Virus record (IMG/VR): IMGVR_UViG_3300046812_000287 | Location: 7,870 to 71,869 of that record | Length of the DNA stretch: 64,000 bases | Source: a virus | Strand: one strand, 5' to 3' | In this document: piece by piece, positions 1-64,000 of the stretch | How positions within the stretch are numbered: position 1 is the stretch's first letter | Layout: every line of letters starts with the position of its first letter | Translations under genes and position numbers: made by a program | Notes under the pieces: generated by a model | The model's database searches: none | What the model saw: the letters and a program-made list of their open reading frames with translations, nothing else | Told to the model about the DNA's origin: nothing

Positions 1-283
1 TGTACGACTGACCAAGCCAAGCCCGAAAGTCTCCCAACCAGAGAGGTCGTCTCTCGGCTGAAGGGTTTACGCCCAAACCAGCCCGAGCGCAAAATGTTTT
101 CTTCCAAAAACCAAAAGCCAAAAAATGGCCAATTCCAGGAACCCCTTCCCCTTCTTTTATTTTTAGAAGTTGAGTCTAGGGTTGTGAGAAAGACCTGAAA
201 AATGGTTTTTGGTATTTGGCTATTCGATTGGTCTTTCTCTTGAGCGATCAATAATTTGAACGGCATCTCCTAACCTATTGGTT

Positions 284-2581
284 TCAGATTTCTAGGAAGG
301 CCCGGAGGTCCAAAGGGAGCCTCCCGGACTTGACAAAAGTGGAAATCAGGACCCCAGTTTGGTCCTTTTTGGGCACCAAAACCCTCGATCCGGACCCGGA
401 AAGCTTCCAAAATGGTACCGTCGAGGCCCTATTTTCGTTAATAGACCACCCTTTCGTCCTCGCTATCTTGCGAACGGTGAGCGGTTTTTCCAGCCGGTCG
501 CTCTGCCGGCCCTCGTAAATCTGGTCCTTGATCAGGGCTACGAGGTCCGTATCGAGGATGATTACATTGTCATCTATTTTGAGAGAGCGCGACCCGTTCG
601 CTCCCTTTCCTACCCACCGCTCCGCCTTCGGTTTCGCTATCTCCTCGTTTATTTTATCAAACAACCTCGCCACGAGCGCCATGCCGGGTGAGTATCCCTC
701 TTCGACAACTTCCGCTTTCGTAGTCGACCACGGAGCACTATCCCCGCGCAGGACTGGCACCTCCTTCTTCAGCCATTCTTCCGCCCACCACTTAATAATC
801 CCTAGCCCGCCCTGCTCGCTCAACCACGCATTAAACTTCATCCAGTATTCCGGAGGCGACTTCTCCTCAGTCACCTTCGGCACGAACCACCGTCGATCAT
901 CCCCCGACAGCTGAATAGCGCGCATCGAGTTAGAGCACGCAAAGATGTGCATCCAATTCTCGACATCATAATTCGCCATGTACTTCTTCGAGACCGTCAC
1001 AGTGCGATCAGTGATAATCGACTTCAGCTTATTGTAGGCCTTTGAGGAGTGGCCCGCGTAAATCTCGTGCACGACTGCAAGCCTCTTGTGGGCTAGCCAG
1101 TAGTTGAAATTTGATTCCACGATCTCATTTTCAGTCGGCGTGGACACATTATCCTCCCCCACAAGCGGCGCCAGGATTTTTTCACCCAGCGTGCCCTTCC
1201 CTATTCCCTGCGTCTCGGAGATCAACAGCACTCCATATAACATCTTAATGTCCGGGCGCGCGATAAGCGTCGCGCACCACCTCATTAGCTCCTTCCGGTC
1301 GCCTTCCCCCGGCACCAGCAGCTCCATGAACTCCAGCCAAGGCCCCGCGTCCCCTTTCTCCGCTTTAATCTCCGAGGGCACGTGCGTATTTATAAAGCGT
1401 CCGTCGTGCCCATAGATGCCGGATGTTTTACCTGGATCATATTTCAATGTGGCGCTCTTCGAGGCCGCGTCCTTCTTAAGCAGCCGCCCGGTATCGTCCA
1501 CATCCGAGAACGGCGCGGCCTTATTATTGAACTCCGGCAGCGTCCATATCTTGTTGGGCCATTCCTTATGGATGAAAACTTCCGGCTTCACGGCGTGCAC
1601 CCACTCCTCCTTAAAAGCCTCCTTCAATATTGCCACCGGCCGCCCCTTCCCGCCCTCCGGAGGAATTAGTGTGGTCGCGTAGGTCGCGAATTGAAACAAG
1701 GACCTGAGCGTCGGCCCCACGAACCTCCCCTTGATAAACATATGATCCGGCAACGGGTCCGCCATGTCCCAAGACATCTTAAAGTGCTTGCCGAACATTA
1801 TGCCTTTCATCGAAGCCCCGTAGTTCTTCGCGACTTTCTGGAGCGCTGATTCTCCCGGGGGATCGTTGTCGCATACGTAGATCACCTCGACCGGGCGCTC
1901 CGCTTTCAATTCGGCATAGTCCGTCCGGTGCGGCGCGAGCGCCCCGCCGATCATCCCCCAGTGTTCATACAGCCCCAGCACTTCGCCCCACGGGTGCGCC
2001 TTAAGTCGCGCTGCGTCTTGGGTAAGATCATGAACAAATTTAGCTGCCTTACACCCTTCATGAATCATAATGCGCGGCTTCATCTTCCTTTCTGGTTTCC
2101 AGAATGGCAGCGCTCCATCCGGCTCCAGGTCGCGCCACTCCCCATCGTCCCAGAACGAATGCGAGACAAAGTATTTCGCCCCGCCATCAGTGGGCGTGCG
2201 CCGCTCCTGCACCATCTTTATCAGCCCACTCGGCCGCTCTAATAGAGCGAAGAACCTCCCGTGGTCGCCCTTTTGCCGGCTAAGCCAGTCTCTATAGCTC
2301 GCCGCCGTCGCGCCGACCGAGCGCGGGAACTTCACCCCTTTGAACCCGGCCTTTATGTCTTCCTCTTCCTCCTTCGTGGGGGCGTGGTCCTTCCGGGAAC
2401 AATCTATGGACCCGTCCGCCGCGATCTTGATCAGCGTGCGCTCTATATAATAGGCGTCGCCCTTAGAGCGCTCCTTAACCATGGCCCGCCTAAACGACAA
2501 CAACTCCGCTCCGACCCGGTTCAAGTAAGCCATCAGCGCCGGCACCCCGGCCACGGCCGCCACTTCCTTCTTTTTAGCCAT
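284..2581 (-). CDS. Primase-helicase: TOPRIM primase domain + SF3/D5-like helicase (DUF5906-type)
   Basis: TOPRIM-like motifs IHEGCKAA and VCDNDPPG...WDMAD; Walker A ETQGIGKGTL, Walker B AVVHEI, motif C ACSNS, and DDRRW arginine finger. Confidence 0.85.
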   Translation of the reverse strand: MAKKKEVAAVAGVPALMAYLNRVGAELLSFRRAMVKERSKGDAYYIERTLIKIAADGSIDCSRKDHAPTKEEEEDIKAGFKGVKFPRSVGATAASYRDWLSRQKGDHGRFFALLERPSGLIKMVQERRTPTDGGAKYFVSHSFWDDGEWRDLEPDGALPFWKPERKMKPRIMIHEGCKAAKFVHDLTQDAARLKAHPWGEVLGLYEHWGMIGGALAPHRTDYAELKAERPVEVIYVCDNDPPGESALQKVAKNYGASMKGIMFGKHFKMSWDMADPLPDHMFIKGRFVGPTLRSLFQFATYATTLIPPEGGKGRPVAILKEAFKEEWVHAVKPEVFIHKEWPNKIWTLPEFNNKAAPFSDVDDTGRLLKKDAASKSATLKYDPGKTSGIYGHDGRFINTHVPSEIKAEKGDAGPWLEFMELLVPGEGDRKELMRWCATLIARPDIKMLYGVLLISETQGIGKGTLGEKILAPLVGEDNVSTPTENEIVESNFNYWLAHKRLAVVHEIYAGHSSKAYNKLKSIITDRTVTVSKKYMANYDVENWMHIFACSNSMRAIQLSGDDRRWFVPKVTEEKSPPEYWMKFNAWLSEQGGLGIIKWWAEEWLKKEVPVLRGDSAPWSTTKAEVVEEGYSPGMALVARLFDKINEEIAKPKAERWVGKGANGSRSLKIDDNVIILDTDLVALIKDQIYEGRQSDRLEKPLTVRKIARTKGWSINENRASTVPFWKLSGSGSRVLVPKKDQTGVLISTFVKSGRLPLDLRAFLEI

Positions 2582-2589
2582 AGTCTTCT

Positions 2590-2726
2590 CCTGTTATTAC
2601 GCCAGGCTGCTCTTATCGCTCTTTTCTCCCCTAACCAAAATCTTTATTTTCCTGTTTAAAGAAAACACTTTCCAAAACAGTTTTTATAGGGCAGGCTCCG
2701 TTTCGGAAGAGGAAAGGACGGCTAAT
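2590..2726. promoter_or_regulatory. AT-rich divergent promoter region between primase-helicase and the rightward replication operon
   Basis: Non-coding, markedly AT-rich stretch between divergent starts at 2581 (-) and 2727 (+); exact promoter boxes not resolved. Confidence 0.5.
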
Positions 2727-3272
2727 ATGACTGACAAGATCGAAGCCCTTCGCCAGAAGGCGGCGCATGCTCGCGACCTGGAGCTGGTCATCTCTGATCT
2801 AGAAGGGCAGCTGAAAGAGCGAAAGCAAGAGTTGCTTTCACTCTACCACACGACCCTCCCGGAGCTGATGGACGAGGCGGGCACCGATCGTATCGGTCTG
2901 CCGCCCCAGGGGAACTCCCCAGGGATGGACTTCGTGATGAAGCCCTACTTCTCCGCGTCCATCGCGGCCTCCTGGCCCCCGGAGAAGCGCGACGCCGCCT
3001 TCGCCCTCCTGAAGAGGCTTAAGGCGGAGGACCTGATCAAGACGGAAGTTAGCACAAAACTTCCCAAGGGCTCCTTGTCCCTCGCCAAGAAGATAGTCAC
3101 CGCCATCAAGAAGCTCGGCCCTAAGGCCGACCTGAAGCAGTCCGTCCACTCCGGCACCCTGGGCGCCTGGCTCCGCGAAATCTACGACGGCGGGCAGGCG
3201 CTCACGTCCGAGCAGCTCGCGACCCTCGGCGCCTCGGTCGGCCGCGTCGTCCGCCCCGAGGAGCGCAAGTAA
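2727..3272 (+). CDS. Conserved phage replication-module protein (coiled-coil N-terminus, VHxxTL motif)
   Basis: RBS GAAAGGA; LPELMDEAG and SVHSGTLGAW pattern typical of the gene preceding SSB-like genes in siphophages. Confidence 0.6.
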   Translation: MTDKIEALRQKAAHARDLELVISDLEGQLKERKQELLSLYHTTLPELMDEAGTDRIGLPPQGNSPGMDFVMKPYFSASIAASWPPEKRDAAFALLKRLKAEDLIKTEVSTKLPKGSLSLAKKIVTAIKKLGPKADLKQSVHSGTLGAWLREIYDGGQALTSEQLATLGASVGRVVRPEERK

Positions 3273-3348
3273 TGAACTTAACTTCACGCGACTACTTCGC
3301 CGCTCGGGCGCTCGTCGTGAACTTTGAGACACTCTTAACCACAGAAGG

Positions 3349-4221
3349 ATGACGACCATGGCAACTGCCCTGAAGAAGAAGCCCAAGCAGGAGGTTGCGC
3401 GCCGCGCGGCCTCTACCCTGGCAACCCAAGAGGGGTTACCAGCCCACCTGCGCTCCTACGAGTCGACCGGCGCGGGCGTCCCGTCCGACGCGAAGGACTT
3501 CCTGCTGCCGATGGCGAAGGTCCTGGACGCCAAGTCCCCGGAGTGCGAGAAGCGCGGACCGAACTATGTACCCGGCGCCGAGGCCGGCGACATCTTGCTG
3601 AAGAACGCCCCGAACCCCTTGATCAAGGGCGACCAGGGCTTCCTGTTTCAACCCTGCTACCGCGAGGCCGCGGTGATCGAGTGGCTCCCGCGCACCAAGG
3701 GCGGCGGCGGCGGAGGCGGGTTCGTCGCGCGCCACCCGGAGGACTATCTAGAGACCTCCAACGACAAGGTCCAGCGCCCGCACCCGGAGAACCCGGCCAA
3801 GATGGTGTGGTACCGGAAGTCGACCGGAAATTTGTTGGTTGAAACTCGATATGTCGGCGGGTACATGGTCGGTGAGGACGGCGACGAGCCTCTTCCGCTC
3901 GTTCTTCCCTTCTCCTCCACCGGCCACACCGTCGCGAAGCAGTGGAACATGCTCATCGCCTCGAAGCGCGTCAACGGTGCCAAGGCCGACATATGGCTGG
4001 TCTACTACCGGGTCGCCACGCGCCTCAAGGCTCGACAGGACCAGTCGTGGTACCTGTTCGACGTCGCCGACGCCGGCCCGGAGAGGAACGGCCTGCCGAC
4101 CACGATGTGGGTCCCCACGGCGGAGGACGCCGAGCGCGGACGCAACCTCCACGAGAGCCTCGCCTCCGGCGCCCGCCAGTTCGCCCAGGATGAGGGTCCC
4201 GCCGACAACGAAAAGATGTAG
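3349..4221 (+). CDS. Putative single-stranded DNA-binding/annealing protein
   Basis: LPxxKVLxxxSPE...GAEAGD...YxxxxIEWxPR...GGFV pattern, acidic C-terminal tail, position in the replication operon; start may be 3358. Confidence 0.55.
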   Translation: MTTMATALKKKPKQEVARRAASTLATQEGLPAHLRSYESTGAGVPSDAKDFLLPMAKVLDAKSPECEKRGPNYVPGAEAGDILLKNAPNPLIKGDQGFLFQPCYREAAVIEWLPRTKGGGGGGGFVARHPEDYLETSNDKVQRPHPENPAKMVWYRKSTGNLLVETRYVGGYMVGEDGDEPLPLVLPFSSTGHTVAKQWNMLIASKRVNGAKADIWLVYYRVATRLKARQDQSWYLFDVADAGPERNGLPTTMWVPTAEDAERGRNLHESLASGARQFAQDEGPADNEKM

Positions 4222-4333
4222 GGGTGTTACGGTCGGTCGGCGTCGAGGTCGGCTCTCAGAAAGGTGACCTGCGGCCCTACATCTGGACATGTCCCGTTCA
4301 AGGTCACCAGTCGACGCACAAAAGGAGGCTAAC

Positions 4334-4579
4334 ATGACGAGGAACGAAGCCATAAAGATCAGCCAGGAAGTCGAAGAAAGCCATCCAAAAGACTGTAGCG
4401 CAACAGCTCTGGTCGAGACGCTCATCAAGCTTGGGCTGCTTAAGGTCGATGACAAACTGATGGCGGAGAAGAAAACCGTCATCAGGACGGCAGACAAGAG
4501 CCAATATGCCGTAGTTAAGACTGATGAAATCGTCAACGCGCTGATATATGCAGGCTACGTCGTCTTGCCGCCAAAGTGA
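4334..4579 (+). CDS. Hypothetical protein
   Basis: Strong RBS AAAGGAGG at 4321 followed by ATG at 4334 (track start 4289 is probably too long). Confidence 0.6.
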   Translation: MTRNEAIKISQEVEESHPKDCSATALVETLIKLGLLKVDDKLMAEKKTVIRTADKSQYAVVKTDEIVNALIYAGYVVLPPK

Positions 4580-4704
4580 TAACAGTGGTCCCCTCCGGGC
4601 GGGCAGGTCAGCTGCCCTTCCTCTTCCACTCGATGCGCGCCTCGTCACCGCGCGCCCGGAGGGCTAAGTGAGGCTGACAGCCTGAGCCACTAAAGGAGGC
4701 TAAT

Positions 4705-4881
4705 ATGAAGAAGAAAGAGCTATTCAATTTGACTGCTGAGGTCCGCGCCGAGACCGACAAGGCGCTGCTCCTCCACGACGGCACCCGCCAGGCCTGGGTC
4801 CCCAAGTCCCAGGTCGAGGACAACGGCGACGGCACCTTCACCATGCCGGCCTGGCTGGCGAAGGCCAAGGAGTTCGTGTGA
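4705..4881 (+). CDS. Small conserved phage protein (ETDKA...WVPKSQ...MPAWLA), 58 aa, not in ORF track
   Basis: RBS AAAGGAGG at 4692; translation MKKKELFNLTAEVRAETDKALLLHDGTRQAWVPKSQVEDNGDGTFTMPAWLAKAKEFV. Confidence 0.75.
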   Translation: MKKKELFNLTAEVRAETDKALLLHDGTRQAWVPKSQVEDNGDGTFTMPAWLAKAKEFV

Positions 4882-5093
4882 TGATCGACGACCTCAACGA
4901 GCGCGGCCTGCGCGAGATGCTGGCCGCCGTGGTCGAGTGCAAGGTCCCGCTGCGCGTCCGCCGCGACGCGCTGGAGGCGGAGGCCGACCTCGCCGCGAGC
5001 GCGGCCAACTCGCTCGCGAAGGTCTCGGGACTTTTGTCCGTCATGGAGGACGACTTGCGCGCCCGCCTTCTAAAATTGGAGGAAGAAAAATGA
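4878..5093 (+). CDS. Hypothetical protein
   Basis: Overlapping stop/start coupling to both neighbours. Confidence 0.55.
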   Translation: MMIDDLNERGLREMLAAVVECKVPLRVRRDALEAEADLAASAANSLAKVSGLLSVMEDDLRARLLKLEEEK

Positions 5094-5992
5094 CCACGAT
5101 CATCGGAGCCGGCCTCGCGGGCCTCCTCGCCGGCAACATGCTGCGCCATCGTTCACCACTCATCGTTGAACGGCAGAGCGCTCTTCCTAACAATCATTCA
5201 GCGGTGCTGCGCTTCCGCTCGCCCATAGTCGGAGACACGCTCAATATTCCGTTCCGTAAGGTGACAATGATCAAGACGCATCTGCCTTGGAAGAACCCGG
5301 TGGCGGACGCGCTCGCCTATTCCTTTAAGAACGGGAGCCAGTATCGTTCCGACCGCTCTATTATTTCCGGCACCACGACCGCCGACCGTTGGATCGCGCC
5401 GCCCGACCTGATCTCTAGGATGGCGGAGCGCCTAGATATTAAGTATGGCACCCCATTCCTATTCAATAACAAGAGCAGTCATCCTATCATCTCCACGCTT
5501 CCAATGCCGACGTTGATGACGCTGTTGAAGTATCCGAAACAGCCAGAGTTCAACTATGTCACCGGCGTGAACGTCAAGGCGACCATTGCGGATTGTGATG
5601 CTTATATTTCCTTACTGGTGCCGAACCCCGACTTGCCAATCTCGCGCATCTCGATCACGGGCAATGAATTGATAGTCGAATTGCCAGGCAAGATTACCTT
5701 TGCGGGCTTAGCTGTTAGCATGGCCGCTGACCTTATTGGCATTCCTCCTAAATCATGTAGCGACATCAGGACCTATCCCCAACACTACGCTAAGATTATG
5801 CCCATTAGCGACGAGGAGCGGCACGCCTTCATGTTTTGGGCCACGGACAAATTCAACATCTTCTCGCTGGGGCGTTTCGCGACGTGGCGTCCTGGTCTAC
5901 TGATGGACGACTTGGTCAATGATCTCCGGCGCATCGACCATTGGATCACGGCCGGTAGCTACGCTATAGCTCGACACAGGAGTGGAAAATGA
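5090..5992 (+). CDS. FAD-dependent oxidoreductase, UDP-galactopyranose mutase-like
   Basis: N-terminal IIGAGLAGL dinucleotide-binding motif; ISTLPM; C-terminal SLGRFATWR...MDD resembling the UGM GRxxxYxYxxMD motif; RBS GGAGG and ATG at 5090. Confidence 0.65.
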   Translation: MTTIIGAGLAGLLAGNMLRHRSPLIVERQSALPNNHSAVLRFRSPIVGDTLNIPFRKVTMIKTHLPWKNPVADALAYSFKNGSQYRSDRSIISGTTTADRWIAPPDLISRMAERLDIKYGTPFLFNNKSSHPIISTLPMPTLMTLLKYPKQPEFNYVTGVNVKATIADCDAYISLLVPNPDLPISRISITGNELIVELPGKITFAGLAVSMAADLIGIPPKSCSDIRTYPQHYAKIMPISDEERHAFMFWATDKFNIFSLGRFATWRPGLLMDDLVNDLRRIDHWITAGSYAIARHRSGK

Positions 5993-6738
5993 AAGTGACT
6001 TTGATAGACTACACTGGCGCCGGCAACCCCGATCCCTTGTACGCCGCGCGCCTCCTTGTTTACACGAAGAACACTCGCCTTACCCAGGGCGAAGACACCC
6101 GGAAGAAAGTGCAGGAGATGAACATAGACCAACTCCAAAAGGAGTTGTCCTACGTCGCGAACACCATTCGCTCCTCCTGGGAGTTCGTTGACTTCACCTT
6201 TGAGATCACCGGAGTCACCCGCGCCTTCACCCACCAGCTAGTCCGCACCCGCACCGCCTCTTACGCTCAGCAGGCTCAGCGGGTCGTGGATATGAGTGAT
6301 TTTGAAGCGCTTCTCCCTGTGACCGTTGTCAACAAAGACAAGGTCGATGCATGGGAGGCATGTATGCGCGTCATCCGTGACGTTTATCAGAACCTCACCG
6401 ATGCCGGCGTTCCCGCCCAGGACGCGCGCGGCGTACTTCCCACCAATGTCCTTACGAACATCATCGTGAAAATGAACCTGCGCACCCTGGCTGATCTACT
6501 GGGGAAGCGCAAGAGCTTACGGGCTCAGGGCGAGTATGCCGACGTCGCCCGTGAGTGGGAGCGGCAGGCCGTCGCCGTCTTCCCCTGGACCCAGCCGTTC
6601 CTCGACCCGGAGCGGACGCGGACGCCAGCCCTGGACGCCATCCTGAAGGAGGCCCTGGGCTCCGCCGCGCCTATCGACGCTCCGCGCGTTAACGCCGCGC
6701 TCAAGGAACTCGACACTTTGAAAGGAACCTGGGGATGA
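5989..6738 (+). CDS. thyX: ThyX (flavin-dependent thymidylate synthase) family protein with divergent active site
   Basis: FTFEITGVTRAFTHQLVRTRTASYAQQAQR, GVPAQDARGVLP, MNLRTL and RAQGE match the ThyX fold, but RHR is RTR and the motif Ser is Ala. Confidence 0.85.
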   Translation: MKVTLIDYTGAGNPDPLYAARLLVYTKNTRLTQGEDTRKKVQEMNIDQLQKELSYVANTIRSSWEFVDFTFEITGVTRAFTHQLVRTRTASYAQQAQRVVDMSDFEALLPVTVVNKDKVDAWEACMRVIRDVYQNLTDAGVPAQDARGVLPTNVLTNIIVKMNLRTLADLLGKRKSLRAQGEYADVAREWERQAVAVFPWTQPFLDPERTRTPALDAILKEALGSAAPIDAPRVNAALKELDTLKGTWG

Positions 6739-7175
6739 AAGCCCCGCGCGCCGTCCTGGTCGACATCGATCATACGCTTTCCGACGCCTTTTGGCGCGAT
6801 GAACTTATCGGCACATGGGATGCCTATCACGAAGCCAGCAGCGGAGACTTGCCGCTGTTGCCTGTGATAGGACTCATCAACTCGCTACACCTTTGTCGCT
6901 ACACCATCGTCGGCATTACCGCTCGACCGGAGAAGTGGCGCCAGCTAACGCTTAATTGGTTGGTGCGCTGGGGCGCCCACGTTCACGAATTATTGATGCG
7001 ACCGGATGATGCTTTCCATCCGTCGCCGGAGATAAAGCTGGAGTTGGCCCGGAAGCGCTTTCCTGACTTCAACGACATCGCTTTCCTGCTAGAGGACCGC
7101 GATGACGTTTGTGCGGCCTTCCGCGAGGCAGGCGTCACCGTTCTTCAAGTCTTCTCCAAGAGGAGTGGAATATGA
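6735..7175 (+). CDS. HAD-family phosphatase (T4 PseT/PNKP phosphatase-like)
   Basis: Motif I VDIDHTL, motif II ITARPE, LLMRP, motif IV LEDRDDV. Confidence 0.85.
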   Translation: MKAPRAVLVDIDHTLSDAFWRDELIGTWDAYHEASSGDLPLLPVIGLINSLHLCRYTIVGITARPEKWRQLTLNWLVRWGAHVHELLMRPDDAFHPSPEIKLELARKRFPDFNDIAFLLEDRDDVCAAFREAGVTVLQVFSKRSGI

Positions 7176-7852
7176 TCACGGTTATCACTGGCGGCTCCTC
7201 CGGTCTCGGTTTGGCAATAATGCCCCATCTGGAGCGGCTCCCTGACTCTACCGTTATCGATTGGTCGTTGGCGTCGGGTGTTGATGTTCGAAGCCCCTTA
7301 TCAGTTAGGCTGGCAGCACGTAAATTTTATAAAATAGATTGCTTGATTAACTGCGCGGGCGTTAACCATATCGAATTCATCCCGACCCTGAAGGAAGAAG
7401 ATTGGGACCGAGTCATGGACACGAATGCGAAAGGCATCTATCTGGCCTCCCAGGCGCTCCTCCCCTACCTCAAGGACGGAACCATCCTGAACATCGTCTC
7501 GAATGCCAGTCATATGCCGATGACTTCTTCGCTGGCCTACAATGCCTCTAAAGGCGCGGCGGAGATCATGACGCGTCAGATGTCACGTGAGCTGATCAAG
7601 ACCCACGGCATCACCGTCTTCGGCATCAGCCCGAATAAGCTTAAGGGCACCGGCATGTCTGACTACATTGATAAGAAGGTTTGCGAACTTCGCGGCTGGA
7701 CGCCAGAGGAGGCGCGGAATTATCAACTTGCCTCCTTGCCCGCCGGGGAGGAGACTAGCCCGGATACCTTAGCGGAGTTCGTCGCCTTCCTTCTCTCCAC
7801 TAAGGAGCGCCACCGGTATCTCGCCGGAACCATCATCCCTTACGGACTATAG
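7172..7852 (+). CDS. Short-chain dehydrogenase/reductase (classical SDR)
   Basis: TGGSSGLG, INCAG, catalytic YNASK; ATG at 7172 with RBS AGGAG. Confidence 0.9.
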   Translation: MITVITGGSSGLGLAIMPHLERLPDSTVIDWSLASGVDVRSPLSVRLAARKFYKIDCLINCAGVNHIEFIPTLKEEDWDRVMDTNAKGIYLASQALLPYLKDGTILNIVSNASHMPMTSSLAYNASKGAAEIMTRQMSRELIKTHGITVFGISPNKLKGTGMSDYIDKKVCELRGWTPEEARNYQLASLPAGEETSPDTLAEFVAFLLSTKERHRYLAGTIIPYGL

Positions 7853-7860
7853 GAGTGGAC

Positions 7861-8346
7861 ATGCCCGAGTTAGATCAAGTCGCTTTCTATTGCTCCAACC
7901 TAGAGCAATCTAACAAGCTGAAGGCCCAGTTCGGGCTCTTAAATGAGCCTTGGATAATCGATACTGTCACAGGCCAATCCGTCGTGGCAGGTAGCACTCA
8001 GAAAGTAGAGAATGTCGCGGAACTCCAGTTCAATTATTCTCTCGGAATTGAACTGGAAATCTTGCGCTACATCTCCGGACCTCACTGGCATGAGCGCGTT
8101 AATCCGCTCTTCAATTCAAATTATGCCTTCGCCAGCCATATAGGTCATCACCTGAAGCCAGATGAACTGTTCCCTGATATGTTAGGCGCCCCGCTAGTCC
8201 AGGAGACCTTTACCCAGTCCCACACTAGCAGTTTCCTGACGGACCCGGACTCCCCGGGCTACGGCCGGAAGTACCATTACCGCATACATGAGCTAAGTCC
8301 AGGGACTTATCTTAAGTTCATCAAGCGTATCGAGCCGGCGAAATGA
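7861..8346 (+). CDS. VOC/glyoxalase-superfamily protein (epimerase/isomerase-like)
   Basis: LDQVAF...IELEILRY...SHIGHH pattern of the paired beta-alpha-beta-beta-beta VOC fold. Confidence 0.55.
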   Translation: MPELDQVAFYCSNLEQSNKLKAQFGLLNEPWIIDTVTGQSVVAGSTQKVENVAELQFNYSLGIELEILRYISGPHWHERVNPLFNSNYAFASHIGHHLKPDELFPDMLGAPLVQETFTQSHTSSFLTDPDSPGYGRKYHYRIHELSPGTYLKFIKRIEPAK

Positions 8347-8702
8347 AAACAGCCGCCGAGTTCCTGCGCGACGGCGCCGCGACCTTCGAGGGCCGCAACA
8401 AGGTCTATGGCAACAACTTTCTTAAAATCGGCCACGTAATGGCCGGTTTATTCCCGGCCGGAGTAGAGCTAAAGTCGGTGCAGGACTGGAACCGGATGCA
8501 CATCCTGCTCCTCCAGATCGTAAAGCTGTCGCGTTATTGCAACAACTGGGAGACTGGTCATGCTGACTCGATCCACGACAACACTGTGTACAGCGCTATC
8601 CTTGAATCCATCGATGCCATGGGACCAGGACCCGACGCCGCTCCGCCACCAGCATCGCATCTACGGCGACAACAGAGAAAGCGTGTTCGCGCTCATCGAT
8701 GA
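8343..8702 (+). CDS. DUF6378-like protein (putative all-alpha nucleotide pyrophosphatase)
   Basis: RNKVYG...KLSR...HADSIHDxxVY pattern. Confidence 0.7.
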   Translation: MKTAAEFLRDGAATFEGRNKVYGNNFLKIGHVMAGLFPAGVELKSVQDWNRMHILLLQIVKLSRYCNNWETGHADSIHDNTVYSAILESIDAMGPGPDAAPPPASHLRRQQRKRVRAHR

Positions 8703-8982
8703 AGAGGATTATCACTGGGCCGTGCAATGGTCCTGGGGGCCGAAGCTATCGCGCGGCGGCAGCAAAATTTACCTTTACCGTCATTCACGCGGCGTGAGCT
8801 ACTATCTCCACAAGGAGATCATGAAGCGCAATGAGCCTGAACCGCCATCCCCGGAGCATACGATAGCCGACCACCGCAACGGACAATCGCTCGACTGCCG
8901 CCGCGCCAACCTGCGCTGGGCGACGCCCAGCCAGAACAGCCTCAACATCAACGGGCGCTATGCCTACAACTTTTTGGTGTAA
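8560..8982 (+). CDS. HNH endonuclease (HNH_3 type)
   Basis: ALIDEED...YLHKEIM...DHRNGQSLDCRRANLRWATPSQN; true start uncertain (overlaps upstream gene). Confidence 0.8.
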   Translation: MLTRSTTTLCTALSLNPSMPWDQDPTPLRHQHRIYGDNRESVFALIDEEDYHWAVQWSWGPKLSRGGSKIYLYRHSRGVSYYLHKEIMKRNEPEPPSPEHTIADHRNGQSLDCRRANLRWATPSQNSLNINGRYAYNFLV

Positions 8983-9163
8983 GATGCCTTACAACTACAA
9001 GCCTACCTATGAGCAACTTCTGGTTCATGCCGAGCACCACGACATAAAGCGGATGTTGATGGACATGTTCAAGAAAGACGGGGCCCACACGCTTCACGAC
9101 GCAGTCAAGCGCCAGCGGCCACATAGGCTCGCACGAAAAATAGCGGAGATGTTAGCCAAATGA
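8960..9163 (+). CDS. Hypothetical protein
   Basis: Fills the gap in the operon; start probably about 8984. Confidence 0.45.
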   Translation: MPTTFWCKMPYNYKPTYEQLLVHAEHHDIKRMLMDMFKKDGAHTLHDAVKRQRPHRLARKIAEMLAK

Positions 9164-9281
9164 CACTCCCTTTCGGCCTAAGCTGGCGAGCCTTCGCCCG
9201 GAGCTTCGTGGCGATGCACCCGTTCGCCGCCGGCTTCGTCTCCGGCGCAACATGCCTCCTGCTGCTCATAGGGATTCACCG

Positions 9282-9839
9282 ATGATAGCACTCGTGTTCG
9301 ACACCGAGACCACCGGCCTAACGAAGAATAGGACCGTCAAATTGGACCTCCAGCCGGAGATCATTGAGTTCACCGGCCTACTGGTCGACCTGAAAACAGG
9401 GAAGGCCAAGAAAACTCTTGACCTTCTAGTAAAACCCAGCAAGCCGCTCTCCGATACTCCGGCTTTCGGGGAGAAGAAGACCATCACCGATATCACCGGC
9501 ATCACCAACGCGATGCTTATGGACGCGCAATATATGGATCAGCAATTTGACTCCATCGTCAAGTTGATTGAATCAAGCCCCGTCGTCATCGCTCACAACG
9601 CCAGCTTCGACAAGGAGATGATTGATATCGAGGCCCAGCGCTTGGGCCGCGTAGTAAAGTGGCCGCGAGTGATTTGCACGGTCGAGCAGACCCTGCACCT
9701 TAAGGGCCACCGCCTGACGATGACGAAGCTTTACCAGGAGCTGTTTGGGGAAGCTTTCGCGGGCGCTCACCGCTCGCGGGCGGACGTCGAGGCGCTGGTG
9801 CGTATCTGCGTGGAGCTATTCAAGAGGGGGATCATTTGA
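9282..9839 (+). CDS. DEDDh 3'-5' exonuclease (Pol III epsilon-like)
   Basis: Exo I FDTETTG, Exo II AHNASFD, Exo III AHRSRADV. Confidence 0.9.
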   Translation: MIALVFDTETTGLTKNRTVKLDLQPEIIEFTGLLVDLKTGKAKKTLDLLVKPSKPLSDTPAFGEKKTITDITGITNAMLMDAQYMDQQFDSIVKLIESSPVVIAHNASFDKEMIDIEAQRLGRVVKWPRVICTVEQTLHLKGHRLTMTKLYQELFGEAFAGAHRSRADVEALVRICVELFKRGII

Positions 9840-12703
9840 GAATAAGAACCGGCTTCTCATTCAAAGTCGCCGTGGGCCATCTCCCCGACGTCATCTCCCG
9901 GATGCAGGAGTTGAAATGGAAGGTCGCGCCCATCAGCGACACTAACTCGACCTTTGGCTTCACGAAGTTCACCAAGCTGGCAAAGTCCGCTCAACTCCGT
10001 CCTATCTATGGGGTTGAGCTCAACGTAGCCACCAATGTGGGCCACCGCCATTCGGTCTCCGACCGCTGGACATTCTTCGCTAAGTCTTCGCTCCGACCAT
10101 TGCACGACCTAATCGGCCTCGCCACCCTTAACGGCGATAAGGAGCCGGCGCTAACCTACAAGCAGGCCTTAGCCGCGAAGGACCTAATCAAGATCAGCGG
10201 CGAACGGGTGCAAATAGAAGAAATGGGGAAACCAATGAAGGACTTCTTCATTGGTCTTTCCCCATCTCTCCCCAAAGGTCTCGCCTCCGCCGCCGCGAAG
10301 CGCGGCTTTAAGTTCTTGGCCGTCAGCGACAACGTCTATCCGCGCCGGGAGGATGAAGAGTTCTATCGCATCACCCTAGGTCGCCGCGCATCGACCCAGA
10401 CTTACCCGCAATGGATACTTTCGGACGCCGAATGGCGCGAGGCGTGTAAATATATCGCGGACAAGCCCACGCTCGCCGCCGCCTTGCGTAATCGCGACGC
10501 GGCGATGGCTCAGTGCAAGGCGACCATGAAGAAGGCCACGCTGCTAAAGCCGAAGAAGCCCAAGACCTTGCGCGCCATGTGCGTGGACGGAGCTAAGAGA
10601 ACAGGAGTTGATCTTTCAACTCCTGTTTATAAGGAACGTCTAGATCGCGAGCTAGCGCTGATCGAGGAAAAGAAGTTTGAGGACTATTTCTATGTCATCG
10701 CGGATATGGTCAACTGGGCGAAGGAGCGGATGATAGTGGGTCCTGCGCGCGGCTCCTCTTGCGGGTCTCTGGTCTGCTATCTGCTAAACATCACGACCAT
10801 CGACCCTATTCCTTACGGGTTGATCTTTGAACGGTTTATCGACACCACCCGCACCGACTTGCCTGACATCGACATCGACTTTTCCGATCAGCGCAGGCAG
10901 ATGGTGTTCGACTATGCCGAGAAGAAATATGGCGCCGATCACGTCGCCCGACTAGGAACGGTCGGAATGTTTAAGCCGCGCTCCGCTCTTAACGCAGTCG
11001 GCATGGCGCTCCAAATCCCAAGGTGGCAGGTCGAGAAGGTACTAGACGGCGTTATCGAGCGGAGTAGCGGCGACGCTCGCGCCATGTTGGCCCTAGAAGA
11101 CACCATCAATGAAACGGACGCCGGCCGGAAGATGCTGGCCGAGTTCCCGGAGGTTAAGATAGCCGGCCGGCTAGAGGGCCACCCGAACAACGCCAGCCAA
11201 CACGCGGCCGGTATCGTCATCACTGAAGAGCCCGTGGTGGAGTATGTCGCCGTCAATAAGCGAACCCGCTCCGCGATGGTCGATAAGAAGGACGCTGAGG
11301 AGCTCAACCTGCTGAAGATCGACGCGCTGGGACTTACGCAGCTGTCTATCTTCGAGCGCGCCTTGCAGTTTGTCGGGAAGCCCGACAAGTCCGGCTATTT
11401 GGAGACCTTGCCGCTAGACGATCCTGCCGCCTTTGAAGTGCTCAACAAGGGCCACTTCGCCGGCATCTTCCAATTTACCGGCGCCGCTCTCCAATCCCTT
11501 GCGAAGCAGGTAAAGATAGACAAGCTGGAGGATATGGTAGCCATCACCGCGCTCGCGCGCCCCGGTCCCCTCGCGACGGGCGGAGCTAACTCCTGGGTGA
11601 AGCGGCGCAATGGAGCGGAGGAGGTCTCCACCGTTCACCCGATGTTGACCGAGCTAACGAAGGACACCCAGGGCATCGTCATCTATCAGGAAACGGTGAT
11701 GAACATCGTCCGCGAAATGGGAAAGTTTTCTTGGGAAGACACCAGCGCTATCCGTAAGGCTATGTCAGGCCGGCTGGGAGATGAATTCTTTGAGCGCTAC
11801 CGCGTCAACTTTCTTAAGGGCGCCGCGACCCACGGTATTGACGAAGACACCGCGGATCAAGTATGGCGTCACATCAACACGATGGGCTCTTGGGCCTTTA
11901 ATAGGAGCCACGCCGTCGCCTACGGCATCGTTTCCTATTATTGTTGTTGGCTGAAGGCACACCACCCGATGGAGTTCGCGGCAGCGACGCTAGATGCGGA
12001 AGCCGACCCTACCAAGCAACTCACCTTGCTGCGTGAGCTAAAGAGCGAGGGCATCGACTACATCGCCTTCGACCTGGAGCACTCTACGGAGCGCTGGGCC
12101 ATTAACGGAGACAAGCAATTGGTTGGCCCACTCACATCTATAAAGGGCATCGGCCCAGCAGCTGTGATGGAGATATTAGACGCTCGCGCCTTGGGCAACC
12201 CTTTGCGCGAGGCACTAGCGAAGCGCCTCGCCACCGCTAAGACCAGTCTGGACACTCTCTATCCGATACGCGATAGGGTGAAGGTGCTATACCCCGACCT
12301 CTCAACAATCATTGAGTCCTCCGAGCCTCTTTCAGTAATCGACGTGCAGTGCGGGAACTTTGGACGATGGCAAAATGTCATCATCCTCGCGGTCGTCAAA
12401 AGGATAGCGCCGAGAGATGAGAATGATTCGGCCAATGTTCAAAAGCGCGAACAAGCCGGACGAAGGGGCCGGCTTAGCGGTCCGACGCAAGCGCTTAACT
12501 TATTCTTTCAGGATGACTCCGACGAAATATTCTGTAAGGTCGACCGCTTCCGGTTCGAGGAGCTGGGCCGCGCGGTGATAGAGCGCGGTCGCCCCGGCAA
12601 GTCGCTCTATGCCGTTCGAGGAACGGTGCCACCGGACTTCCGCATGATTTCCATAAATAGCATCAAGTATCTGGGCGACTTAGAGGATGAGCAACAAACA
12701 TGA
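9836..12703 (+). CDS. dnaE: DNA polymerase III alpha subunit (family C), degenerate PHP domain
   Basis: PIYGVE, GPARGSS, FERFI, catalytic DLPDIDIDF, QHAAG, LLKIDALGL, RPGP, FNRSHAVAY. Confidence 0.95.
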   Translation: MRIRTGFSFKVAVGHLPDVISRMQELKWKVAPISDTNSTFGFTKFTKLAKSAQLRPIYGVELNVATNVGHRHSVSDRWTFFAKSSLRPLHDLIGLATLNGDKEPALTYKQALAAKDLIKISGERVQIEEMGKPMKDFFIGLSPSLPKGLASAAAKRGFKFLAVSDNVYPRREDEEFYRITLGRRASTQTYPQWILSDAEWREACKYIADKPTLAAALRNRDAAMAQCKATMKKATLLKPKKPKTLRAMCVDGAKRTGVDLSTPVYKERLDRELALIEEKKFEDYFYVIADMVNWAKERMIVGPARGSSCGSLVCYLLNITTIDPIPYGLIFERFIDTTRTDLPDIDIDFSDQRRQMVFDYAEKKYGADHVARLGTVGMFKPRSALNAVGMALQIPRWQVEKVLDGVIERSSGDARAMLALEDTINETDAGRKMLAEFPEVKIAGRLEGHPNNASQHAAGIVITEEPVVEYVAVNKRTRSAMVDKKDAEELNLLKIDALGLTQLSIFERALQFVGKPDKSGYLETLPLDDPAAFEVLNKGHFAGIFQFTGAALQSLAKQVKIDKLEDMVAITALARPGPLATGGANSWVKRRNGAEEVSTVHPMLTELTKDTQGIVIYQETVMNIVREMGKFSWEDTSAIRKAMSGRLGDEFFERYRVNFLKGAATHGIDEDTADQVWRHINTMGSWAFNRSHAVAYGIVSYYCCWLKAHHPMEFAAATLDAEADPTKQLTLLRELKSEGIDYIAFDLEHSTERWAINGDKQLVGPLTSIKGIGPAAVMEILDARALGNPLREALAKRLATAKTSLDTLYPIRDRVKVLYPDLSTIIESSEPLSVIDVQCGNFGRWQNVIILAVVKRIAPRDENDSANVQKREQAGRRGRLSGPTQALNLFFQDDSDEIFCKVDRFRFEELGRAVIERGRPGKSLYAVRGTVPPDFRMISINSIKYLGDLEDEQQT

Positions 12704-12888
12704 GCGCCTACCCGTGCCCGATCTGCGGTGAGAAGTCCACGGTCCTCGCCACCCGCCTAGACCTGCGCAAGCGCCGGTGCCAGGGCTGCGCCCACGTTTT
12801 CTGGACCCAGGAGATGGAGGTTCCGAAGCCCAAGGGCAAGAGCCCGCTGACTGACAATCGAAACAAGTACGCAAGCGGGAGAAAATGA
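12700..12888 (+). CDS. Zinc-ribbon protein (NrdR/Ogr-like N-terminal ribbon)
   Basis: CPICG...VLATR...RRCQGCAHVFWTQE. Confidence 0.65.
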   Translation: MSAYPCPICGEKSTVLATRLDLRKRRCQGCAHVFWTQEMEVPKPKGKSPLTDNRNKYASGRK

Positions 12889-13160
12889 TGGAACACGGCC
12901 CCAGATGGACTATTCAGCATATGTGTAAAGAAAATTTCTTTCAATTTCACTTCCCGTTGAAGTCAGGTCCTGGGGATGTGCACTGCTACGCATGTGGCGC
13001 TCATTTAAACTTAAATTTCAGTCAAGAGAGCATTGGCGCCATCAAATTAATAGCTAAAGAGCTTAGGGAGACTGCAAGTGTTAACAGCCAGTCAGTCGTG
13101 CCTGTTCGCGTGGCTACTTTAATTGAGTACGCTGATGCCATAGAAAAATTCTGCAAATGA
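12885..13160 (+). CDS. Hypothetical protein (AT-rich, possible Zn-binding)
   Basis: ATGA coupling on both sides; HMC...CYAC. Confidence 0.5.
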   Translation: MMEHGPRWTIQHMCKENFFQFHFPLKSGPGDVHCYACGAHLNLNFSQESIGAIKLIAKELRETASVNSQSVVPVRVATLIEYADAIEKFCK

Positions 13161-13576
13161 GTGACGGCGGCCTGCGTCAGCTGTTCGCCAAGCACCTGCC
13201 GGAGGTCCACTGGCAGGGGATCGAGACCGGTGGGACCGGGCGCGGCATCCCGGACCTCAATGGCTGCGTCGGGGGAGTAGAGTTCTGGATCGAGTGTAAG
13301 CTGACTGGAGCCTGGGCCGTTACCTTTGAGATTGGCCAGGTCGCCTGGCTGGAGCGGCGGGCGCGTGCCGGGGGCCGAACCTTCGTCGCCGTCCGCCGTC
13401 ACGCCCCGTCCGGACCTAGGCGAGGAGCGGCCATAGACGCGCTCTACCTTTACCCGGGCGTGGCCGCTAGGACCTTATCCGAGAAGGGCATGGCGGGCGC
13501 CCCGGCCCTGGGAATGTGGCCCGGAGGCCCCGCCCGCTGGGACTGGGATAGGGTCAGTCTTTACCTGACCAAGTGA
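13157..13576 (+). CDS. VRR-NUC / PD-(D/E)XK nuclease (Holliday junction resolvase-like)
   Basis: IETG...GIPDL...FWIECK...QVAWL...AGG. Confidence 0.85.
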   Translation: MSDGGLRQLFAKHLPEVHWQGIETGGTGRGIPDLNGCVGGVEFWIECKLTGAWAVTFEIGQVAWLERRARAGGRTFVAVRRHAPSGPRRGAAIDALYLYPGVAARTLSEKGMAGAPALGMWPGGPARWDWDRVSLYLTK

Positions 13577-13584
13577 TTGGTTTC

Positions 13585-13644
13585 ATTGAATAATTAAATT
13601 TTCTTTCTTTTTATGTTTACTTTCCGATCATGTTCCGGCATACT
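13585..13644 (+). promoter_or_regulatory. Sigma70-like early promoter with AT-rich UP element
   Basis: TTTACT (13616-13621), 17-nt spacer, CATACT (13639-13644), preceded by an A/T tract and heading the small early-gene cluster. Confidence 0.65.
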
Positions 13645-13685
13645 TCTTGTTGCGGGCGAGACGCGCCCGGACTCAGGAGTGGAAA

Positions 13686-14033
13686 ATGTGGACTTCGACT
13701 TATTCTAATTATCAAGCCAGAAACAAGAACCGCGTTCACTTTAAGACCGCGCAGGACCGCGAAAATTTCGCAACCGACCTCCTAGAGATCATCACCGGCG
13801 AATATACCCTCTCCACCGGCGAGACGGTCCAGGGGAACGCCTTCAGCTACGTCATCCAGCATCTTAGGAATTATTCACGTAGCGGTCGCCGCTGGCGTTT
13901 GCCGGGACGTTTCTACGACCACGTCGAAGCTATCGAGGAGGCCGGTTTCAAGGTCCTTCGCGGTCGCGGCCGACGCATCTACCACGGCGGCAAGTACGGT
14001 CTCGGCGTCGAGTGCGACGTAGTCACCATCTAA
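13686..14033 (+). CDS. Hypothetical early protein
   Basis: RBS CAGGAG with ATG at 13686. Confidence 0.6.
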   Translation: MWTSTYSNYQARNKNRVHFKTAQDRENFATDLLEIITGEYTLSTGETVQGNAFSYVIQHLRNYSRSGRRWRLPGRFYDHVEAIEEAGFKVLRGRGRRIYHGGKYGLGVECDVVTI

Positions 14034-14098
14034 AGTTGATATCGCAGGCCGGCTCCTCGGAGCCGGCTCACGATACCAACCCCCTGACGGAGTGGAAA

Positions 14099-15607
14099 AT
14101 GAACTGGTCGGAACAACAAGCCGCGTTCCTGTCCTGGTGCCGCACGGGCACCGGGTCCTGCGTCCTCGAAGCGGTCGCCGGCGCGGGCAAAACTACGGTC
14201 CTCCTCGAAGCCGCGAAGATCATCCGGGGCCAGGTCGCCATGATGGCCTACAACAAGAAGATAGCCGAGGAGCTCAAGACCAAGCTGGTGAAGCTTGGTA
14301 TTGATTGGAAGAAGGCCCAGGCCGGCACCGTCCATTCCTTCGGCTTCAGCGCGTATCGTAAGGCGCGGCCGAACGTCAAGGTCGCCGAGCACAAGGTCGC
14401 GAACATCGTCGAGTGCATGTTGTTGCCGGCCCACCCGCTCGCGGTGTGGTCCGAGGCGGTCGTCACCCTGGTTAGCCTCGCGAAGCAGCGGGCGCTCGGC
14501 GTCGTCGGCTCGATGGACAGCTTCGACGAGTGGGCGGACATCGCGCAGCACTTCGACGTGTTCGACGAGGACGACGGGCCGGCGCCGCTGGCGGAGATAG
14601 TCCCGCTGTGCATCAAGGTCCTGCGCTCCTCTAACGAGGCGCTGGACGTTATCGACTTCGACGACATGGTGTACATGCCGCTGGTCCACCGGGTCAGGTT
14701 CTGGCAGTTTGACGTGGTGATGGTCGACGAGGCCCAGGACACCAACCCGGCGCGGCGCGCGCTGGTTCGCGCGCTGCTCAAGAAGGGCGGGCGGGTGATC
14801 GCCGTGGGCGACCGCCACCAGGCCATCTACGGCTTCACCGGCGCGGACGCCGACTCGCTCGACCTGATCGCGAAGGACTTCAGCTGCGTCCGGCTGCCGC
14901 TCACGATCACCTATCGCTGTCCGAAGGCCGTAGTGGCTTTTGCCCATCAGTGGGTCTCCCACATCGAGGCGGCGCCGTCCGCTCCGGAGGGCTCGGTCGC
15001 GAAGTCCACGATGGACGCCTTCCTGAAGCGCAACGACCTGGTGGCCGGGTCCGCCGTCCTGTCGCGGGTCACGAAGCCGCTGGTGGCGCTCGCGCTGACG
15101 CTGATCCGTCACCGCGTGGCGTGCCGAGTCGAGGGCCGCGACGTGGCCGCAGGCATCAAGAAGCTGATGACGCGATGGAAGGTGTCGAGCCTCGACGCGC
15201 TGGAGACCAAGTTGGAGAGTTACCTCGCGCGCGAGACCACAAAGCTCCTGGCCAAGAAGCAGGAGGCCCGGCTCCAGACGGTCGAGGACACGGTCGAGAC
15301 CGTCCGTGTCATCATCGAGCAGTGCCGGGCTGAGAAGAAGTCGACCGTGGCCGACGCGGTCGCCTACGTCGACTCCCTGTTCGCGGACAACGTCTCCGAC
15401 GTCCTGGTCCTCTCGACCATCCACAAGTCGAAGGGCCGCGAGTGGGGCCGGGTGTTCTGGCTGGACCGCGCGAATACCTGCCCGTCGAAGTGGGCGCGCC
15501 AGGAGTGGCAGGTTGAGCAGGAACGCAACATCTGCTACGTCGCCGCGACCCGCGCCCAGGAGGAGTTGATCGAGTTGGATGCCGCTACTATCAGGAGGGC
15601 TGCGTGA
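14099..15607 (+). CDS. SF1 UvrD/Rep-like helicase
   Basis: AVAGAGKTT, TVHS, DFDDM, VDEAQD, VGDRHQAIYGF, YRCP, STIHKSKGRE, YVAATRA. Confidence 0.95.
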   Translation: MNWSEQQAAFLSWCRTGTGSCVLEAVAGAGKTTVLLEAAKIIRGQVAMMAYNKKIAEELKTKLVKLGIDWKKAQAGTVHSFGFSAYRKARPNVKVAEHKVANIVECMLLPAHPLAVWSEAVVTLVSLAKQRALGVVGSMDSFDEWADIAQHFDVFDEDDGPAPLAEIVPLCIKVLRSSNEALDVIDFDDMVYMPLVHRVRFWQFDVVMVDEAQDTNPARRALVRALLKKGGRVIAVGDRHQAIYGFTGADADSLDLIAKDFSCVRLPLTITYRCPKAVVAFAHQWVSHIEAAPSAPEGSVAKSTMDAFLKRNDLVAGSAVLSRVTKPLVALALTLIRHRVACRVEGRDVAAGIKKLMTRWKVSSLDALETKLESYLARETTKLLAKKQEARLQTVEDTVETVRVIIEQCRAEKKSTVADAVAYVDSLFADNVSDVLVLSTIHKSKGREWGRVFWLDRANTCPSKWARQEWQVEQERNICYVAATRAQEELIELDAATIRRAA

Positions 15608-15849
15608 TGACCATAGTTTTTGCAGGAAGAGATGGCGTGCAAACCTACCGCGCGATCGCGCTCAAGCACGGCCTCCGGCTCTACGCCAAGACGGGGCTGA
15701 GGCCGAACCGGATGTGGACGCCAAGCGCCATGCTGTTGGCTGCGGCCGAATTCACAGGAAAGAAGTACCGACGCGGGGAATATGAGCGTGCGGCTTCGGA
15801 CCTGGGCGCCTGGCTCGCTAACTTTGGAACAACTGGAGATGAACGATGA
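15604..15849 (+). CDS. Hypothetical early protein
   Basis: Coupled ORF in the early cluster. Confidence 0.6.
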   Translation: MMTIVFAGRDGVQTYRAIALKHGLRLYAKTGLRPNRMWTPSAMLLAAAEFTGKKYRRGEYERAASDLGAWLANFGTTGDER

Positions 15850-15982
15850 CCAAGTCTGACCGAGTGACTACCATCCTCCGCTCCCGCCTTCGTGAGCGGG
15901 CGCGGAGGACCGAGGCTCTGGTGGCCGCCGCGCTGGTCGCGGCCAACGTGGCGATGGTCGCGGCCATCGTGATGGTGCTGTC

Positions 15983-16183
15983 GTGAAGAGCGAGCTGAAC
16001 CTTCCATGGAAGGTCGTTACCAACCACACCGGCAAGATAGCTATTGTCGACTGCACTAACGACGGGGTGAGCACGACCAGCGGTCGAGTCCTGAACCTTG
16101 CGCAAGGCAAGGACAGCAAGGGCCTGAGGATCGCGCAGCACATATGTAACGTCGTGAATGCGTTTCATGGAGAAGTGACATGA
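15983..16183 (+). CDS. Hypothetical early protein
   Basis: GTGA/ATGA coupling. Confidence 0.5.
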   Translation: MKSELNLPWKVVTNHTGKIAIVDCTNDGVSTTSGRVLNLAQGKDSKGLRIAQHICNVVNAFHGEVT

Positions 16184-16368
16184 CACCAGACATCATAATT
16201 TTTATCGTGTCTGAGACCCTGAGCGACAAATCAGAAGTCTTCAACGTCTTGATTGGTGACGTGAAGCTCGCGGCCGTCAGCGAGGACGAAGCCGGGAGGT
16301 TGGCGGAGGGCATCGCCTCGCTGATTAACGACCACACTACGAATACAGCTGACGTGGTGTATGAATGA
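16180..16368 (+). CDS. Hypothetical acidic early protein
   Basis: RBS GGAG; coupled to neighbours. Confidence 0.55.
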   Translation: MTPDIIIFIVSETLSDKSEVFNVLIGDVKLAAVSEDEAGRLAEGIASLINDHTTNTADVVYE

Positions 16369-16535
16369 CGCACCTCCACTGGCTCTACACCAAGGGCGCG
16401 AAGGCGCTGGAGGGCGTGACCGTCGCCATCGCGCTCTGCAGCAAGACCGAGCTGCGGGTCGGCGACGTAACGACCGACAAGTCGGACGCGACGTGCCCGC
16501 GCTGTCTCTCACTCTCTAAGGAGGATGTGACATGA
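16365..16535 (+). CDS. Small Zn-finger-like protein (56 aa, not in ORF track)
   Basis: MTHLHW...ALC...TCPRC; ATGA overlaps at both ends. Confidence 0.55.
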   Translation: MTHLHWLYTKGAKALEGVTVAIALCSKTELRVGDVTTDKSDATCPRCLSLSKEDVT

Positions 16536-16885
16536 CTAAGCTCATCATTCCGTTGCTTAGCGGGGAAACATGGGAAGTGGAAGCGGAGATAGTAGGAGAC
16601 CTAGCGCTTCATCGTCACCGGTTGAAGCCAAAGGAATGGTCGATCACTCATGTTCCGACCCTGATGAGTTTCAATAAGGTCGTACCACCAGAGTTGACGG
16701 CCAACCTAGGTCAGAAGCTCCAGCGGACCCAATTACTCGTCTGGATGAAGAAGGTCCAGGAAGGCCTACTCAAGGACTGGCTAGCCATGCGTAAGTTCAC
16801 CGCTCAGGATGTTAAGGATCACCCCGAGCACACCGTAAAGGTCCGCGAACGGATCAGGAAACACTGTCTAGAAAGGAAACTATGA
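16532..16885 (+). CDS. Hypothetical early protein
   Basis: RBS AAGGAGG; WSITHVPT motif. Confidence 0.6.
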   Translation: MTKLIIPLLSGETWEVEAEIVGDLALHRHRLKPKEWSITHVPTLMSFNKVVPPELTANLGQKLQRTQLLVWMKKVQEGLLKDWLAMRKFTAQDVKDHPEHTVKVRERIRKHCLERKL

Positions 16886-17238
16886 TGTCCAAGCTCTATG
16901 ATGTTACCATCCGCCTTCCCGCCCACAAGCTCTCGGTCGTGATCGAAACGCTCAACGGGGAGGGAGACCTGCTCTCAATCGAGCAGGTCGCGGAGGAGAA
17001 GAAGCGCAAGCGCGTCGTCACCCACCGCGTAGACACCCGTGGGAAGACCACCGGAGAGCAGATGATTATTGGGTGCCTCGTCGGAGGTCGCGATGTTACC
17101 AAAGACGAGTTAATCAGCGTTTATAAGAAGAACGGCCTGTCGGCCAAGAGCGTCAGCCCGGCCATCTCGCGGCTCATCAAGAACGGGCGAGTGGTTCAAG
17201 TGCGCAAGCACGTGTACAAGATCGCGCCGAAGTCGTGA
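16882..17238 (+). CDS. Putative winged-helix DNA-binding protein
   Basis: C-terminal GLSAKSVSPAISRLIKNGRV...YKI. Confidence 0.55.
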   Translation: MMSKLYDVTIRLPAHKLSVVIETLNGEGDLLSIEQVAEEKKRKRVVTHRVDTRGKTTGEQMIIGCLVGGRDVTKDELISVYKKNGLSAKSVSPAISRLIKNGRVVQVRKHVYKIAPKS

Positions 17239-17426
17239 GCAGGAGCCTCAGGTGCCCGAACGACCCGGAGCTATTCGGGGAACACACGTGGATGTTCGGC
17301 AGCAATGACGAGCCGCAGAGGGACGACCCTACGCACTGCGATAAGTGCGGAGCCGCGCTGATCGATGGCCGTGAGTGGCAGCGACGAAGGGCGCTGATTA
17401 AGTCGCGAGGAGAGGAGCTGACGTGA
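17235..17426 (+). CDS. Small Cys/His protein
   Basis: C...H...CDKC; coupled ORF. Confidence 0.5.
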   Translation: MSRSLRCPNDPELFGEHTWMFGSNDEPQRDDPTHCDKCGAALIDGREWQRRRALIKSRGEELT

Positions 17427-17488
17427 CCCAGCGCGACCGACCGGGAGAACGACGACCAACCTACCATGACACAGAGGAGTGGACCAAC

Positions 17489-18076
17489 ATGATGACTTTA
17501 ACAACCAACACACGAGGATCGACTCAGATGGCCAAGGACTTCACGACTATGACCGGGCCGGCCCTGGTCTCCGCCTACAACGAAATGGCCAACAGCGCTC
17601 TCGGCAAGGAACTCGGCGCTAAGCCAGTGACGCGTTTTTCCGACCAGCCGGCCGGGGTGAAACGATGTTTAACACTTGCCTCTTCGATAAAAGCCAGGCA
17701 AGAAGGGTTGGCAGCTATCAAACCAACTGTCGTGGAGGATACAGAAGTGACCACCAAGGCGAAGAAGGTTAAGAAGGTGAACGGCGTCAGCAAGACGAGC
17801 GCTAGCGCCAACAAGCGTGCAGCGGAGTTCGGTGCGCGACCGGGGACAGTGCGGGAGAAAATCCTGATCGCACTGGACGACAACTATCGGAAGATGGTTC
17901 CGCTCAAGACCCTGCTGAAGGCGGCTTATGGCCGGGTCGACGACGAAGACAAGGGCGCCCTGTCCATGAGCCTGAAGGGCGCGAACGACACCATCAAGAA
18001 GGGGAAACTGCCCTACCAGATCAAGAAGGCGAAGGACGAGGCTAAAGAGATCAGTTATGGCCTCTATCCGGCATAA
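17489..18076 (+). CDS. Basic, putative DNA-binding protein
   Basis: Lys-rich; RBS GAGGAG before 17489 (alternative start 17528). Confidence 0.55.
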   Translation: MMTLTTNTRGSTQMAKDFTTMTGPALVSAYNEMANSALGKELGAKPVTRFSDQPAGVKRCLTLASSIKARQEGLAAIKPTVVEDTEVTTKAKKVKKVNGVSKTSASANKRAAEFGARPGTVREKILIALDDNYRKMVPLKTLLKAAYGRVDDEDKGALSMSLKGANDTIKKGKLPYQIKKAKDEAKEISYGLYPA

Positions 18077-18314
18077 GTATTCTCCGACCGAGCAGCGCCT
18101 ACGGGCGCTGCTTCGCCCGGAGCCGAAGACCACCGAGGAGATTTCACGGCTGCTCTATCGCAACCGTGAAGCCCCCTACCACGCGAGGAAGTCCGCGCTG
18201 GTCGCTCTGACGTCCCTGGCCGACAAGCTCGACCTAAACCGCGACCCGCTGCGGTTGGCCCGGACCGAGCGCGCCGGACCGTACCCGATAAGCTTCTGGC
18301 TGGAGAGGCGGTGA
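18057..18314 (+). CDS. Putative winged-helix DNA-binding protein
   Basis: SPTEQRL..LL...TTEEISRLLY helix-turn-helix-like pattern. Confidence 0.5.
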   Translation: MASIRHKYSPTEQRLRALLRPEPKTTEEISRLLYRNREAPYHARKSALVALTSLADKLDLNRDPLRLARTERAGPYPISFWLERR

Positions 18315-18493
18315 CGTATGGCACGAGCAAGCGTTAAGCTTATACACTATAGCTTGACCGGAAAGCTACGATGGAGCGGTCGCGTACTCGAACAAGAGTA
18401 TAAGTGTGAGGTGACTGAGACGGATGAGATAGCATGTGAAAGCAGGATCATCAGCGAGACCATCAAGTGGATCGCAGTTCCGGAGAAGGACTG

Positions 18494-19966
18494 ATGTACC
18501 AACCCCGACGCAAGGCCGACGAGAACCAGGTCGCGGCCATCAAGAAGATGCGCGGCAAGGAGGCCTTCGCGCTGCTGATGGCGATGCGCATGAGGAAGTC
18601 GAAGGTCATCATCGACGAGTTCGGGGAGAAGGAACTGAAGGGCCAAGCCAATGACTTGGTCATAATAGCTCCGGCTGGCTGCTACCGGACATGGTTAGAG
18701 GCGCTCAATGATGATCTTTCAACTGACCTTTGGTCGCGGCTCAGGGCCCATGTCTGGACCTCTGGGAGTAGCGTAGGCGAACGCAATCTGCGGCGTGACA
18801 TGCTTGAGTACGGTCGCGCTTCTGACCCGCCGCGCTGTCTTATAATGAACGTGGAGGCGCTGTCACGTGCTGGAGATGCACGAGACTTCTTGGAGAGATT
18901 TCTTAATAGTCGTAACATGCGTCGGTCCATGGTCGCCGTCGACGAGTCGACCGTCATCAAGAACCACTCAGCCGCGCGGACGAAGTACGTCAACAGGACG
19001 ATACGGCCGCTGGCGACCTACCGACGCATCCTGTCCGGGCTGCCCACGCCGCGCTCGCCGCTGGACCTATACTCGCAGTTCGAGTTCCTCGACTGGCGCA
19101 TCCTCGGGCACAAGTCGTGGTGGACGTTCCGGGCGTCGGTCGCGCACCTGCGCCAGCAGTGGTTCGGAGGGCGCTCGGTCGTGATGATCGACCAGGACCA
19201 GGGCATGAACGGCTTCAAGCCGGAGGCCGTGGCCCAGCTGCAGAAAACAATTGCGCCATACTCCTACCGCGTCGAGTTCCGGCCGAAGGTTCCGACCACC
19301 TACTCGATCCGTGACGTGGAGATGACGCCCGAGCAGGAGAAGGCCTACCGCGAGATAAGGGACTTCGCCACGACCGAGCTCAGCGCTGGCGTACACGTGA
19401 CTGCCACGGTCGTCATCGCGCAGATAATGCGCCTCCACCAGGTCCTCTGCGGACACACGGTGGACGAGCTGGGGAACGCGCACCACGTCCCGGAGAACCG
19501 GACCGTGGCGCTCCTGGAGCTGCTGGAGGACTACGGCGGCAAGGCGCTGGTCTGGTGCAGCTACGACACCGACGTCCGCAAGGTCGCCGGGGCGCTGGCG
19601 GAGGAGTACGGGGAGGAGAGCGTCGCGCGCTTCTGGGGCGGGAACCTCAAGAGCCGTGACGAGGAGGACCGCAGGTTCAAGACCGACCCGCGCTGCCGCT
19701 TCTCGGTCGGGACGCCGGCCGCCGGAGGACGTGGAAGAACATTAGATATGGCGGACTTATCGGTATATTATTCCTCGACCGACAACCTTGAGCACCGTGA
19801 CCAGTCCGAGCAGCGCACCATGGGCCGCGACAAGGCGCGCGGCGTCGACGTGGTCGACCTGATATGCCGGGGGACGGTCGAGGAGAAGATACTCAGCGCC
19901 CTGAGGAAGAAGATCAACATGGCCCAAGTCATCAACGGCGACACCTGGAGAGAGTGGATAGTATGA
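18494..19966 (+). CDS. SNF2-like SF2 helicase with atypical Walker A
   Basis: VIIAP, VDEST, RRILSGLP, LYSQFEFL, RLHQV, KALVW, GTVEEKI; Walker A reads MRMRKS. Confidence 0.85.
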   Translation: MYQPRRKADENQVAAIKKMRGKEAFALLMAMRMRKSKVIIDEFGEKELKGQANDLVIIAPAGCYRTWLEALNDDLSTDLWSRLRAHVWTSGSSVGERNLRRDMLEYGRASDPPRCLIMNVEALSRAGDARDFLERFLNSRNMRRSMVAVDESTVIKNHSAARTKYVNRTIRPLATYRRILSGLPTPRSPLDLYSQFEFLDWRILGHKSWWTFRASVAHLRQQWFGGRSVVMIDQDQGMNGFKPEAVAQLQKTIAPYSYRVEFRPKVPTTYSIRDVEMTPEQEKAYREIRDFATTELSAGVHVTATVVIAQIMRLHQVLCGHTVDELGNAHHVPENRTVALLELLEDYGGKALVWCSYDTDVRKVAGALAEEYGEESVARFWGGNLKSRDEEDRRFKTDPRCRFSVGTPAAGGRGRTLDMADLSVYYSSTDNLEHRDQSEQRTMGRDKARGVDVVDLICRGTVEEKILSALRKKINMAQVINGDTWREWIV

Positions 19967-20388
19967 TCACCACCAATCGGCGCGGTCAAGACGACCAAGG
20001 TGAACTTCTGGAGGTGAAAATGATCCGAGCTATAGCCAAGGACTACGAGGACCGCCTGCGTGCCGACGCCGCTGAGGGCTTGTCGTACACCCAGACCGCC
20101 GCGCGCCACGACCTCAGAAGGATGCAGGTGGCGGGGATGGCCAAGCGCCTAGGCATCAGGTTCAGCGGTGCCCGCGCCAGCGCCCCGAGGCCTCCAAGCC
20201 CTTCGCGAGTGAAGAAGCCGCCGGTGCCGGCGGCGCAGTGCCTCGTCAGGCCTGACGTTCCGATACGAACAGTGGCGGTTAGGAATGACCGCAGCGGGCG
20301 CCCCGTGAGCTGCTGCTGGTCGGGGTGCGTCAAGCCGCCCGTGGCGGTCGGCAAGCCCTACTGCGACGAGCACTGGAGGCTGAGATGA
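19963..20388 (+). CDS. gcrA: GcrA-like transcriptional regulator
   Basis: N-terminal EGLSYTQTA...VAGMAKRLGI HTH and C-terminal CCW...C...GKPYCDEH, the GcrA two-domain signature. Confidence 0.65.
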   Translation: MITTNRRGQDDQGELLEVKMIRAIAKDYEDRLRADAAEGLSYTQTAARHDLRRMQVAGMAKRLGIRFSGARASAPRPPSPSRVKKPPVPAAQCLVRPDVPIRTVAVRNDRSGRPVSCCWSGCVKPPVAVGKPYCDEHWRLR

Positions 20389-21143
20389 GAGCGCTGCTAG
20401 TCGCCGCCCTGCTCGCGCCGCAGCTCGCGACCGCCGCCGACCTGTCGGTGCCGCCGTCGGTGCTAGACCTGCCGAAGCACTACGACTGCCCGCTGGCGCA
20501 GGACGACGACGCGGTCCTGGCCGCGCTCCTCGATCTGGCGTTCCCCGACGTCATCCACCCGGAGGACGAGGACATCAACTGGGACGTCGTCAGGTGGCTT
20601 GAGTCGCGCATATTCTGCGTCAAGCCGGACCTGCTGGTGATAGCAGATGATGAGGAAGGGAGCTTCGGAGGCGGGAGCTTCGGAGGTGGCGGAGGCGGGA
20701 GCTTCGGAGGCGGGAGCTTCGGAGGCGGGAGCTTCGGAGGCGGGAGCTTCGGAGGCGGGAGCTTCGGAGGCGGGAGCTTCGGAGGCGGGAGCTTCGGAGG
20801 CGGGAGCTTCGGCGGAGGCGGAGGCGGAGGCGGAGGCGGAGGCGGAGGCGGAGGAAATATGACCCCAACTAACCCGCCGCATGTTACCCCTCACATGCCG
20901 ACGCCGCCGGCCACCCCGCTGCCCGGGTCAATATGGTTGTTTGCCTCTGGGCTGTTGCTTCTTGCCTTGACAAAGGTAGCGCGCCGCGTCCCGTCTCGTC
21001 CACCGGGAGGGGTTGATGTCGAGTTGGGGTCGCGGCGCGCGCCTAGCGATCGACGGGAGGAAACACGTCGACCGATAGCTAGTGCCCCTGGAGTGCCTTC
21101 AGCTGGGAGGACAGCTCCAGGACCTGGTTGTCGATGCTCTTGA
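20385..21143 (+). CDS. Secreted glycine-rich protein with VPLPA/PEP-CTERM-like sorting signal
   Basis: Signal peptide MRALLVAALLAPQLATAA; GGGSF repeats; TPLPGSIWLFASGLLLLALTKVARR. Confidence 0.65.
   Translation: MRALLVAALLAPQLATAADLSVPPSVLDLPKHYDCPLAQDDDAVLAALLDLAFPDVIHPEDEDINWDVVRWLESRIFCVKPDLLVIADDEEGSFGGGSFGGGGGGSFGGGSFGGGSFGGGSFGGGSFGGGSFGGGSFGGGSFGGGGGGGGGGGGGGGNMTPTNPPHVTPHMPTPPATPLPGSIWLFASGLLLLALTKVARRVPSRPPGGVDVELGSRRAPSDRREETRRPIASAPGVPSAGRTAPGPGCRCS
20658..20855 (+). repeat. In-frame tandem repeat: 15-bp GGGAGCTTCGGAGGC units (about 10) then GGCGGA units
   Basis: Directly visible; encodes (GGGSF)n followed by poly-Gly. Confidence 0.95.
20979..21040. terminator. GC-rich hairpin at the convergence of the two transcriptional arms
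   Basis: GCGCGCCGCGTCCC / GGGTCGCGGCGCGC inverted repeat (1 mismatch); no clear U-tract. Confidence 0.3.
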
Positions 21144-21552
21144 CGACGTCGTCGATCGACTTCTGCTGGCCCGCGATTATCTGGATGGCCACCGGGTCCT
21201 TGGTCGTGTGGGACTGGAGGTCGAGCCGCGAGCGCGCGTCGAGCTGCTGCTGGCGCGAGGCCTTGAGCGTCTCGATGCGGCCGGAGATGATGTAGATGCC
21301 CTGGCTGTCGACCTTCGAGGCTATCGGCTCGACCACCTGCCTGATCTGCCCGCCGACGTACTCGTAGGTGGCGAACTTCGGGCCGCCGAGGCCAAGGTAG
21401 GCGCTCCACCCCGCGTAGGCCGCGACCAGCGCCCCGACCGCCCACGCTACCCACATGACGACGCCCTTCTTGAGGACCGTGGCTGGGTCGTCCTTGATCC
21501 GGACGTCGACACGGGTGGCAGCCTTTGCGCGGCGCGGGCGCGGGCGCGTCAC
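21079..21552 (-). CDS. Single-TM coiled-coil membrane protein (i-spanin-like or lysis accessory)
   Basis: TM VVMWVAWAVGALVAAYAGW followed by long Q/L-rich coiled coil; GTG start at 21552. Confidence 0.55.
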   Translation of the reverse strand: MTRPRPRRAKAATRVDVRIKDDPATVLKKGVVMWVAWAVGALVAAYAGWSAYLGLGGPKFATYEYVGGQIRQVVEPIASKVDSQGIYIISGRIETLKASRQQQLDARSRLDLQSHTTKDPVAIQIIAGQQKSIDDVVKSIDNQVLELSSQLKALQGH

Positions 21553-21640
21553 TGGAACACCCGTTCCAGGACCTGCGCCAGCGTGACGCCGACGACGACG
21601 CAGGCGCAGATGGCGAGCAGCAGCCACGTCTCCGCCCGCA

Positions 21641-21799
21641 CTAGAGCCTCCCCAGCAGCAGGAGGACCAGGACGACCACCAGCACCAGTCCGAGGACGCC
21701 GTTCACGCCGTGGCCGTAGCCGAAGCCCGGTCCGCCTCCGATGCCCGAGAAGCCGCCGCACAAGACGATGAGGAGGACGATGAGGAGGACTAGACCCAT
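21641..21799 (-). CDS. DUF3309-like small membrane protein
   Basis: MGLVLLIVLLIVLCGG...GYG...GVLGLVLVVVLVLLLLGRL; RBS GGAGG. Confidence 0.7.
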   Translation of the reverse strand: MGLVLLIVLLIVLCGGFSGIGGGPGFGYGHGVNGVLGLVLVVVLVLLLLGRL

Positions 21800-22047
21800 G
21801 GCACACCTCCGAGGAAGCCGAGCGGGCTGAGGCGGTGAGCCCCGGTGAGCTGCGGGTAGACGGAGAACAGCCACACGATGACAGCGATCAGGACCAGCAG
21901 CATCACGATGATCTTGCCGACCTTGTAGACTGTGGGATCAAGCTCGATCCCACACAGCTTGAGTATCCAGACGATGGCCACCGCCACGAAGATGATGACG
22001 GCTACCTGCAGGCAGAGGTACAGGAGCGATATGAGGATGCTTTCCAT
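21790..22047 (-). CDS. Small 2-TM membrane protein
   Basis: Two long hydrophobic segments. Confidence 0.7.
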   Translation of the reverse strand: MESILISLLYLCLQVAVIIFVAVAIVWILKLCGIELDPTVYKVGKIIVMLLVLIAVIVWLFSVYPQLTGAHRLSPLGFLGGVPWV

Positions 22048-22150
22048 AGCACACTATCCTTTCAGTTGACGTGGACGCCGAGGCGCGACGCCACGAGAGC
22101 TATGACCAAGGCCCACAGTATGACGACGATCATGACCTTTACGTCTGTCA

Positions 22151-22651
22151 TCACATCTTTGCCCACAACACGACGGCGACGCCGAGGGCAACCGACATGA
22201 GCGACACGACCATCTTCGACCTGGTCGGGGAGCCGCTCTCCATGTCGATGGCGAGGATGTGCAGGACGCCAGCGATGGTCATCAGCAGGATCATGTAGCC
22301 GCGCCACGCGTCGTGCGCCCCGATGGGCCCCTTCAGGACGCCCTGGGCGTAGAGGAAGCGCGAGACCCGCCACACCCCGTTCCCGAACCAGGCCATGCAT
22401 ATACCGAAGCGCAGCATGAAGGCCCGGTCTACCAGCATGTGGCAGTTGAACAGCGACCACGTCAGGTAGTACGCCGCCGCGGTGAACGAGACTATGATCA
22501 GCGGACCGTCGAGGAGGTCGTTGAGCGTGTACGGGTCGACGTAGCGATTGGCCACCCAGTAGAGGCTGGACGCCAGAAATATGCCGAACATCAAGGTACA
22601 AGACGTGCACTCGCCTCCCATGATGCTATTTATTGCTCTTCTCACCGGCAC
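22151..22651 (-). CDS. Multi-pass membrane protein
   Basis: About five hydrophobic segments; start uncertain. Confidence 0.65.
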   Translation of the reverse strand: MPVRRAINSIMGGECTSCTLMFGIFLASSLYWVANRYVDPYTLNDLLDGPLIIVSFTAAAYYLTWSLFNCHMLVDRAFMLRFGICMAWFGNGVWRVSRFLYAQGVLKGPIGAHDAWRGYMILLMTIAGVLHILAIDMESGSPTRSKMVVSLMSVALGVAVVLWAKM

Positions 22652-22829
22652 CTCCTTTACTATTTTCTTTGTTCGTGGTGGTCGTAATCTCCGTGAGCAG
22701 CTCGTGGATGGCGTCGTGCGCGTTGTTGCGGCTCACGCAGCTGACCCTGTCGGCGTGCTCGGCGGCTGCGGTCCGCCTGGTCCGGAGGCCTATGATCTCT
22801 TTGATGCTCATGATGATCCGCTCAAGCAC
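22626..22829 (-). CDS. Hypothetical protein
   Basis: Coupled ORF in the lysis region. Confidence 0.45.
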   Translation of the reverse strand: MLERIIMSIKEIIGLRTRRTAAAEHADRVSCVSRNNAHDAIHELLTEITTTTNKENSKGGAGEKSNK

Positions 22830-23049
22830 GTCGGTTCCTGTCCTGCATGGCCCTGGTCAGGTCCTTGACACTCTGGGTGAGGTCGGCCATTAGCTTCTGG
22901 TTCGCGAGGCCCTCGGCGATCCGCTTCTCCTGGACCTCGTCGTACTTCATGACCAGCCGATACAGCATGACCAGGGCCAGGATGAGTATCGCCCCGACCA
23001 GACCCTGCTTGAGGATGGTCTCAAGGATGGCATCTATGCTAAGGGGCAA
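22822..23049 (-). CDS. Holin-like single-TM protein with coiled-coil tail
   Basis: QGLVGAILILALVMLY TM followed by charged helix, as in BhlA-type holins. Confidence 0.55.
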   Translation of the reverse strand: MPLSIDAILETILKQGLVGAILILALVMLYRLVMKYDEVQEKRIAEGLANQKLMADLTQSVKDLTRAMQDRNRRA

Positions 23050-23185
23050 CGCCAGTCCTGTAGTAGCGGTTGAGCTCCGCGCGGGTCACGCTGGGCGGGT
23101 CCTTGAGCGTCGGCGCCGGGCGCGGGCGGAGCGTCGCGCACCCGACCAGCAGCAGCAGAGTCGCGACTACGATTAGCCTGATCAT
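23039..23185 (-). CDS. Small lipoprotein, o-spanin candidate (48 aa, not in ORF track)
   Basis: MIRLIVVATLLLLVGCATLRPRPAP...; lipobox LVGC, Pro-rich mature part, ATGA-coupled. Confidence 0.65.
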   Translation of the reverse strand: MIRLIVVATLLLLVGCATLRPRPAPTLKDPPSVTRAELNRYYRTGVAP

Positions 23186-23655
23186 CTGTCGCTCGCTCCC
23201 GGGCGGCTGAACCACATGTGGCCGATCGCGAGCGCGGTGGCCGAGCCGAACATGAAGCTGATGATCACGTGGTCCGAGGCCGCGACGTCACCGGCGCCGA
23301 GCGGGTCCGTCATCCCCTCCCAGCTTATGGGCCACAGCCAAAGGAAGTTGAACGAGCCGGGGCCGACCAACTTGTCTATCAGGTAAATCTTCGCCCGGTA
23401 GATGCCCGGGGGAATGAGGTACAGCGCGAACACCCACAGCAGTATCTTGTTGCCGGCGATGGTGCTGAGGCGGACGTTCGACTCGTGGGCCTCGACCGCG
23501 GCCTGGTTGACCACCGCCTTCGTAACCTCGGTGTCGCCGCCGATCTTCGCCTGGATGATCTGGACCTTGGCGTTGTAGAAGGCCTGGGTGAAGGCCGTGA
23601 CCCCACCTGTTATGGAGGGGATGGCGGTGAAGAACGCGAGGATGACGCTGATCAT
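23182..23655 (-). CDS. Membrane protein, holin-like (3TM type)
   Basis: Three hydrophobic segments; downstream of the endolysin. Confidence 0.6.
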   Translation of the reverse strand: MISVILAFFTAIPSITGGVTAFTQAFYNAKVQIIQAKIGGDTEVTKAVVNQAAVEAHESNVRLSTIAGNKILLWVFALYLIPPGIYRAKIYLIDKLVGPGSFNFLWLWPISWEGMTDPLGAGDVAASDHVIISFMFGSATALAIGHMWFSRPGASDR

Positions 23656-23993
23656 GGCTGCAGCGTCCCGGGCGGCAGTGCCGCTTTGGCGTCAGCTATG
23701 GCCGCGTCCATCTTGTTCTCGCTGACTGACTGAGTGGTTATCCTGCGCAGCCACTCGAACAACAGCCCGGTGCCAGACAGTACGAGGCCCCAGACTAGGC
23801 CGCGCAGGTCCGGCGCGACGTGCAGCGCGTCCATCAGCCGCGTCGATAGCGGCATGAAGTCCTGGCCCGACAAGAACGAGCCGACGCTGTCGTGCACGAT
23901 CAGTAAGAACCCGACGAGTGAGTAGAGCCGAGCCGCGAGGATCGTGCGCGAGTGGGCGAACAACCCCTTGATCTTGACCCATAGGCTACTCAT
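23652..23993 (-). CDS. 2-TM membrane protein, holin candidate
   Basis: SRTIL...WLRRITT pattern; directly after the endolysin. Confidence 0.6.
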   Translation of the reverse strand: MSSLWVKIKGLFAHSRTILAARLYSLVGFLLIVHDSVGSFLSGQDFMPLSTRLMDALHVAPDLRGLVWGLVLSGTGLLFEWLRRITTQSVSENKMDAAIADAKAALPPGTLQP

Positions 23994-24910
23994 GGCGACG
24001 TTCCTCCTGTGGTGGTTGGCGGCGGCGGCGGCGGCACGTGGTCCGGCGGCACCGGAGCCGCAGCCACGACTACCGGCGTCGGAGCGATGACCTTAGGCGT
24101 GCTGGTCATGGTCGGTCGCGCCAGGCGCGCGACCAGGTAGCCAACGACCGCGCACGCGAGGCCGATGAGCACGACCCAGCCCCAGCCGATACCGGACTGC
24201 GCCGCCACGACGACCGCGCCAGCCCCGGCTGCCGCAGCGCCCCCGTGGGCCACCGTCGGCTTCGCCGGCTTCGCCGGCAGCGCGCCGGGCGGCGTGCCCG
24301 CCTGGGCGCCGAACTTTATCGACGAGTCGATGAGCATCATCCGCGCTATGAGTGGCGCGCAGCCCTCCTGGACGTCGACGGCGCTGGCCCGATACACGTG
24401 GTCAGCCACGTACTTCCCGCTCACGTACTGATCCGTTCCGGACCAGACGTAGGCCGAGGGCACGCCCATGTTGGCGTATCCCAGGCCGTTCATCTCCTCA
24501 GTCGCGGTCAGCGTGCCGCCCGGTGACCAGTCCGTCCACTTCGCCAAGTGCGGTGCGCAGTCGACCAACGCGTCCAGCGCGCCCCGGTAGAAGGCGTCAT
24601 GTAATGGAGTGTCGCCCGGATGGTCTAGGAACGGCCCGCGCCCGGCCGGGTCGTTGCGCGACGGCCTATCCAACGGGTCGCCCTGCGCCAGCTGGCACTT
24701 GAAGTTCTGGCTCGCCTCGCGCTCGTGGATGACCGCGACAACCCACCAGGGGACCTTGGTGGCAGCGCTTATCTCGACGTAGCGCGCCTTGGCCGCTGGA
24801 GCGCAGAGCCGCCGCGCCACCTCGTCGAACGCGTGGACGCGCTCCGGGCGCAGCTTCATCACGTCCCAGCGGTGCTGGTTCTTAGCTTTGAGTGCGGCGA
24901 TGTCCGTCAT
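23990..24910 (-). CDS. Endolysin (lysozyme-like) with C-terminal transmembrane segment
   Basis: VPWWVVAVIHEREAS...QGDPL...GRGPF...NGLGY...SAYVWSGTDQY..GKYVAD; C-terminal hydrophobic segments. Confidence 0.85.
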   Translation of the reverse strand: MTDIAALKAKNQHRWDVMKLRPERVHAFDEVARRLCAPAAKARYVEISAATKVPWWVVAVIHEREASQNFKCQLAQGDPLDRPSRNDPAGRGPFLDHPGDTPLHDAFYRGALDALVDCAPHLAKWTDWSPGGTLTATEEMNGLGYANMGVPSAYVWSGTDQYVSGKYVADHVYRASAVDVQEGCAPLIARMMLIDSSIKFGAQAGTPPGALPAKPAKPTVAHGGAAAAGAGAVVVAAQSGIGWGWVVLIGLACAVVGYLVARLARPTMTSTPKVIAPTPVVVAAAPVPPDHVPPPPPPTTTGGTSP

Positions 24911-25419
24911 ATGCCTGGGACCTTCATGCGGGCGCTGACCATCAGGAGGAGGTCACGCGGATTGATTAGGTGCGCCGGAGCTGCGACCGGCCAAGCTAGC
25001 CACCCGCACTTGCGCAGCGCCAGGGCGATCTTCGCGGAGCATATCGCGTGGTCGGCTAGGTGGAGGTGCTCCGGCAACACGAAGCCGACGATGGCCTTCC
25101 AGTCGTAGGGCTCGCCGATGCTGTCATTCAGGTACTTGTAGAAGGTCGCGTCCATCGTTCCGCCGAGGTCCAGGACCATGTCGCAGAGGCCGGCGGGAAA
25201 GGCCACCGGGTCGTAGCCGTCCGGCAGCCGCGCCACCTTCCCCGCGTCATAGCCGACCGGGCGAGCCTGGGTGCCGCCGTCCAGGCGCGACCCGACGTAG
25301 GACAGCCCGTCCGGCGTCAGCGCCTCCACGTGGCTGGGGGTGAATGGCATGCACGTCTTCTCCTGGAGGACTATTGCCTCGCTCCCCCAGCCGGTTCCCC
25401 GGACGAACCTTATCTTCAT
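24907..25419 (-). CDS. Permuted papain-like NlpC/P60 (YiiX/YebB-like) protein
   Basis: SHVE near the N-terminus, IGEPYDW, and ICS later (His-before-Cys permutation). Confidence 0.65.
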   Translation of the reverse strand: MKIRFVRGTGWGSEAIVLQEKTCMPFTPSHVEALTPDGLSYVGSRLDGGTQARPVGYDAGKVARLPDGYDPVAFPAGLCDMVLDLGGTMDATFYKYLNDSIGEPYDWKAIVGFVLPEHLHLADHAICSAKIALALRKCGWLAWPVAAPAHLINPRDLLLMVSARMKVPGI

Positions 25420-26597
25420 ACCGCATCTCCCTGGCCAGTAGCGATGGCTAAGGGTTGCCCGGCCGGTAGAATGGCGCCTAAGGTAGCCGGCCCCTCGTTA
25501 AGCCCTACTCCGGGCATCCCTAGGCCTAAGAAATCGACTCCGGGGCGCCCCAGGAGGTCGCCCGTCGCCCCGGACAGGCTCCGGACGCGTCCGAGGTCCG
25601 CCTTGTGGGTCCCCCAGGCCCTCCAGAACGCCTGGCAGGCGACCCAGCGGGTCTTGCGGACGAAGTGGTTCCGGGCCACCTCCATGGGCACCCCGCACAA
25701 TAGAACGTGGGAGGCCCCACGCTCTATCGCGACCTTGGCGGCGAACAGGCCCGAGGACCCACCCCAGTCCTTCGTGGTGTGGGTGATGAATGGGTGGTTG
25801 GCGCGCCGGTTGTGGGCCCATACCTCCTTCGGGTCCGGGTGGTGGCCGGACCGGCGCAGGCTGAGCCATGCCGGTATCTTGTCCGGATGGAGGGAGGCGA
25901 CGACGCACTCGCCCGGGAAGGTCGCGATCATGTCGTTGACCACGATGAACTCCGGCTGCGCCCCGGCCGCCGCGCACAGCGCCCGCGCCTCCTCGACCTC
26001 TGCCCAGACGCCCTCCGCGCCTCCGACCACGACCGTGACCCTAGAAGTAGAATTGGTCAAGCTAGCTGCTTGGCCAATTCTAGTTCCCTCGAAGACCATC
26101 GACTCGATGGCGTTGAATTTCTCGCCGATGACGCGGTGGTGGCCCTCGACGTTCTGAAGATCGGGGTGTTGTGAGTTGTGAACCTCGCACTGGGCCGCGT
26201 CGAAGCCGACGAACTTGAGCGTGGCGGCCATCAGCGAGGCGGTCCAGCAGGTACGGTGGCCGTGGCAGTTGATGATGGCGTCCAGCGCGCCGCGCAGGTC
26301 GGGCGTCTTGCCCCACTTGGCGGCCAGCTTGAAATAGTCATCATCGGTCGACCTGCGCACCTGCTCCACGGACGGGACCGTCACGCGCAGCACGCCGCCG
26401 ACCGCCAGGACGCGCAGGCACTCGCGGAAGAACTCGACGGCCTGGTAGTAGTCAACGTGCTCCACGCAGTGCTCGATGAAGATGAAGGAGACTGAGGAAT
26501 CACTAAACGGAAGACGTTTAGTGATATCTAAGTCAGCGTCGTGGTTCTCCCAGCCGGGGAGCTTGTTGGTGCCGCACCCGAGGTTGAGCTTCAGCAT
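25416..26597 (-). CDS. Class I SAM methyltransferase fused to a Maf/sialyltransferase-like domain
   Basis: LNLGCG...EHCVEH...RVLAVGGVLRVTVP; C-terminal VVGGA...VVND...GSSGLFA..VA...G...VLLCGVPM. Confidence 0.75.
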   Translation of the reverse strand: MLKLNLGCGTNKLPGWENHDADLDITKRLPFSDSSVSFIFIEHCVEHVDYYQAVEFFRECLRVLAVGGVLRVTVPSVEQVRRSTDDDYFKLAAKWGKTPDLRGALDAIINCHGHRTCWTASLMAATLKFVGFDAAQCEVHNSQHPDLQNVEGHHRVIGEKFNAIESMVFEGTRIGQAASLTNSTSRVTVVVGGAEGVWAEVEEARALCAAAGAQPEFIVVNDMIATFPGECVVASLHPDKIPAWLSLRRSGHHPDPKEVWAHNRRANHPFITHTTKDWGGSSGLFAAKVAIERGASHVLLCGVPMEVARNHFVRKTRWVACQAFWRAWGTHKADLGRVRSLSGATGDLLGRPGVDFLGLGMPGVGLNEGPATLGAILPAGQPLAIATGQGDAV

Positions 26598-27268
26598 CTG
26601 TACAGTCCCTCGCGCAGGTCGTCGCGGGCGAAGATCATATTGTTCACCGCCCACGAGTGGAGGAAGTAGCCGGCCCCGTCGAGCAGCTCCTTCAGTTCCT
26701 TGGCGATGCTTCGGTCGGCGGTGAAGGCCTCAGCGCAGACCACCTTAGGCGTCGACGAGCTGCCCCAGTCGACGCTGCTCAGTATCTCCACGTCCAGGCC
26801 CTCGGCGTCGACGTTGAGCAGGTCCGGGAACTCGCCGCCCGCGTGCTCAGTTATTAGTTCCGTGACGGTCGTCATTGGCACGTCTATCTCGGACGCGATG
26901 GCGTACTTGGAGGCCAGCGAGTGGTCGAACGAGCTCAGCCCCGGGGCGGTGGTGCGGTAGAAGCGACGCCCGCGCAGGTGGCCGGTGACGCCGGCGCAGA
27001 TGTTCTTGTCCTCCGGTCGCAGCCTGGTGAACTCCTCCATCAGGTCCGGGTTGGCCTCCACGTTGATGCCGCGACCACCGCGCTCGTACATCAGCGCCGT
27101 GTTGCTCAGGTGGTACGGGTGGTGCGCGCCGATGTCCAGCCAGGACGGGTGGTATATCTTCAGCTGGTGGAACATCGCCAGCATGATCAGGTCGTCACCG
27201 TGCTGCGCGTAGGTGAAGCCGCCGAACACCTGGTCCTTGTGGTCGCTCCAGGGGAGGTCGTGCCTCAC
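26591..27268 (-). CDS. FkbM-family methyltransferase
   Basis: YAQHGDD...LDIGAHHP...SNT...GINVEANP...DLLNVDAEGLD. Confidence 0.9.
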   Translation of the reverse strand: MRHDLPWSDHKDQVFGGFTYAQHGDDLIMLAMFHQLKIYHPSWLDIGAHHPYHLSNTALMYERGGRGINVEANPDLMEEFTRLRPEDKNICAGVTGHLRGRRFYRTTAPGLSSFDHSLASKYAIASEIDVPMTTVTELITEHAGGEFPDLLNVDAEGLDVEILSSVDWGSSSTPKVVCAEAFTADRSIAKELKELLDGAGYFLHSWAVNNMIFARDDLREGLYRC

Positions 27269-27975
27269 GCCGCGGCCCCCGCCAGCAGGCCGATGGCCTC
27301 GACCCACCGGTCATAGATCGCGATGTCATCGCAGTGAGTGATCCAGTCGATGTCTCGCAGCGCGACGTTGTCTGGCGTCAGCACGTGCCTGTCGTCACGG
27401 AAGGCGTGCCACGGCATCATCTTGAGCCGGTCCCTGAGCAGGCTGAACAGCACGCTCTCACTGGTCACCGGGTAGCGCTTGAGCGTCGGCCATTCGTAGC
27501 GCCCTATCAGGTCGCTCTCCTCCAGGTACTTGACCCGGAAGAACATCAGCCCGGTCTCGACCCACCTCGGCTCCGGGCCGTTCCTCATCCCGCCGACGCG
27601 GGCAGACGCAGCGTCGACGCCGTCGCGCTCCATCTCCTGGCATATTGGTCGGACTGGTAGGCGGAACAGTGAGTCGCCCTCAACGTGCGCGACATAGTCA
27701 TACTCGCCCTCGACGGCGACCGCCAGGCCGGTGGTGAAGGCACGCCCCCACCCGTCGCGTCCGCCCTTGACCGCCGAGCCGATGTCGTCAGGGAAGGTGA
27801 GGTAGGCAATGTCAGGAGGGATGACGCGCTCAACGTCCCAATTCGAGCCGCCGCCGTCCACCAGCAGCAGGTCGACGTCGGGGTTGAGACGGCGGTGGAG
27901 CGCGATCCAGCGCTTCAGCAGCTCCTCGCGCTGGGTAGAGTCGACCCACATGGTACCGAACATCAGGACGCGCAT
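27265..27975 (-). CDS. GT-A-fold glycosyltransferase-like protein
   Basis: LLLVDGG...GWGRAF..GL...YDYVAHVEGDS (ExD); paralogous to the middle domain of 29833..32118. Confidence 0.7.
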   Translation of the reverse strand: MRVLMFGTMWVDSTQREELLKRWIALHRRLNPDVDLLLVDGGGSNWDVERVIPPDIAYLTFPDDIGSAVKGGRDGWGRAFTTGLAVAVEGEYDYVAHVEGDSLFRLPVRPICQEMERDGVDAASARVGGMRNGPEPRWVETGLMFFRVKYLEESDLIGRYEWPTLKRYPVTSESVLFSLLRDRLKMMPWHAFRDDRHVLTPDNVALRDIDWITHCDDIAIYDRWVEAIGLLAGAAA

Positions 27976-28886
27976 TTCAGTCTCATCTCGTCTACGGCGA
28001 CCTGCACGGCGTCGGTCGACGTTAGCGTAGGCCGCCAGCCGAGCGCGCGCAGCCTATCGCAGTCGGCATACGAGTAGCGGCGTACGTCCCCAGCCCAGGT
28101 CTTGCCATCAAAGAAAACTGGGGCGCCGTCCGCGACGATCTCAGCGACCTTCCTGACAGAAGTCCTCCCGCTCCCAGCTGCTGCGTGGTAGACCGAGAAT
28201 GGCGCCTTGTCCCAACAAAGCACGGACAGCATGATGGCATCGAGAAGATCATCAACGTGCAGGTAAGGCTTAAGCTGGCTACCGTCGCCGTGAACTAGCA
28301 GCCCGTCAGCTCCCAGCCGCCTGAAGAGGTCGTGGACGACTCCGTGGGTGGTCCGGCTCCCGCCGACCACGTTGGGGAAGCGCATGATTATGGATCGCAT
28401 GTCGTAGGCGTGCGTGAACGCGGAGACGTAGGCCTCCGCAGCGAGCTTGCTGGCGCCGTAGAAAGATATGGGACGCATCGGCCCGTGGTCCTCGCCCAGC
28501 GGCACATCGCTCTCACCGAACACAGCCGAGGAGCTGGCTAAGAACAGGCGCTTGACTCCATGGTCGCGCATCGCCTCCAGGATGGAGATGGTAGTCAGCA
28601 GGTTTAGTTCTAAGTCGAGTCTACTGTCTGAGGAGCCCGCCGCGATGTCAGAGTTGGCTGCGAGATGGAACACGCCGTCAAACTTCACCTCCTCAAACAA
28701 AGTATCTAGGCATCGTGCGTCCCTAGCGTAAAGGTGAAATCTGTCGTTGCCAAGCAGGTGGGCAACGTGCTCGGTGCTACCAAGTCGCATGTTATCAGCG
28801 CACCACACGTGATCACCAGACGTGATCAGCCGGTCGCAGAGGTGGCTGCCGATGAACCCGGCTCCGCCCGTGACGAGTAGCCGCAT
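27963..28886 (-). CDS. NAD-dependent nucleotide-sugar epimerase/dehydratase (extended SDR)
   Basis: VTGGAGFIGSH, FHLAA, SSSAVFG, YGASK, YLHVDD. Confidence 0.92.
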   Translation of the reverse strand: MRLLVTGGAGFIGSHLCDRLITSGDHVWCADNMRLGSTEHVAHLLGNDRFHLYARDARCLDTLFEEVKFDGVFHLAANSDIAAGSSDSRLDLELNLLTTISILEAMRDHGVKRLFLASSSAVFGESDVPLGEDHGPMRPISFYGASKLAAEAYVSAFTHAYDMRSIIMRFPNVVGGSRTTHGVVHDLFRRLGADGLLVHGDGSQLKPYLHVDDLLDAIMLSVLCWDKAPFSVYHAAAGSGRTSVRKVAEIVADGAPVFFDGKTWAGDVRRYSYADCDRLRALGWRPTLTSTDAVQVAVDEMRLKCAS

Positions 28887-29836
28887 GAACCCTCCTCCCT
28901 GTAGACTATCCTGCTTCCTATGAAATCAAAACTGAATGGCACCCGCCGAAGACTACTCAGTGACTGGCAGATGGCCTCATGACGATCCAACGGCGCGCAC
29001 AGAAGCAGGAAGCCGCTGCCGCCCGCGCCGAGTATCTTCCCGCCCGTGGCGCCCGCCGCCCGCGCCAGCGAATACATGCCGTCAATCTCGTCGGTGCTGA
29101 TGCCCGGAGCCAGCGTCCGCTTGATCATCCAGGCCTCGTGCATCACGGGTCCAATGGCCGAGAAGTCCCGCCGGAGCCAGTCGACCAACCGCAGCATGGC
29201 CTTGAGGCCCTTGACGTTGGCCGTGGATCGCTCCTGCTGCGCGGTCAAGACCGTCGACGCAGCACGCCCGCCACCGACGTAGAACAGCATCAGGGTCCTC
29301 TGGATGGACGGGGGCATCATCAACGGCCTGACGTCGACCAGACCATTGGCGTTGAACCTGAGGAAGTTGACGCCGCCGAACGCGCAGGCGAACTGGTCCT
29401 GCTTCCCTATCGGCTCGCGCAGGTCTTCTATCTCGATGGCGCACGCCTCCTCCGCCAGAGCCATGGGTCCCCGGTCGTGACCGCGGTAGACGTGGAGCGC
29501 GTTCAGGAGCCCGACGCAGTAGGCGCTGGAGGAGCCGAGCCCGGTGCCGTGGGACGGCACGTCGGCCACCGACGTAATCTCGACGCCCGACTCAACATAA
29601 GTCCTTAGCAGCGCAGCGCAGGCTATCGGGTGCTCGACCTCCCCGGCACAGGCCACGTTCTCAGTGCGCGAGTAGCTGACGCGGACCTGCCCGTCGAACT
29701 TGCCATTGACGGTAACGTAGACATACTTGTCGATGGCCGCGCTGATGACCGCACCGCCGTGCTCGCGGTAGAACGAGGCAACGTCGGTTCCGCCGCCGAC
29801 GAAGCTCATGCGAAGCGGGGTGCGGCTGACTATCAC
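28826..29836 (-). CDS. hddA: GHMP sugar kinase, D-glycero-D-manno-heptose-7-phosphate kinase-like
   Basis: SRTPLRMSFVGGGTD, GTGLGSSS, IGKQDQ, GGKILGAGGSGF. Confidence 0.85.
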   Translation of the reverse strand: MIVSRTPLRMSFVGGGTDVASFYREHGGAVISAAIDKYVYVTVNGKFDGQVRVSYSRTENVACAGEVEHPIACAALLRTYVESGVEITSVADVPSHGTGLGSSSAYCVGLLNALHVYRGHDRGPMALAEEACAIEIEDLREPIGKQDQFACAFGGVNFLRFNANGLVDVRPLMMPPSIQRTLMLFYVGGGRAASTVLTAQQERSTANVKGLKAMLRLVDWLRRDFSAIGPVMHEAWMIKRTLAPGISTDEIDGMYSLARAAGATGGKILGAGGSGFLLLCAPLDRHEAICQSLSSLRRVPFSFDFIGSRIVYREEGSCGYSSRAEPGSSAATSATG

Positions 29837-32118
29837 GAGGCCTCCGCCACTATCGTCTCGATCTCGAAGAACTTATCGCCGATAACTTTGTGATGTTTTT
29901 CAACATCACAAAGCGCCTTGTGTCGAGAGGTGTGGGGAGAGCACCTCTCGACATTCTCAAACCCGGCGAAGAACAGCAGCGCCTCCAGGACGGTCCACGT
30001 CCACGGCGACCGCGAGCCCCACGCGTAGAGGATAGCGCGCGCCGGTCCACCGTTGGAAGCCGCCATCGCGGCGTAGTCGGCGTCCTCGCATTTGGCGATC
30101 TGCTCAAGCGACGGGACGGCTATCCTCAAGACCCCCTTAGGTTTTAAGACTCGCCTGCACTCCTTGAAAAACCTGATGGCGTCATACTGCTCCAGCCTCT
30201 GCACGCGGTGCTCGCAGACGAGGTAGTCAACCGAGGCGTCAGCGAACCCAAGTGGTTTGCTGATGTCTGCCTCACCATCGTCAGGTCCTTGTCCGAGGTG
30301 AACGACCTTGGTACCGCTGACGAAGCGGTCATAGATGTCGTCTCGGTCCCAGCAGTGGGTAACCCAGTCCAGCTCGCCGACGTTCTCCGGCGTCACCAAC
30401 TCCTTGTTCCCGCGCACGGCGCGCAGCGGGAGCAGTCGCAGGGCGCTCCCGAGCAGGCTTCGCACCACACGCTCCGGCGTCGGCGCGACGTTCCGCGCGC
30501 GCCAGTTGTACCGCTCCGTGAACCGACTCTCCCTTAGGAACTTGGTCGAGAAGAACATCAGCCCGGTCTCGACCCAGCCGCCCTCCTGCTGTCCCTTGCG
30601 TGTCACCACCGTGGAGGCCGCGCCGACGCCGTCGCGCGCCATCTCCCGGATGATTGGCTCCACCGGCCTGCGCAGCAAGCTGTCGCCCTCGACGTGGACC
30701 ACGTAGTCGTAGCCGGAGTCGACCGCGGCGTCGAGGCCGAAGCTGAACGCCCGCCCCCACCCGTCGCGGCCTTGGCGCGAGAGGTGGCCGACGTTGCTGG
30801 GGAACGAGAACCAGGACAACTTCGCCATCTTCCCCGGCTCGTGCCTGGTGAAGTCGGCGAGGTCGAGTTCGCCCCAGCACGGCGAGGCCGAGTCTACCAG
30901 CAGCACGTCGCAGCTCGGGTTGAGTCGGCGGTGGAGCGACAGCCAGTGGCGAAGCAGTTTCAGCCTGTGGTCGGAGTCGACGTAGCACGTGGCGAGCAGC
31001 AGCACGCGCCTCCGCCGCCCGTGCTCCGCGATGAATGACTTGATCTTCTCTAGTGCCGGAGCGAGAGCCGTGCGCTTGTCGCAGTCGTGAGATGAACTGT
31101 GGCAGTCGCACGGTCGGTCCGGGTTGATGCCGAGGGTCGGCGCCAGGTGGGCGCCCGCCGCCTGCGTCGTCTTGAACGACTCGCGCCCGCCGTAGACGAT
31201 GATCGAGGGCGTGCCGACCGCCTGCGCAAGCACCGGGGCGAAGCCGGCGTTGCAGAACACCAGGTCGGCCTCCGCCCACAGCGCCGCCATGGTGGGGAAG
31301 TCCAGCTCACCCTTGTGCAGCTTAACGTCGGCGTCCGCCTCAGGACCCACGACCCACTCGCGCCCGGGGTCGAGGTCGGCGACGCTCACGACGAAGTACT
31401 GGTCGCGCACCGAGCGGAACAGCTCGTCGTACACGGCGGGGTCAGGGTTGCGCGTGGTTGAGTTCCACTCGCGGCGCAGCACCACCGGGCGATAGATCAT
31501 CAGCGGCTTCCCGCCGAGGTTCCAGCTATCGACAAGGCTCTTGGCCTTATCGATCCACTCAGGTCGAAGTGGCATCGTGAAGTCCGGGCGGTCGGAACTT
31601 ACGCCCATCCGCGCCATGACTGTCCCGAGGATGGAGCCGTGGCGATCAATCTCCGGCTTCCCGTAGCCCATCTTGATGACGTGTGCGCCCGGCGGCACGT
31701 GCGTCGGCTTGAACAGGTGGCGCTCACGCTGGACCGTCTTCGCCTGGGCGTGGAGGTTGGTGGTCTGCAGGACGAGGTGCAGGCCCTCTTCGATAAGGTC
31801 GTGGTACATCAGGTGGTGACAGCTGCGCAGCCACACCTCGTGCTTCTTCATGAGCTCGCGGAGCCCGGCCCGCTGGTGCAGGCAGTCCCCGATGCCGACC
31901 ATGCCGTTGATGACTATCGGGGACTTTGGTGCCTCTCCCTTAACATCAACTACCAAGTCATTCTCCAGTGACCGAATGCGGTTGACCACCTCGCGCGACA
32001 GCGTCACGCTCTGAGTCGTTCCTGGCATGACCTTTATCTGGCGCTGTGAGCCGACGATGCCGTCGTAGATGATGCGAGGCGTCTTCGTCGGGTTGCTCAG
32101 CTGGCACTGGACAATCAT
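29833..32118 (-). CDS. Multidomain protein: short N-terminal domain + GT9/heptosyltransferase-like GT-B + GT-A + methyltransferase-like domain
   Basis: GIGDCL...ADLVFCNAGF..LAQAVGTPSIIVYG (GT9-like); YDYVVHVEGDS; ECRRVLKPKGVLRIAVP. Confidence 0.8.
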   Translation of the reverse strand: MIVQCQLSNPTKTPRIIYDGIVGSQRQIKVMPGTTQSVTLSREVVNRIRSLENDLVVDVKGEAPKSPIVINGMVGIGDCLHQRAGLRELMKKHEVWLRSCHHLMYHDLIEEGLHLVLQTTNLHAQAKTVQRERHLFKPTHVPPGAHVIKMGYGKPEIDRHGSILGTVMARMGVSSDRPDFTMPLRPEWIDKAKSLVDSWNLGGKPLMIYRPVVLRREWNSTTRNPDPAVYDELFRSVRDQYFVVSVADLDPGREWVVGPEADADVKLHKGELDFPTMAALWAEADLVFCNAGFAPVLAQAVGTPSIIVYGGRESFKTTQAAGAHLAPTLGINPDRPCDCHSSSHDCDKRTALAPALEKIKSFIAEHGRRRRVLLLATCYVDSDHRLKLLRHWLSLHRRLNPSCDVLLVDSASPCWGELDLADFTRHEPGKMAKLSWFSFPSNVGHLSRQGRDGWGRAFSFGLDAAVDSGYDYVVHVEGDSLLRRPVEPIIREMARDGVGAASTVVTRKGQQEGGWVETGLMFFSTKFLRESRFTERYNWRARNVAPTPERVVRSLLGSALRLLPLRAVRGNKELVTPENVGELDWVTHCWDRDDIYDRFVSGTKVVHLGQGPDDGEADISKPLGFADASVDYLVCEHRVQRLEQYDAIRFFKECRRVLKPKGVLRIAVPSLEQIAKCEDADYAAMAASNGGPARAILYAWGSRSPWTWTVLEALLFFAGFENVERCSPHTSRHKALCDVEKHHKVIGDKFFEIETIVAEAS

Positions 32119-32654
32119 GACCTGTGGACCACCTGAGTCTGGACCGTGTGCTCGATCTCGATGCCCGCTTCCTCGATGGCGCGTCGCACGCCCGGGCAGT
32201 AGTCGCAGTCGTAGTCGTCAAACACCATGATGCCTCCGGGGGTCATTCGCGGAAGGAACCAGCTGATCGCGTCCCGCGTCGATACGTAGAAGTCAAAGTC
32301 AAGGTACACGAAGGCGAATGAGTAGTGCTCAAGGTGCTCGCACCTTGACGGAAATATGCCAGGGACGAGGATGATGTTCGTGAGACCAGCTACGTTGTCG
32401 CGTACGACTTCGATGGATGTGGCGCTGAACTCCCCCGCCGGGTGGAGGTCGCCGTATCCGCGCGCCTCCTCCGGCAGCCCAGTGAAGGTGTCGAAGCCGA
32501 ACACCATCTTGTCTGGCAGCGCCTCCGCGATAGCGCGCAGGCACCCGCCGAGGAACACTCCGCACTCAGCCGCCTCCCCGGGCACGTCCGCCACGGAGCG
32601 CGCCAGCTTGATCAGCGAGTCACGCTTCTCATCAACGGTGGTCGAGAAGATCAC
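32115..32654 (-). CDS. TylF/NovP/MycF-family sugar O-methyltransferase
   Basis: AECGVFLG, FDTFTGLP, YLDFDFY, FDDY...PGV. Confidence 0.9.
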   Translation of the reverse strand: MIFSTTVDEKRDSLIKLARSVADVPGEAAECGVFLGGCLRAIAEALPDKMVFGFDTFTGLPEEARGYGDLHPAGEFSATSIEVVRDNVAGLTNIILVPGIFPSRCEHLEHYSFAFVYLDFDFYVSTRDAISWFLPRMTPGGIMVFDDYDCDYCPGVRRAIEEAGIEIEHTVQTQVVHRS

Positions 32655-33511
32655 CGCGACACCTCCCAGAACTGGTTGTCGCCGGGCTTCTGGCGGTAGG
32701 TCGTAGCCCGGTTGCAGCTCTTGCAGATGGTGTCAGCGGGACCTACCTTGGCATTCTCCGCGCGCAGGCGGCCCATCCCCGGCGACTCAAAGATCGAGTA
32801 GTAGTCTCCAGTCAGCAGGTTGCCGACCCGGTGCTTGGTCGAGTAGTCCATGCAGCACAGCACCACGTCGCCGTTCGGGAACACAACGTTGTGGTCGTAG
32901 AACGGCGTGAACGAGCAGGACACCGGGCCGACGTGATGCGTATGAGGGACATGAATGTCCGGGTCGACGTTGCCGGCGCGGTCCAGGCCCTCCCACTGGC
33001 GCGAGCTGGCCGGCATCTTCACGGACGGATGGACCCGCGAGCGGTTGTCCATCGTCATGGCCCGAAATGATCGCAGGCCCTTGCCTGCGGTCATAAACAT
33101 GCTGAGCACCTCGTCGTACTCCGCCGAGGGCTTGTAGCCGCGCATGTTGCCGTTGGCGTCCGGCAGGTGCAAACAGACCTCCTTCACCTGGTCGCGGTGG
33201 TCCAGCATCAGCGCGACGACCCGGCGCGCGTCGTCCGGCGTCAGTCCGTACAGCGTCGTGTACACGACCACGTGGTAGCCGCAGCTGAGCGCCAGCTCCA
33301 GCATCTCTGTCGCGTTCGGGTTGGCCCACGGCTCGGACATCCCCGAGAAGTCGACCTGGACGTGGAGCGGAACCTTCGACAGTATCGTGGCGAAGTTCTC
33401 CACGGACATGTACTTCTCGGCGTCGCCGTAGCTCGCCTTAAGCTTGTCCTGCGGGCAGTAGGTGCACATCAGCGGGCACCCGACCATGGTGGTAATCTCA
33501 AGGCTGGGCAT
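32651..33511 (-). CDS. Radical SAM enzyme with Twitch/SPASM domain
   Basis: CPLMCTYC, FSGMSEP, C...PNGDVVLCCMD...CKSC; true start MPSLEIT at 33511. Confidence 0.9.
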   Translation of the reverse strand: MPSLEITTMVGCPLMCTYCPQDKLKASYGDAEKYMSVENFATILSKVPLHVQVDFSGMSEPWANPNATEMLELALSCGYHVVVYTTLYGLTPDDARRVVALMLDHRDQVKEVCLHLPDANGNMRGYKPSAEYDEVLSMFMTAGKGLRSFRAMTMDNRSRVHPSVKMPASSRQWEGLDRAGNVDPDIHVPHTHHVGPVSCSFTPFYDHNVVFPNGDVVLCCMDYSTKHRVGNLLTGDYYSIFESPGMGRLRAENAKVGPADTICKSCNRATTYRQKPGDNQFWEVSR

Positions 33512-34272
33512 CAGGGCGGGCTCAGGTCGTCGGTGAGGCTTCCGGAGGTGACGGTGAAGGCTCCGGAGGTGCCGTGGGCGTTGGTCGGGAAGTCGGTCGC
33601 GTTCCCCGTCAGCATGATCGGCGGGCGCCCCAGCGCGGAGATGGCGACCGAGGGCGACACCCAGCCGGCGCTGTAGAACAGCGCGACGGTCGCGGGCGAT
33701 ATGTCCCCGGCCGTCAGGAAGTTGAACCCGGGCCATATCGACAGGTCGCACATCGACCCGGTGTAGAACGTCCCGGTATCGTCCGTGCCGACGAAGAGCG
33801 GCAGGCCGTTGTTCTGAACGCTGAACGAGACGCTGGTGTCGGTGATGGACCCAGTGGCGTCCACGCCGTCGACCTTAAGCTTCAGGATTTTGCTCCCTGA
33901 CCCGAAGTCAGTCTGCGCAGCGAACATGATGTGGTGCCACGCCGAGCTAACAGTTGCCGAACTCCTGACCGAAGCTCGGTGGCTGCTCTTATCCCAGACC
34001 GCAGCAGTGACCTTCCCGGCGTTGGCTCCACCCGACCCGGCGAACTCGCTCAGGAACAGGTCATCGGGGTCCACTACCCAGGCCGGTGGTCCCGGGCTGG
34101 TGAACCAGTTGTTCTTGAACCAGCCGGCGAAGGCGAAGAACTCATTGTCCACGCACGTCAGCGACGGCAGCACGACCGCTGCAGAGTTGAACTGCACGGC
34201 GAACGGCCCGCCTATGGGAGGCGTCGGAGGGATAGATGCGGTAAGGTCCTGCGCGGTAATTCCTGGTATCAT
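33511..34272 (-). CDS. Tail-associated LamG/concanavalin-like protein
   Basis: FAGWFK...WHHIM...VDG...LFVG...YTGSMCDL pattern. Confidence 0.65.
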   Translation of the reverse strand: MIPGITAQDLTASIPPTPPIGGPFAVQFNSAAVVLPSLTCVDNEFFAFAGWFKNNWFTSPGPPAWVVDPDDLFLSEFAGSGGANAGKVTAAVWDKSSHRASVRSSATVSSAWHHIMFAAQTDFGSGSKILKLKVDGVDATGSITDTSVSFSVQNNGLPLFVGTDDTGTFYTGSMCDLSIWPGFNFLTAGDISPATVALFYSAGWVSPSVAISALGRPPIMLTGNATDFPTNAHGTSGAFTVTSGSLTDDLSPP

Positions 34273-35927
34273 CGCGATCTTCCTGGAGGATCAAATGACA
34301 GCTGAAGGTCCGTTTGGAAGATGCTAGTATTTGGAGGGAAAGTCAGTGTGTGACTCCAAGAGATGCCGCGATCTTCACTGTACCAAAAGCCAGGGTTCCC
34401 TGACCCAAGGACTGGATCGACGGTCGCCACGGTCGTTATCTTTCCTGGGTAGGGGATGCTCACCGTAGTTGGTACTGTCCCGGGGCGCAGCGGGTTAGGC
34501 ACGGCTACCGTCTCATATACCGGAGCGTGAATGATGGGGGTGACGAGCTTTCGGAACGTGAAGTCATTCAGCACCGGTGGCGGAAAAGGGTTGACGGGAA
34601 ATGCCAGGTTTATGATAGGTGGGTCGTTCGTCAGGACCAGCTGGCCGTCTTCCGCGTGGTACGGAGGGAAGGAGCCAGCGTCGCCGACGACCTTCGACCA
34701 GTCGAAGCCGTTCGTCGACATAACCACGGTAGACTGGCCTGAGTCCAAGCCGAAGAGACTGTAGCTCCACGGACCAACGCCACCACCACCACCATCGCGG
34801 CCATATATCCACCCGTTTGACTCATTGTACCCGAATATCCAAGCCCCGTTCCCGTAGGCGTAGGGTATGAAATAGGCCCAGGCGTCTCCCGGAACCTCAA
34901 CGGTGGTCCAGGCCTTGCCGTCCCTCGACGTGTGAATACGGTTGACGCGGCTCGTGTCCACGTGAAACTCAATGATGTCGAACCCCTCCGTGATGCTGCC
35001 GGCAGGCACCGGCCCGGAGTTCTCGAACAGGACGAAGATGCCAGCGAGCCAGCTCACGTTCACGACCTGCTGGAACGGGTCAAACCGCCACGGCGGGTCG
35101 ACCACCTTGGAAGTCTCGTCCAGGTTGTCGGGCTTCGAGCCGTCGAACACGGCCTCAGTCGGGTCGAACGGGTCGGTCGTGTCCGGGTTGGGAAGGCTGG
35201 GGTCGCTTACCTTCTTCCCTACCTTGCCTGGCTTGCCGTCGAGTGAGTCATTGTTTAGGGTGAAGACGCGCTCCTGGCTGTTCTCCTTAGCGTCACGGAA
35301 CTTGAATGCGTCCGTGAGCTCCATGTCGACCCACACAGCCTGGGTGTTGTCATTTTTCATGTAGTAGCGGACGACGTGCGACTTCAGCTGCGTGAAGGTC
35401 TTGCCGTCGCCGTCGACCCACACAGCCTGCGTCAGCGGCGGGTCGACCGGCAGTTTCGTAATCGGGTCCTTGCTGAAGTGGCTTACGAGGTCGCCCACGT
35501 TGGTTGGCGGCGGGTCGGGGTCGTTCCTGTAGATGCGATATACAGACTGCTGCGCGCTAGTCTTGGCGTCCTTGTGGTGGTATTTCTCGACGCGCTCGAC
35601 GGAGATGGCGTTGTCGCCTCCGGCCAGAGGCTTACTCACGTCAGCGTAGGTGACCGTCACGCCGTCGTCGTCCAGGCGCGCGTTCGCCACCGTGTGGACG
35701 TGGACCTTGCGCGTCGTCGCGTCGGTGTTGTCGTCGGACGAACCGCTGCCGTTGATGAAGTGGAAGTTGTACTCCTGAGAGTTGGTCTTCGGGTCCTTGA
35801 ACTTGATCGTCTGGATCACAGGGACGTCGACGTGGCGCGCATCGTCGCTCTTGTCCGGCTCGTCGCCCGCGTCGACTGGCGGGGTCAGCCGCTTGACCTT
35901 AGTGGTGCGACTGAACTCCTCAGGCAT
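34269..35927 (-). CDS. Tail/baseplate protein with BNR-like motifs
   Basis: TSRDGKAW, STNGFDW, SEDRGISW Asp-box-like motifs; position in the tail module. Confidence 0.55.
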   Translation of the reverse strand: MPEEFSRTTKVKRLTPPVDAGDEPDKSDDARHVDVPVIQTIKFKDPKTNSQEYNFHFINGSGSSDDNTDATTRKVHVHTVANARLDDDGVTVTYADVSKPLAGGDNAISVERVEKYHHKDAKTSAQQSVYRIYRNDPDPPPTNVGDLVSHFSKDPITKLPVDPPLTQAVWVDGDGKTFTQLKSHVVRYYMKNDNTQAVWVDMELTDAFKFRDAKENSQERVFTLNNDSLDGKPGKVGKKVSDPSLPNPDTTDPFDPTEAVFDGSKPDNLDETSKVVDPPWRFDPFQQVVNVSWLAGIFVLFENSGPVPAGSITEGFDIIEFHVDTSRVNRIHTSRDGKAWTTVEVPGDAWAYFIPYAYGNGAWIFGYNESNGWIYGRDGGGGGVGPWSYSLFGLDSGQSTVVMSTNGFDWSKVVGDAGSFPPYHAEDGQLVLTNDPPIINLAFPVNPFPPPVLNDFTFRKLVTPIIHAPVYETVAVPNPLRPGTVPTTVSIPYPGKITTVATVDPVLGSGNPGFWYSEDRGISWSHTLTFPPNTSIFQTDLQLSFDPPGRSR

Positions 35928-36777
35928 GGGTCGCCAGGAGGCCGAAGATGTCCCAGGAGTCAGCGCCCACCTTCTTCAGCGTGACGGTGGCACCGTCGCC
36001 GGCGGTCTGGTTCAGGAAGCCGGTAACCGGGTTGATCTGAGCGGCCGACACACCCTCGAACAGCACCGGGACGTGGGTGCCGTTCGCCTGCCGCGAGTGT
36101 ATCTCGGTGCCGACCGGGAAGTTGACGTGGTCGTCAGCCGGCACGAAGAATATGCACCCGTCAGGGTTGGTGAACCTGTTGTAGGTGTTGCTGTCCGCCA
36201 GCGTCGGAGTGAAGGTGTGGTCGCTCTGGGTCTGGACGACCGCGAGCCCGGCTGGTGCTATCCACTGCGTGGTAGGAGGATCGGGGCCACCCGGGACGGT
36301 AACGGTCAGCACGTCGCCGACGTTCCCGCCGAGTGGCAGCACGTCGGTCGGGAAGGTGACGATGGGCGAGAGCAGGTTGTGCCCCATCCCGTCCGTGACG
36401 TTCGGGTCGAACGTCAGCCCGCTGGTGTAGTTGCGCGCCACCAGGTAGACTGTGCCGTTGTCGTTGAATACGTCATAGGGCACGTAGACGTTGCTAGGCA
36501 GCCAGGCACCAGTCGGCAGGTTGGTCAGGTTCCAGGTCGCGGTCGGCAAGGTGAACGGTCCGAGAATCGTCGAGTCAGTCAGGTGGAAGAACAGCTGGTT
36601 GGGAGGCGTGAAGGTGATCGACGCCAGGGAGACGACCAACCCAGACAGGTGGTCGTTAAACGCGGCCAGCTGCGACTCGAAGTCGAAGAAGTTGTCGTCA
36701 ACTTCGAAGTCGTGCAGCAACCGTCCGAGGCCCACGCCCCATTTCGCCAGGTCGGTCGTGCAGTATTTTATGGTCAT
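35920..36777 (-). CDS. Tail fibre / receptor-binding-associated protein
   Basis: EVDDNF N-terminus, W..xxYxxxD carbohydrate-binding-like motif, C-terminal FPVGTEI...LKKVGADSW..FG.L. Confidence 0.65.
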   Translation of the reverse strand: MTIKYCTTDLAKWGVGLGRLLHDFEVDDNFFDFESQLAAFNDHLSGLVVSLASITFTPPNQLFFHLTDSTILGPFTLPTATWNLTNLPTGAWLPSNVYVPYDVFNDNGTVYLVARNYTSGLTFDPNVTDGMGHNLLSPIVTFPTDVLPLGGNVGDVLTVTVPGGPDPPTTQWIAPAGLAVVQTQSDHTFTPTLADSNTYNRFTNPDGCIFFVPADDHVNFPVGTEIHSRQANGTHVPVLFEGVSAAQINPVTGFLNQTAGDGATVTLKKVGADSWDIFGLLATHA

Positions 36778-36980
36778 GTCTGCGTCTCTTCCTTCGGCTG
36801 CTTCACCTCGTAGACTGTGGTGGAGGCCGCGAAGCTGGCGTGGAACGTCTTGGTCGCGCCGATGCGGCCGATGGTCAGCTGCACGAGCGGCGCGGCCGGC
36901 ACCGACAGGCCTGTGGGCGAGCGGCGAGCGGGCGCGGTGTTCGGCGTCTGGAACGGTCGGAAGGTGGTCTCTAGCGTCAT
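36774..36980 (-). CDS. Small tail protein
   Basis: ATGA-coupled ORF; LE..FRPFQ motif. Confidence 0.55.
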   Translation of the reverse strand: MTLETTFRPFQTPNTAPARRSPTGLSVPAAPLVQLTIGRIGATKTFHASFAASTTVYEVKQPKEETQT

Positions 36981-39568
36981 GGCGAAGACGGCGCCTCGGT
37001 GTTCACCTGCTGCGGTATTTCTAACTGGGTCGTCAGTATCTGGTACTCAGCCTGGAACGGACCATTGACCACCGGCTTCAGCTGGAGGTCCTTCCACAGC
37101 GCGTTCCCGGCTAGCGCGGTCTCGACCGTGAAGCGAGAAAGGGACGCGACGGCCTCCTGCTGGATCAACGACGGCCCTCCTGGCGTGGCTCCGAGGCGCG
37201 CGGCGGTGACGATGATCGGCAGCACGTTGTTGATAGCCGCTAGCTGGTCGGCCGTCGACCCCTGGGACCGGTTGACGACAGCCACCTGAGCCTTGGTCAG
37301 CGGGAATATCAGCCCGTCGTCGTCCGCCCCGTCCCCGGGGATGGTGTAGCCTACGTCCGACGAGGGCAGCGGGACGATGGTGCCGGCGAAGTAGCGATAG
37401 CCCTCGCAGTAGCCCTCGCAGTAGGTCTGCTGGCCCGGTGACGCCGTGACCGCGCCGCCGAAGCCGATGGCGCAGGCCATCTTCACGTGGCCGATCAGCA
37501 GCCCGGTGGTGACGTTGGCCTCGAACTTGTACTCAGTGATCTTCCCCAGGGCCTGCCCGCCGGGGAACCGAGGGTCATAGACCAGCGCGTTCATCCGGCA
37601 CGACAGCGCGACGGCCCGCTCGAACGTACAGTCGAACTCCACCTGGACGACGCGGCAACCCTTGATCAGCCGGGCGCGAGCGCGACTTATCAAGTGCTCC
37701 AGGCTCCACAGCCCTCGGTCCGTCGGAAAGTAGGAACGCCGCGCCAAGTCTACGATAGGAAGCGTCAGGAAGTTTCCAGCCAGCGCGACGCCGATCCACA
37801 CGGCTCCGCCGTCGCTCAGCGAGCTGTCACCGCCGCCGAACGGCGGCTCGAACAGTCCGGTCTCTCCCGCCTGGACGCACATGAAGTACTGCGACCCGGT
37901 CGGCACTCGGGTGCCGATGCAGACCCACACGACCTCGTTGTCGGTCGTCTCCGCGCCCCAGGTCGAGCTGAAGCCCGGCTCAGAGAGGCCTGACAGCCCA
38001 CCGAGGTAGCACACCTGGTAGGAACCGTTTGAGCCCCGGCATATCTGGCCCTCACCGATGGAGGAACCGAACAGCCGGGGAGGCGGCACCAGCGCCGTCC
38101 AGGGAGCCCAGGTGAACGGGATGGGGCGGATCAGGTCACCAATTTGAACGGCAATTGAGGCTTCCCAGTTGTTCGCGGAAGTCGGCAGCGAGGTCCCCAG
38201 CGACACCCACGTCACGGCCCCGTCGATTGTCTGCCCGCCTATGACGGATGAGAACGTAGGCTCGGCCGTACCCGCGACCGAGCCGTTGGGGGAGATAGAA
38301 AGCTGGTAGCTGCTACCGCCCGCAACCGTTGGTTGGTTAGGGTACATCACCGTGTACTTGTCCACCGGCTTGCCCTTGAGGGAAAGCCAGTCGAGAACCA
38401 GCTGCAGCGGCTCCCCGACGTCGGAGCCGGACAGCGTGATCGTCTCCTGGACCGGCAGCGGCGGAGACTGGGCCGGGGTCAGCACCTGCTGGACGTTAGC
38501 CTGGAGCGTGAAGCGAACGCGCTCGACCCTCGGGCGCGAGGCGTCGTAGCGCAGCGCCAGGGCCGTGTCGACACGCCACTGCGGTATCCATAGCTCAGTG
38601 GAGTTATTGGTCGCCGTGGGGATGGAGACCGAGTCAGGGTCTTCCGGGTCGATGAAGCCAGACTGGGAGAAGTAAGTGATCACCTGCTTGATGTACGGCG
38701 CTCCGCTAATCGGAATATCTTGCGACTCACTCTGCGACATGGTGTCGCCGTCGTTGTGCTTCTTCTCGTGGTTCTCGAAGTGGAACTCCGAGTGGTACAT
38801 GATGGCTGAGTTTAGGCCGTAGGTGTCGAAGGCCGAGCCTGCCTGGCACGACCACCCGCCGCCGAGCGACTGCAGCGGCTTAGGCCAGTCACTTATAAGC
38901 GACGCTCCGGTGTAGGTGAACCATGTCTCCGGCCCGAAGTCGATGTTGCCCACCGCCGTCTGCGTCCAATGAACGTCCGCGTCGACGTTGATAGCCGTTA
39001 CCGGCGCCTGGCCTATCGTGTAGTCGACGCTGTCGCGCGGCACGTCGCTCGGCAGGAACGTCTGCAGCCCGTCCTCCCCGACCAGGTAGTCGGAAAAGTT
39101 CACGGCGTGCGTTACCTTGTCGACGTGGTACAGGCCCGAGTATCCCTCCAGGATGGCGTAGGGATCGTCGCGATGCGCCGGGTCGTAGAACACCGGATCG
39201 TAGCCCGGGCGCACCTTCAACGTCTCGGCCACAGCCTGGACCAGCGCGAGGTAATCAATCGACTGCGCTATGAATATGACGGTCACCGTCTCAGCGAACA
39301 TGTTGGTAGGGATGCCGACGAGCCGCCCGAAGAAGAACGGCACGACGGTGTCGGTTCGAGGGTTGAGCCACGACAGCCATAGCCATATCTGCCGACCGTG
39401 AGCCAGCAGCCCCTCGCGCGGGTTGCGAATGACCGCCGTGACGGTGCACGACTGGCCCTCTGCGTGAACTCCGCTGAGGGAGATGATCTGAAGGTCCTTG
39501 CGGAAGTATGAAGGGTCCCATGTCGTCTGGTCCTGGTCTACCCAGGCCGCGCCGAACGAGTTGCTCAC
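36977..39568 (-). CDS. Baseplate hub / central tail protein
   Basis: 863 aa following the Dit-like gene; PFFFGRLVGIP, GKITEY; three internal EPxF..G.T.D..V.W repeats. Confidence 0.65.
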   Translation of the reverse strand: MSNSFGAAWVDQDQTTWDPSYFRKDLQIISLSGVHAEGQSCTVTAVIRNPREGLLAHGRQIWLWLSWLNPRTDTVVPFFFGRLVGIPTNMFAETVTVIFIAQSIDYLALVQAVAETLKVRPGYDPVFYDPAHRDDPYAILEGYSGLYHVDKVTHAVNFSDYLVGEDGLQTFLPSDVPRDSVDYTIGQAPVTAINVDADVHWTQTAVGNIDFGPETWFTYTGASLISDWPKPLQSLGGGWSCQAGSAFDTYGLNSAIMYHSEFHFENHEKKHNDGDTMSQSESQDIPISGAPYIKQVITYFSQSGFIDPEDPDSVSIPTATNNSTELWIPQWRVDTALALRYDASRPRVERVRFTLQANVQQVLTPAQSPPLPVQETITLSGSDVGEPLQLVLDWLSLKGKPVDKYTVMYPNQPTVAGGSSYQLSISPNGSVAGTAEPTFSSVIGGQTIDGAVTWVSLGTSLPTSANNWEASIAVQIGDLIRPIPFTWAPWTALVPPPRLFGSSIGEGQICRGSNGSYQVCYLGGLSGLSEPGFSSTWGAETTDNEVVWVCIGTRVPTGSQYFMCVQAGETGLFEPPFGGGDSSLSDGGAVWIGVALAGNFLTLPIVDLARRSYFPTDRGLWSLEHLISRARARLIKGCRVVQVEFDCTFERAVALSCRMNALVYDPRFPGGQALGKITEYKFEANVTTGLLIGHVKMACAIGFGGAVTASPGQQTYCEGYCEGYRYFAGTIVPLPSSDVGYTIPGDGADDDGLIFPLTKAQVAVVNRSQGSTADQLAAINNVLPIIVTAARLGATPGGPSLIQQEAVASLSRFTVETALAGNALWKDLQLKPVVNGPFQAEYQILTTQLEIPQQVNTEAPSSP

Positions 39569-40053
39569 GGCACCCTGACCTCGCGCAGCGACAGCCGCCA
39601 GTTGTACTCGGTCAACCGCTCCTTGTTGCCGGACGAGAAGCCGGTGATCATCATCTCCAGCTGCGGCCTGTAGTAGGTGTAGCTTCCCTCCACGCGGACG
39701 GAGCCGGAGACCTCCATGCGCACCTGGGAGCCAACGCCTGTCAGGAACCGCAGCTCATGAATGCACTCGACAAGACACACCGTACCGAGCCACGCGTCGC
39801 CGTCCATCGACGGAGCGTCCTGCTCAGTGCAGGTGATGACCGACTGGAACTTGCGGAACTGCGGCGAGGTGAGGTCCATCAGCTCGCCGTCGATGTCCTC
39901 CCTTATCCATGACCCCATGGCGTCACCTCCGCCACCCGTGCTGGTAATGAAGTCCAGCGTCTGGGTCACGTCGCGCGAGGAGAACGGCGGCAGCGTGGGA
40001 GCGTGCCGGCCAGAGAGTGGCGTCAGGACCAGGAGGGAGAACGGCGTCGTCAT
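39565..40053 (-). CDS. Distal tail protein-like
   Basis: Directly after the tape measure gene; REDIDGELMDL...WRLSLREV. Confidence 0.6.
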   Translation of the reverse strand: MTTPFSLLVLTPLSGRHAPTLPPFSSRDVTQTLDFITSTGGGGDAMGSWIREDIDGELMDLTSPQFRKFQSVITCTEQDAPSMDGDAWLGTVCLVECIHELRFLTGVGSQVRMEVSGSVRVEGSYTYYRPQLEMMITGFSSGNKERLTEYNWRLSLREVRVP

Positions 40054-42878
40054 CGGCTATAGTGACTCGGCTTGGGGCCCAGGTTGGCGATCTGGTCCAT
40101 GGTGGAGCGCGCCTGCATCTGGCTTACGGCGTCGGGCGTCCCGAACAGCGTCCCGACGTGCTGGCCATTGAAGTGAATCGGAACCGGGTGGAGACCCGCT
40201 CCCGGGGAGGCCATCACCGGACCGCCCTCGGCGAAGTGGGGAAGGTCGAGCGCCACCAGCGGCGTGCTTAGCCCGTCGACGAGGCCACCAAGCGAGAACT
40301 TCGGCAGCTGCATGTTATTGACGGCGTGCATGAACGGCAGGCCGTAGTGCTGGACCGCCGCCGTCTTATGGAAGAACTCACCGGCCGACGCCATGACGTG
40401 GACACCGTCGCTGGTGCCGGTCCCCACGCCGTGTATCTCGCCGCCGCCCGCGCGCTGCTGCACGTCACTGTCGACGCTGTCTTTCGGGACGGGGACCTTG
40501 TCTAGGTTGTCAGCCGCCTTCTCGCCGGAAGTCGCCAGCTTGTCGAACACTGACCCTACCTTGTCAGCGTTGGTAGTGAAGTCATTCTCAGGATTGACGG
40601 GTTGGCGTCCAGTGAAGTCATTCTCAGGCTTGACGGGTTGCGAGAACGTGAAGTCATTCTCAGGCTTAACGCCGCCCGGAGCGGCTGCGCTTGGAGCGGC
40701 TGCGCTTGGAGCGGCTGCGCTTGGAGCGGCTGCGCTTGGAGCGGCTGCGCTTGGAGCGGCTGCGCTTGGAGCGGTAGAGGACTTCTGACCGGACAAGGAG
40801 CCCTGCCTGAGGATAGCCTCCAGGTCTTGCTCGATCTGGGAGAGCGTCTTGTTTGATGTTTCATGAGACTTGAGAATTTCAGCGTCCAGGTCAACCTGTG
40901 CCTGGGCGTACTTCAGCATCGAGTAGTCGTGCGAGAGCGGGGCGCCCTGCTCGTCCTTCGCCAGCTTGAGTGAGGTATCCTCCTTCTCCAGCTTGGCCGA
41001 CTTAATCTCTGCCTGGGTCTTCTCAACATCAACCTGAGCTTTCTGTGGCTCCAGGTATGAGTACTTCGCCTCGATGCCCGCGCGCCTGGCGTCGTTCTCA
41101 GCCTTCTCCGGCTGGAGGTAGGCATACTGCTCCTCGATCTTCGCCTTGCGCGCGGCGACCTCCGCAGCGTCTAATGCGGCCAGGCGCTTCTGCTGGTTGA
41201 TGGCGGTCTGCTCTGCCTTGTCGTCGGCGTCTGGCTTCCCGCCGCCGATGCGTAAATTAAGTTGAGCCTGACGAAGGTTCAGGCCCGCGTCCTCTGACTT
41301 CGCGTGCGCGTCACCGACCGCGAACTGCGCCAGCTGCACGCCCTTCTCCGCCTCGACCTTATTCAGCTGAGCTGTCTTAACAGCTGTCTGTGACTCCTCC
41401 AGGCGCTTCTTCGACTCCTCGGCGTTTATCTCGGCCGACTTGATGGCGAGGCCTGCCGACTTGTCTGCGGCCTCGTCCTTTTTGAGCTTTATCTCCGTTT
41501 CCTTAGGCTCGAACTCCGCGTCCAGCTTCGCCTTAGCCAGGCCCAATGACTTACCTATCGAAGAAAGCTGGTTAGCGTTATTGATGAACTCCTTGTTGGC
41601 CTTGTCTACGCTGCCGCCTACCTCATTGAAGCCGTTCCTTACCTCCTCCAAGTCGCTGGTGAACCGCTTGGCGTCGAACGCTCCGAACGTCTCCTTGAGG
41701 GCATCTAGGGACTGCTGGCCAGTGCGCGGCGGCGCGGCGGCAGTTTCGTCTAGACCTACGAATGACTTCCTGACGTTCTCCTTGGCGGCGCTGACCCTGT
41801 CTAGGCGGTCCGCTCTGTTCTTAATGATCGAGCTTCTTACTTCCTCGACGCCCTTGGAGGCGGCGTCGAAGAAAGAGGCCAACTTATTTAGTGTACCGGC
41901 GATGATGCTTATGTCGCCTAGCGCGTGCTCCAGCCGACCGCTGGACGCTGAGACGTGCTCCCAGGCGTCACTAATGCTCTCCGGGAACGCCTCCTTGGTC
42001 GCCGCCGCTCTCTTTGAGACTTCAGGGCCTGCGTTAGTCGCCGCCTGAAGGAACTGACCCGCCGTCGTCAGCGGCTGTCCGGCTGGTTTTATCTTGCTCA
42101 GCTCGTCCGCGATGGACTTCATGAGCTGAGGCATCGTCTTAGCGGCGGAGTCGAAGGCCTCCTTCGTCAGCTGGCCGCTCTCGCGCACGGAGGTCAGCAG
42201 CTCCGTGACGCTGGAGACCTGCTTGCTCGGCTCCAGCCTGTCGGCCTGAGCGCCCTTGATCAGGGTCGACAGGACGGAGACGAGCCTGTCGTCCTGAAGC
42301 TGGCTGGACTGAGGCTGCTGCTGGTTTATCCTTCCTAGCTCGCCGAAAGGTCCGGCCAGCTTCTCATTGGAAGTGCCGAGCGCCTGGGCTGGCTCTTCCA
42401 GGCTCTTAAGCTGCTGCTTGCCCCTCTCCGGCGAGCCCGCGAAGACGCCTAGCTTGTTGGCCGCGTCATTCGCGGCGTCGCCTGACTTCTCCAGGGCCGT
42501 TATCAACAGGCCGCTGATGGCCGTGGCGAGGACGACGATGCCACTGCGCGCGGCGAACATCAGTCCAGACAGCGCCCCCATCTCGATGCCCGCCTCATGC
42601 AGGGCCGGGTGCAGCGAGTGAATGGACTTACGGAAAATCTCTATGGCGCTGATGTCCTCGCCGAAGCTTTCCTTTTCCTTCGGAGCAACGTGAGGGGCAG
42701 CGGGCTTTGGAGCGGCAGGCGTAGGTATCGCCTGCCCGCCAGGACCGACGCCGCCCTGGCCGTAAAGCTTCTTGCTGAGGTCCTGGCCGGCGTTGCCGAT
42801 GGCCTCAAGCTTCTTGATGACGTCGTCCGCTCCCTCAAGGGAGATGTGCTGGACTATGTCGCTGCTGTCGTCAGCCAT
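40050..42878 (-). CDS. Tape measure protein
   Basis: 942 aa, Ala/Lys/Glu-rich helical; C-terminal AGGGEI.G.GTGTSD.V..MASAGEF and FAEGG motifs. Confidence 0.9.
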   Translation of the reverse strand: MADDSSDIVQHISLEGADDVIKKLEAIGNAGQDLSKKLYGQGGVGPGGQAIPTPAAPKPAAPHVAPKEKESFGEDISAIEIFRKSIHSLHPALHEAGIEMGALSGLMFAARSGIVVLATAISGLLITALEKSGDAANDAANKLGVFAGSPERGKQQLKSLEEPAQALGTSNEKLAGPFGELGRINQQQPQSSQLQDDRLVSVLSTLIKGAQADRLEPSKQVSSVTELLTSVRESGQLTKEAFDSAAKTMPQLMKSIADELSKIKPAGQPLTTAGQFLQAATNAGPEVSKRAAATKEAFPESISDAWEHVSASSGRLEHALGDISIIAGTLNKLASFFDAASKGVEEVRSSIIKNRADRLDRVSAAKENVRKSFVGLDETAAAPPRTGQQSLDALKETFGAFDAKRFTSDLEEVRNGFNEVGGSVDKANKEFINNANQLSSIGKSLGLAKAKLDAEFEPKETEIKLKKDEAADKSAGLAIKSAEINAEESKKRLEESQTAVKTAQLNKVEAEKGVQLAQFAVGDAHAKSEDAGLNLRQAQLNLRIGGGKPDADDKAEQTAINQQKRLAALDAAEVAARKAKIEEQYAYLQPEKAENDARRAGIEAKYSYLEPQKAQVDVEKTQAEIKSAKLEKEDTSLKLAKDEQGAPLSHDYSMLKYAQAQVDLDAEILKSHETSNKTLSQIEQDLEAILRQGSLSGQKSSTAPSAAAPSAAAPSAAAPSAAAPSAAAPSAAAPGGVKPENDFTFSQPVKPENDFTGRQPVNPENDFTTNADKVGSVFDKLATSGEKAADNLDKVPVPKDSVDSDVQQRAGGGEIHGVGTGTSDGVHVMASAGEFFHKTAAVQHYGLPFMHAVNNMQLPKFSLGGLVDGLSTPLVALDLPHFAEGGPVMASPGAGLHPVPIHFNGQHVGTLFGTPDAVSQMQARSTMDQIANLGPKPSHYSR
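40678..40774 (-). repeat. Perfect 15-bp tandem repeat (GGAGCGGCTGCGCTT x6.5) encoding (APSAA)n in TMP
   Basis: Directly visible; adjacent 39-bp-period repeat at 40577-40669 encodes three VxPENDFT units. Confidence 0.95.
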
Positions 42879-43441
42879 TATTTCTTGAACCTCGCGAGGT
42901 AGTACGCGCGCAGCTTGCGCGCCACGTCCTGGGCTATCTCGATCAGGTGGAACTTCTTAGGGATGGTCACGGACTCCTTGCCGAAGTACCTCATCGGCCT
43001 CTTGTCGCCGTCGGCCGCGGCCGCCTTGGAGCCGAGCAGCTCCAGGCCGTCCGACTTGCGCGTGACGTGGAACAGGCCGCCAGGGTAATCGCGGGCAAAC
43101 ACGCCCTTGGCGTCCGTGTCGCTCAGCGGTATCCACAGCATCGGCTTTCCTGCTATGGTCGCACCGAACTGGAACACGCGCCAGTACGGTACGTCCTCGT
43201 GGGCGTTGATACGGATGCTGCCGCCGCCCTCGCTGACGTCGACGTGGAAGCCATCCAGCCAGCGCGACCCAAAGTTGCCGGCTTGGGTGATGTCGGAGCG
43301 ACCCCTTATCTCCAGGTCGTAGGCCGCGTCCTGGGCCGCGCCGCGCGCCGCCGCGCGCACGCGCGCTCCCTCCCTAGCTACGGAGCGCGCGAACATCGGG
43401 CCGACGCGGTCGCCATCGAAGTAGACGCGGAGAGCGGTCAA
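42878..43441 (-). CDS. HK97 gp10/DUF6441-like tail completion protein
   Basis: AGNFGSRW...VFQFGATI..KPMLWIPL...VTIPKKF. Confidence 0.6.
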   Translation of the reverse strand: MTALRVYFDGDRVGPMFARSVAREGARVRAAARGAAQDAAYDLEIRGRSDITQAGNFGSRWLDGFHVDVSEGGGSIRINAHEDVPYWRVFQFGATIAGKPMLWIPLSDTDAKGVFARDYPGGLFHVTRKSDGLELLGSKAAAADGDKRPMRYFGKESVTIPKKFHLIEIAQDVARKLRAYYLARFKK

Positions 43442-43665
43442 AATTCGCGCTCCATGTCGTCCATCTGCTTCTTGATCAGCTTCCCGTCTCCGCAGTTGGC
43501 AACCGCCGCGTAGTAGAGTTCCTCATAGAGCCGGCGCTTGCGGCGCTTGTCAGCCAGAAACAAGTAAGCCGCCATCATCCTCGGCGTCATGTCCCAGACG
43601 CTTGGGTTGGTGGCGGCTCCGAGGGCTTCTGCGGCTTCTGCGATCTCGTAAAGGATGCCTTTCCA
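43438..43665 (-). CDS. Tail assembly chaperone, -1 frameshift extension (gpT-like)
   Basis: -1 frame after TGGAAAG reads GILYEIAEAAEALGAATNPSVWDMTPRMMAAY...EREF; WxMTP is typical of gpT. Confidence 0.6.
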   Translation of the reverse strand, partial: WKGILYEIAEAAEALGAATNPSVWDMTPRMMAAYLFLADKRRKRRLYEELYYAAVANCGDGKLIKKQMDDMEREF

Positions 43666-44075
43666 GCTACGTCGTCGACGGTCCCTCCCATCATTGATGA
43701 TAATAGTCGGACGAAAGGGCCGAGGCCCTGCTTGAAGGTCAACCCCCTCGTCTTCTCCAGTATCTCTATCTGGACCTCGATCGAGAGGCGGTCAGCGTCC
43801 CGCTCCGCCTCCCTGTCCGCCTCCTCATCATCGGTGATCCAGCCGAGGGCAGCAGCCACCACCGGCGCGATGGCCGGTGGCGCGAACTTCTTGAGCACCA
43901 CAGTCTTCTCGTCAGACGACACCGTGCTGTCGAACAACTTCTCGAGCGCGGGGAACCTGTTCAACAGGATGCCGATGCGTCCGCCTGAGATGCCGTAGAC
44001 GGGAACCTTCTTGCCATTAATCTCGACTGTCTCACTCTGAGGCAGTACGTCGCGCAGGCCTAGACCTTTAGCCAT
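43587..44075 (-). CDS. Tail assembly chaperone (gpG-like)
   Basis: Follows the tail tube gene; start MAKGLG at 44075 with RBS GAGGGG. Confidence 0.75.
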   Translation of the reverse strand: MAKGLGLRDVLPQSETVEINGKKVPVYGISGGRIGILLNRFPALEKLFDSTVSSDEKTVVLKKFAPPAIAPVVAAALGWITDDEEADREAERDADRLSIEVQIEILEKTRGLTFKQGLGPFVRLLSSMMGGTVDDVAGKASFTRSQKPQKPSEPPPTQASGT

Positions 44076-44107
44076 GGTAAAGTGCCCCTCCCAGGGCTCG
44101 TTTAAAT

Positions 44108-44656
44108 TTACGGCGAAGCGATGTCGGTGTTGGTGAAGATGCCGAACTGGCCGGTGTGCGGGTCCTGAAGGATGTCCGCCTGGAAGTCCAGCAAGCCCCA
44201 CGAGCCCGATCCTGCTGAGATCAGGGAGATGGGCTTGCTAGGGCTGAAGATCACCAGCGGGAACTCCGCAGACCAAATCGGACCGACAACGTTGGTGGCG
44301 GTGAACAAGAACGAGCCCTGGATCAGCGGCGTGGTGAACATGTCGATGGTGTAGGTGCCCGGAGGCGACTCGACTGCGACGCCTAGCGCGGCGAACGCCA
44401 TGTTGCGCGCGGTGAACTCCTCCATCGAGACGGTGAGCGTGGCCGCGAGCTCAGTCACCACGACGAGGTCCTTCTTGCGCACGCCGATGCGCGAGGAGTA
44501 GTGCTCCAGCAGCGTCGGCTTGACCTGGTAGGTCATCTCAGTGACGTTACCGCAGTCGACATAGCTCGTCTCTCCGATCAGCTTGAACTGGCAGAAGCCA
44601 CGACCTACGGAAAGGTTGCCGATGTTCGGGCTTATCTCGTGGGGAGTAATGGGCAT
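44108..44656 (-). CDS. Major tail (tube) protein
   Basis: N.SVGRG...DCGNV...LEHYSSR.GVRKKD...EEFTARN.A.A siphophage tube motif. Confidence 0.85.
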   Translation of the reverse strand: MPITPHEISPNIGNLSVGRGFCQFKLIGETSYVDCGNVTEMTYQVKPTLLEHYSSRIGVRKKDLVVVTELAATLTVSMEEFTARNMAFAALGVAVESPPGTYTIDMFTTPLIQGSFLFTATNVVGPIWSAEFPLVIFSPSKPISLISAGSGSWGLLDFQADILQDPHTGQFGIFTNTDIASP

Positions 44657-44666
44657 TGGTTTCTCC

Positions 44667-45140
44667 TCATGCCTTCGGTGGGAACAGGACGTAGGTGAAG
44701 TCGAACGAGAGCATCATCTGTCCGACCATCGACGAGCCGACCGCCATGTCCGTCTCGCAACCTCGATACTCCATCTGACCCGTCGTGGTCAGGATGCTAG
44801 TTAGAACGTCGTCGTTCAGCACCGCGTTCAGTATCAGGACGCGGTACCGGGAGAGCTCAGGCCCTATCGGGGCCGCCACTCCGCCGAGCGTGGCGTTGGT
44901 CACGTCGTCCCTAGGCAGCAGCGACAGCCACACCTGGACCGACATCTTGAACAACGCCGCGGGCATCTTGACCGTCTTGCGGTTGGCGATCTCAGAGATG
45001 ATCACCTCGCGACCGTCCAGCAGCACGATGGCCGGCAGTGACCCGCGCTCCAGTTCTCCGCGATCGCGGTACACGTTGAGTCCGACGTCGCCTAGTAGCG
45101 CCTCCACCCGCGTCAGTATGTCCTCGCGAGTGTCGCTCAC
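44667..45140 (-). CDS. Tail terminator-like protein
   Basis: REDIL...VYRDR...LPAIVL; position before the tube gene. Confidence 0.65.
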   Translation of the reverse strand: MSDTREDILTRVEALLGDVGLNVYRDRGELERGSLPAIVLLDGREVIISEIANRKTVKMPAALFKMSVQVWLSLLPRDDVTNATLGGVAAPIGPELSRYRVLILNAVLNDDVLTSILTTTGQMEYRGCETDMAVGSSMVGQMMLSFDFTYVLFPPKA

Positions 45141-45367
45141 GCAGGCACGTCCCCGACCGACACTTGGATGGGAGGGTGCTGGCTACCGATCAGGCAGACG
45201 TGAACCGGCGCCCCAGCGTTGATCGCCGCCAGCTCCTTCGGCGTCGGGTGCCAGGCAGACACCATCACCGGGACGTCACCGACCACCTCGTCGCGGATTG
45301 GCAGCCCGAAGTATCCCTGCGACTTTCCTAGCAAGCGAGTGGCTCCTAGGACGCGTCCTATCTGCAT
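45137..45367 (-). CDS. Small conserved phage protein
   Basis: LPIR...SAWHPTPKELAAINAGAPV...HPP. Confidence 0.6.
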   Translation of the reverse strand: MQIGRVLGATRLLGKSQGYFGLPIRDEVVGDVPVMVSAWHPTPKELAAINAGAPVHVCLIGSQHPPIQVSVGDVPA

Positions 45368-45369
45368 GG

Positions 45370-45714
45370 CTACCTCCTAACCGCCAGACGCCAGAACACG
45401 ACGACGTCGGACGTGCCAATCTGTCCAGCCGGCTCTGTCAAGCGGTACTCGACCCCAGCGACGACCAAGCGGTCCGCGTTAGGTCCGTCGAACACCGGAG
45501 GGTCGAGCAGGCTGCCGTCCGGAGCCAGCGCAGAGACAAGATACTTCCGGTCTGTCGGGTTGGTGATTTTACCGAGCCGCTCCATCGGCAGGAACGAAGT
45601 GCTGACTGCGGAGCATGGACGGTCGCCGCTGGCGCGGCGCAGCACGGTGACCAGACCTTTCCCCCACCGCTTGATCATGCGGTCAGCGCGCGCCTGCGAA
45701 CCGAGTAGGTTCAT
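45370..45714 (-). CDS. Head closure/stopper protein
   Basis: ADRMIKRWG..VTVLRR...TDRKYLV...VRR; start at 45714. Confidence 0.65.
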   Translation of the reverse strand: MNLLGSQARADRMIKRWGKGLVTVLRRASGDRPCSAVSTSFLPMERLGKITNPTDRKYLVSALAPDGSLLDPPVFDGPNADRLVVAGVEYRLTEPAGQIGTSDVVVFWRLAVRR

Positions 45715-46073
45715 CAGATCACCATCACAGGAGGAAAGTTCAAGTGCGCCAGCTCCAGGAACCGAGTGCCGTAGGGCGTGGTCGTAAGGTCTGACGAGGT
45801 CGCGGCTTTCGGCAGCTCCGGTACCGCGTAGGTCATGGACATCTCGCCCATCCGCTCGCTGGCCAACAGCTCGCCTTCGCCTGAGTCGCGCCGGCTGATG
45901 GTGACCATGATGTAGTGCGCCGCCAGGTACATCAGCGCCAGGTCCTGGTCTCCCGGCAGCCACGTCGAGTCGACGTTACGCGAGGCCTCCTCCAGCGCGA
46001 AGCCGACCGCCGCGTCCGTCTCGTCGACGAACTCCGGGAATTTCAGCTTCATCGAGACGGTGGTGACGGTCAT
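45714..46073 (-). CDS. Head-tail adaptor (DUF4054-like)
   Basis: FPEF...LAAH...SER.GEMSMTY...TTPYG.RF. Confidence 0.8.
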   Translation of the reverse strand: MTVTTVSMKLKFPEFVDETDAAVGFALEEASRNVDSTWLPGDQDLALMYLAAHYIMVTISRRDSGEGELLASERMGEMSMTYAVPELPKAATSSDLTTTPYGTRFLELAHLNFPPVMVI

Positions 46074-46432
46074 TAGGTAATCTCCGCCTGGGTGATGGTC
46101 ATGACGCCCTGAGCCGAAGTGATAACGCCGCCGGACGGGTCGACGATGGCTGCCTCGTGGTAGTAGTTGTCCAGTAGGTTGACGGTGTCTGCGCCCGCGA
46201 TGCTGATCGTGAAGCTGATCGGCGCCGTGCCAAGGGTAATGCCACCTCCCTCAAGTGACTTCGTGATCACGGTGACCAGTGGGATGGTGACGACCCCGTG
46301 CTCCTGCTCATAAGCCTTCCAGACCACATTGAAGCCAGAGAGTATCTCGTCGTCGGGAGACGGCAGCTCGAAGTCAATCTCGACGCTGTTGCCGGCCGGG
46401 ATGGAGAAGTTCTGGATCAGCGGTAGGGCCAC
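46073..46432 (-). CDS. BppU-like small virion protein
   Basis: NFSI.AG...ADT..L...YYHEA...G.MTI beta-sandwich pattern. Confidence 0.5.
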   Translation of the reverse strand: MALPLIQNFSIPAGNSVEIDFELPSPDDEILSGFNVVWKAYEQEHGVVTIPLVTVITKSLEGGGITLGTAPISFTISIAGADTVNLLDNYYHEAAIVDPSGGVITSAQGVMTITQAEIT

Positions 46433-48000
46433 TATGCTGCCTCTCTCTTGCTGTTGACGCCGTGGAGCGTTATCCTCTCAGACCTGCTGCCGCTGAGCGC
46501 GTAGTCGTCGTCGTTGACGCCGTGGAGCACGACGTGCCTCTTAACGCGCAACAGGTGCGCGAAGGACAGCGTCGGGGCGTCGGCGGACAAGTCCAGGTGG
46601 CCGGCGGCCACGACCAGCACGGAGCTTATGACGACGTCCGGGGCGGAGCCGGCCAGGCCCAGGGAGCCGGCGGCCGGGACCAAATTGGTACTGACGACGC
46701 TTATCGTCGGGGCGTCGGCGGACAGCGCCAGGACGGCCCCGGAGACGACCAGGGGAGCGTCCTGGATGGCCGTCGGAGCGTCGGCCGATAGACCTAAGCT
46801 GGCGGCGGACGGGGCCTTGGGCGCATCCTGGGTGGCCGTCGGGAGGTCGCCGGAGAGCGTCAGGCTAGCGGCGGACGGGGTGGTAGCCAGTGCCTGGGTG
46901 GCGGTCGGGGCCACACCAGTGAGCGTCAGAGTGGCGGCGGACGGGGTGCAGAGGGCCGCGACTACGGCGGACGGGGCCGCGCCAGCGAGCGTCAGCGCGC
47001 CAGCTGGGGACACGAGGTTGAGGCTGCCACCGACTTGAGGGGCGTCCGCCTGTAAGAGGAGCGCGCCAGCGGGAACGACGACGCTTAGACCGACGACGGG
47101 CACGTTCCCCGTCAGCGAGACGGACGCCGCAGCAGGCGCGGCCGGGATGTTCTTGACCAAGCTCGGCGCGGCGCTAGAGAGCGCCAAGCTGGTCGCGGCC
47201 GGGGCCAGCGGGAAGTTCTCGATGACGGCCGGCGCCACGCCGGTGAGTAGCAGAGACCCGGAAGAGGGAGTCTCGATGAAGTTCGTCAGTAGCGACGGAG
47301 TCGCACCCGTCAGGACCAAGGAGGCGACGGTCGGGACCTTAGACAAGTTCTGCATCACGCTCGGAGCGACGCTAGAAAGCGCGAGCGACGCGGCCGACGG
47401 AGCGAGAGGTAGGTCTACGGCGAGCGACGGAGCGGCAGCCGACAGCGCGAGCGAGGCGACTGCAGGAGAGACTATGTCATTGACGGACAGCGTCGGAGCT
47501 GAGGAAGACAGCGTCAGCGAGCCGACCGCAGGAACGATGCTTATGTTAGTGGTGGCGACGACCGTAGGGGCAGCACCAGACAGCGCCAGCGACGCGACGG
47601 TCGGGATCGCTGGCGCAACTATCTCCAGCAACACCGTGGTAGATACAGCGACCGTGTTCGCGTACACGCGGAAGGTGAATTTGTCGCCCACTGAAAAATT
47701 AGCGGGATCAAGCTGGACGCCGAACTCAAGCTCGGTGTAGCCCTCCGCCGGGATGACTAGGGGCCCGGTCTCGCCTGTGTTGTCGTACTGACCAGCCGCG
47801 AAGATGTCCCTGATCGGGACGTCAGCTGACAACGCCAGGCTTCCCGATGGCGCCGATATGCTGGTTCCGACGGCCGCTGATGGCGTGGCGCCGGAGAGCG
47901 CCAGCGACGCCGCAGCAGGCACCAGAGCTATGTTGCCTGATTGTGGCGCCGCGAAAGTAACGGGATAGCCACCGGGTCCTAGTCTAGTAACCTCTGCCAT
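46432..48000 (-). CDS. Repetitive Ala/Ser/Thr-rich fibre protein (about 22-aa PxAASLxLSGxAP repeats)
   Basis: Roughly 18 degenerate repeats visible in the translation. Confidence 0.7.
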   Translation of the reverse strand: MAEVTRLGPGGYPVTFAAPQSGNIALVPAAASLALSGATPSAAVGTSISAPSGSLALSADVPIRDIFAAGQYDNTGETGPLVIPAEGYTELEFGVQLDPANFSVGDKFTFRVYANTVAVSTTVLLEIVAPAIPTVASLALSGAAPTVVATTNISIVPAVGSLTLSSSAPTLSVNDIVSPAVASLALSAAAPSLAVDLPLAPSAASLALSSVAPSVMQNLSKVPTVASLVLTGATPSLLTNFIETPSSGSLLLTGVAPAVIENFPLAPAATSLALSSAAPSLVKNIPAAPAAASVSLTGNVPVVGLSVVVPAGALLLQADAPQVGGSLNLVSPAGALTLAGAAPSAVVAALCTPSAATLTLTGVAPTATQALATTPSAASLTLSGDLPTATQDAPKAPSAASLGLSADAPTAIQDAPLVVSGAVLALSADAPTISVVSTNLVPAAGSLGLAGSAPDVVISSVLVVAAGHLDLSADAPTLSFAHLLRVKRHVVLHGVNDDDYALSGSRSERITLHGVNSKREAA

Positions 48001-48007
48001 CGTTTCC

Positions 48008-48622
48008 TCAGATGATGCTGAACAGGTCGCCGGAGACCGGCGTGGCCGGAAGCGCGCCGACCGTCAGCGTGGGCGTATTAGATGCCGTCGAGGCGCTGAT
48101 AACGGAGGCGGCGCCGCGCAGCCCCGCCGTGGTGGTGTCGCCGTCGAACAAGACGACCCGACCCACGAACTGACTGACCACGACGCCCGACGCAGCGGCA
48201 CCAGCAATGGTTAGAGCTGAGGTCGGTACCGACGTGGTCGAGCCGCCCGTCGTCAGCGTCCCGCGCGCGATTGCCTTGGTGGTCTTGTCTAGGTTGGTGC
48301 GCTCCGTCATCAGCGAGAAGGAGCCGACCACGTAGCCGACCATGCTCACGCCGTTGAGAGTGCCAGTCGTGATCACGACAGAGAAGTCATTGTCCGAGGC
48401 ATAGAACGAACTGCTCTGCGACGTGTCCACGGCGACGTTGTTCATGCCGGTGCGGGAGTCGTAGTCGACGGACAGCGTGACGCCAGACGTGCTCTCGGTT
48501 AAGGAGTTCTTGTAGACGCTGATCGCGGGCGAGCCCGCAAGCGTCGTCGGGACCCCGTTGACTGAGGTTGTGAAGTTGAAAACGACCGTAGAGCCTACGG
48601 CCCGGTCTCCGAGGTCACTCAT
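48008..48622 (-). CDS. Thr/Ser-rich virion appendage protein
   Basis: Beta-rich; C-terminal LPATP.SGD.F.I. Confidence 0.55.
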   Translation of the reverse strand: MSDLGDRAVGSTVVFNFTTSVNGVPTTLAGSPAISVYKNSLTESTSGVTLSVDYDSRTGMNNVAVDTSQSSSFYASDNDFSVVITTGTLNGVSMVGYVVGSFSLMTERTNLDKTTKAIARGTLTTGGSTTSVPTSALTIAGAAASGVVVSQFVGRVVLFDGDTTTAGLRGAASVISASTASNTPTLTVGALPATPVSGDLFSII

Positions 48623-49548
48623 GATGTCTTACCTGCCCACTGTATGACCCAGATTTCGCCGCGCGCGCCGACGCCGCCGTTGCCTGCTGTCACGCCGTTA
48701 ACTGTACAGCCTCCGCCTCCTCCGCCGCCGCCGGGAATGCCCCCGGCCCCGCCGGCCGTCGGGACGGTCGCACTGGAGTCACCGCCCGCACCACCGCCAC
48801 CCGGATAGCCAAAGCCTGGAGCACCGGCGTTAGCGCCGTGGGTCTTTACCGGCTGGTCACGACTCTGGCCGCCTGAGCCGCCGCTCCCGTAAGCGGCATT
48901 TCCTTTACCGCAGCCCGCTCCACCGCCAGCGCCGCCGCGAACAGCATTGCCGCCGACCGGGCCGGTCGTGTTGGAAGCCACACCGCCGGCCCCAGAGCCG
49001 CCACCGAATAGTCCGGTATTGGCTGTGCCGACTGCGCCGAGGCCGCCGATCACGCCGCCGTTGGTGCCCGCCGCGCCCGCGGTTCCGATGACCCCGTTGC
49101 CACCTGCGCCGTCTAGTCCCGCACCGCCGCCGCCACCCGTCGTGCCGTTGGCGACATCGCCGCCGGCCCCGCCGCCACCACCGTATGCTGTGAGCGTGAC
49201 GCCGTTGATGGTGAAAGTTGTGTTACTGCCAGAGCCTCCTGCAGTTCCGCCTACGCTTGTCCCTGACGAGCCTGCGCCGCCAGTTACCTGCGCTCCGACC
49301 GTATAGGTTTCCGGGCTAGTAAATTGGGACGCCGCATAAACGCGATCGATCACCATGCCGCCCCCTCCGCCGCCAGCACCGCTCGCCGTCGAGGCCGAGG
49401 TATCTGTTGCGCCCCCGCCGCCGGGTCCGCCCCCGCCGATCAAGATCAGGCGAACATGCGTCGCCCAGGGCTTCTTGGTCCACGATTGCGCCGTCCCGGT
49501 CGTGAACTTGTCAACGTAAACATTCTGCTGAAGATCGAGGACGCTCAT
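48619..49548 (-). CDS. Glycine-rich fibre protein
   Basis: WTKKP....VRLILIGGGG...GARGEIWV glycine-rich domain. Confidence 0.75.
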   Translation of the reverse strand: MSVLDLQQNVYVDKFTTGTAQSWTKKPWATHVRLILIGGGGPGGGGATDTSASTASGAGGGGGGMVIDRVYAASQFTSPETYTVGAQVTGGAGSSGTSVGGTAGGSGSNTTFTINGVTLTAYGGGGGAGGDVANGTTGGGGGAGLDGAGGNGVIGTAGAAGTNGGVIGGLGAVGTANTGLFGGGSGAGGVASNTTGPVGGNAVRGGAGGGAGCGKGNAAYGSGGSGGQSRDQPVKTHGANAGAPGFGYPGGGGAGGDSSATVPTAGGAGGIPGGGGGGGGCTVNGVTAGNGGVGARGEIWVIQWAGKTS

Positions 49549-50447
49549 TCTGTGATAACGATGACAATGCCACCGCCCCCAATTCCACCAGCGCCCGGCG
49601 TTCCGCCCGTATTTGTATTTCCTCCGCCGCCGGCACCGCCGCCTGGAAATCCACCGTTGCCGCCAGCGCCACCTATTGTGGCGCTGGTTCCTCCTCCGCC
49701 GCCACCCGAGCCTGCATCACCAAAAGTGCCTGAAGTGCCGTTGGAGCCAGCCATTCCTGTGGAGGCTGCTGCGCCAACGCCGCCGACAGAATTACCAGGG
49801 CCTTGGCCGCCTGCTGCGCCGCCCTGATATGAAGGCGGAGTGCAACCGCCGCTGCCGCCGCCACCACCGCCGCCGAGGACCGCTTGCCCGCCGGCGAATG
49901 CAGTATTGCCGCCGCCCGCACCACCGCCGCCACCGCCGACGCCGATATTCGCAGCGCCAACACTTGATCCAGAAATCCCGCCGACAGCGCCGCCGTTTGT
50001 CCCGGCCGTTCCACCGCTCGCGCCACCAGCGCCGCCCGCGCCCGCGAGGCCAGCACCTCCGCCGCCGCTCCCGTGAGAAGCCCCCGATCTATCGCCCGCG
50101 CCTCCGCCATAGGCCGTATGGATTGCGACAGTCGTGCCGCCGAACGTGCTGTTACCGCCTGCGCCGCCAGCTGCCCCAGGGGTGCCGCCTGCGCCCGATG
50201 TCCCGCCAGCCCCTACGGAATACGCTTCAGTCGCTCCTAAGTCGCTCGGCTGGAATACGGCCGACAACCATCCACCACCGCCGCCGCCGCCAGTGCCAAA
50301 ATTTTGACTACCGCTGGTGCCGCCGCCCCCGCCACCACCACCCGCTCCGGTGAGAGTGACACGGATGAGCGTAGCCCACGCAGGCTTAGTCCAATTGCCT
50401 GAGCCTGTCGTGAAGACCTGGACGTCGGTGAGGCCGATCTGGGTCAT
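49545..50447 (-). CDS. Glycine-rich fibre protein (paralog of 48619..49548)
   Basis: FTTGSGNWTKP....IRVTL.GAGGGG...GGGIVIV. Confidence 0.75.
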   Translation of the reverse strand: MTQIGLTDVQVFTTGSGNWTKPAWATLIRVTLTGAGGGGGGGGTSGSQNFGTGGGGGGGWLSAVFQPSDLGATEAYSVGAGGTSGAGGTPGAAGGAGGNSTFGGTTVAIHTAYGGGAGDRSGASHGSGGGGAGLAGAGGAGGASGGTAGTNGGAVGGISGSSVGAANIGVGGGGGGAGGGNTAFAGGQAVLGGGGGGGSGGCTPPSYQGGAAGGQGPGNSVGGVGAAASTGMAGSNGTSGTFGDAGSGGGGGGTSATIGGAGGNGGFPGGGAGGGGNTNTGGTPGAGGIGGGGIVIVITE

Positions 50448-52048
50448 GCGTGACTGAAGGCTCCGACGACGTGGCTGATGGAGCTTGTCCCAGGCGCAAG
50501 GGAGCGGAGCGTCGTCATGCTGTAGCTTCCTGCCGGAGTGACGGGGCCGTTCGAGTCAAATATAGCCAGCGACCCAAATGACCCAGTGACCCTCAATGTT
50601 GAGCCAGCACCAACGCCTGGCGGTGACTGGTCAACATTGAAACCGGTCTCACACAGCACGACCCAGTCACCGTCAGCGACGGTCGTGACTGACGTCGTCA
50701 ACGTGCCACTGCCACCAGCGCTGCCGTTCGTGATACTCGCGTCCGGCTGACCGCTCTGCTTAGCGCCGGAATAGTCTGCGGCGACGGACATGATGCGGTC
50801 GCAGGTTCCTGAGGCGGAGATGACGATGTTGTTCGCTCCCGAGGCAGGGTTAAGAAGCTCAAACATGTACTGCCATCGGTCACCGCCGCCACCACCGTAG
50901 TGCTTGCCCACGAGCGACATTGATACGCCACCGTAGGTGACGCCAGTTACGATGTCGCTGGTGACGTCTCCCGTGGCATTAACGACCAGCAACCTGTTGC
51001 TGCCGCTCCCGCAGACGTAGCTGTAGGTCATGCCGCTCGCCGACACAACGTCGCCGCCGTCCGCGGCGCCGACGAACGCGATACTGTCAGAAGATACAGC
51101 GAACGGGACCGTCAGGTGCGGCGTCCTCAGGATCGTGTTGTCCGCGTCCGAGCTGGCGCTGGCGGCCTTGACGCCTCCCGTCGACGAGGTCGTGATCGGT
51201 GAGTACGCGCCGCCGTTCTTGGACGCGTACAGCTCATATGGCTGTGACTCGGCCGCGTTGACAGAGAAGTCAGATATTGACGCGCGGAACCTAAACGGGA
51301 CGCTGGGAGGGCTAAACGCCTCTGAGTCCTCCGCCGCTCCCCATGTCGGTGTCGCGTCCACCGCCCCAGTGTCAGTACGAAATCTTGCATGCTCCTGCTT
51401 CAGTGACGGCTGAAGAGGGATGAATGCCGCAACGATACCCCACCAAGAACCGGAAGAGGAGCCCTGTGTATAATCAACAGCCTGAGCACCATGAACCCCC
51501 TGAATATAGTACTCAGAGTAGCAACCAGCCTGAATGGCATCAACCCCAGTAAACGGACTGTTGGCAGAGGAAATAACCCCCGTAGCCAGACACGCCCCAA
51601 AATACAAATCTCCATTATAGGTAGACGTATAGCTAGGCGTCGTTATGTTAGTGGAGCCGCCGCCCAGGTCTGTCGCGTCTCCATCAAGAACTCCGCTTGC
51701 TGCTGCCCCAGCAACTTCCATTGCCCAGACCATAAAGTTATTTGCGAACGCCGACCCTCCTGTAATTGAGATCGTAATTGTCTTAGATGCGTTAGATGGG
51801 GCATTTGGAAGATAGAAAACCCCCACCTCTTTATTCGTAGACACGTACGGCGTTTTAGAAGTTGGTGAATAAGCGTTACTATTCGCGTCCACGCAGGTAG
51901 CGCCACTAATGCCAATGGCTTGAACAGTATACCCGACGACAACGAGACTTCCAGGCGTTGGATTATTCGGCAGGACAACAAACTGAGTGGCGCTAGTGCT
52001 ACCGTTGACTGCCGACGCCGTTTGACCGCTGACTAGCGCGATGGACAT
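50444..52048 (-). CDS. Multidomain Ser/Thr-rich virion appendage protein
   Basis: Two beta-sandwich-like domains flanking a short central segment; mosaic GC content. Confidence 0.6.
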   Translation of the reverse strand: MSIALVSGQTASAVNGSTSATQFVVLPNNPTPGSLVVVGYTVQAIGISGATCVDANSNAYSPTSKTPYVSTNKEVGVFYLPNAPSNASKTITISITGGSAFANNFMVWAMEVAGAAASGVLDGDATDLGGGSTNITTPSYTSTYNGDLYFGACLATGVISSANSPFTGVDAIQAGCYSEYYIQGVHGAQAVDYTQGSSSGSWWGIVAAFIPLQPSLKQEHARFRTDTGAVDATPTWGAAEDSEAFSPPSVPFRFRASISDFSVNAAESQPYELYASKNGGAYSPITTSSTGGVKAASASSDADNTILRTPHLTVPFAVSSDSIAFVGAADGGDVVSASGMTYSYVCGSGSNRLLVVNATGDVTSDIVTGVTYGGVSMSLVGKHYGGGGGDRWQYMFELLNPASGANNIVISASGTCDRIMSVAADYSGAKQSGQPDASITNGSAGGSGTLTTSVTTVADGDWVVLCETGFNVDQSPPGVGAGSTLRVTGSFGSLAIFDSNGPVTPAGSYSMTTLRSLAPGTSSISHVVGAFSHA

Positions 52049-52498
52049 TTACGAGATGGTGGCTATGAAAGCGGTCAGGGCGCTCTGCAACCCGGCAGTC
52101 TCCACGGAGGTGAAAGTGCGTGGCGTCCGTGAGCCGTCTGCGTTCAGCGTGAAGCCCTGTATGTACCCCACGCTAGTGGGGAAGTTCGCCACCACCCAGT
52201 CTATGCACGCTTTCGCGGCCGCGACGCAGGCGGTTACGTCAGATGTGAGCGTGCCGTTGTACCCCTGCGCTGTGGCGTAGGTGTCGAGCCCGGTGACGAC
52301 CTTCCACGTGTTCACGGCGGCTATGAACCCACTAGTCGCGTCCAAGAGGTTGAACACCCACAGCGTGTTGACGCTGCCGCCCTGCAGCGTGGACAGGTAG
52401 CCCTGCGCTCCGTTCTTCGCCCCCTGCGCCATGAGGCGTATCTGGGTGAACGCCTCGCTCGGAGCAAGGCCGGTGCCGCCCGCGGTGTGCAGCGTCAT
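52049..52498 (-). CDS. Hypothetical virion protein
   Basis: Coupled ORF in the head-appendage cluster. Confidence 0.55.
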   Translation of the reverse strand: MTLHTAGGTGLAPSEAFTQIRLMAQGAKNGAQGYLSTLQGGSVNTLWVFNLLDATSGFIAAVNTWKVVTGLDTYATAQGYNGTLTSDVTACVAAAKACIDWVVANFPTSVGYIQGFTLNADGSRTPRTFTSVETAGLQSALTAFIATIS

Positions 52499-52662
52499 GT
52501 TTTTGCCTTCACGCCCATGCTCGCCGTCGGCGGGGAGAGCGTCGTGTTCTGCCCCTTCGGGCGGACGCGGACGCGCGGTGCGTCCGCCTTGAGCTGCAGG
52601 ATGATGGCCTCGTGCGCGACATCGCGTGACTTGCCGCCAACCTTATCCTCTTTGTCTGCCAT
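52495..52662 (-). CDS. Small hypothetical protein (55 aa)
   Basis: MADKEDKVGG...; C-terminal part of track ORF 52495..52905. Confidence 0.45.
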   Translation of the reverse strand: MADKEDKVGGKSRDVAHEAIILQLKADAPRVRVRPKGQNTTLSPPTASMGVKAKT

Positions 52663-52667
52663 GATCG

Positions 52668-53120
52668 TCACGCCAGGTTGAAGATGCCGGTCGCGGCCGG
52701 CGTGATCGTCAGCGTGTTGTTGATCGTCAGGTTGAACTGCGAGGTCGACAGCTGGCTGAAGCACACCAACTTGCGCGCGATGGCGGAGGCGCCTGAGGCC
52801 CAGATCACCGCGAACTTGATGTTGGAGATGGTGCCGCCGGTGCCGGTCCACACCAGCGCCGCCGCGTTGAAGCGGTACTGGCCCGCCGACGCGCCGGCCG
52901 TCCATGTCTTCGACGCGAGCGCCTTGCCCGACGACGAGTAGCCGTTCGCCTCAGCCACCTCGTTGGTTACTGACGAGATGATCGACAGGGTCGTGGTAGC
53001 GGCGTTCGACGCCGACGTGTGAAGCTGCATCCGGAAGTTGCCGCTCCCAAGGTTGACCGGGAAGGCCTGCCCGAGGTTGCGCTTGAACTTGTTATAGAAT
53101 GTCCACGCTCCAACAGCCAT
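52668..53120 (-). CDS. Virion fibre/appendage subunit
   Basis: W.FYN...EV...NGYSSSGKAL...WT..GG.I...AVI...L.I..AATGIF.L; RBS AAGGAG. Confidence 0.65.
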   Translation of the reverse strand: MAVGAWTFYNKFKRNLGQAFPVNLGSGNFRMQLHTSASNAATTTLSIISSVTNEVAEANGYSSSGKALASKTWTAGASAGQYRFNAAALVWTGTGGTISNIKFAVIWASGASAIARKLVCFSQLSTSQFNLTINNTLTITPAATGIFNLA

Positions 53121-53121
53121 A

Positions 53122-54117
53122 TCAATTCTCCTTTGGTCTCTCCATCTCGGCGCCCGAGCGGATCATGGTGGCAATCAAGCCCGGACCGTGCACGTTCAGC
53201 TGGAACATGTCACCACGGTCCTTGACCAGCTGCATGAAGTCTTCTGCCTGCTTCGCCTGCCACACCGAGCAGGTAAATCGCTGAGCCAGGTCGTCGCGCC
53301 CCTCCGGGCGCACCCACACCGGTATCGTCTTCTCACCGTCGTTCTCCGGCTGAGAGTAGCCGTGGTGCTCGCCGTCAAGGACACACGAGTCCAGCCCGAA
53401 TATCTCGAACGAGGTGAACCCGAGCATCCGCATCAGGGAGATAGCGCGCAGCGACACCGTGGTACCGAGCGTGATTGGGTAGTAGTGGCGCGGACCGGCC
53501 TCCGGCGCGTCCTCCGGGTCGGTCGAGCGCCGCGACTTGGTGAAGTAGTAGTCGTCCAGTATCTCAAGCTCCTTGTCACCGGCGCTGAGCGCGTGCCATA
53601 TCGTGGTCTGCCTACCCTGGCAGAGCTCAAAGGCGCGCGGGTGGCACTGCGACGACAGGAGGTAGTGGCACTGGTCGACCGGCTTCTCGATGAACCGAGC
53701 GTTGAACTCGCGCGCGTCCATCATCACCATCGCGGAAGGCCGGATGTTGCGGTCGACGCACCACTGGTAGGCGCCGTTGACGGCCACCACCTTCCCGCCG
53801 GCCCACACGGCCTTGATAAGGTCCGCCTGGACCTCCGGGATGTTGATGGACGGACCGCCGCACACGACCACGGCCGTCTGCTCGTTAGGCTGGTACGGCA
53901 TCGCCTGCGGCAGGCCGCGCCGAATGTTGGCCTCGATCTGGCGCAGCAGCGTCTCGTCGTCGACGTTTACGCGGCAGTGCGGCGAGAACTCAATCTCGCG
54001 GACCTTGTTCGGGTCCAATTTAGGAGCGCCACCTGACACGAGACACGGACCGGACTGGTCAGATTTCAACTTTGGGCTGCCTAGATACTCATATGCCAAG
54101 AGCATTTCACTGATCAT
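53122..54117 (-). CDS. Maf/DUF115 (MptE-like) family putative glycosyltransferase
   Basis: NIRR...VVCGGPSI...AVNGA...MDAR...GTTVSLRAI.L..MLGF....FGLDS. Confidence 0.75.
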   Translation of the reverse strand: MISEMLLAYEYLGSPKLKSDQSGPCLVSGGAPKLDPNKVREIEFSPHCRVNVDDETLLRQIEANIRRGLPQAMPYQPNEQTAVVVCGGPSINIPEVQADLIKAVWAGGKVVAVNGAYQWCVDRNIRPSAMVMMDAREFNARFIEKPVDQCHYLLSSQCHPRAFELCQGRQTTIWHALSAGDKELEILDDYYFTKSRRSTDPEDAPEAGPRHYYPITLGTTVSLRAISLMRMLGFTSFEIFGLDSCVLDGEHHGYSQPENDGEKTIPVWVRPEGRDDLAQRFTCSVWQAKQAEDFMQLVKDRGDMFQLNVHGPGLIATMIRSGAEMERPKEN

Positions 54118-54311
54118 CGCTGCACCACGTAGAGTCCGTCACCGCACAGGTCGCGAGCGTCGACGACCTTCCCAACTGACGCCAGGCGGACCAGCCACCA
54201 GTCGTAGGGTCGTACCGTGAGGTGCAGCGGCTCGCCTATCATCTTCCCGAACTCGTCGGGACGAAGCGCGACCTGCAGCCACGCTGTTCGGCACGAGCTG
54301 AGGATGTTCAT
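54114..54311 (-). pseudogene. Duplicated C-terminal fragment (65 aa) of the upstream methyltransferase
   Basis: MNILSSCRTAW...YVVQR identical to the end of 54388..54972; lacks the SAM motif. Confidence 0.65.
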
Positions 54312-54391
54312 GAGCAAATCAACCACGTCAAGACGAAGCCAAGCGAAAAGGCAGCCATTACCGCAAGCGAAAACAGCTTGAGCTCACTCAT
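54308..54391 (-). CDS. 27-aa hydrophobic peptide (not in ORF track)
   Basis: MSELKLFSLAVMAAFSLGFVLTWLICS, with ATGA overlaps at both ends. Confidence 0.5.
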   Translation of the reverse strand: MSELKLFSLAVMAAFSLGFVLTWLICS

Positions 54392-54972
54392 CGCTGCACC
54401 ACGTAGAGTCCGTCACCGCACAGGTCGCGAGCGTCGACGACCTTCCCAACTGACGCCAGGCGGACCAGCCACCAGTCGTAGGGTCGTACCGTGAGGTGCA
54501 GCGGCTCGCCTATCATCTTCCCGAACTCGTCGGGACGAAGCGCGACCTGCAGCCACGCTGTTCGGCACGAGCTGAGGATGTTGTCGACGCAGAGCATGAC
54601 GTACTCGGTCGTGACGTGCTCAAGCACGTCGCAGCAGAAGCCGTAGTCCCACCTGTTCCGCTTGCGCAGCGGCCAGGAGCGGTCCCACAGCGGGGCCTCG
54701 ATGAACCTATCTCGGTCCACGTCCGGGTCGAGGCCGGCGGCCGTCAGGTCCATCCAGTGGACCGCGAAGCCTCGGCGCTCGAACTCCAGGCCCGCGACCC
54801 CGGCGCCGCAGCCGATGTCGACGAGCGACAGCCCGTCGAGCGGCGGCGGGTTCATGACCCGCATGAAGCGCTCGACGTTGACCAGCCCAGGGGAGTGCCG
54901 CTTGTACTCCGGGATGGCCCATATCTCCTCGTACTTGGCCCGTTCCTGGGCCGCGCCGTCTACTACGAACAT
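54388..54972 (-). CDS. Class I SAM-dependent methyltransferase
   Basis: ERAKYEEIW...VDIGCGAG...CCDVLEH...LHLTV...WW. Confidence 0.9.
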   Translation of the reverse strand: MFVVDGAAQERAKYEEIWAIPEYKRHSPGLVNVERFMRVMNPPPLDGLSLVDIGCGAGVAGLEFERRGFAVHWMDLTAAGLDPDVDRDRFIEAPLWDRSWPLRKRNRWDYGFCCDVLEHVTTEYVMLCVDNILSSCRTAWLQVALRPDEFGKMIGEPLHLTVRPYDWWLVRLASVGKVVDARDLCGDGLYVVQR

Positions 54973-54974
54973 TA

Positions 54975-55304
54975 TCAGCGACGCTGCGGCTTGCCGGGGA
55001 CGGCGACGGTCGCCTGGTCCTCGCGCGAGTTAACGTCGAAGGGCTTCTGCGAAGCAGCAGGCGTGACGACGAGGTCGTCATGGTCAGCCATCAGCTTCTT
55101 CGCAACGTGGTCGGCTATCTCCACGTTCTCCAGCGTCTCGCCGGGGTTGACGGCGACCTGCTTACCGCCGCTGACGGAGAGGCAGTCGAAGAACACGCGG
55201 CGTATCTTCAGCGGGTTCTTGACGTTGTATCGACTGGCGGCGGGTCTCTGCCAGTTCTTGACTCGTAGTTCCTCTGGCGACTCACCTTGGTTCAGGTCAG
55301 GCAT
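54975..55304 (-). CDS. Small head-associated protein following the capsid gene
   Basis: RBS GAGGAGG, start MPDLNQ at 55304; V.NP...V.PGET motif. Confidence 0.65.
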   Translation of the reverse strand: MPDLNQGESPEELRVKNWQRPAASRYNVKNPLKIRRVFFDCLSVSGGKQVAVNPGETLENVEIADHVAKKLMADHDDLVVTPAASQKPFDVNSREDQATVAVPGKPQRR

Positions 55305-55330
55305 AATATCCTCCTCTTGTTTGAAAGTTA

Positions 55331-55406
55331 CGCGGACCGGGCTGTGGGCCAGGGGGGATGGTGGGCCCGGTCCGCGCACTCATCCCCGGCAGGCATGGCC
55401 CTGCCG
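55331..55406 (-). terminator. Tandem hairpins downstream of the major capsid gene (attenuator/mRNA stabiliser)
   Basis: 12-bp stem CGCGGACCGGGC/GCCCGGTCCGCG (55331-55376) and 7-bp stem CGGCAGG/CCTGCCG (55387-55406). Confidence 0.5.
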
Positions 55407-55418
55407 AGGTAGCTCGCG

Positions 55419-56366
55419 CTAGACGATGCCGTCGACGTAGGCGAACGCGCCCGGGCGCCGGACCTCGACGCCGCCGGTGCGGAAGATGCCGGGGATGTCA
55501 AAGGTGATGGGGCCGGTCTGCCAGACGGGCAGGAAGCGGTGCACCATCGGGATGTGGAGCTTCACCACGCGCGGGTCGCGACGATACGCGACCATTCGAC
55601 CGACGCCAAGCTTGCCGGCGGTGTCGAGGCCGATGATGCCGCGGATCATGAGCGGCGCACCGGTGGTGTGGGTGTAGAGGTTGTACTTAGCCAGGTAGTC
55701 GAGAGCGTTCCCGAAGGTGTTGGGCACGCGGGTGTTGGCCAGCAGCTCCATCGCCGTGATGGGCAGCAGGACGGTGTCCGCCATCTCCACTGTGAGCGAC
55801 CCGGAGTACACGTTCGTCAGCGCACTCTGGACGTCGCGGATGATCTGGTCGGCCGTCTTGTTCGACCACAGCGCTGAGGTGCCGGAGCCGTCCGCGACGG
55901 CGTCAGTTCGCGTCACGTTCGCGTTGTTCAACAGGCCGGTGATGCCCTTGCTGGTCGAGCCGAGGCGCGCGAGGCGGTCCATGAACTCCTCGTAGGACCG
56001 GCGCGAGGCCTCGGCCTTCTCGCTGGAGAGGTTGAGGCCGGGGATCATCATCGCCTGCCCCAGCTCCTCCAGCGTGTAGCGATAGCCAATGCCAGCCATC
56101 TCGATGCCCTGCTCGAACTTCTGGCGGTTGATGTCGGCCAGCCGCATGTCAGTGGCGAAGCCGTCGAACCAGTCGGCCTGACCGACCTTGTCCATCGAGA
56201 AGTAAGTGACCGACTTCGCCCACTCGTTAGCCGAGGAGTCAATCGGCACCAGCTGCGGGTAGAGGATATCCGGATACTGGATGCGGTACACCTCCGCCTC
56301 GATGAAGGTGGTCTGCGAAGTGAGGAAGCCCAGCGCCTGCTGGGAGTCCATCAAATTCATTCTCAT
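55419..56366 (-). CDS. Major capsid protein (DUF2184 / encapsulin-related HK97 fold)
   Basis: FL.SQ...IE..VY...YP...GYRYT.EEL...GLLN...RMVAY...GGVEVRRP.A..YVDGI; RBS AGGAG, start 56366. Confidence 0.92.
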   Translation of the reverse strand: MRMNLMDSQQALGFLTSQTTFIEAEVYRIQYPDILYPQLVPIDSSANEWAKSVTYFSMDKVGQADWFDGFATDMRLADINRQKFEQGIEMAGIGYRYTLEELGQAMMIPGLNLSSEKAEASRRSYEEFMDRLARLGSTSKGITGLLNNANVTRTDAVADGSGTSALWSNKTADQIIRDVQSALTNVYSGSLTVEMADTVLLPITAMELLANTRVPNTFGNALDYLAKYNLYTHTTGAPLMIRGIIGLDTAGKLGVGRMVAYRRDPRVVKLHIPMVHRFLPVWQTGPITFDIPGIFRTGGVEVRRPGAFAYVDGIV

Positions 56367-56479
56367 GATGGTATTCTCCTGTGAAGGGCTGGGATCAGCC
56401 CGCGAAGTGGGAATAGAAGTACCGCGACCCGTGGGCCACGCAGGTCGTGGTTCGGGGAACTGATTAGTTCCCCGAATTA

Positions 56480-56992
56480 TCAACCGGCGTCGGAGTTGCC
56501 AGAGGACGAGGAGAGTCGCAGCACGGCGAGCGCGCCGGCCACCGCCGTAGTCATCCACCGCGCGTCGTCGATGGCGGTACCGCTCGTCAAGTTGGAGTTG
56601 CCGAGCAGGCCGGTGGTCGTGTTGTAGTAGGCCGCGTCTCCGGCGTTGACCGCCTCATGCGCCACCACCCAGATGTCGCCGCGCACCATGACGCCCATGT
56701 TGTCAGTGTCCTGGTACTTGTCAGTGAAGGTGGAGCTTAGGTTCGGCAGCGTCGGGTCAGCGACCGTGACGCCGACGAAGGCCTTACCGGAGAGCCCGCC
56801 GAGGCAGGCGGAGCGGTCGCCGTGGAGCGTGCCCTGGCTGACCGCGAGGCCGAAGCCAATGCCGGCGGTGCCGGCGGGGTCCTCGCAGATTTTCGTGTCG
56901 ATGTCCCACCCGGAGGTGGTCGCCGGCATGCCGTTCTGCGCGGCAGTGAGGTACTGGGTGTAGGTAGTCTGGACCGGGCTGGGAGTCAACAT
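56480..56992 (-). CDS. Capsid decoration/cement protein
   Basis: VQTTY...IGFGLAV...Y...MGVMVRGDIWV; between scaffold and capsid genes. Confidence 0.8.
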   Translation of the reverse strand: MLTPSPVQTTYTQYLTAAQNGMPATTSGWDIDTKICEDPAGTAGIGFGLAVSQGTLHGDRSACLGGLSGKAFVGVTVADPTLPNLSSTFTDKYQDTDNMGVMVRGDIWVVAHEAVNAGDAAYYNTTTGLLGNSNLTSGTAIDDARWMTTAVAGALAVLRLSSSSGNSDAG

Positions 56993-57118
56993 TTTGCCCT
57001 TACTCCTTCATTTTCGAGTTGATGAGTCGCCTAGCCGTATCGAACGGCTTCCGACTGGGTTTGCGCGTTTTCCCCACACAATCTAGTCGGCGCATGCCGC
57101 GCTCGGCGCGTGAACTAG

Positions 57119-59110
57119 TTACTGCTTCGCCGGCGTGCGCCAGGCGTCCTTCAGGTACGCCTCGCGCTCCGCCAGGGCCGCGTCGCGGACGTCGACCTGG
57201 CCTCCGCCGCCGTTCTGGTGCGAGCGGCTGATCGAGTCGGCGAGGCGAGCAGTTCCGGAGTTAGCCGCCGCGACGGTGAGGGCCTTGAACGCTCCCTCGA
57301 TGGCGGCGTCGCTCATGTCCTTCGTCGCGTCGCCGAGCTTGGCGGAGACCGCCGCCTTGCGGATGTCGGCGACCGACTTGCCGTCGAAAGAAAACGTATT
57401 CGGCAATAGCTTCATTGCCGAATCAGTCACAGCGAGTCGGTCCTTGACCAGCGCGTCGAGCTTCTCCGGCGAGTTGAGCGCCTGGGCGTCGGCCAGCTGC
57501 TGCTTGAGGGCGACGATCTCGCCCGCGGCCGCGTCCAGCTTCAGCTTGGCGTCCTTCTGCATCCTCTCGTCCTCCTCGTCGGCCTCCTCCTTGTCGGCCT
57601 TGGCCTTCGCGGCGTCGGCCTTCGTGTCGCTCAGCTGGGCCGAGAGGTTGGCGATGTGCTTCTTGATGACGGTGGCGCTCAGTTCGTCGGCTACCTCGAT
57701 CTGGGCGCCGTCGACTACTACGATGGCGTTCATTCTTCTCTCTCCTCTATCAGTGCTGCGGGGTGCAGCATCCTTGGTCGACTTGACCCAGTCGTCGGGC
57801 AGTGACGCGCTATCACGTAACCGGGGGTAAGAGTACCCACCGCCGCGCGCTTGCTTTGGCTCCTCACCAAAAGTTTCTTTGTAAGCACCAGACAGTGGCA
57901 TTTCACGCCCACCAGGCATGACAACATGATATGTGCCACCCTTCCCAACACCACTGCCAGCACTTTTTTTTATTTGCTCACTGAGGTGTTGCATCGCGGC
58001 TTTTGCTGTTGGATGAGACGCAACAGTCGGCTCTCCGATCGGCTTACCAACTTCCCCCTGTGCCAGCGAATAAGAACCGACCTTTGTTTTGTAGTCCCCT
58101 TTTCCACTTCCAGGGCCTTCGCCCCGCTTATACGACCCATACCCGTGCTCATCCTTGTCGTCGCTGACGTCAGCGTCCTGAGTCAAGTCCTCCTGGCAGT
58201 ACGGGCACACGGTCGCGTCCTCGTCGACGTCCATGCCGCACTTCGGGCACTTGGAGTCGTCCTCCATGTCGATATTGTCGTCGGTCATATCAACCTGAGC
58301 ATCTTTTGCATCTGGAGACTCATTCAAATACTTTTGATATTCCTCTTTAGTCAAATTATTGCTGACCCGAACTTCTTCATGAACATGCTCAGGATGAACC
58401 CCATAATCTTCTGACTTTTTGGCTACAGCTTCTTTTAAGCCCATACCTCGCGTGGATAGTTGATCAACATCCTTGGCCGCAGATACAACACTACGGCGAT
58501 ATGATTTTGTCCCAGGGGTCGGGTTAGCTCTAGCTCGAACAGCTGTTGATCTTGGGTATGACCCATACCCGTGCTCATCCTTGTCGTCGCCGATCTTGAG
58601 GGTGTCACCGCCGCGCGCGACCGGGACGATGGCGAGGTGGTTGGCGCGGATGGCGGTCTGCACCGCGTCGTAGGTGTCGCCGGCGGGCGTCTTGCCGCTC
58701 TTCCACTTCAGGTCAGTCGAGTATCCCATGCTGAGCTCGCGCGCGGAACCATCCTCGACCGCCGCGATCGTGGCGGCGTCCATGATGACCATGGGGACGC
58801 GAATGTGGTCGCCGTCGCGGATCACCTCGTCACCGGTGTGGCCCTTCGCGAACTTCTTCCAGTTCCGCGAGTTGACCGTGACCGAAGGGTGCGTGAGCGT
58901 CACCGGGCGGTGCGCCATCGACTTCATGGCGTCCCGGTGGAACACCTCGGAGGGAGGTCGGTAGACCCGAACTGTATCCAGTTCTGGCCTCCCGAGCTCC
59001 TTGCCCTTGTACACCTGGACGCCGGTGCGAGCGACGTTCGCGTAGGCCGCGAGATAACCGTCGCCAGTGCGCCAAACGCTGTCGAGCACGAACGAGTCGA
59101 AGAGTTTCAT
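57119..59110 (-). CDS. DUF2213 prohead protease/scaffold with inserted cassettes and a zinc ribbon
   Basis: GYL...ARTGVQ.Y...VYRPP.EVF...T..HP...ELSMGY...NHLAIV..ARGG; coiled-coil C-terminus; CPKC...CPYC. Confidence 0.9.
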   Translation of the reverse strand: MKLFDSFVLDSVWRTGDGYLAAYANVARTGVQVYKGKELGRPELDTVRVYRPPSEVFHRDAMKSMAHRPVTLTHPSVTVNSRNWKKFAKGHTGDEVIRDGDHIRVPMVIMDAATIAAVEDGSARELSMGYSTDLKWKSGKTPAGDTYDAVQTAIRANHLAIVPVARGGDTLKIGDDKDEHGYGSYPRSTAVRARANPTPGTKSYRRSVVSAAKDVDQLSTRGMGLKEAVAKKSEDYGVHPEHVHEEVRVSNNLTKEEYQKYLNESPDAKDAQVDMTDDNIDMEDDSKCPKCGMDVDEDATVCPYCQEDLTQDADVSDDKDEHGYGSYKRGEGPGSGKGDYKTKVGSYSLAQGEVGKPIGEPTVASHPTAKAAMQHLSEQIKKSAGSGVGKGGTYHVVMPGGREMPLSGAYKETFGEEPKQARGGGYSYPRLRDSASLPDDWVKSTKDAAPRSTDRGERRMNAIVVVDGAQIEVADELSATVIKKHIANLSAQLSDTKADAAKAKADKEEADEEDERMQKDAKLKLDAAAGEIVALKQQLADAQALNSPEKLDALVKDRLAVTDSAMKLLPNTFSFDGKSVADIRKAAVSAKLGDATKDMSDAAIEGAFKALTVAAANSGTARLADSISRSHQNGGGGQVDVRDAALAEREAYLKDAWRTPAKQ
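58134..58590. repeat. 31-bp direct repeat (58134-58164 and 58560-58590) encoding DDKDEHGYGS
   Basis: GACCCATACCCGTGCTCATCCTTGTCGTCGC present twice. Confidence 0.9.
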
Positions 59111-59268
59111 CTTTCGCTCCTGATGATCTTATACGGTTGGCGCGGCGAGCCCTCCTGAACGACGTTCAGCGTCCCGTCCGGCAGCATGCCGACGGGCGGG
59201 GCGTCCTCCAGCCTGGCCTTCCGGCCAACCTCCTGTTCGTTCGCCAGCTGCCGCTCGAAGTCGTCCAC
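59107..59268 (-). CDS. 53-aa ORF directly downstream of the MuF-toxin gene (not in ORF track)
   Basis: RBS AGGAG, GTG start, MDDFERQLANEQEVGRKARLEDAPPVGMLPDG...; ATGA overlap with the protease gene. Confidence 0.6.
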   Translation of the reverse strand: MDDFERQLANEQEVGRKARLEDAPPVGMLPDGTLNVVQEGSPRQPYKIIRSER

Positions 59269-59269
59269 G

Positions 59270-62200
59270 TCAAATCTCCTTCAAGATGATCTTGTTTCCC
59301 TCGCGACCGGTGACCTTAAATCGGGAGCCGGACTTGAACAGCACTTCTGACTCGTCGGGATGACTTGATAGCTTGGAGATGTCGCGGCCCGACTTGCCGT
59401 GTATCTCGAAGCGCAGGTCACCGTGCCAGGTGCTGGAGTTCTTCGAGGTGCTCGTGAAGGCGCGCTCCTCGATCACCATGCCCGGCTGGTAGAGGCCCTT
59501 GGCGCTCTCCGGCATGCTCGCCTTCCGGTAGCTCACCCCCACGTAGGGCGGCAGCTTGTCGAGCGAGGAGTTCAGCAGCACGGCGTAGTGGTGCTGCTCC
59601 TCCGTCATCACGCCCGCGCGCAGCGCAGCATTGACCCCGTTATAGTGAGAGCCGGAGTAGGCGACGATGCTCGCGGCTTCAGATGGCGTGATACCAGTCA
59701 AGTTCTTGCTGGCGATCTTGTGCGCAGCGCTGTCGATATAGCTCTTAACTGATTCTATGCCGACCTTCCCGGCCAGGGCCTTGGCGGCCGGGTCGGCCAG
59801 CAGGGTCGCGTGCTTAGCTTCCTCGGCAGATTTAGCTTCCTCAGCGGCCTTCTGCGCGACAACTGAGTTCACGTGACGCGTCACCAGGTCGGCCTTGCGC
59901 GCGACTAGCTTATCGGCCAGAGCTGTACTGCCGCCGTTCTGCAGCACTGTGTCGCGGATGGACTGGTCGGGTATGTTGGCGACCTTAGCGACGGACTCGC
60001 CTAGCTGCGCAGTCGTCATGCTACCAAACAGCTTGGCATTGTCTGGGCTCTTCCCGGCGCTGCGCATCGAGGTGTACTCATTGACCGCGTGCCCGAACGC
60101 GTCGCCCTTCAGGCTGCCCTGCGCGCGATATTCGAGCGCGCCGCCTACGTCAAGCGTGGTGACCTTTCCGCCTATCACACCCTGGTTGTCGCCGCCGGTG
60201 CCCGCCGCGTCCCAGTTCGCGAGCCAGGCGTGGACGGCGAAGTTCTTCTGCGCCTCCGTCCGCTGCTCTGGGTCCAGCTGCGATACGTTGTTCTTCTCCA
60301 GCGCCTCCAGCCGGGTCGCAACGTGGTTTCCACCTACCACTGGCACGTAGTCGAGGGTCTTGACGCCGGCCAGCTGGTACAGCTTCACGGCCAGCAGCTC
60401 GTTCATGACGTGGGCCGGGCTCTGTGGCTCCTTGACGTAGTACTTGAGACCGTGCTCGTCCTGGTACACACCGCCCTTGTTGGAGCCCATCTTCTCTCCC
60501 ACCTTCGTCATCTTGCTGACGTCGATGGAGCCGGGAGGTGTGGGCGTGGGGACCGGAGCCGGAGCAGACGGCGTAGACATGGATGGCGTCGGAGCCGGAG
60601 CGGTCACTATCGGCGTCGGAGCGGGAGACATGGACGCCGGCTTAGAGCCGAGTTGCGGAAGTACCGCGCCGCGCTTCAGGTCGAGCGTGTAGTCAGATTT
60701 AGTGTAGGGCGTGTTCTTAAAAATCTCACCCATCTTAGCGTCGGGGTTCGCTTTCACATAGGCTTGTAAGGCTTCCCAACGCTTGGTGCGTTCTGTTCCG
60801 GCTTGCCGAGGAACCTTCTTGCCAAGTATAAACTTTTGATGCTCGACCTTTAGCTGCGCCGTTCCGCCCGCGCCTCCGCCAGCGAACTCGCCACCGTCCG
60901 GGGAACCGGCCGGAACGCGCGGCTGATCCGGGTTATAGGCATCGAGCGCGAGGAGCAATTCGCTCAGCGCATCCGATACTTCCGCGAACCGCTCGTCGTC
61001 AGCCGGGACGAAGGCGCAGCGGCAGTTAAGGTGCGCGGGTATCAGGGACTCGGCCTCGTCGATGTCGTAGGGCCCACCGTCCGATATGTCCTGGCACTCC
61101 TCGCAGACCAGGTCGTCGCCGGCCGTCAGCACGTCGACCCGGCCGAGGGACTGGAGGCGCGCCTCCTGCTTGAGGATCGAGCCCAGCTGCCTCGGGGACG
61201 GAGGCGACTTGCTGTATGATACCCGGCCGGTCGGCGGCTTCGCACGCTGGTAGATCGATGATGCCTTCGGGTTGGTCGACGCGCGCCAGCCGACGCTAGC
61301 ATCACGCACTTGGGGGTTTCTTAGCATCCCCTCACTAATCGAAAAGTCCTTATTGCGCCCTTTATTTTCGACAAATCCAAATCTCTTATAGAACTTAACA
61401 AGCCGAGATCGTGAAGTGGTTCCGTGTCGATCATCATAAAGTCCAGGGGTCAATGTCACTCGCAAATTATGCTTATCAGCAAACTCGACAATATCTCTCA
61501 TGGCTGCCGAGCCTACGCCGGATTTTTGATTTTCCTTTGGGACCTCTAAGTCCGATATATTTAAGTCATCTCTTTTTATGAATAAGTTAAGACGAGCAAG
61601 GCCATGTTTCTTGACTAACTCATCTGCAAAAGCGCCAACTCCTTCATTTGTCCACCTCCCGTGTTCATCACGGGGTTCGTCGTCTGAGCCGGCGTCCCTC
61701 GCTAGCGTCTTCCCGTAGTACGGACCGACCTTGACGCGCACGCGCTCTGCCTGCGTGCCGACGCGGGTGACGCCCTGGGCGCGGAAGGCGTCGAGCGTGG
61801 CGGCGGCGAAGGTCTTGACGACCATGTGGTTCGCCATCTGACGCGCGCGGTTCTTCCCGATAACGTCGACGACCGCGGCCACGGCTCGCGCTATCTTGAG
61901 CGGTCGCTGGCACAGCATGATGCCCTCGGCCACGACGCGGATCGCGTGCTGGTTAACCGCGTCGCAGACGCCCTGCAGCTCGGCGATGGTGACGGAGCGG
62001 AGGACCGCGAGGCGGTCATTCGACAGGTCTTGAGTAGGTCCAGCCAGGTGCGCAGCGCGCGAGCGTGCCAGCACCGCCGTCGCATCAATGTACTTGCCAG
62101 TCCAGGTTCCGTCGCCACCTAGCACGACCTGGCGCAGCGCCTCGTCGAGCCAGTGGCTGAAGCCCGCGACCTTGTCGACGCCCGGGAGCGGGGAGTGCTG

Positions 62201-62440
62201 GGTAGCAGGACCCGGGCGCGTCGGCACGACGCCGGTGGGCGGTATCGCGCCCATCCCCAGGATGTTCGCGCTCGACAGCGCCTCGATGGTCATGTTGCGC
62301 AGCCGCGCCCAGCGCCGGTCGAGGTCCGCGCGGAACTTTCCCCGCAGCGGGCCGGTGCCCGTAGGGTCGACGCGCTGCGACGTTCCGTCGTCGACGCGAA
62401 CGCGACGGTGAGTGTGGCGATGGTCGAGGAGGAGCGTCAC
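59270..62440 (-). CDS. MuF (SPP1 gp7-like) minor head protein fused to GNAT, kinase-like and ADP-ribosyltransferase domains
   Basis: DPT.T..LR, TAGDD.VC..C, IPAH.NCRC (MuF); QKSGVGS...LVKFYKRFGF (GNAT); GSN.GG.Y...YVK...NE...NWD...N...LDVG (kinase); YR...FTSTS...ESEVL (R-S-E ART); GTG start 62440. Confidence 0.88.
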   Translation of the reverse strand: MTLLLDHRHTHRRVRVDDGTSQRVDPTGTGPLRGKFRADLDRRWARLRNMTIEALSSANILGMGAIPPTGVVPTRPGPATQHSPLPGVDKVAGFSHWLDEALRQVVLGGDGTWTGKYIDATAVLARSRAAHLAGPTQDLSNDRLAVLRSVTIAELQGVCDAVNQHAIRVVAEGIMLCQRPLKIARAVAAVVDVIGKNRARQMANHMVVKTFAAATLDAFRAQGVTRVGTQAERVRVKVGPYYGKTLARDAGSDDEPRDEHGRWTNEGVGAFADELVKKHGLARLNLFIKRDDLNISDLEVPKENQKSGVGSAAMRDIVEFADKHNLRVTLTPGLYDDRHGTTSRSRLVKFYKRFGFVENKGRNKDFSISEGMLRNPQVRDASVGWRASTNPKASSIYQRAKPPTGRVSYSKSPPSPRQLGSILKQEARLQSLGRVDVLTAGDDLVCEECQDISDGGPYDIDEAESLIPAHLNCRCAFVPADDERFAEVSDALSELLLALDAYNPDQPRVPAGSPDGGEFAGGGAGGTAQLKVEHQKFILGKKVPRQAGTERTKRWEALQAYVKANPDAKMGEIFKNTPYTKSDYTLDLKRGAVLPQLGSKPASMSPAPTPIVTAPAPTPSMSTPSAPAPVPTPTPPGSIDVSKMTKVGEKMGSNKGGVYQDEHGLKYYVKEPQSPAHVMNELLAVKLYQLAGVKTLDYVPVVGGNHVATRLEALEKNNVSQLDPEQRTEAQKNFAVHAWLANWDAAGTGGDNQGVIGGKVTTLDVGGALEYRAQGSLKGDAFGHAVNEYTSMRSAGKSPDNAKLFGSMTTAQLGESVAKVANIPDQSIRDTVLQNGGSTALADKLVARKADLVTRHVNSVVAQKAAEEAKSAEEAKHATLLADPAAKALAGKVGIESVKSYIDSAAHKIASKNLTGITPSEAASIVAYSGSHYNGVNAALRAGVMTEEQHHYAVLLNSSLDKLPPYVGVSYRKASMPESAKGLYQPGMVIEERAFTSTSKNSSTWHGDLRFEIHGKSGRDISKLSSHPDESEVLFKSGSRFKVTGREGNKIILKEI

Positions 62441-62646
62441 GCGGGGCTGCCCCCGAGGCCGCCGAACGAGCACTCGGAGCCGGTCACCTTGGCGCCGTGC
62501 GGGGCGACGTGCGCGCGGAACTCCTCGACGCGCGCCGGCCGGGCCATCTCGCATAGCTCCAGCGTCGCGTAGTGCGGGTCGTCGAGGACGCCCTCGCCAG
62601 ACGCCCCGGTCGACGCGATGACGAAGCTGACGATAATGGTAAACAT
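62437..62646 (-). CDS. Small hypothetical protein
   Basis: Hydrophobic N-terminus, Y..LELC...C; coupled ORF. Confidence 0.5.
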   Translation of the reverse strand: MFTIIVSFVIASTGASGEGVLDDPHYATLELCEMARPARVEEFRAHVAPHGAKVTGSECSFGGLGGSPA

Positions 62647-62647
62647 C

Positions 62648-62839
62648 CTAGTCCTCTACCAGAGGGACAACAACGAAACCGGCCAGCCAGAGTCGCGACA
62701 GCAGCGAGTCGACGCTGCGCGCGGAGGCATGCCCGTCAAAGATGGCCAGCAGCGCCTCGCGCGCGCCGTTCCCGCAGCCGTCCGGAGGCGGCACAGCCCG
62801 ACCGGCGCGAAGGTGAACTATGTCGGCCGACACGATCAA
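62648..62839 (-). CDS. Hypothetical protein
   Basis: D.LL.RLW..GF.VVP motif; coupled ORF. Confidence 0.5.
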   Translation of the reverse strand: MIVSADIVHLRAGRAVPPPDGCGNGAREALLAIFDGHASARSVDSLLSRLWLAGFVVVPLVED

Positions 62840-63210
62840 ATCCCGCCCGGCGCGACGTAGCAGATGACATGCTTGTTCGAGTCGAGGAACACGATGCCGT
62901 GGCCTGTCGGGTTACCGTTGTCCCACTTCATCTTGCTGTTCGGTATCGAGACGTGCGCGCCCAGCTCCACGTTGCCCTTGCTTTCGGTGATGATCGCGAC
63001 GTAGTGGTCCCCCTCGACCTCAAACGTGTCGGCCTCGAAGGCATCTGCCTCGCCGCAGCACGACACGTAGGGGTTGTCAGGCTGCATCAGGTTCTGGAAC
63101 CAGGTGCGGACGGCCGGGGAGGTCTGGTCATACTGCCCGAGGTCGCGCGCACTCGCGGCGTACACCACCACGGTGAAGCTGAACAGGGAGATCATCAAAA
63201 TTCTTCTCAA
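62836..63210 (-). CDS. Secreted protein with SCCGEAD motif
   Basis: Signal peptide; WF..L.QP...SCCGEAD...NPTGH.IV...CY.P. Confidence 0.7.
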   Translation of the reverse strand: MRRILMISLFSFTVVVYAASARDLGQYDQTSPAVRTWFQNLMQPDNPYVSCCGEADAFEADTFEVEGDHYVAIITESKGNVELGAHVSIPNSKMKWDNGNPTGHGIVFLDSNKHVICYVAPGGI

Positions 63211-63219
63211 CTCATCCTC

Positions 63220-63441
63220 CTACAGTTGGCCGTAGCGCCTGAGAACGTCGCGACACTGGCTCCCGACGCGGAAGCTGTGGGTCGCCAAGACGGCCCCGCA
63301 GCGCAGGAGGTTGCTCAGGTTGATGCCCTCCGAACGGTCGCAGAACCGGGCGGCCGCCGGGCGGCACGGGGCCAGCTCCTGAACGTCGAACGCCTGCGCG
63401 CTTGACGAGAGCAAGAAGACAACAAGGGCGAACATTCTCAC
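63220..63441 (-). CDS. Small secreted Cys-rich protein
   Basis: Signal peptide (SSAQA); C..AA.RFC...C...CRDVL. Confidence 0.65.
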   Translation of the reverse strand: MRMFALVVFLLSSSAQAFDVQELAPCRPAAARFCDRSEGINLSNLLRCGAVLATHSFRVGSQCRDVLRRYGQL

Positions 63442-64000
63442 AGCCCGAAGCCCACACGGACGTAGTCACCTATCTTCTTTGGGGTCAGTCTAGGGTCGAA
63501 GTTCCACCTGGCGTTATTGAGCGCGGCGGTCATGAAGCCGTCGACCGACGCCGTCAAGCCGAGCGTGGTGGCGTAGCTCTCCATCGTCCTCGTGGGGTCG
63601 GTGTAGTGGTCCGCTGAAAGGTTGACCTGGTTTGGCGTCCAAGTGTTCGCCGCTCCGCTCCCGGGGACGCCGCCGGGTGAGTCGTGAGTGCCACCTGAGT
63701 CGCCGTTCGTGGGCGGTCCACCGTCAGGCCAGTCATAGATGATGTTATCAGTGAAACTGAGCCCGTGGACGCCGTTCGTCTCGATGCTCGCGACGGTCAC
63801 ACCCCACCCGCTGATGCCAGCGACTGAGTCGACACGAATGCGCACGCCGCTGATACCACCAAACGAGGCCGTGAGCACGTCGCCGACCTGCATGTTGCGA
63901 CCCGTGCCGACGATCGTATACGACGTAACACTTCCTCCGACGCCAATCGTGAATGTCGCGACCGCACCAGAACCAGCCATGCTGCCGGAGAAGTTTGTGA
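63438..64000 (-). CDS. C-terminal part of a Gly/Thr-rich beta-helix-like protein (truncated by the window edge)
   Basis: FTDNIIYDW...YTDPTRT...Y.R.GF; 5' end probably outside the window. Confidence 0.5.
   Translation of the reverse strand, partial: TNFSGSMAGSGAVATFTIGVGGSVTSYTIVGTGRNMQVGDVLTASFGGISGVRIRVDSVAGISGWGVTVASIETNGVHGLSFTDNIIYDWPDGGPPTNGDSGGTHDSPGGVPGSGAANTWTPNQVNLSADHYTDPTRTMESYATTLGLTASVDGFMTAALNNARWNFDPRLTPKKIGDYVRVGFGL

Follow-up and report, generated by a model that had tools for sequence, protein, structure and literature searches.

A protein encoded in a 64,000-nucleotide stretch of viral DNA (from IMG/VR record IMGVR_UViG_3300046812_000287; the whole stretch is called the window here) belongs to a large, virus-restricted branch of the ThyX family that comprises hundreds of sequence clusters in phages and lacks two active-site residues of the canonical enzymes, His53 and Tyr91 of Thermotoga maritima ThyX. 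Members of the branch are annotated everywhere as "thymidylate synthase". At a probability just short of even, we propose that the protein is a flavin-dependent enzyme acting on C5 of dUMP, most likely a hydroxymethylase feeding thymidine hypermodification. ThyX is an antibiotic target, and papers on its mechanism count Tyr91, Ser88, and His53 among the residues that are conserved for catalysis; a phage branch without His53 and Tyr91 therefore represents either a natural alternative to the accepted mechanism or a second activity of the ThyX fold.

Active site of the ThyX-like protein

The Pfam Thy1 model (PF02511) matched the ORF over its full length (model positions 1–191 of 191) with 127 bits against a cut-off of 24.8 (E = 1e-36), too strong a match to arise by chance. 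The NCBI thyX equivalog TIGR02170 gave 106.7 bits (cut-off 87.9). In a Foldseek search of the PDB with the AF2 model (pLDDT 96), all matches listed were ThyX/FDTS at a probability of 1.00, headed by M. tuberculosis and T. maritima ThyX, and comparison of the model with ThyX-FAD-dUMP structures gave TM values of 0.73–0.76, normalised on the T. maritima chains. The conserved ThyX motifs ARGVLP (residues 146–151), NLR (163–165), and AQGE (179–182) are present. The ORF thus encodes a full-length Thy1/ThyX-fold protein, and it is the sole thymidylate-synthase-like gene in the phage. A megablast search with positions 5000–9000 of the window found no near-identical sequence among 50,697 phage records.

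The active-site residues were compared in two alignments. Aligned by HMMER with ThyX of M. tuberculosis (3gwc, 2af6), the motif region of the ThyX-like protein reads THQLVRTRTASYAQQAQRVV. For T. maritima ThyX, the 3n0b/1kq4 construct was used in a profile alignment (chain numbering is native + 12); here MKHGHETPFEH lies opposite I-a-k-T-i-p-S-S-W-E-F of the subfamily profile, and RHRIASYNELSGRY lies opposite RtRtasyAqqslrv. From T. maritima to the ThyX-like ORF, His53 corresponds to Ile60, His79 to Thr87, Ser88 to Ala96, and Tyr91 to Val99. In the NTIRSSWEF segment, Phe57 becomes Trp64 and His59 becomes Phe66, with Glu58 kept as Glu65. Farther along the protein, His178 is replaced by Arg. The signature motif reads RTR-x7-A-x-R-V, compared to RHR-x7-S-x-R-Y in T. 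maritima and M. tuberculosis ThyX, so that the RHR-x7-S signature is absent, as are both His53 and Tyr91. The wording of that signature reportedly stems from a 2002 description of the family. All of the FAD/dUMP-binding and uracil-activating arginines are retained (T. maritima Arg78/80/90/147/165/174 are Arg86/88/98/147/165/174 in the ORF), together with the equivalents of Gln75 and Glu58. Asn85 was considered as a member of a lost His53-Asn85-Tyr91 triad and was dropped; canonical Thermoplasmatota ThyX likewise have Ala there.

These alignments bear out what the earlier note had read from the letters, namely Thr, Ala, and Val at the His79, Ser88, and Tyr91 positions, no His at the His53 position, and retention of the ARxVLP, NxR, and AQxE motifs and the FAD/dUMP arginines. 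NTIRSSWEF and the motif HQLVRTRTASYAQQAQRV do lie within 6150–6290, where the note had placed them (Table 1). Its view that the flavin and nucleotide site is retained is also supported by the sequences and by the similarity of the model to ThyX-FAD-dUMP. In an alignment of 64 subfamily members, Arg86, Arg88, Arg147, Arg165, and Arg174 are invariant and Arg98 (≥90%), Gln83, and Glu182 nearly so. The same alignment revealed conserved residues specific to the branch, namely Trp64, Phe66, Ala93, and Arg178, and showed that Thr29-Arg30, in the region of the "folate loop", does not vary.

In T. maritima ThyX, Tyr91 and Ser88 are described as "strictly conserved" and catalytically important, and the S88A, R90A, and Y91A variants consume the carbinolamine more slowly, with an effect of more than 100-fold for Y91A (PMC8316439). 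Mutation of Tyr91 is reported to lower the rate of flavin oxidation 1000-fold, and His53 to stack on folate or on FADH- (PMC11940539); Tyr91 is assigned the roles of general acid and gate (PMC11940539, PMC8316439). Because replacements of Tyr91, Ser88, and His53 run across the whole branch, the usual ThyX mechanism cannot run unchanged.

Residue counts were taken among the 150 nearest cluster representatives, the number aligned differing by position. His53 and Tyr91 are lost jointly. Where both positions could be aligned (144 representatives), 132 retain neither residue, 8 retain the pair, and 4 show a mixed state. Tyr is missing at the Tyr91 position in 137/147. The Ser88 position is occupied by Ser in 84, Thr in 33, Ala in 28, and Pro in 1 (n = 146), and the His79 position by Thr in 88, His in 33, Ser in 10, Asn in 7, Gln in 4, Ala in 2, and Tyr in 1 (n = 145). 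Loss of His53/Tyr91 marks the branch, with Ser88-to-Ala and His79-to-Thr variable inside the branch and not defining it. The note's phrase "systematically replaced" thus holds for the protein but not as a peculiarity of this gene; the replacements belong to the family, and those at Ser88 and His79 are not fixed in it.

A FastTree phylogeny with a reduced number of control rows parted 105 atypical from 30 canonical rows by one branch (SH-like support 99), and the ThyX-like ORF fell on the atypical side. The branch was found in at least 568 confirmed IMG/VR stretches, with overall identities of 30–60%. When one genome per species was searched (185,579 species), 4 of the best 80 loci belonged to the atypical branch and 76 were canonical; all four atypical loci are phage-like and carry the flavoprotein described below, and three also carry the phage polymerase module. 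None of the 16 long representatives (≥310 aa) has a flavoprotein, HAD, SDR, or DUF6378 part fused to it. In two long representatives, P0083 and P0090, the ThyX sequence is interrupted by a large insertion.

The operon and its conservation in phages

The ThyX-like gene is the second of six closely packed genes (Table 1). Of the five junctions in 5087–8702, four have an ATGA overlap and one has a gap of 2 nt. The overlaps join the flavoprotein stop to the ThyX-like start, the ThyX-like stop to the HAD start, the HAD stop to the ATG of the SDR gene, and the start of the DUF6378 gene to the stop preceding it. The six genes form a translationally coupled operon, which belongs to the replication module. 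Pfam and PHROG scans of 20 further ORFs of the window's genome found only replication and structural genes or gave no match.

Table 1. Coordinates of the ThyX-like gene, its motifs, and the neighboring genes in the window
Feature	Position	Strand	Evidence or remark
Compact FAD-binding flavoprotein (phrog_4828), ~301 aa from the ATG at 5087 (listed ORF has a possible GTG start at 4937)	5087–5992	+	PHROG 4828, E = 3.6e-47
ThyX-like protein, 249 aa; virus-restricted "SSWEF / R-x-R...AQQ" subfamily	5989–6738	+	Pfam, TIGR02170, AF2, Foldseek, tree
NTIRSSWEF, residues 58–66	6160–6186	+	Corresponds to T. maritima 51–59 (HGHETPFEH)
HQLVRTRTASYAQQAQRV, residues 82–99, ThyX-motif region	6232–6285	+	HMMER and profile alignments
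HAD phosphatase, PNKP-phosphatase type, 146 aa	6735–7175	+	Pfam PF25109, E = 5.6e-15; phrog_415; PDB Pnkp1 4xrp, E = 5e-5
Classical SDR (FabG / glucose-ribitol dehydrogenase-like)	7172–7852	+	Pfam adh_short, E = 8e-31; phrog_3142; PDB matches are generic SDRs
Conserved 163-aa protein, no family match	7855–8346	+	Alignment of 16 homologues
DUF6378 domain protein, conserved part ~residues 1–92	8343–8702	+	Pfam DUF6378, E = 0.005 (weak); C-terminal part of phrog_4889
DEDDh exonuclease	9252–9839	+	phrog_192
DnaE-type (Pol III alpha) DNA polymerase	9836–12703	+	phrog_405, E = 4e-224

The flavoprotein begins with a GAGLAGL dinucleotide-binding motif and has no match in Pfam or NCBIfam. Its AF2 model (pLDDT 88) retrieved UDP-galactopyranose mutases (UGMs) as the top matches in a Foldseek search of the PDB (TMq 0.53–0.57), followed by PHBH, protoporphyrinogen oxidase, and glycine oxidase, and its structural neighbors in the Atlas belong to PF01593 (Amino_oxidase). 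The model places the protein in the UGM/amine-oxidase fold class, a class that gives no function. A relationship to the PaMx11 gp47 flavin lyase was judged improbable, as only the Rossmann start aligned (33 N-terminal columns, probability 13%). A predicted complex of the flavoprotein with the ThyX-like protein scored 0.00 in a prediction made without control runs, which counts neither for nor against binding.

Among the remaining genes, HAD and DUF6378 are fused in Pbunavirus, Wifcevirus, and Carpasinavirus, where the fusion is annotated "polynucleotide kinase/phosphorylase". A pteridine or folate reductase assignment for the SDR found no support, its best PDB and NCBIfam matches being generic FabG and glucose and ribitol dehydrogenases. 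The 163-aa protein has no match in Pfam, PHROG, or NCBIfam, and a PDB profile search returned PvuII only, below threshold. Its invariant residues among the 16 homologues are rich in His and Glu (E66, E68, H95, H99, and H123), a pattern from which a glyoxalase/VOC-like fold might be guessed. Pfam DUF6378 matches 15 of 22 aligned homologues of the window's protein (best E = 6e-6), and a PDB profile search, a Pfam scan of the 22 members, and the Atlas gave nothing on its function.

The same neighbors recur across the branch. The flavoprotein gene lies within 6 kb of the ThyX-like gene in 77/80 IMG/VR viral loci, and two of the three misses are at a contig end. DUF6378 was found in 73, the HAD in 65, and the SDR in 32 of 82 loci; the 163-aa protein occurs in 22 of the 82, an SDR match being listed in each of those 22. 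In 80 control loci with canonical phage ThyX, none carries the flavoprotein, DUF6378, or the HAD. The order of ThyX-like operon followed by exonuclease and polymerase is also found in Pbunavirus, Wifcevirus, and Carpasinavirus, and Rhizobium phage TM30 (207 kb) has the flavoprotein/DUF6378/HAD trio within ~7 kb, adjoined by dUTPase and RNR genes. Carpasinavirus XcP1, Cronobacter phage Ss1, and Vibrio phage PVA7 are further carriers of the module, and the orthologue of the ThyX-like protein in Wifcevirus Bas98 is gp51. Common descent is a confounder of this linkage: nearly every locus comes from one broad phage group whose members have a DnaE-type replication module and share its gene order.

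Thymidine hypermodification and the proposed reaction

Pbunavirus F8 and 14-1, both of which carry the ThyX-like module, contain hypermodified thymidine according to a preprint that reports nucleosides of 362 and 390 U, amounting to about a quarter of T (PMC12191111). The same preprint deduces a TG context from ten restriction enzymes, offers tentative structures, and states that the family has no known hypermodification genes. Native Nanopore reads of Pbunavirus are reported to fail without DNA amplification (bioRxiv 10.64898/2026.07.08.737226). The module is also present in Wifcevirus, a group reported to be restriction-resistant. In F8 and 14-1, a Pfam scan that took in the divergent ORF70 among other ORFs gave no useful match. 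A precedent exists in phages phiW-14 and SP10, where 5-hmdUMP is the product of a thymidylate-synthase homologue and the 5-hmdU of the DNA is later converted sequence-specifically to T or a hypermodified base (PMC5889632). Mass arithmetic reaches both Pbunavirus values from 5-hmdU (258 + tetritol 122 - 18 = 362; 258 + pentose 150 - 18 = 390) and from an aldose C-coupled to dU (228 + pentose 150 + 2 - 18 = 362; 228 + hexose 180 - 18 = 390). A C-linked polyol is an isomer of the corresponding O-linked 5-hmdU ether or glycoside.

The ThyA family (PF00303) has no match in the window's genome or in any of four other phages (LBL3, Bas98, XcP1, and TM30). A Walker A scan for a P-loop 5-hmdU DNA kinase (5-HMUDK type) in six frames of the window returned only the helicase ORF and its antisense frame. 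Tet_JBP searches gave no match, but the control likewise gave none in any genome, and a DNA-level thymine oxidase may still exist.

Since the fold and the arginine set for FAD binding and dUMP activation are kept, formation of a flavin-N5 one-carbon adduct and transfer of the carbon to C5 of dUMP most likely still occur. The missing His53/Tyr91 pair stacks, in T. maritima, on folate or reduced flavin and speeds carbinolamine consumption and flavin re-oxidation; the end of the reaction would be altered here, with the 5-methylene-dUMP intermediate released as a C5-substituted dUMP other than dTMP. The most likely product would be 5-hydroxymethyl-dUMP, formed by addition of water to 5-methylene-dUMP. 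Acid quenching of ThyX is said to trap 5-hydroxymethyl-dUMP. The hydroxymethylation would be redox-neutral, with the reduced flavin acting only as a covalent catalyst, and its product would serve as a pool-level precursor of thymidine hypermodification to be finished by other phage proteins. As candidates for these finishing steps, the co-transcribed genes come first, namely those for the UGM/amine-oxidase-fold flavoprotein, HAD phosphatase, DUF6378, SDR, and 163-aa protein. The roles of all these neighbors in the pathway are putative.

This reading as a whole, in which the ORF encodes a working enzyme of a distinct, virus-restricted ThyX (Thy1) branch with an altered end of the reaction, has nearly an even chance. 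Membership in the family, the states of the residues and their distribution in the branch, the arrangement and linkage of the genes, and the occurrence of the module in phages reported as modified are observed directly; the substrate, the product, and the parts played by the neighbors are inferred. We also consider it possible, at a probability somewhat below one half, that the operon (5087–8702) supplies the biosynthetic core so far missing for a new kind of thymidine hypermodification, the kind detected by mass spectrometry in Pbunavirus, and encodes the first ThyX-fold enzyme with a non-methylated product. That enzyme would be either a flavin-dependent dUMP 5-hydroxymethylase or, in a bolder version, one that joins C5 of dUMP to an aldose carbon by way of a flavin-N5 iminium. 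Preparation of the sugar or sugar alcohol would fall to the UGM-fold flavoprotein, the SDR, and the HAD phosphatase. Several points count against the hydroxymethylase. The ORF exceeds the NCBI thyX equivalog cut-off, and the Ser88 and His79 positions retain Ser in 84/146 and His in 33/145 representatives. Hydroxymethylation does not follow specifically from the residues that are lost, and formation of an FAD-CH2-dUMP adduct should continue to require an acid. Also on this side are the confounding of the linkage by descent, the absence of a 5-HMUDK-type kinase from the Walker A scan of the window, the short alignment of the flavoprotein with PaMx11 gp47, the tentative structures of the Pbunavirus preprint, and the DNA-level thymine oxidase that may exist. 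The window's phage is known from a metagenomic contig alone, hypermodified thymidine having been reported only in relatives, and no assay of any atypical-branch member was found in print.

The strongest competing reading takes the protein for an ordinary flavin-dependent thymidylate synthase (dUMP + CH2-THF + NADPH to dTMP) with a rebuilt carbon-donor/reductant site, in which Trp64 and Phe66 replace the His residues and Thr29-Arg30 lies in the folate loop. We regard this as a serious possibility, if below even probability. The flavoprotein would then be a dedicated reductase or an inherited neighbor from the replication module, and the hypermodification in relatives would be made by other genes on thymine in DNA; the reported TG-specific Pbunavirus pattern needs a DNA-level step anyway. 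Both the Pfam Thy1 and TIGR02170 cut-offs are exceeded, every dUMP/FAD arginine and, in 84 of 146 representatives, Ser88 are retained, and Trp64, Phe66, Ala93, and Arg178 are strongly conserved, as a compensated active site would be. The phage has no second thymidylate-synthase-like gene, the gene in TM30 lies near those for dUTPase and RNR, and synteny is inherited by descent across the phage group. However, substitution of Tyr91 is reported to cost 100- to 1000-fold in T. maritima, yet Tyr is missing in 137/147 representatives. No housekeeping copy of the branch turned up in cellular genomes, its 4 loci among the best 80 all being phage-like, and canonical phage ThyX lack the flavoprotein, HAD, and DUF6378 neighbors (0/80). 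Relatives bearing the module have, as reported, modified thymidine or unexplained restriction-modification resistance with no other known route to 5-hmdU.

Methylation or alkylation at C5 of another nucleotide (dCMP, UMP, or CMP), in parallel to PolB, appears improbable. ThyX paralogues with altered substrate range are described (PMC5954106), the subfamily profile finds the structure of PolB (4p5a) at E = 2.9e-11, and the loop after Arg98, the Tyr91 loop in ThyX, is changed. Against this, Gln83 and the arginines that contact the phosphate and uracil O4/N3 (Arg98, Arg147, and Arg174) show the conservation seen in dUMP-specific ThyX, the profile matches ThyX of M. tuberculosis and T. maritima better (E ~1e-23 and ~1e-16, respectively), and relatives are reported to carry their modification on thymidine rather than cytidine. 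More improbable still is a catalytically dead relic with a non-enzymatic role in nucleotide or flavin binding, in regulation, or as a decoy. Three residues deemed catalytic in T. maritima ThyX are indeed missing, but the arginines that bind the ligands do not vary, and at 30–60% overall identity the branch conserves a new residue set of its own. The gene is present in at least 568 confirmed stretches and is translationally coupled to other enzyme genes.

Two suggestions of the earlier note bear on this choice. Its statement that the protein probably does not use methylene-THF was not supported as worded; Trp64 and Thr29-Arg30 could build another donor site, and the favored hydroxymethylation would still use methylene-THF. 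The broader idea of different chemistry gained circumstantial support from the gene linkage and from hypermodified thymidine in relatives, and such chemistry may apply here. The "thymidylate synthase" annotation of the branch covers Pbunavirus, widely used in Pseudomonas phage therapy, and Wifcevirus coliphages. Because modified thymidine or unexplained restriction resistance is reported in these carriers with no known modification genes, the ThyX-like gene and its fixed neighbors are concrete, clonable candidates for the modification.

Comparison with known systems

Canonical ThyX (T. maritima TM0449, M. tuberculosis Rv2754c, and PBCV-1 A674R) share with the phage protein the fold, a full-length HMM match, and the same arginines. 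The canonical enzyme is a homotetramer in which three subunits contribute to each active site. The phage branch differs in its invariant Thr29-Arg30 and conserved Trp64, its lack of His53/Tyr91, its place on the opposite side of a supported tree branch, its restriction to viruses, and the second flavoprotein that accompanies it (77/80 loci). UGM and the amine-oxidase/PHBH flavoproteins resemble that 301-aa neighbor in having an FAD Rossmann domain and a β-sheet substrate domain. UGM itself acts on a uridine nucleotide sugar, with N5 of the reduced flavin as the covalent catalyst of a redox-neutral reaction. The neighbor is shorter (~300 aa against 360–500 aa), with identities of 9–15% (12–15% to UGMs of 360–390 aa), and it falls outside the UGM sequence family and lacks the UGM-specific helical domain, so the resemblance is one of fold class only.

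The ThyA-family dUMP hydroxymethyltransferases of SP10, phiW-14, M6, ViI, and PaMx11 have the role proposed here, supply of 5-hmdUMP (PMC5889632, PMC8989533), and replication genes adjoin them as in the window's phage. Known systems of thymidine hypermodification combine such a hydroxymethylase with a 5-HMUDK kinase and an aGPT-Pplase- or AADT-type amino-acid:DNA transferase. The ThyX-like protein is unrelated to them in fold and cofactor logic, and the likeness lies in the proposed function only. PolB from polyoxin biosynthesis (4p5a/4p5b) is a ThyX fold recruited for a modified pyrimidine nucleotide beyond housekeeping dTMP (PMC5954106), and it methylates UMP as well as dUMP. Unlike the phage branch, PolB is a bacterial enzyme of secondary metabolism, and its match to the subfamily profile is weaker than that of ordinary ThyX.

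Residue replacements and the viral ThyX branch

The 71.9-kb IMG/VR virus record (window, bases 7870-71869; G+C 62%) is complete by CheckV and belongs to an uncultured phage. The ThyX-like ORF is the only Thy1 match in this genome, and no ThyA match was found there. Its product covers the entire Pfam Thy1 model (127 bits, E=1e-36), matches PHROG 85 ("thymidylate synthase"), and scores 106.7 bits against the NCBI thyX equivalog (cut-off 87.9). The AlphaFold2 model, built with 64 relatives as input, has a mean pLDDT of 96, and every Foldseek PDB match listed is a ThyX/FDTS entry (probability 1.00), most of them from T. maritima or M. tuberculosis; TM is 0.61-0.66 when normalized on the query and 0.73-0.76 when normalized on the T. 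maritima chains.

Residues of T. maritima ThyX carry native numbers, which fit the PDB construct with an offset of 12. These numbers agree with residue names in PMC11940539 and PMC8316439. An earlier note had described replacement of the ThyX signature residues from the sequence alone, and alignments to M. tuberculosis and T. maritima ThyX bear this out. The segments NTIRSSWEF (residues 58-66, nt 6160-6186) and HQLVRTRTASYAQQAQRV (residues 82-99, nt 6232-6285) read as described, with His53 replaced by Ile60, His79 by Thr87, Ser88 by Ala96, and Tyr91 by Val99. Further changes relative to T. maritima ThyX are Phe57 to Trp64, His59 to Phe66, Asn85 to Ala93, Glu86 to Gln94, and His178 to Arg178. 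The FAD/dUMP arginines are retained, as the note had also held; in the alignment they are Arg78, Arg80, Arg90, Arg147, Arg165, and Arg174, and Glu58, Gln75, Ser83, Asn163, and Glu182 are kept as well.

In T. maritima ThyX, Tyr91 and Ser88 are termed "strictly conserved" and are close enough to the flavin-carbinolamine hydroxyl for a hydrogen bond (PMC8316439), and mutation of Tyr91 lowers the flavin oxidation rate 1000-fold (PMC11940539). The latter paper also describes His53 as stacking on the folate pteridine in the oxidized enzyme and on the reduced isoalloxazine, with Tyr91 and Asn85 holding His53. A conserved branch without residues of the His53/Tyr91/Ser88 type must either be compensated or work otherwise.

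Among 1.84 billion cluster representatives, HMMER found 3831 proteins at E<=1e-3 (101 at E<=1e-30), and residue states were counted in an alignment of the best 150 representatives of the 3831. The counts were I 111, V 11, H 10, L 9, and N 2 at the His53 position (n=143); V 62, T 25, I 15, A 12, Y 10, L 7, F 6, S 4, M 4, H 1, and C 1 at Tyr91 (n=147); T 88, H 33, S 10, N 7, Q 4, A 2, and Y 1 at His79 (n=145); and S 84, T 33, A 28, and P 1 at Ser88 (n=146). The signature is "systematically replaced" in the window protein, as first described, but this is a trait of its family, and in the branch Ser88 to Ala is a minority state and His79 to Thr is common yet not fixed. Neither His53 nor Tyr91 is present in 132 of the 144 rows aligned at both positions, both are present in 8, and 4 are mixed; because the two positions change together, the branch was defined by their loss. 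At the sequence level, its hallmark is the missing His53/Tyr91 pair combined with His59 to Phe and His178 to Arg; Thr29-Arg30, which is invariant, and Trp64, which is conserved, complete the set. Asn85 to Ala was rejected as a marker since Thermoplasmatota ThyX from cellular loci (ASYAQQSQRY), canonical at His53, RHR, Ser88, and Tyr91, also has Ala there; Asn85 is therefore no conserved partner of the pair.

A FastTree phylogeny was computed from 135 rows: the query, 107 representatives of 200-300 aa (others excluded), six named phages, and 21 canonical control loci, taken as every third of 72 usable ones. A single branch (SH-like support 99) parts 105 atypical from 30 canonical rows; as the tree is unrooted, this supports the split and not the direction of change.

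The ThyX-like genes of Wifcevirus Bas98, Pbunavirus LBL3, Carpasinavirus XcP1, and Pbunavirus F8 form a more divergent, PB1-like sub-branch, with SPFEF or SPFDF replacing SSWEF and GAYQQETSR replacing ASYAQQAQR. Their products are extended at the C terminus, where cysteines are conserved (C-x5-C-AFPR ... C); canonical phage ThyX, as aligned here, also has a C-terminal pattern, C-x5-C-x-E-x-K-x-S-C. Two representatives, P0083 (637 aa) and P0090 (428 aa), have their ThyX sequence interrupted beyond about residue 75-80 by a large insertion that leaves two matching pieces and looks like an intein or inserted endonuclease domain.

Gene neighborhood and distribution

The ThyX-like gene is the second of six closely packed genes, joined by ATGA overlaps at four of five junctions and a 2-nt gap at the other; a DEDDh exonuclease gene and then a DnaE-type polymerase gene lie downstream. 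Roles of the neighboring genes are guesses. The product of the first gene (the flavoprotein) has no match in Pfam or NCBIfam. Its model (pLDDT 88) best resembles UDP-galactopyranose mutases (TMq 0.53-0.57), followed by p-hydroxybenzoate hydroxylase, protoporphyrinogen oxidase, and glycine oxidase, and its Atlas structure neighbors are amine-oxidase-family proteins; such matches to a predicted structure give a fold class and no function.

Window features and homologues in 82 branch loci (80 IMG/VR contigs and two isolates; 6-kb flanks) and 80 IMG/VR control loci with canonical ThyX
Feature	Position	Strand	Remark	Branch loci	Canonical loci
Pam3_Gp34-like protein	3349-4221	+	PF23977, phrog_2402		
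Flavoprotein	5087-5992	+	PHROG 4828	79/82	0/80
ThyX-like protein	5989-6738	+	249 aa		
HAD phosphatase	6735-7175	+	third gene of operon	65/82	0/80
SDR	7172-7852	+	fourth gene of operon	32/82	0/80
163-aa protein	7855-8346	+	fifth gene, no family assigned	22/82	0/80
DUF6378	8343-8702	+	sixth gene of operon	73/82	0/80
HNH endonuclease ORF	8560-8982	+	phrog_99		
Exonuclease				68/82	0/80
Polymerase				56/82	1/80
Repeat-rich ORF	20325-21143	+			

The HNH ORF, between the DUF6378 and exonuclease genes, overlaps the nonconserved 3' tail of the former in a different frame; because a homologue occurs at that place in 0 of 82 related loci, it is probably a homing-endonuclease insertion. The Pam3_Gp34-like protein, encoded upstream of the operon, has homologues in 27 of the 82 loci, and its Pfam family is also the match of F8 ORF051; database labels read "putative structural protein" or hypothetical. 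The repeat-rich ORF, translated as a long GGSFGG-type run and then a poly-Gly tract, has no match in Pfam or PHROG; it may be either a genuine low-complexity protein or read-through of a noncoding repeat.

The flavoprotein is missing from three branch loci, in two of which the ThyX gene lies at the end of its contig. Of the records in the phage isolate database, 353 contain the flavoprotein and 662 match the ThyX query (291 and 292, respectively, for Pseudomonas phages; 27 each for Escherichia phages); Gordonia, Mycobacterium, Microbacterium, Streptomyces, Halorubrum, and Bacillus phages are among the ThyX top ten and absent from that of the flavoprotein. Gene order is common to Pbunavirus LBL3, F8, and 14-1, Wifcevirus Bas98, and Carpasinavirus XcP1, where HAD is fused to DUF6378. 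The branch loci are not independent, because most of these phages inherited one replication module by descent. In the more distant Rhizobium phage TM30 (207 kb), the flavoprotein gene lies 2.4 kb upstream and HAD-DUF6378 2 kb downstream of the ThyX-like gene, and the locus adjoins dUTPase and RNR genes. The TM30 record labels the flavoprotein homologue (locus 1581-2540) "polysaccharide deacetylase" and the HAD-DUF6378 gene "phosphoheptose isomerase"; these labels seem to have been carried over from other annotations and find no support in the present searches.

Cellular genomes, one for each of 185,579 species, were scanned with patterns from 14 branch sequences, by which the PB1-like sub-branch would be missed. 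Among the best 80 of 579 relatives, four were branch members, all with the flavoprotein and three accompanied by HAD, DUF6378, exonuclease, and phage polymerase; all four lie on phage-like contigs of MAGs. The remaining 76 were canonical, all with RHR and His at the His53 position, and with Tyr (73), His (2), or Phe (1) at Tyr91. No cell using the branch form as its own thymidylate synthase was found among these 80, an absence that confinement to virulent phages would explain equally well.

Thymidine modification and the proposed product of the enzyme

In Pbunavirus F8 and 14-1 DNA, a thymidine derivative replaces about a quarter of T, with modified nucleosides of 362 U in F8 and 390 U in 14-1, according to a 2025 preprint (PMC12191111); what is described of the chemistry in relatives rests on preprints. 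According to that preprint, F8 DNA resists five enzymes with TG in their site and is cut by five without it, and the family is said to be without genes previously implicated in hypermodification. In the literature on Pbunavirus hypermodification, no paper naming biosynthetic genes was found. A ThyA-family gene is present in none of LBL3, Bas98, XcP1, and TM30; Tet_JBP searches gave no match, the control being likewise silent everywhere.

Across 18-kb stretches, most replication-block proteins of F8 and 14-1 are 94-99% identical, and the reported modifications differ (362 versus 390 U). Less alike are HAD-DUF6378 (80.8%; 354 versus 338 aa), the small ORFs that surround the ThyX gene (58, 60, 61, and 63; 78-83%), and ORF70, which lies upstream of the primase (57.1%; 398 versus 434 aa); these are candidates for the genes setting this difference.

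Acid quenching of ThyX traps 5-hydroxymethyl-dUMP. The branch is proposed, at just short of an even chance, to divert 5-methylene-dUMP to 5-hmdUMP or another C5 adduct that would feed a hypermodification pathway. The masses fit this reading: with loss of one water in each case, 5-hmdU and a tetritol give 362 U, and 5-hmdU and a pentose give 390 U. The same values are obtained equally well, again with loss of water, from dU and a pentose with reduction (362 U) and from dU and a hexose (390 U). Almost as likely is that the protein is an ordinary thymidylate synthase with a compensated active site; the equivalog score, the retained arginines, the Ser often found at the Ser88 position, and the synteny, confounded by descent, argue for it. 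The proposed role has a counterpart in phages phiW-14 and SP10, where, according to PMC5889632, a thymidylate-synthase homologue produces 5-hmdUMP and the 5-hmdU in DNA is turned in situ, sequence-specifically, into thymidine or a hypermodified base. Since conversion there follows incorporation, a sequence-specific pattern is compatible with an enzyme supplying the precursor at the level of the nucleotide pool.
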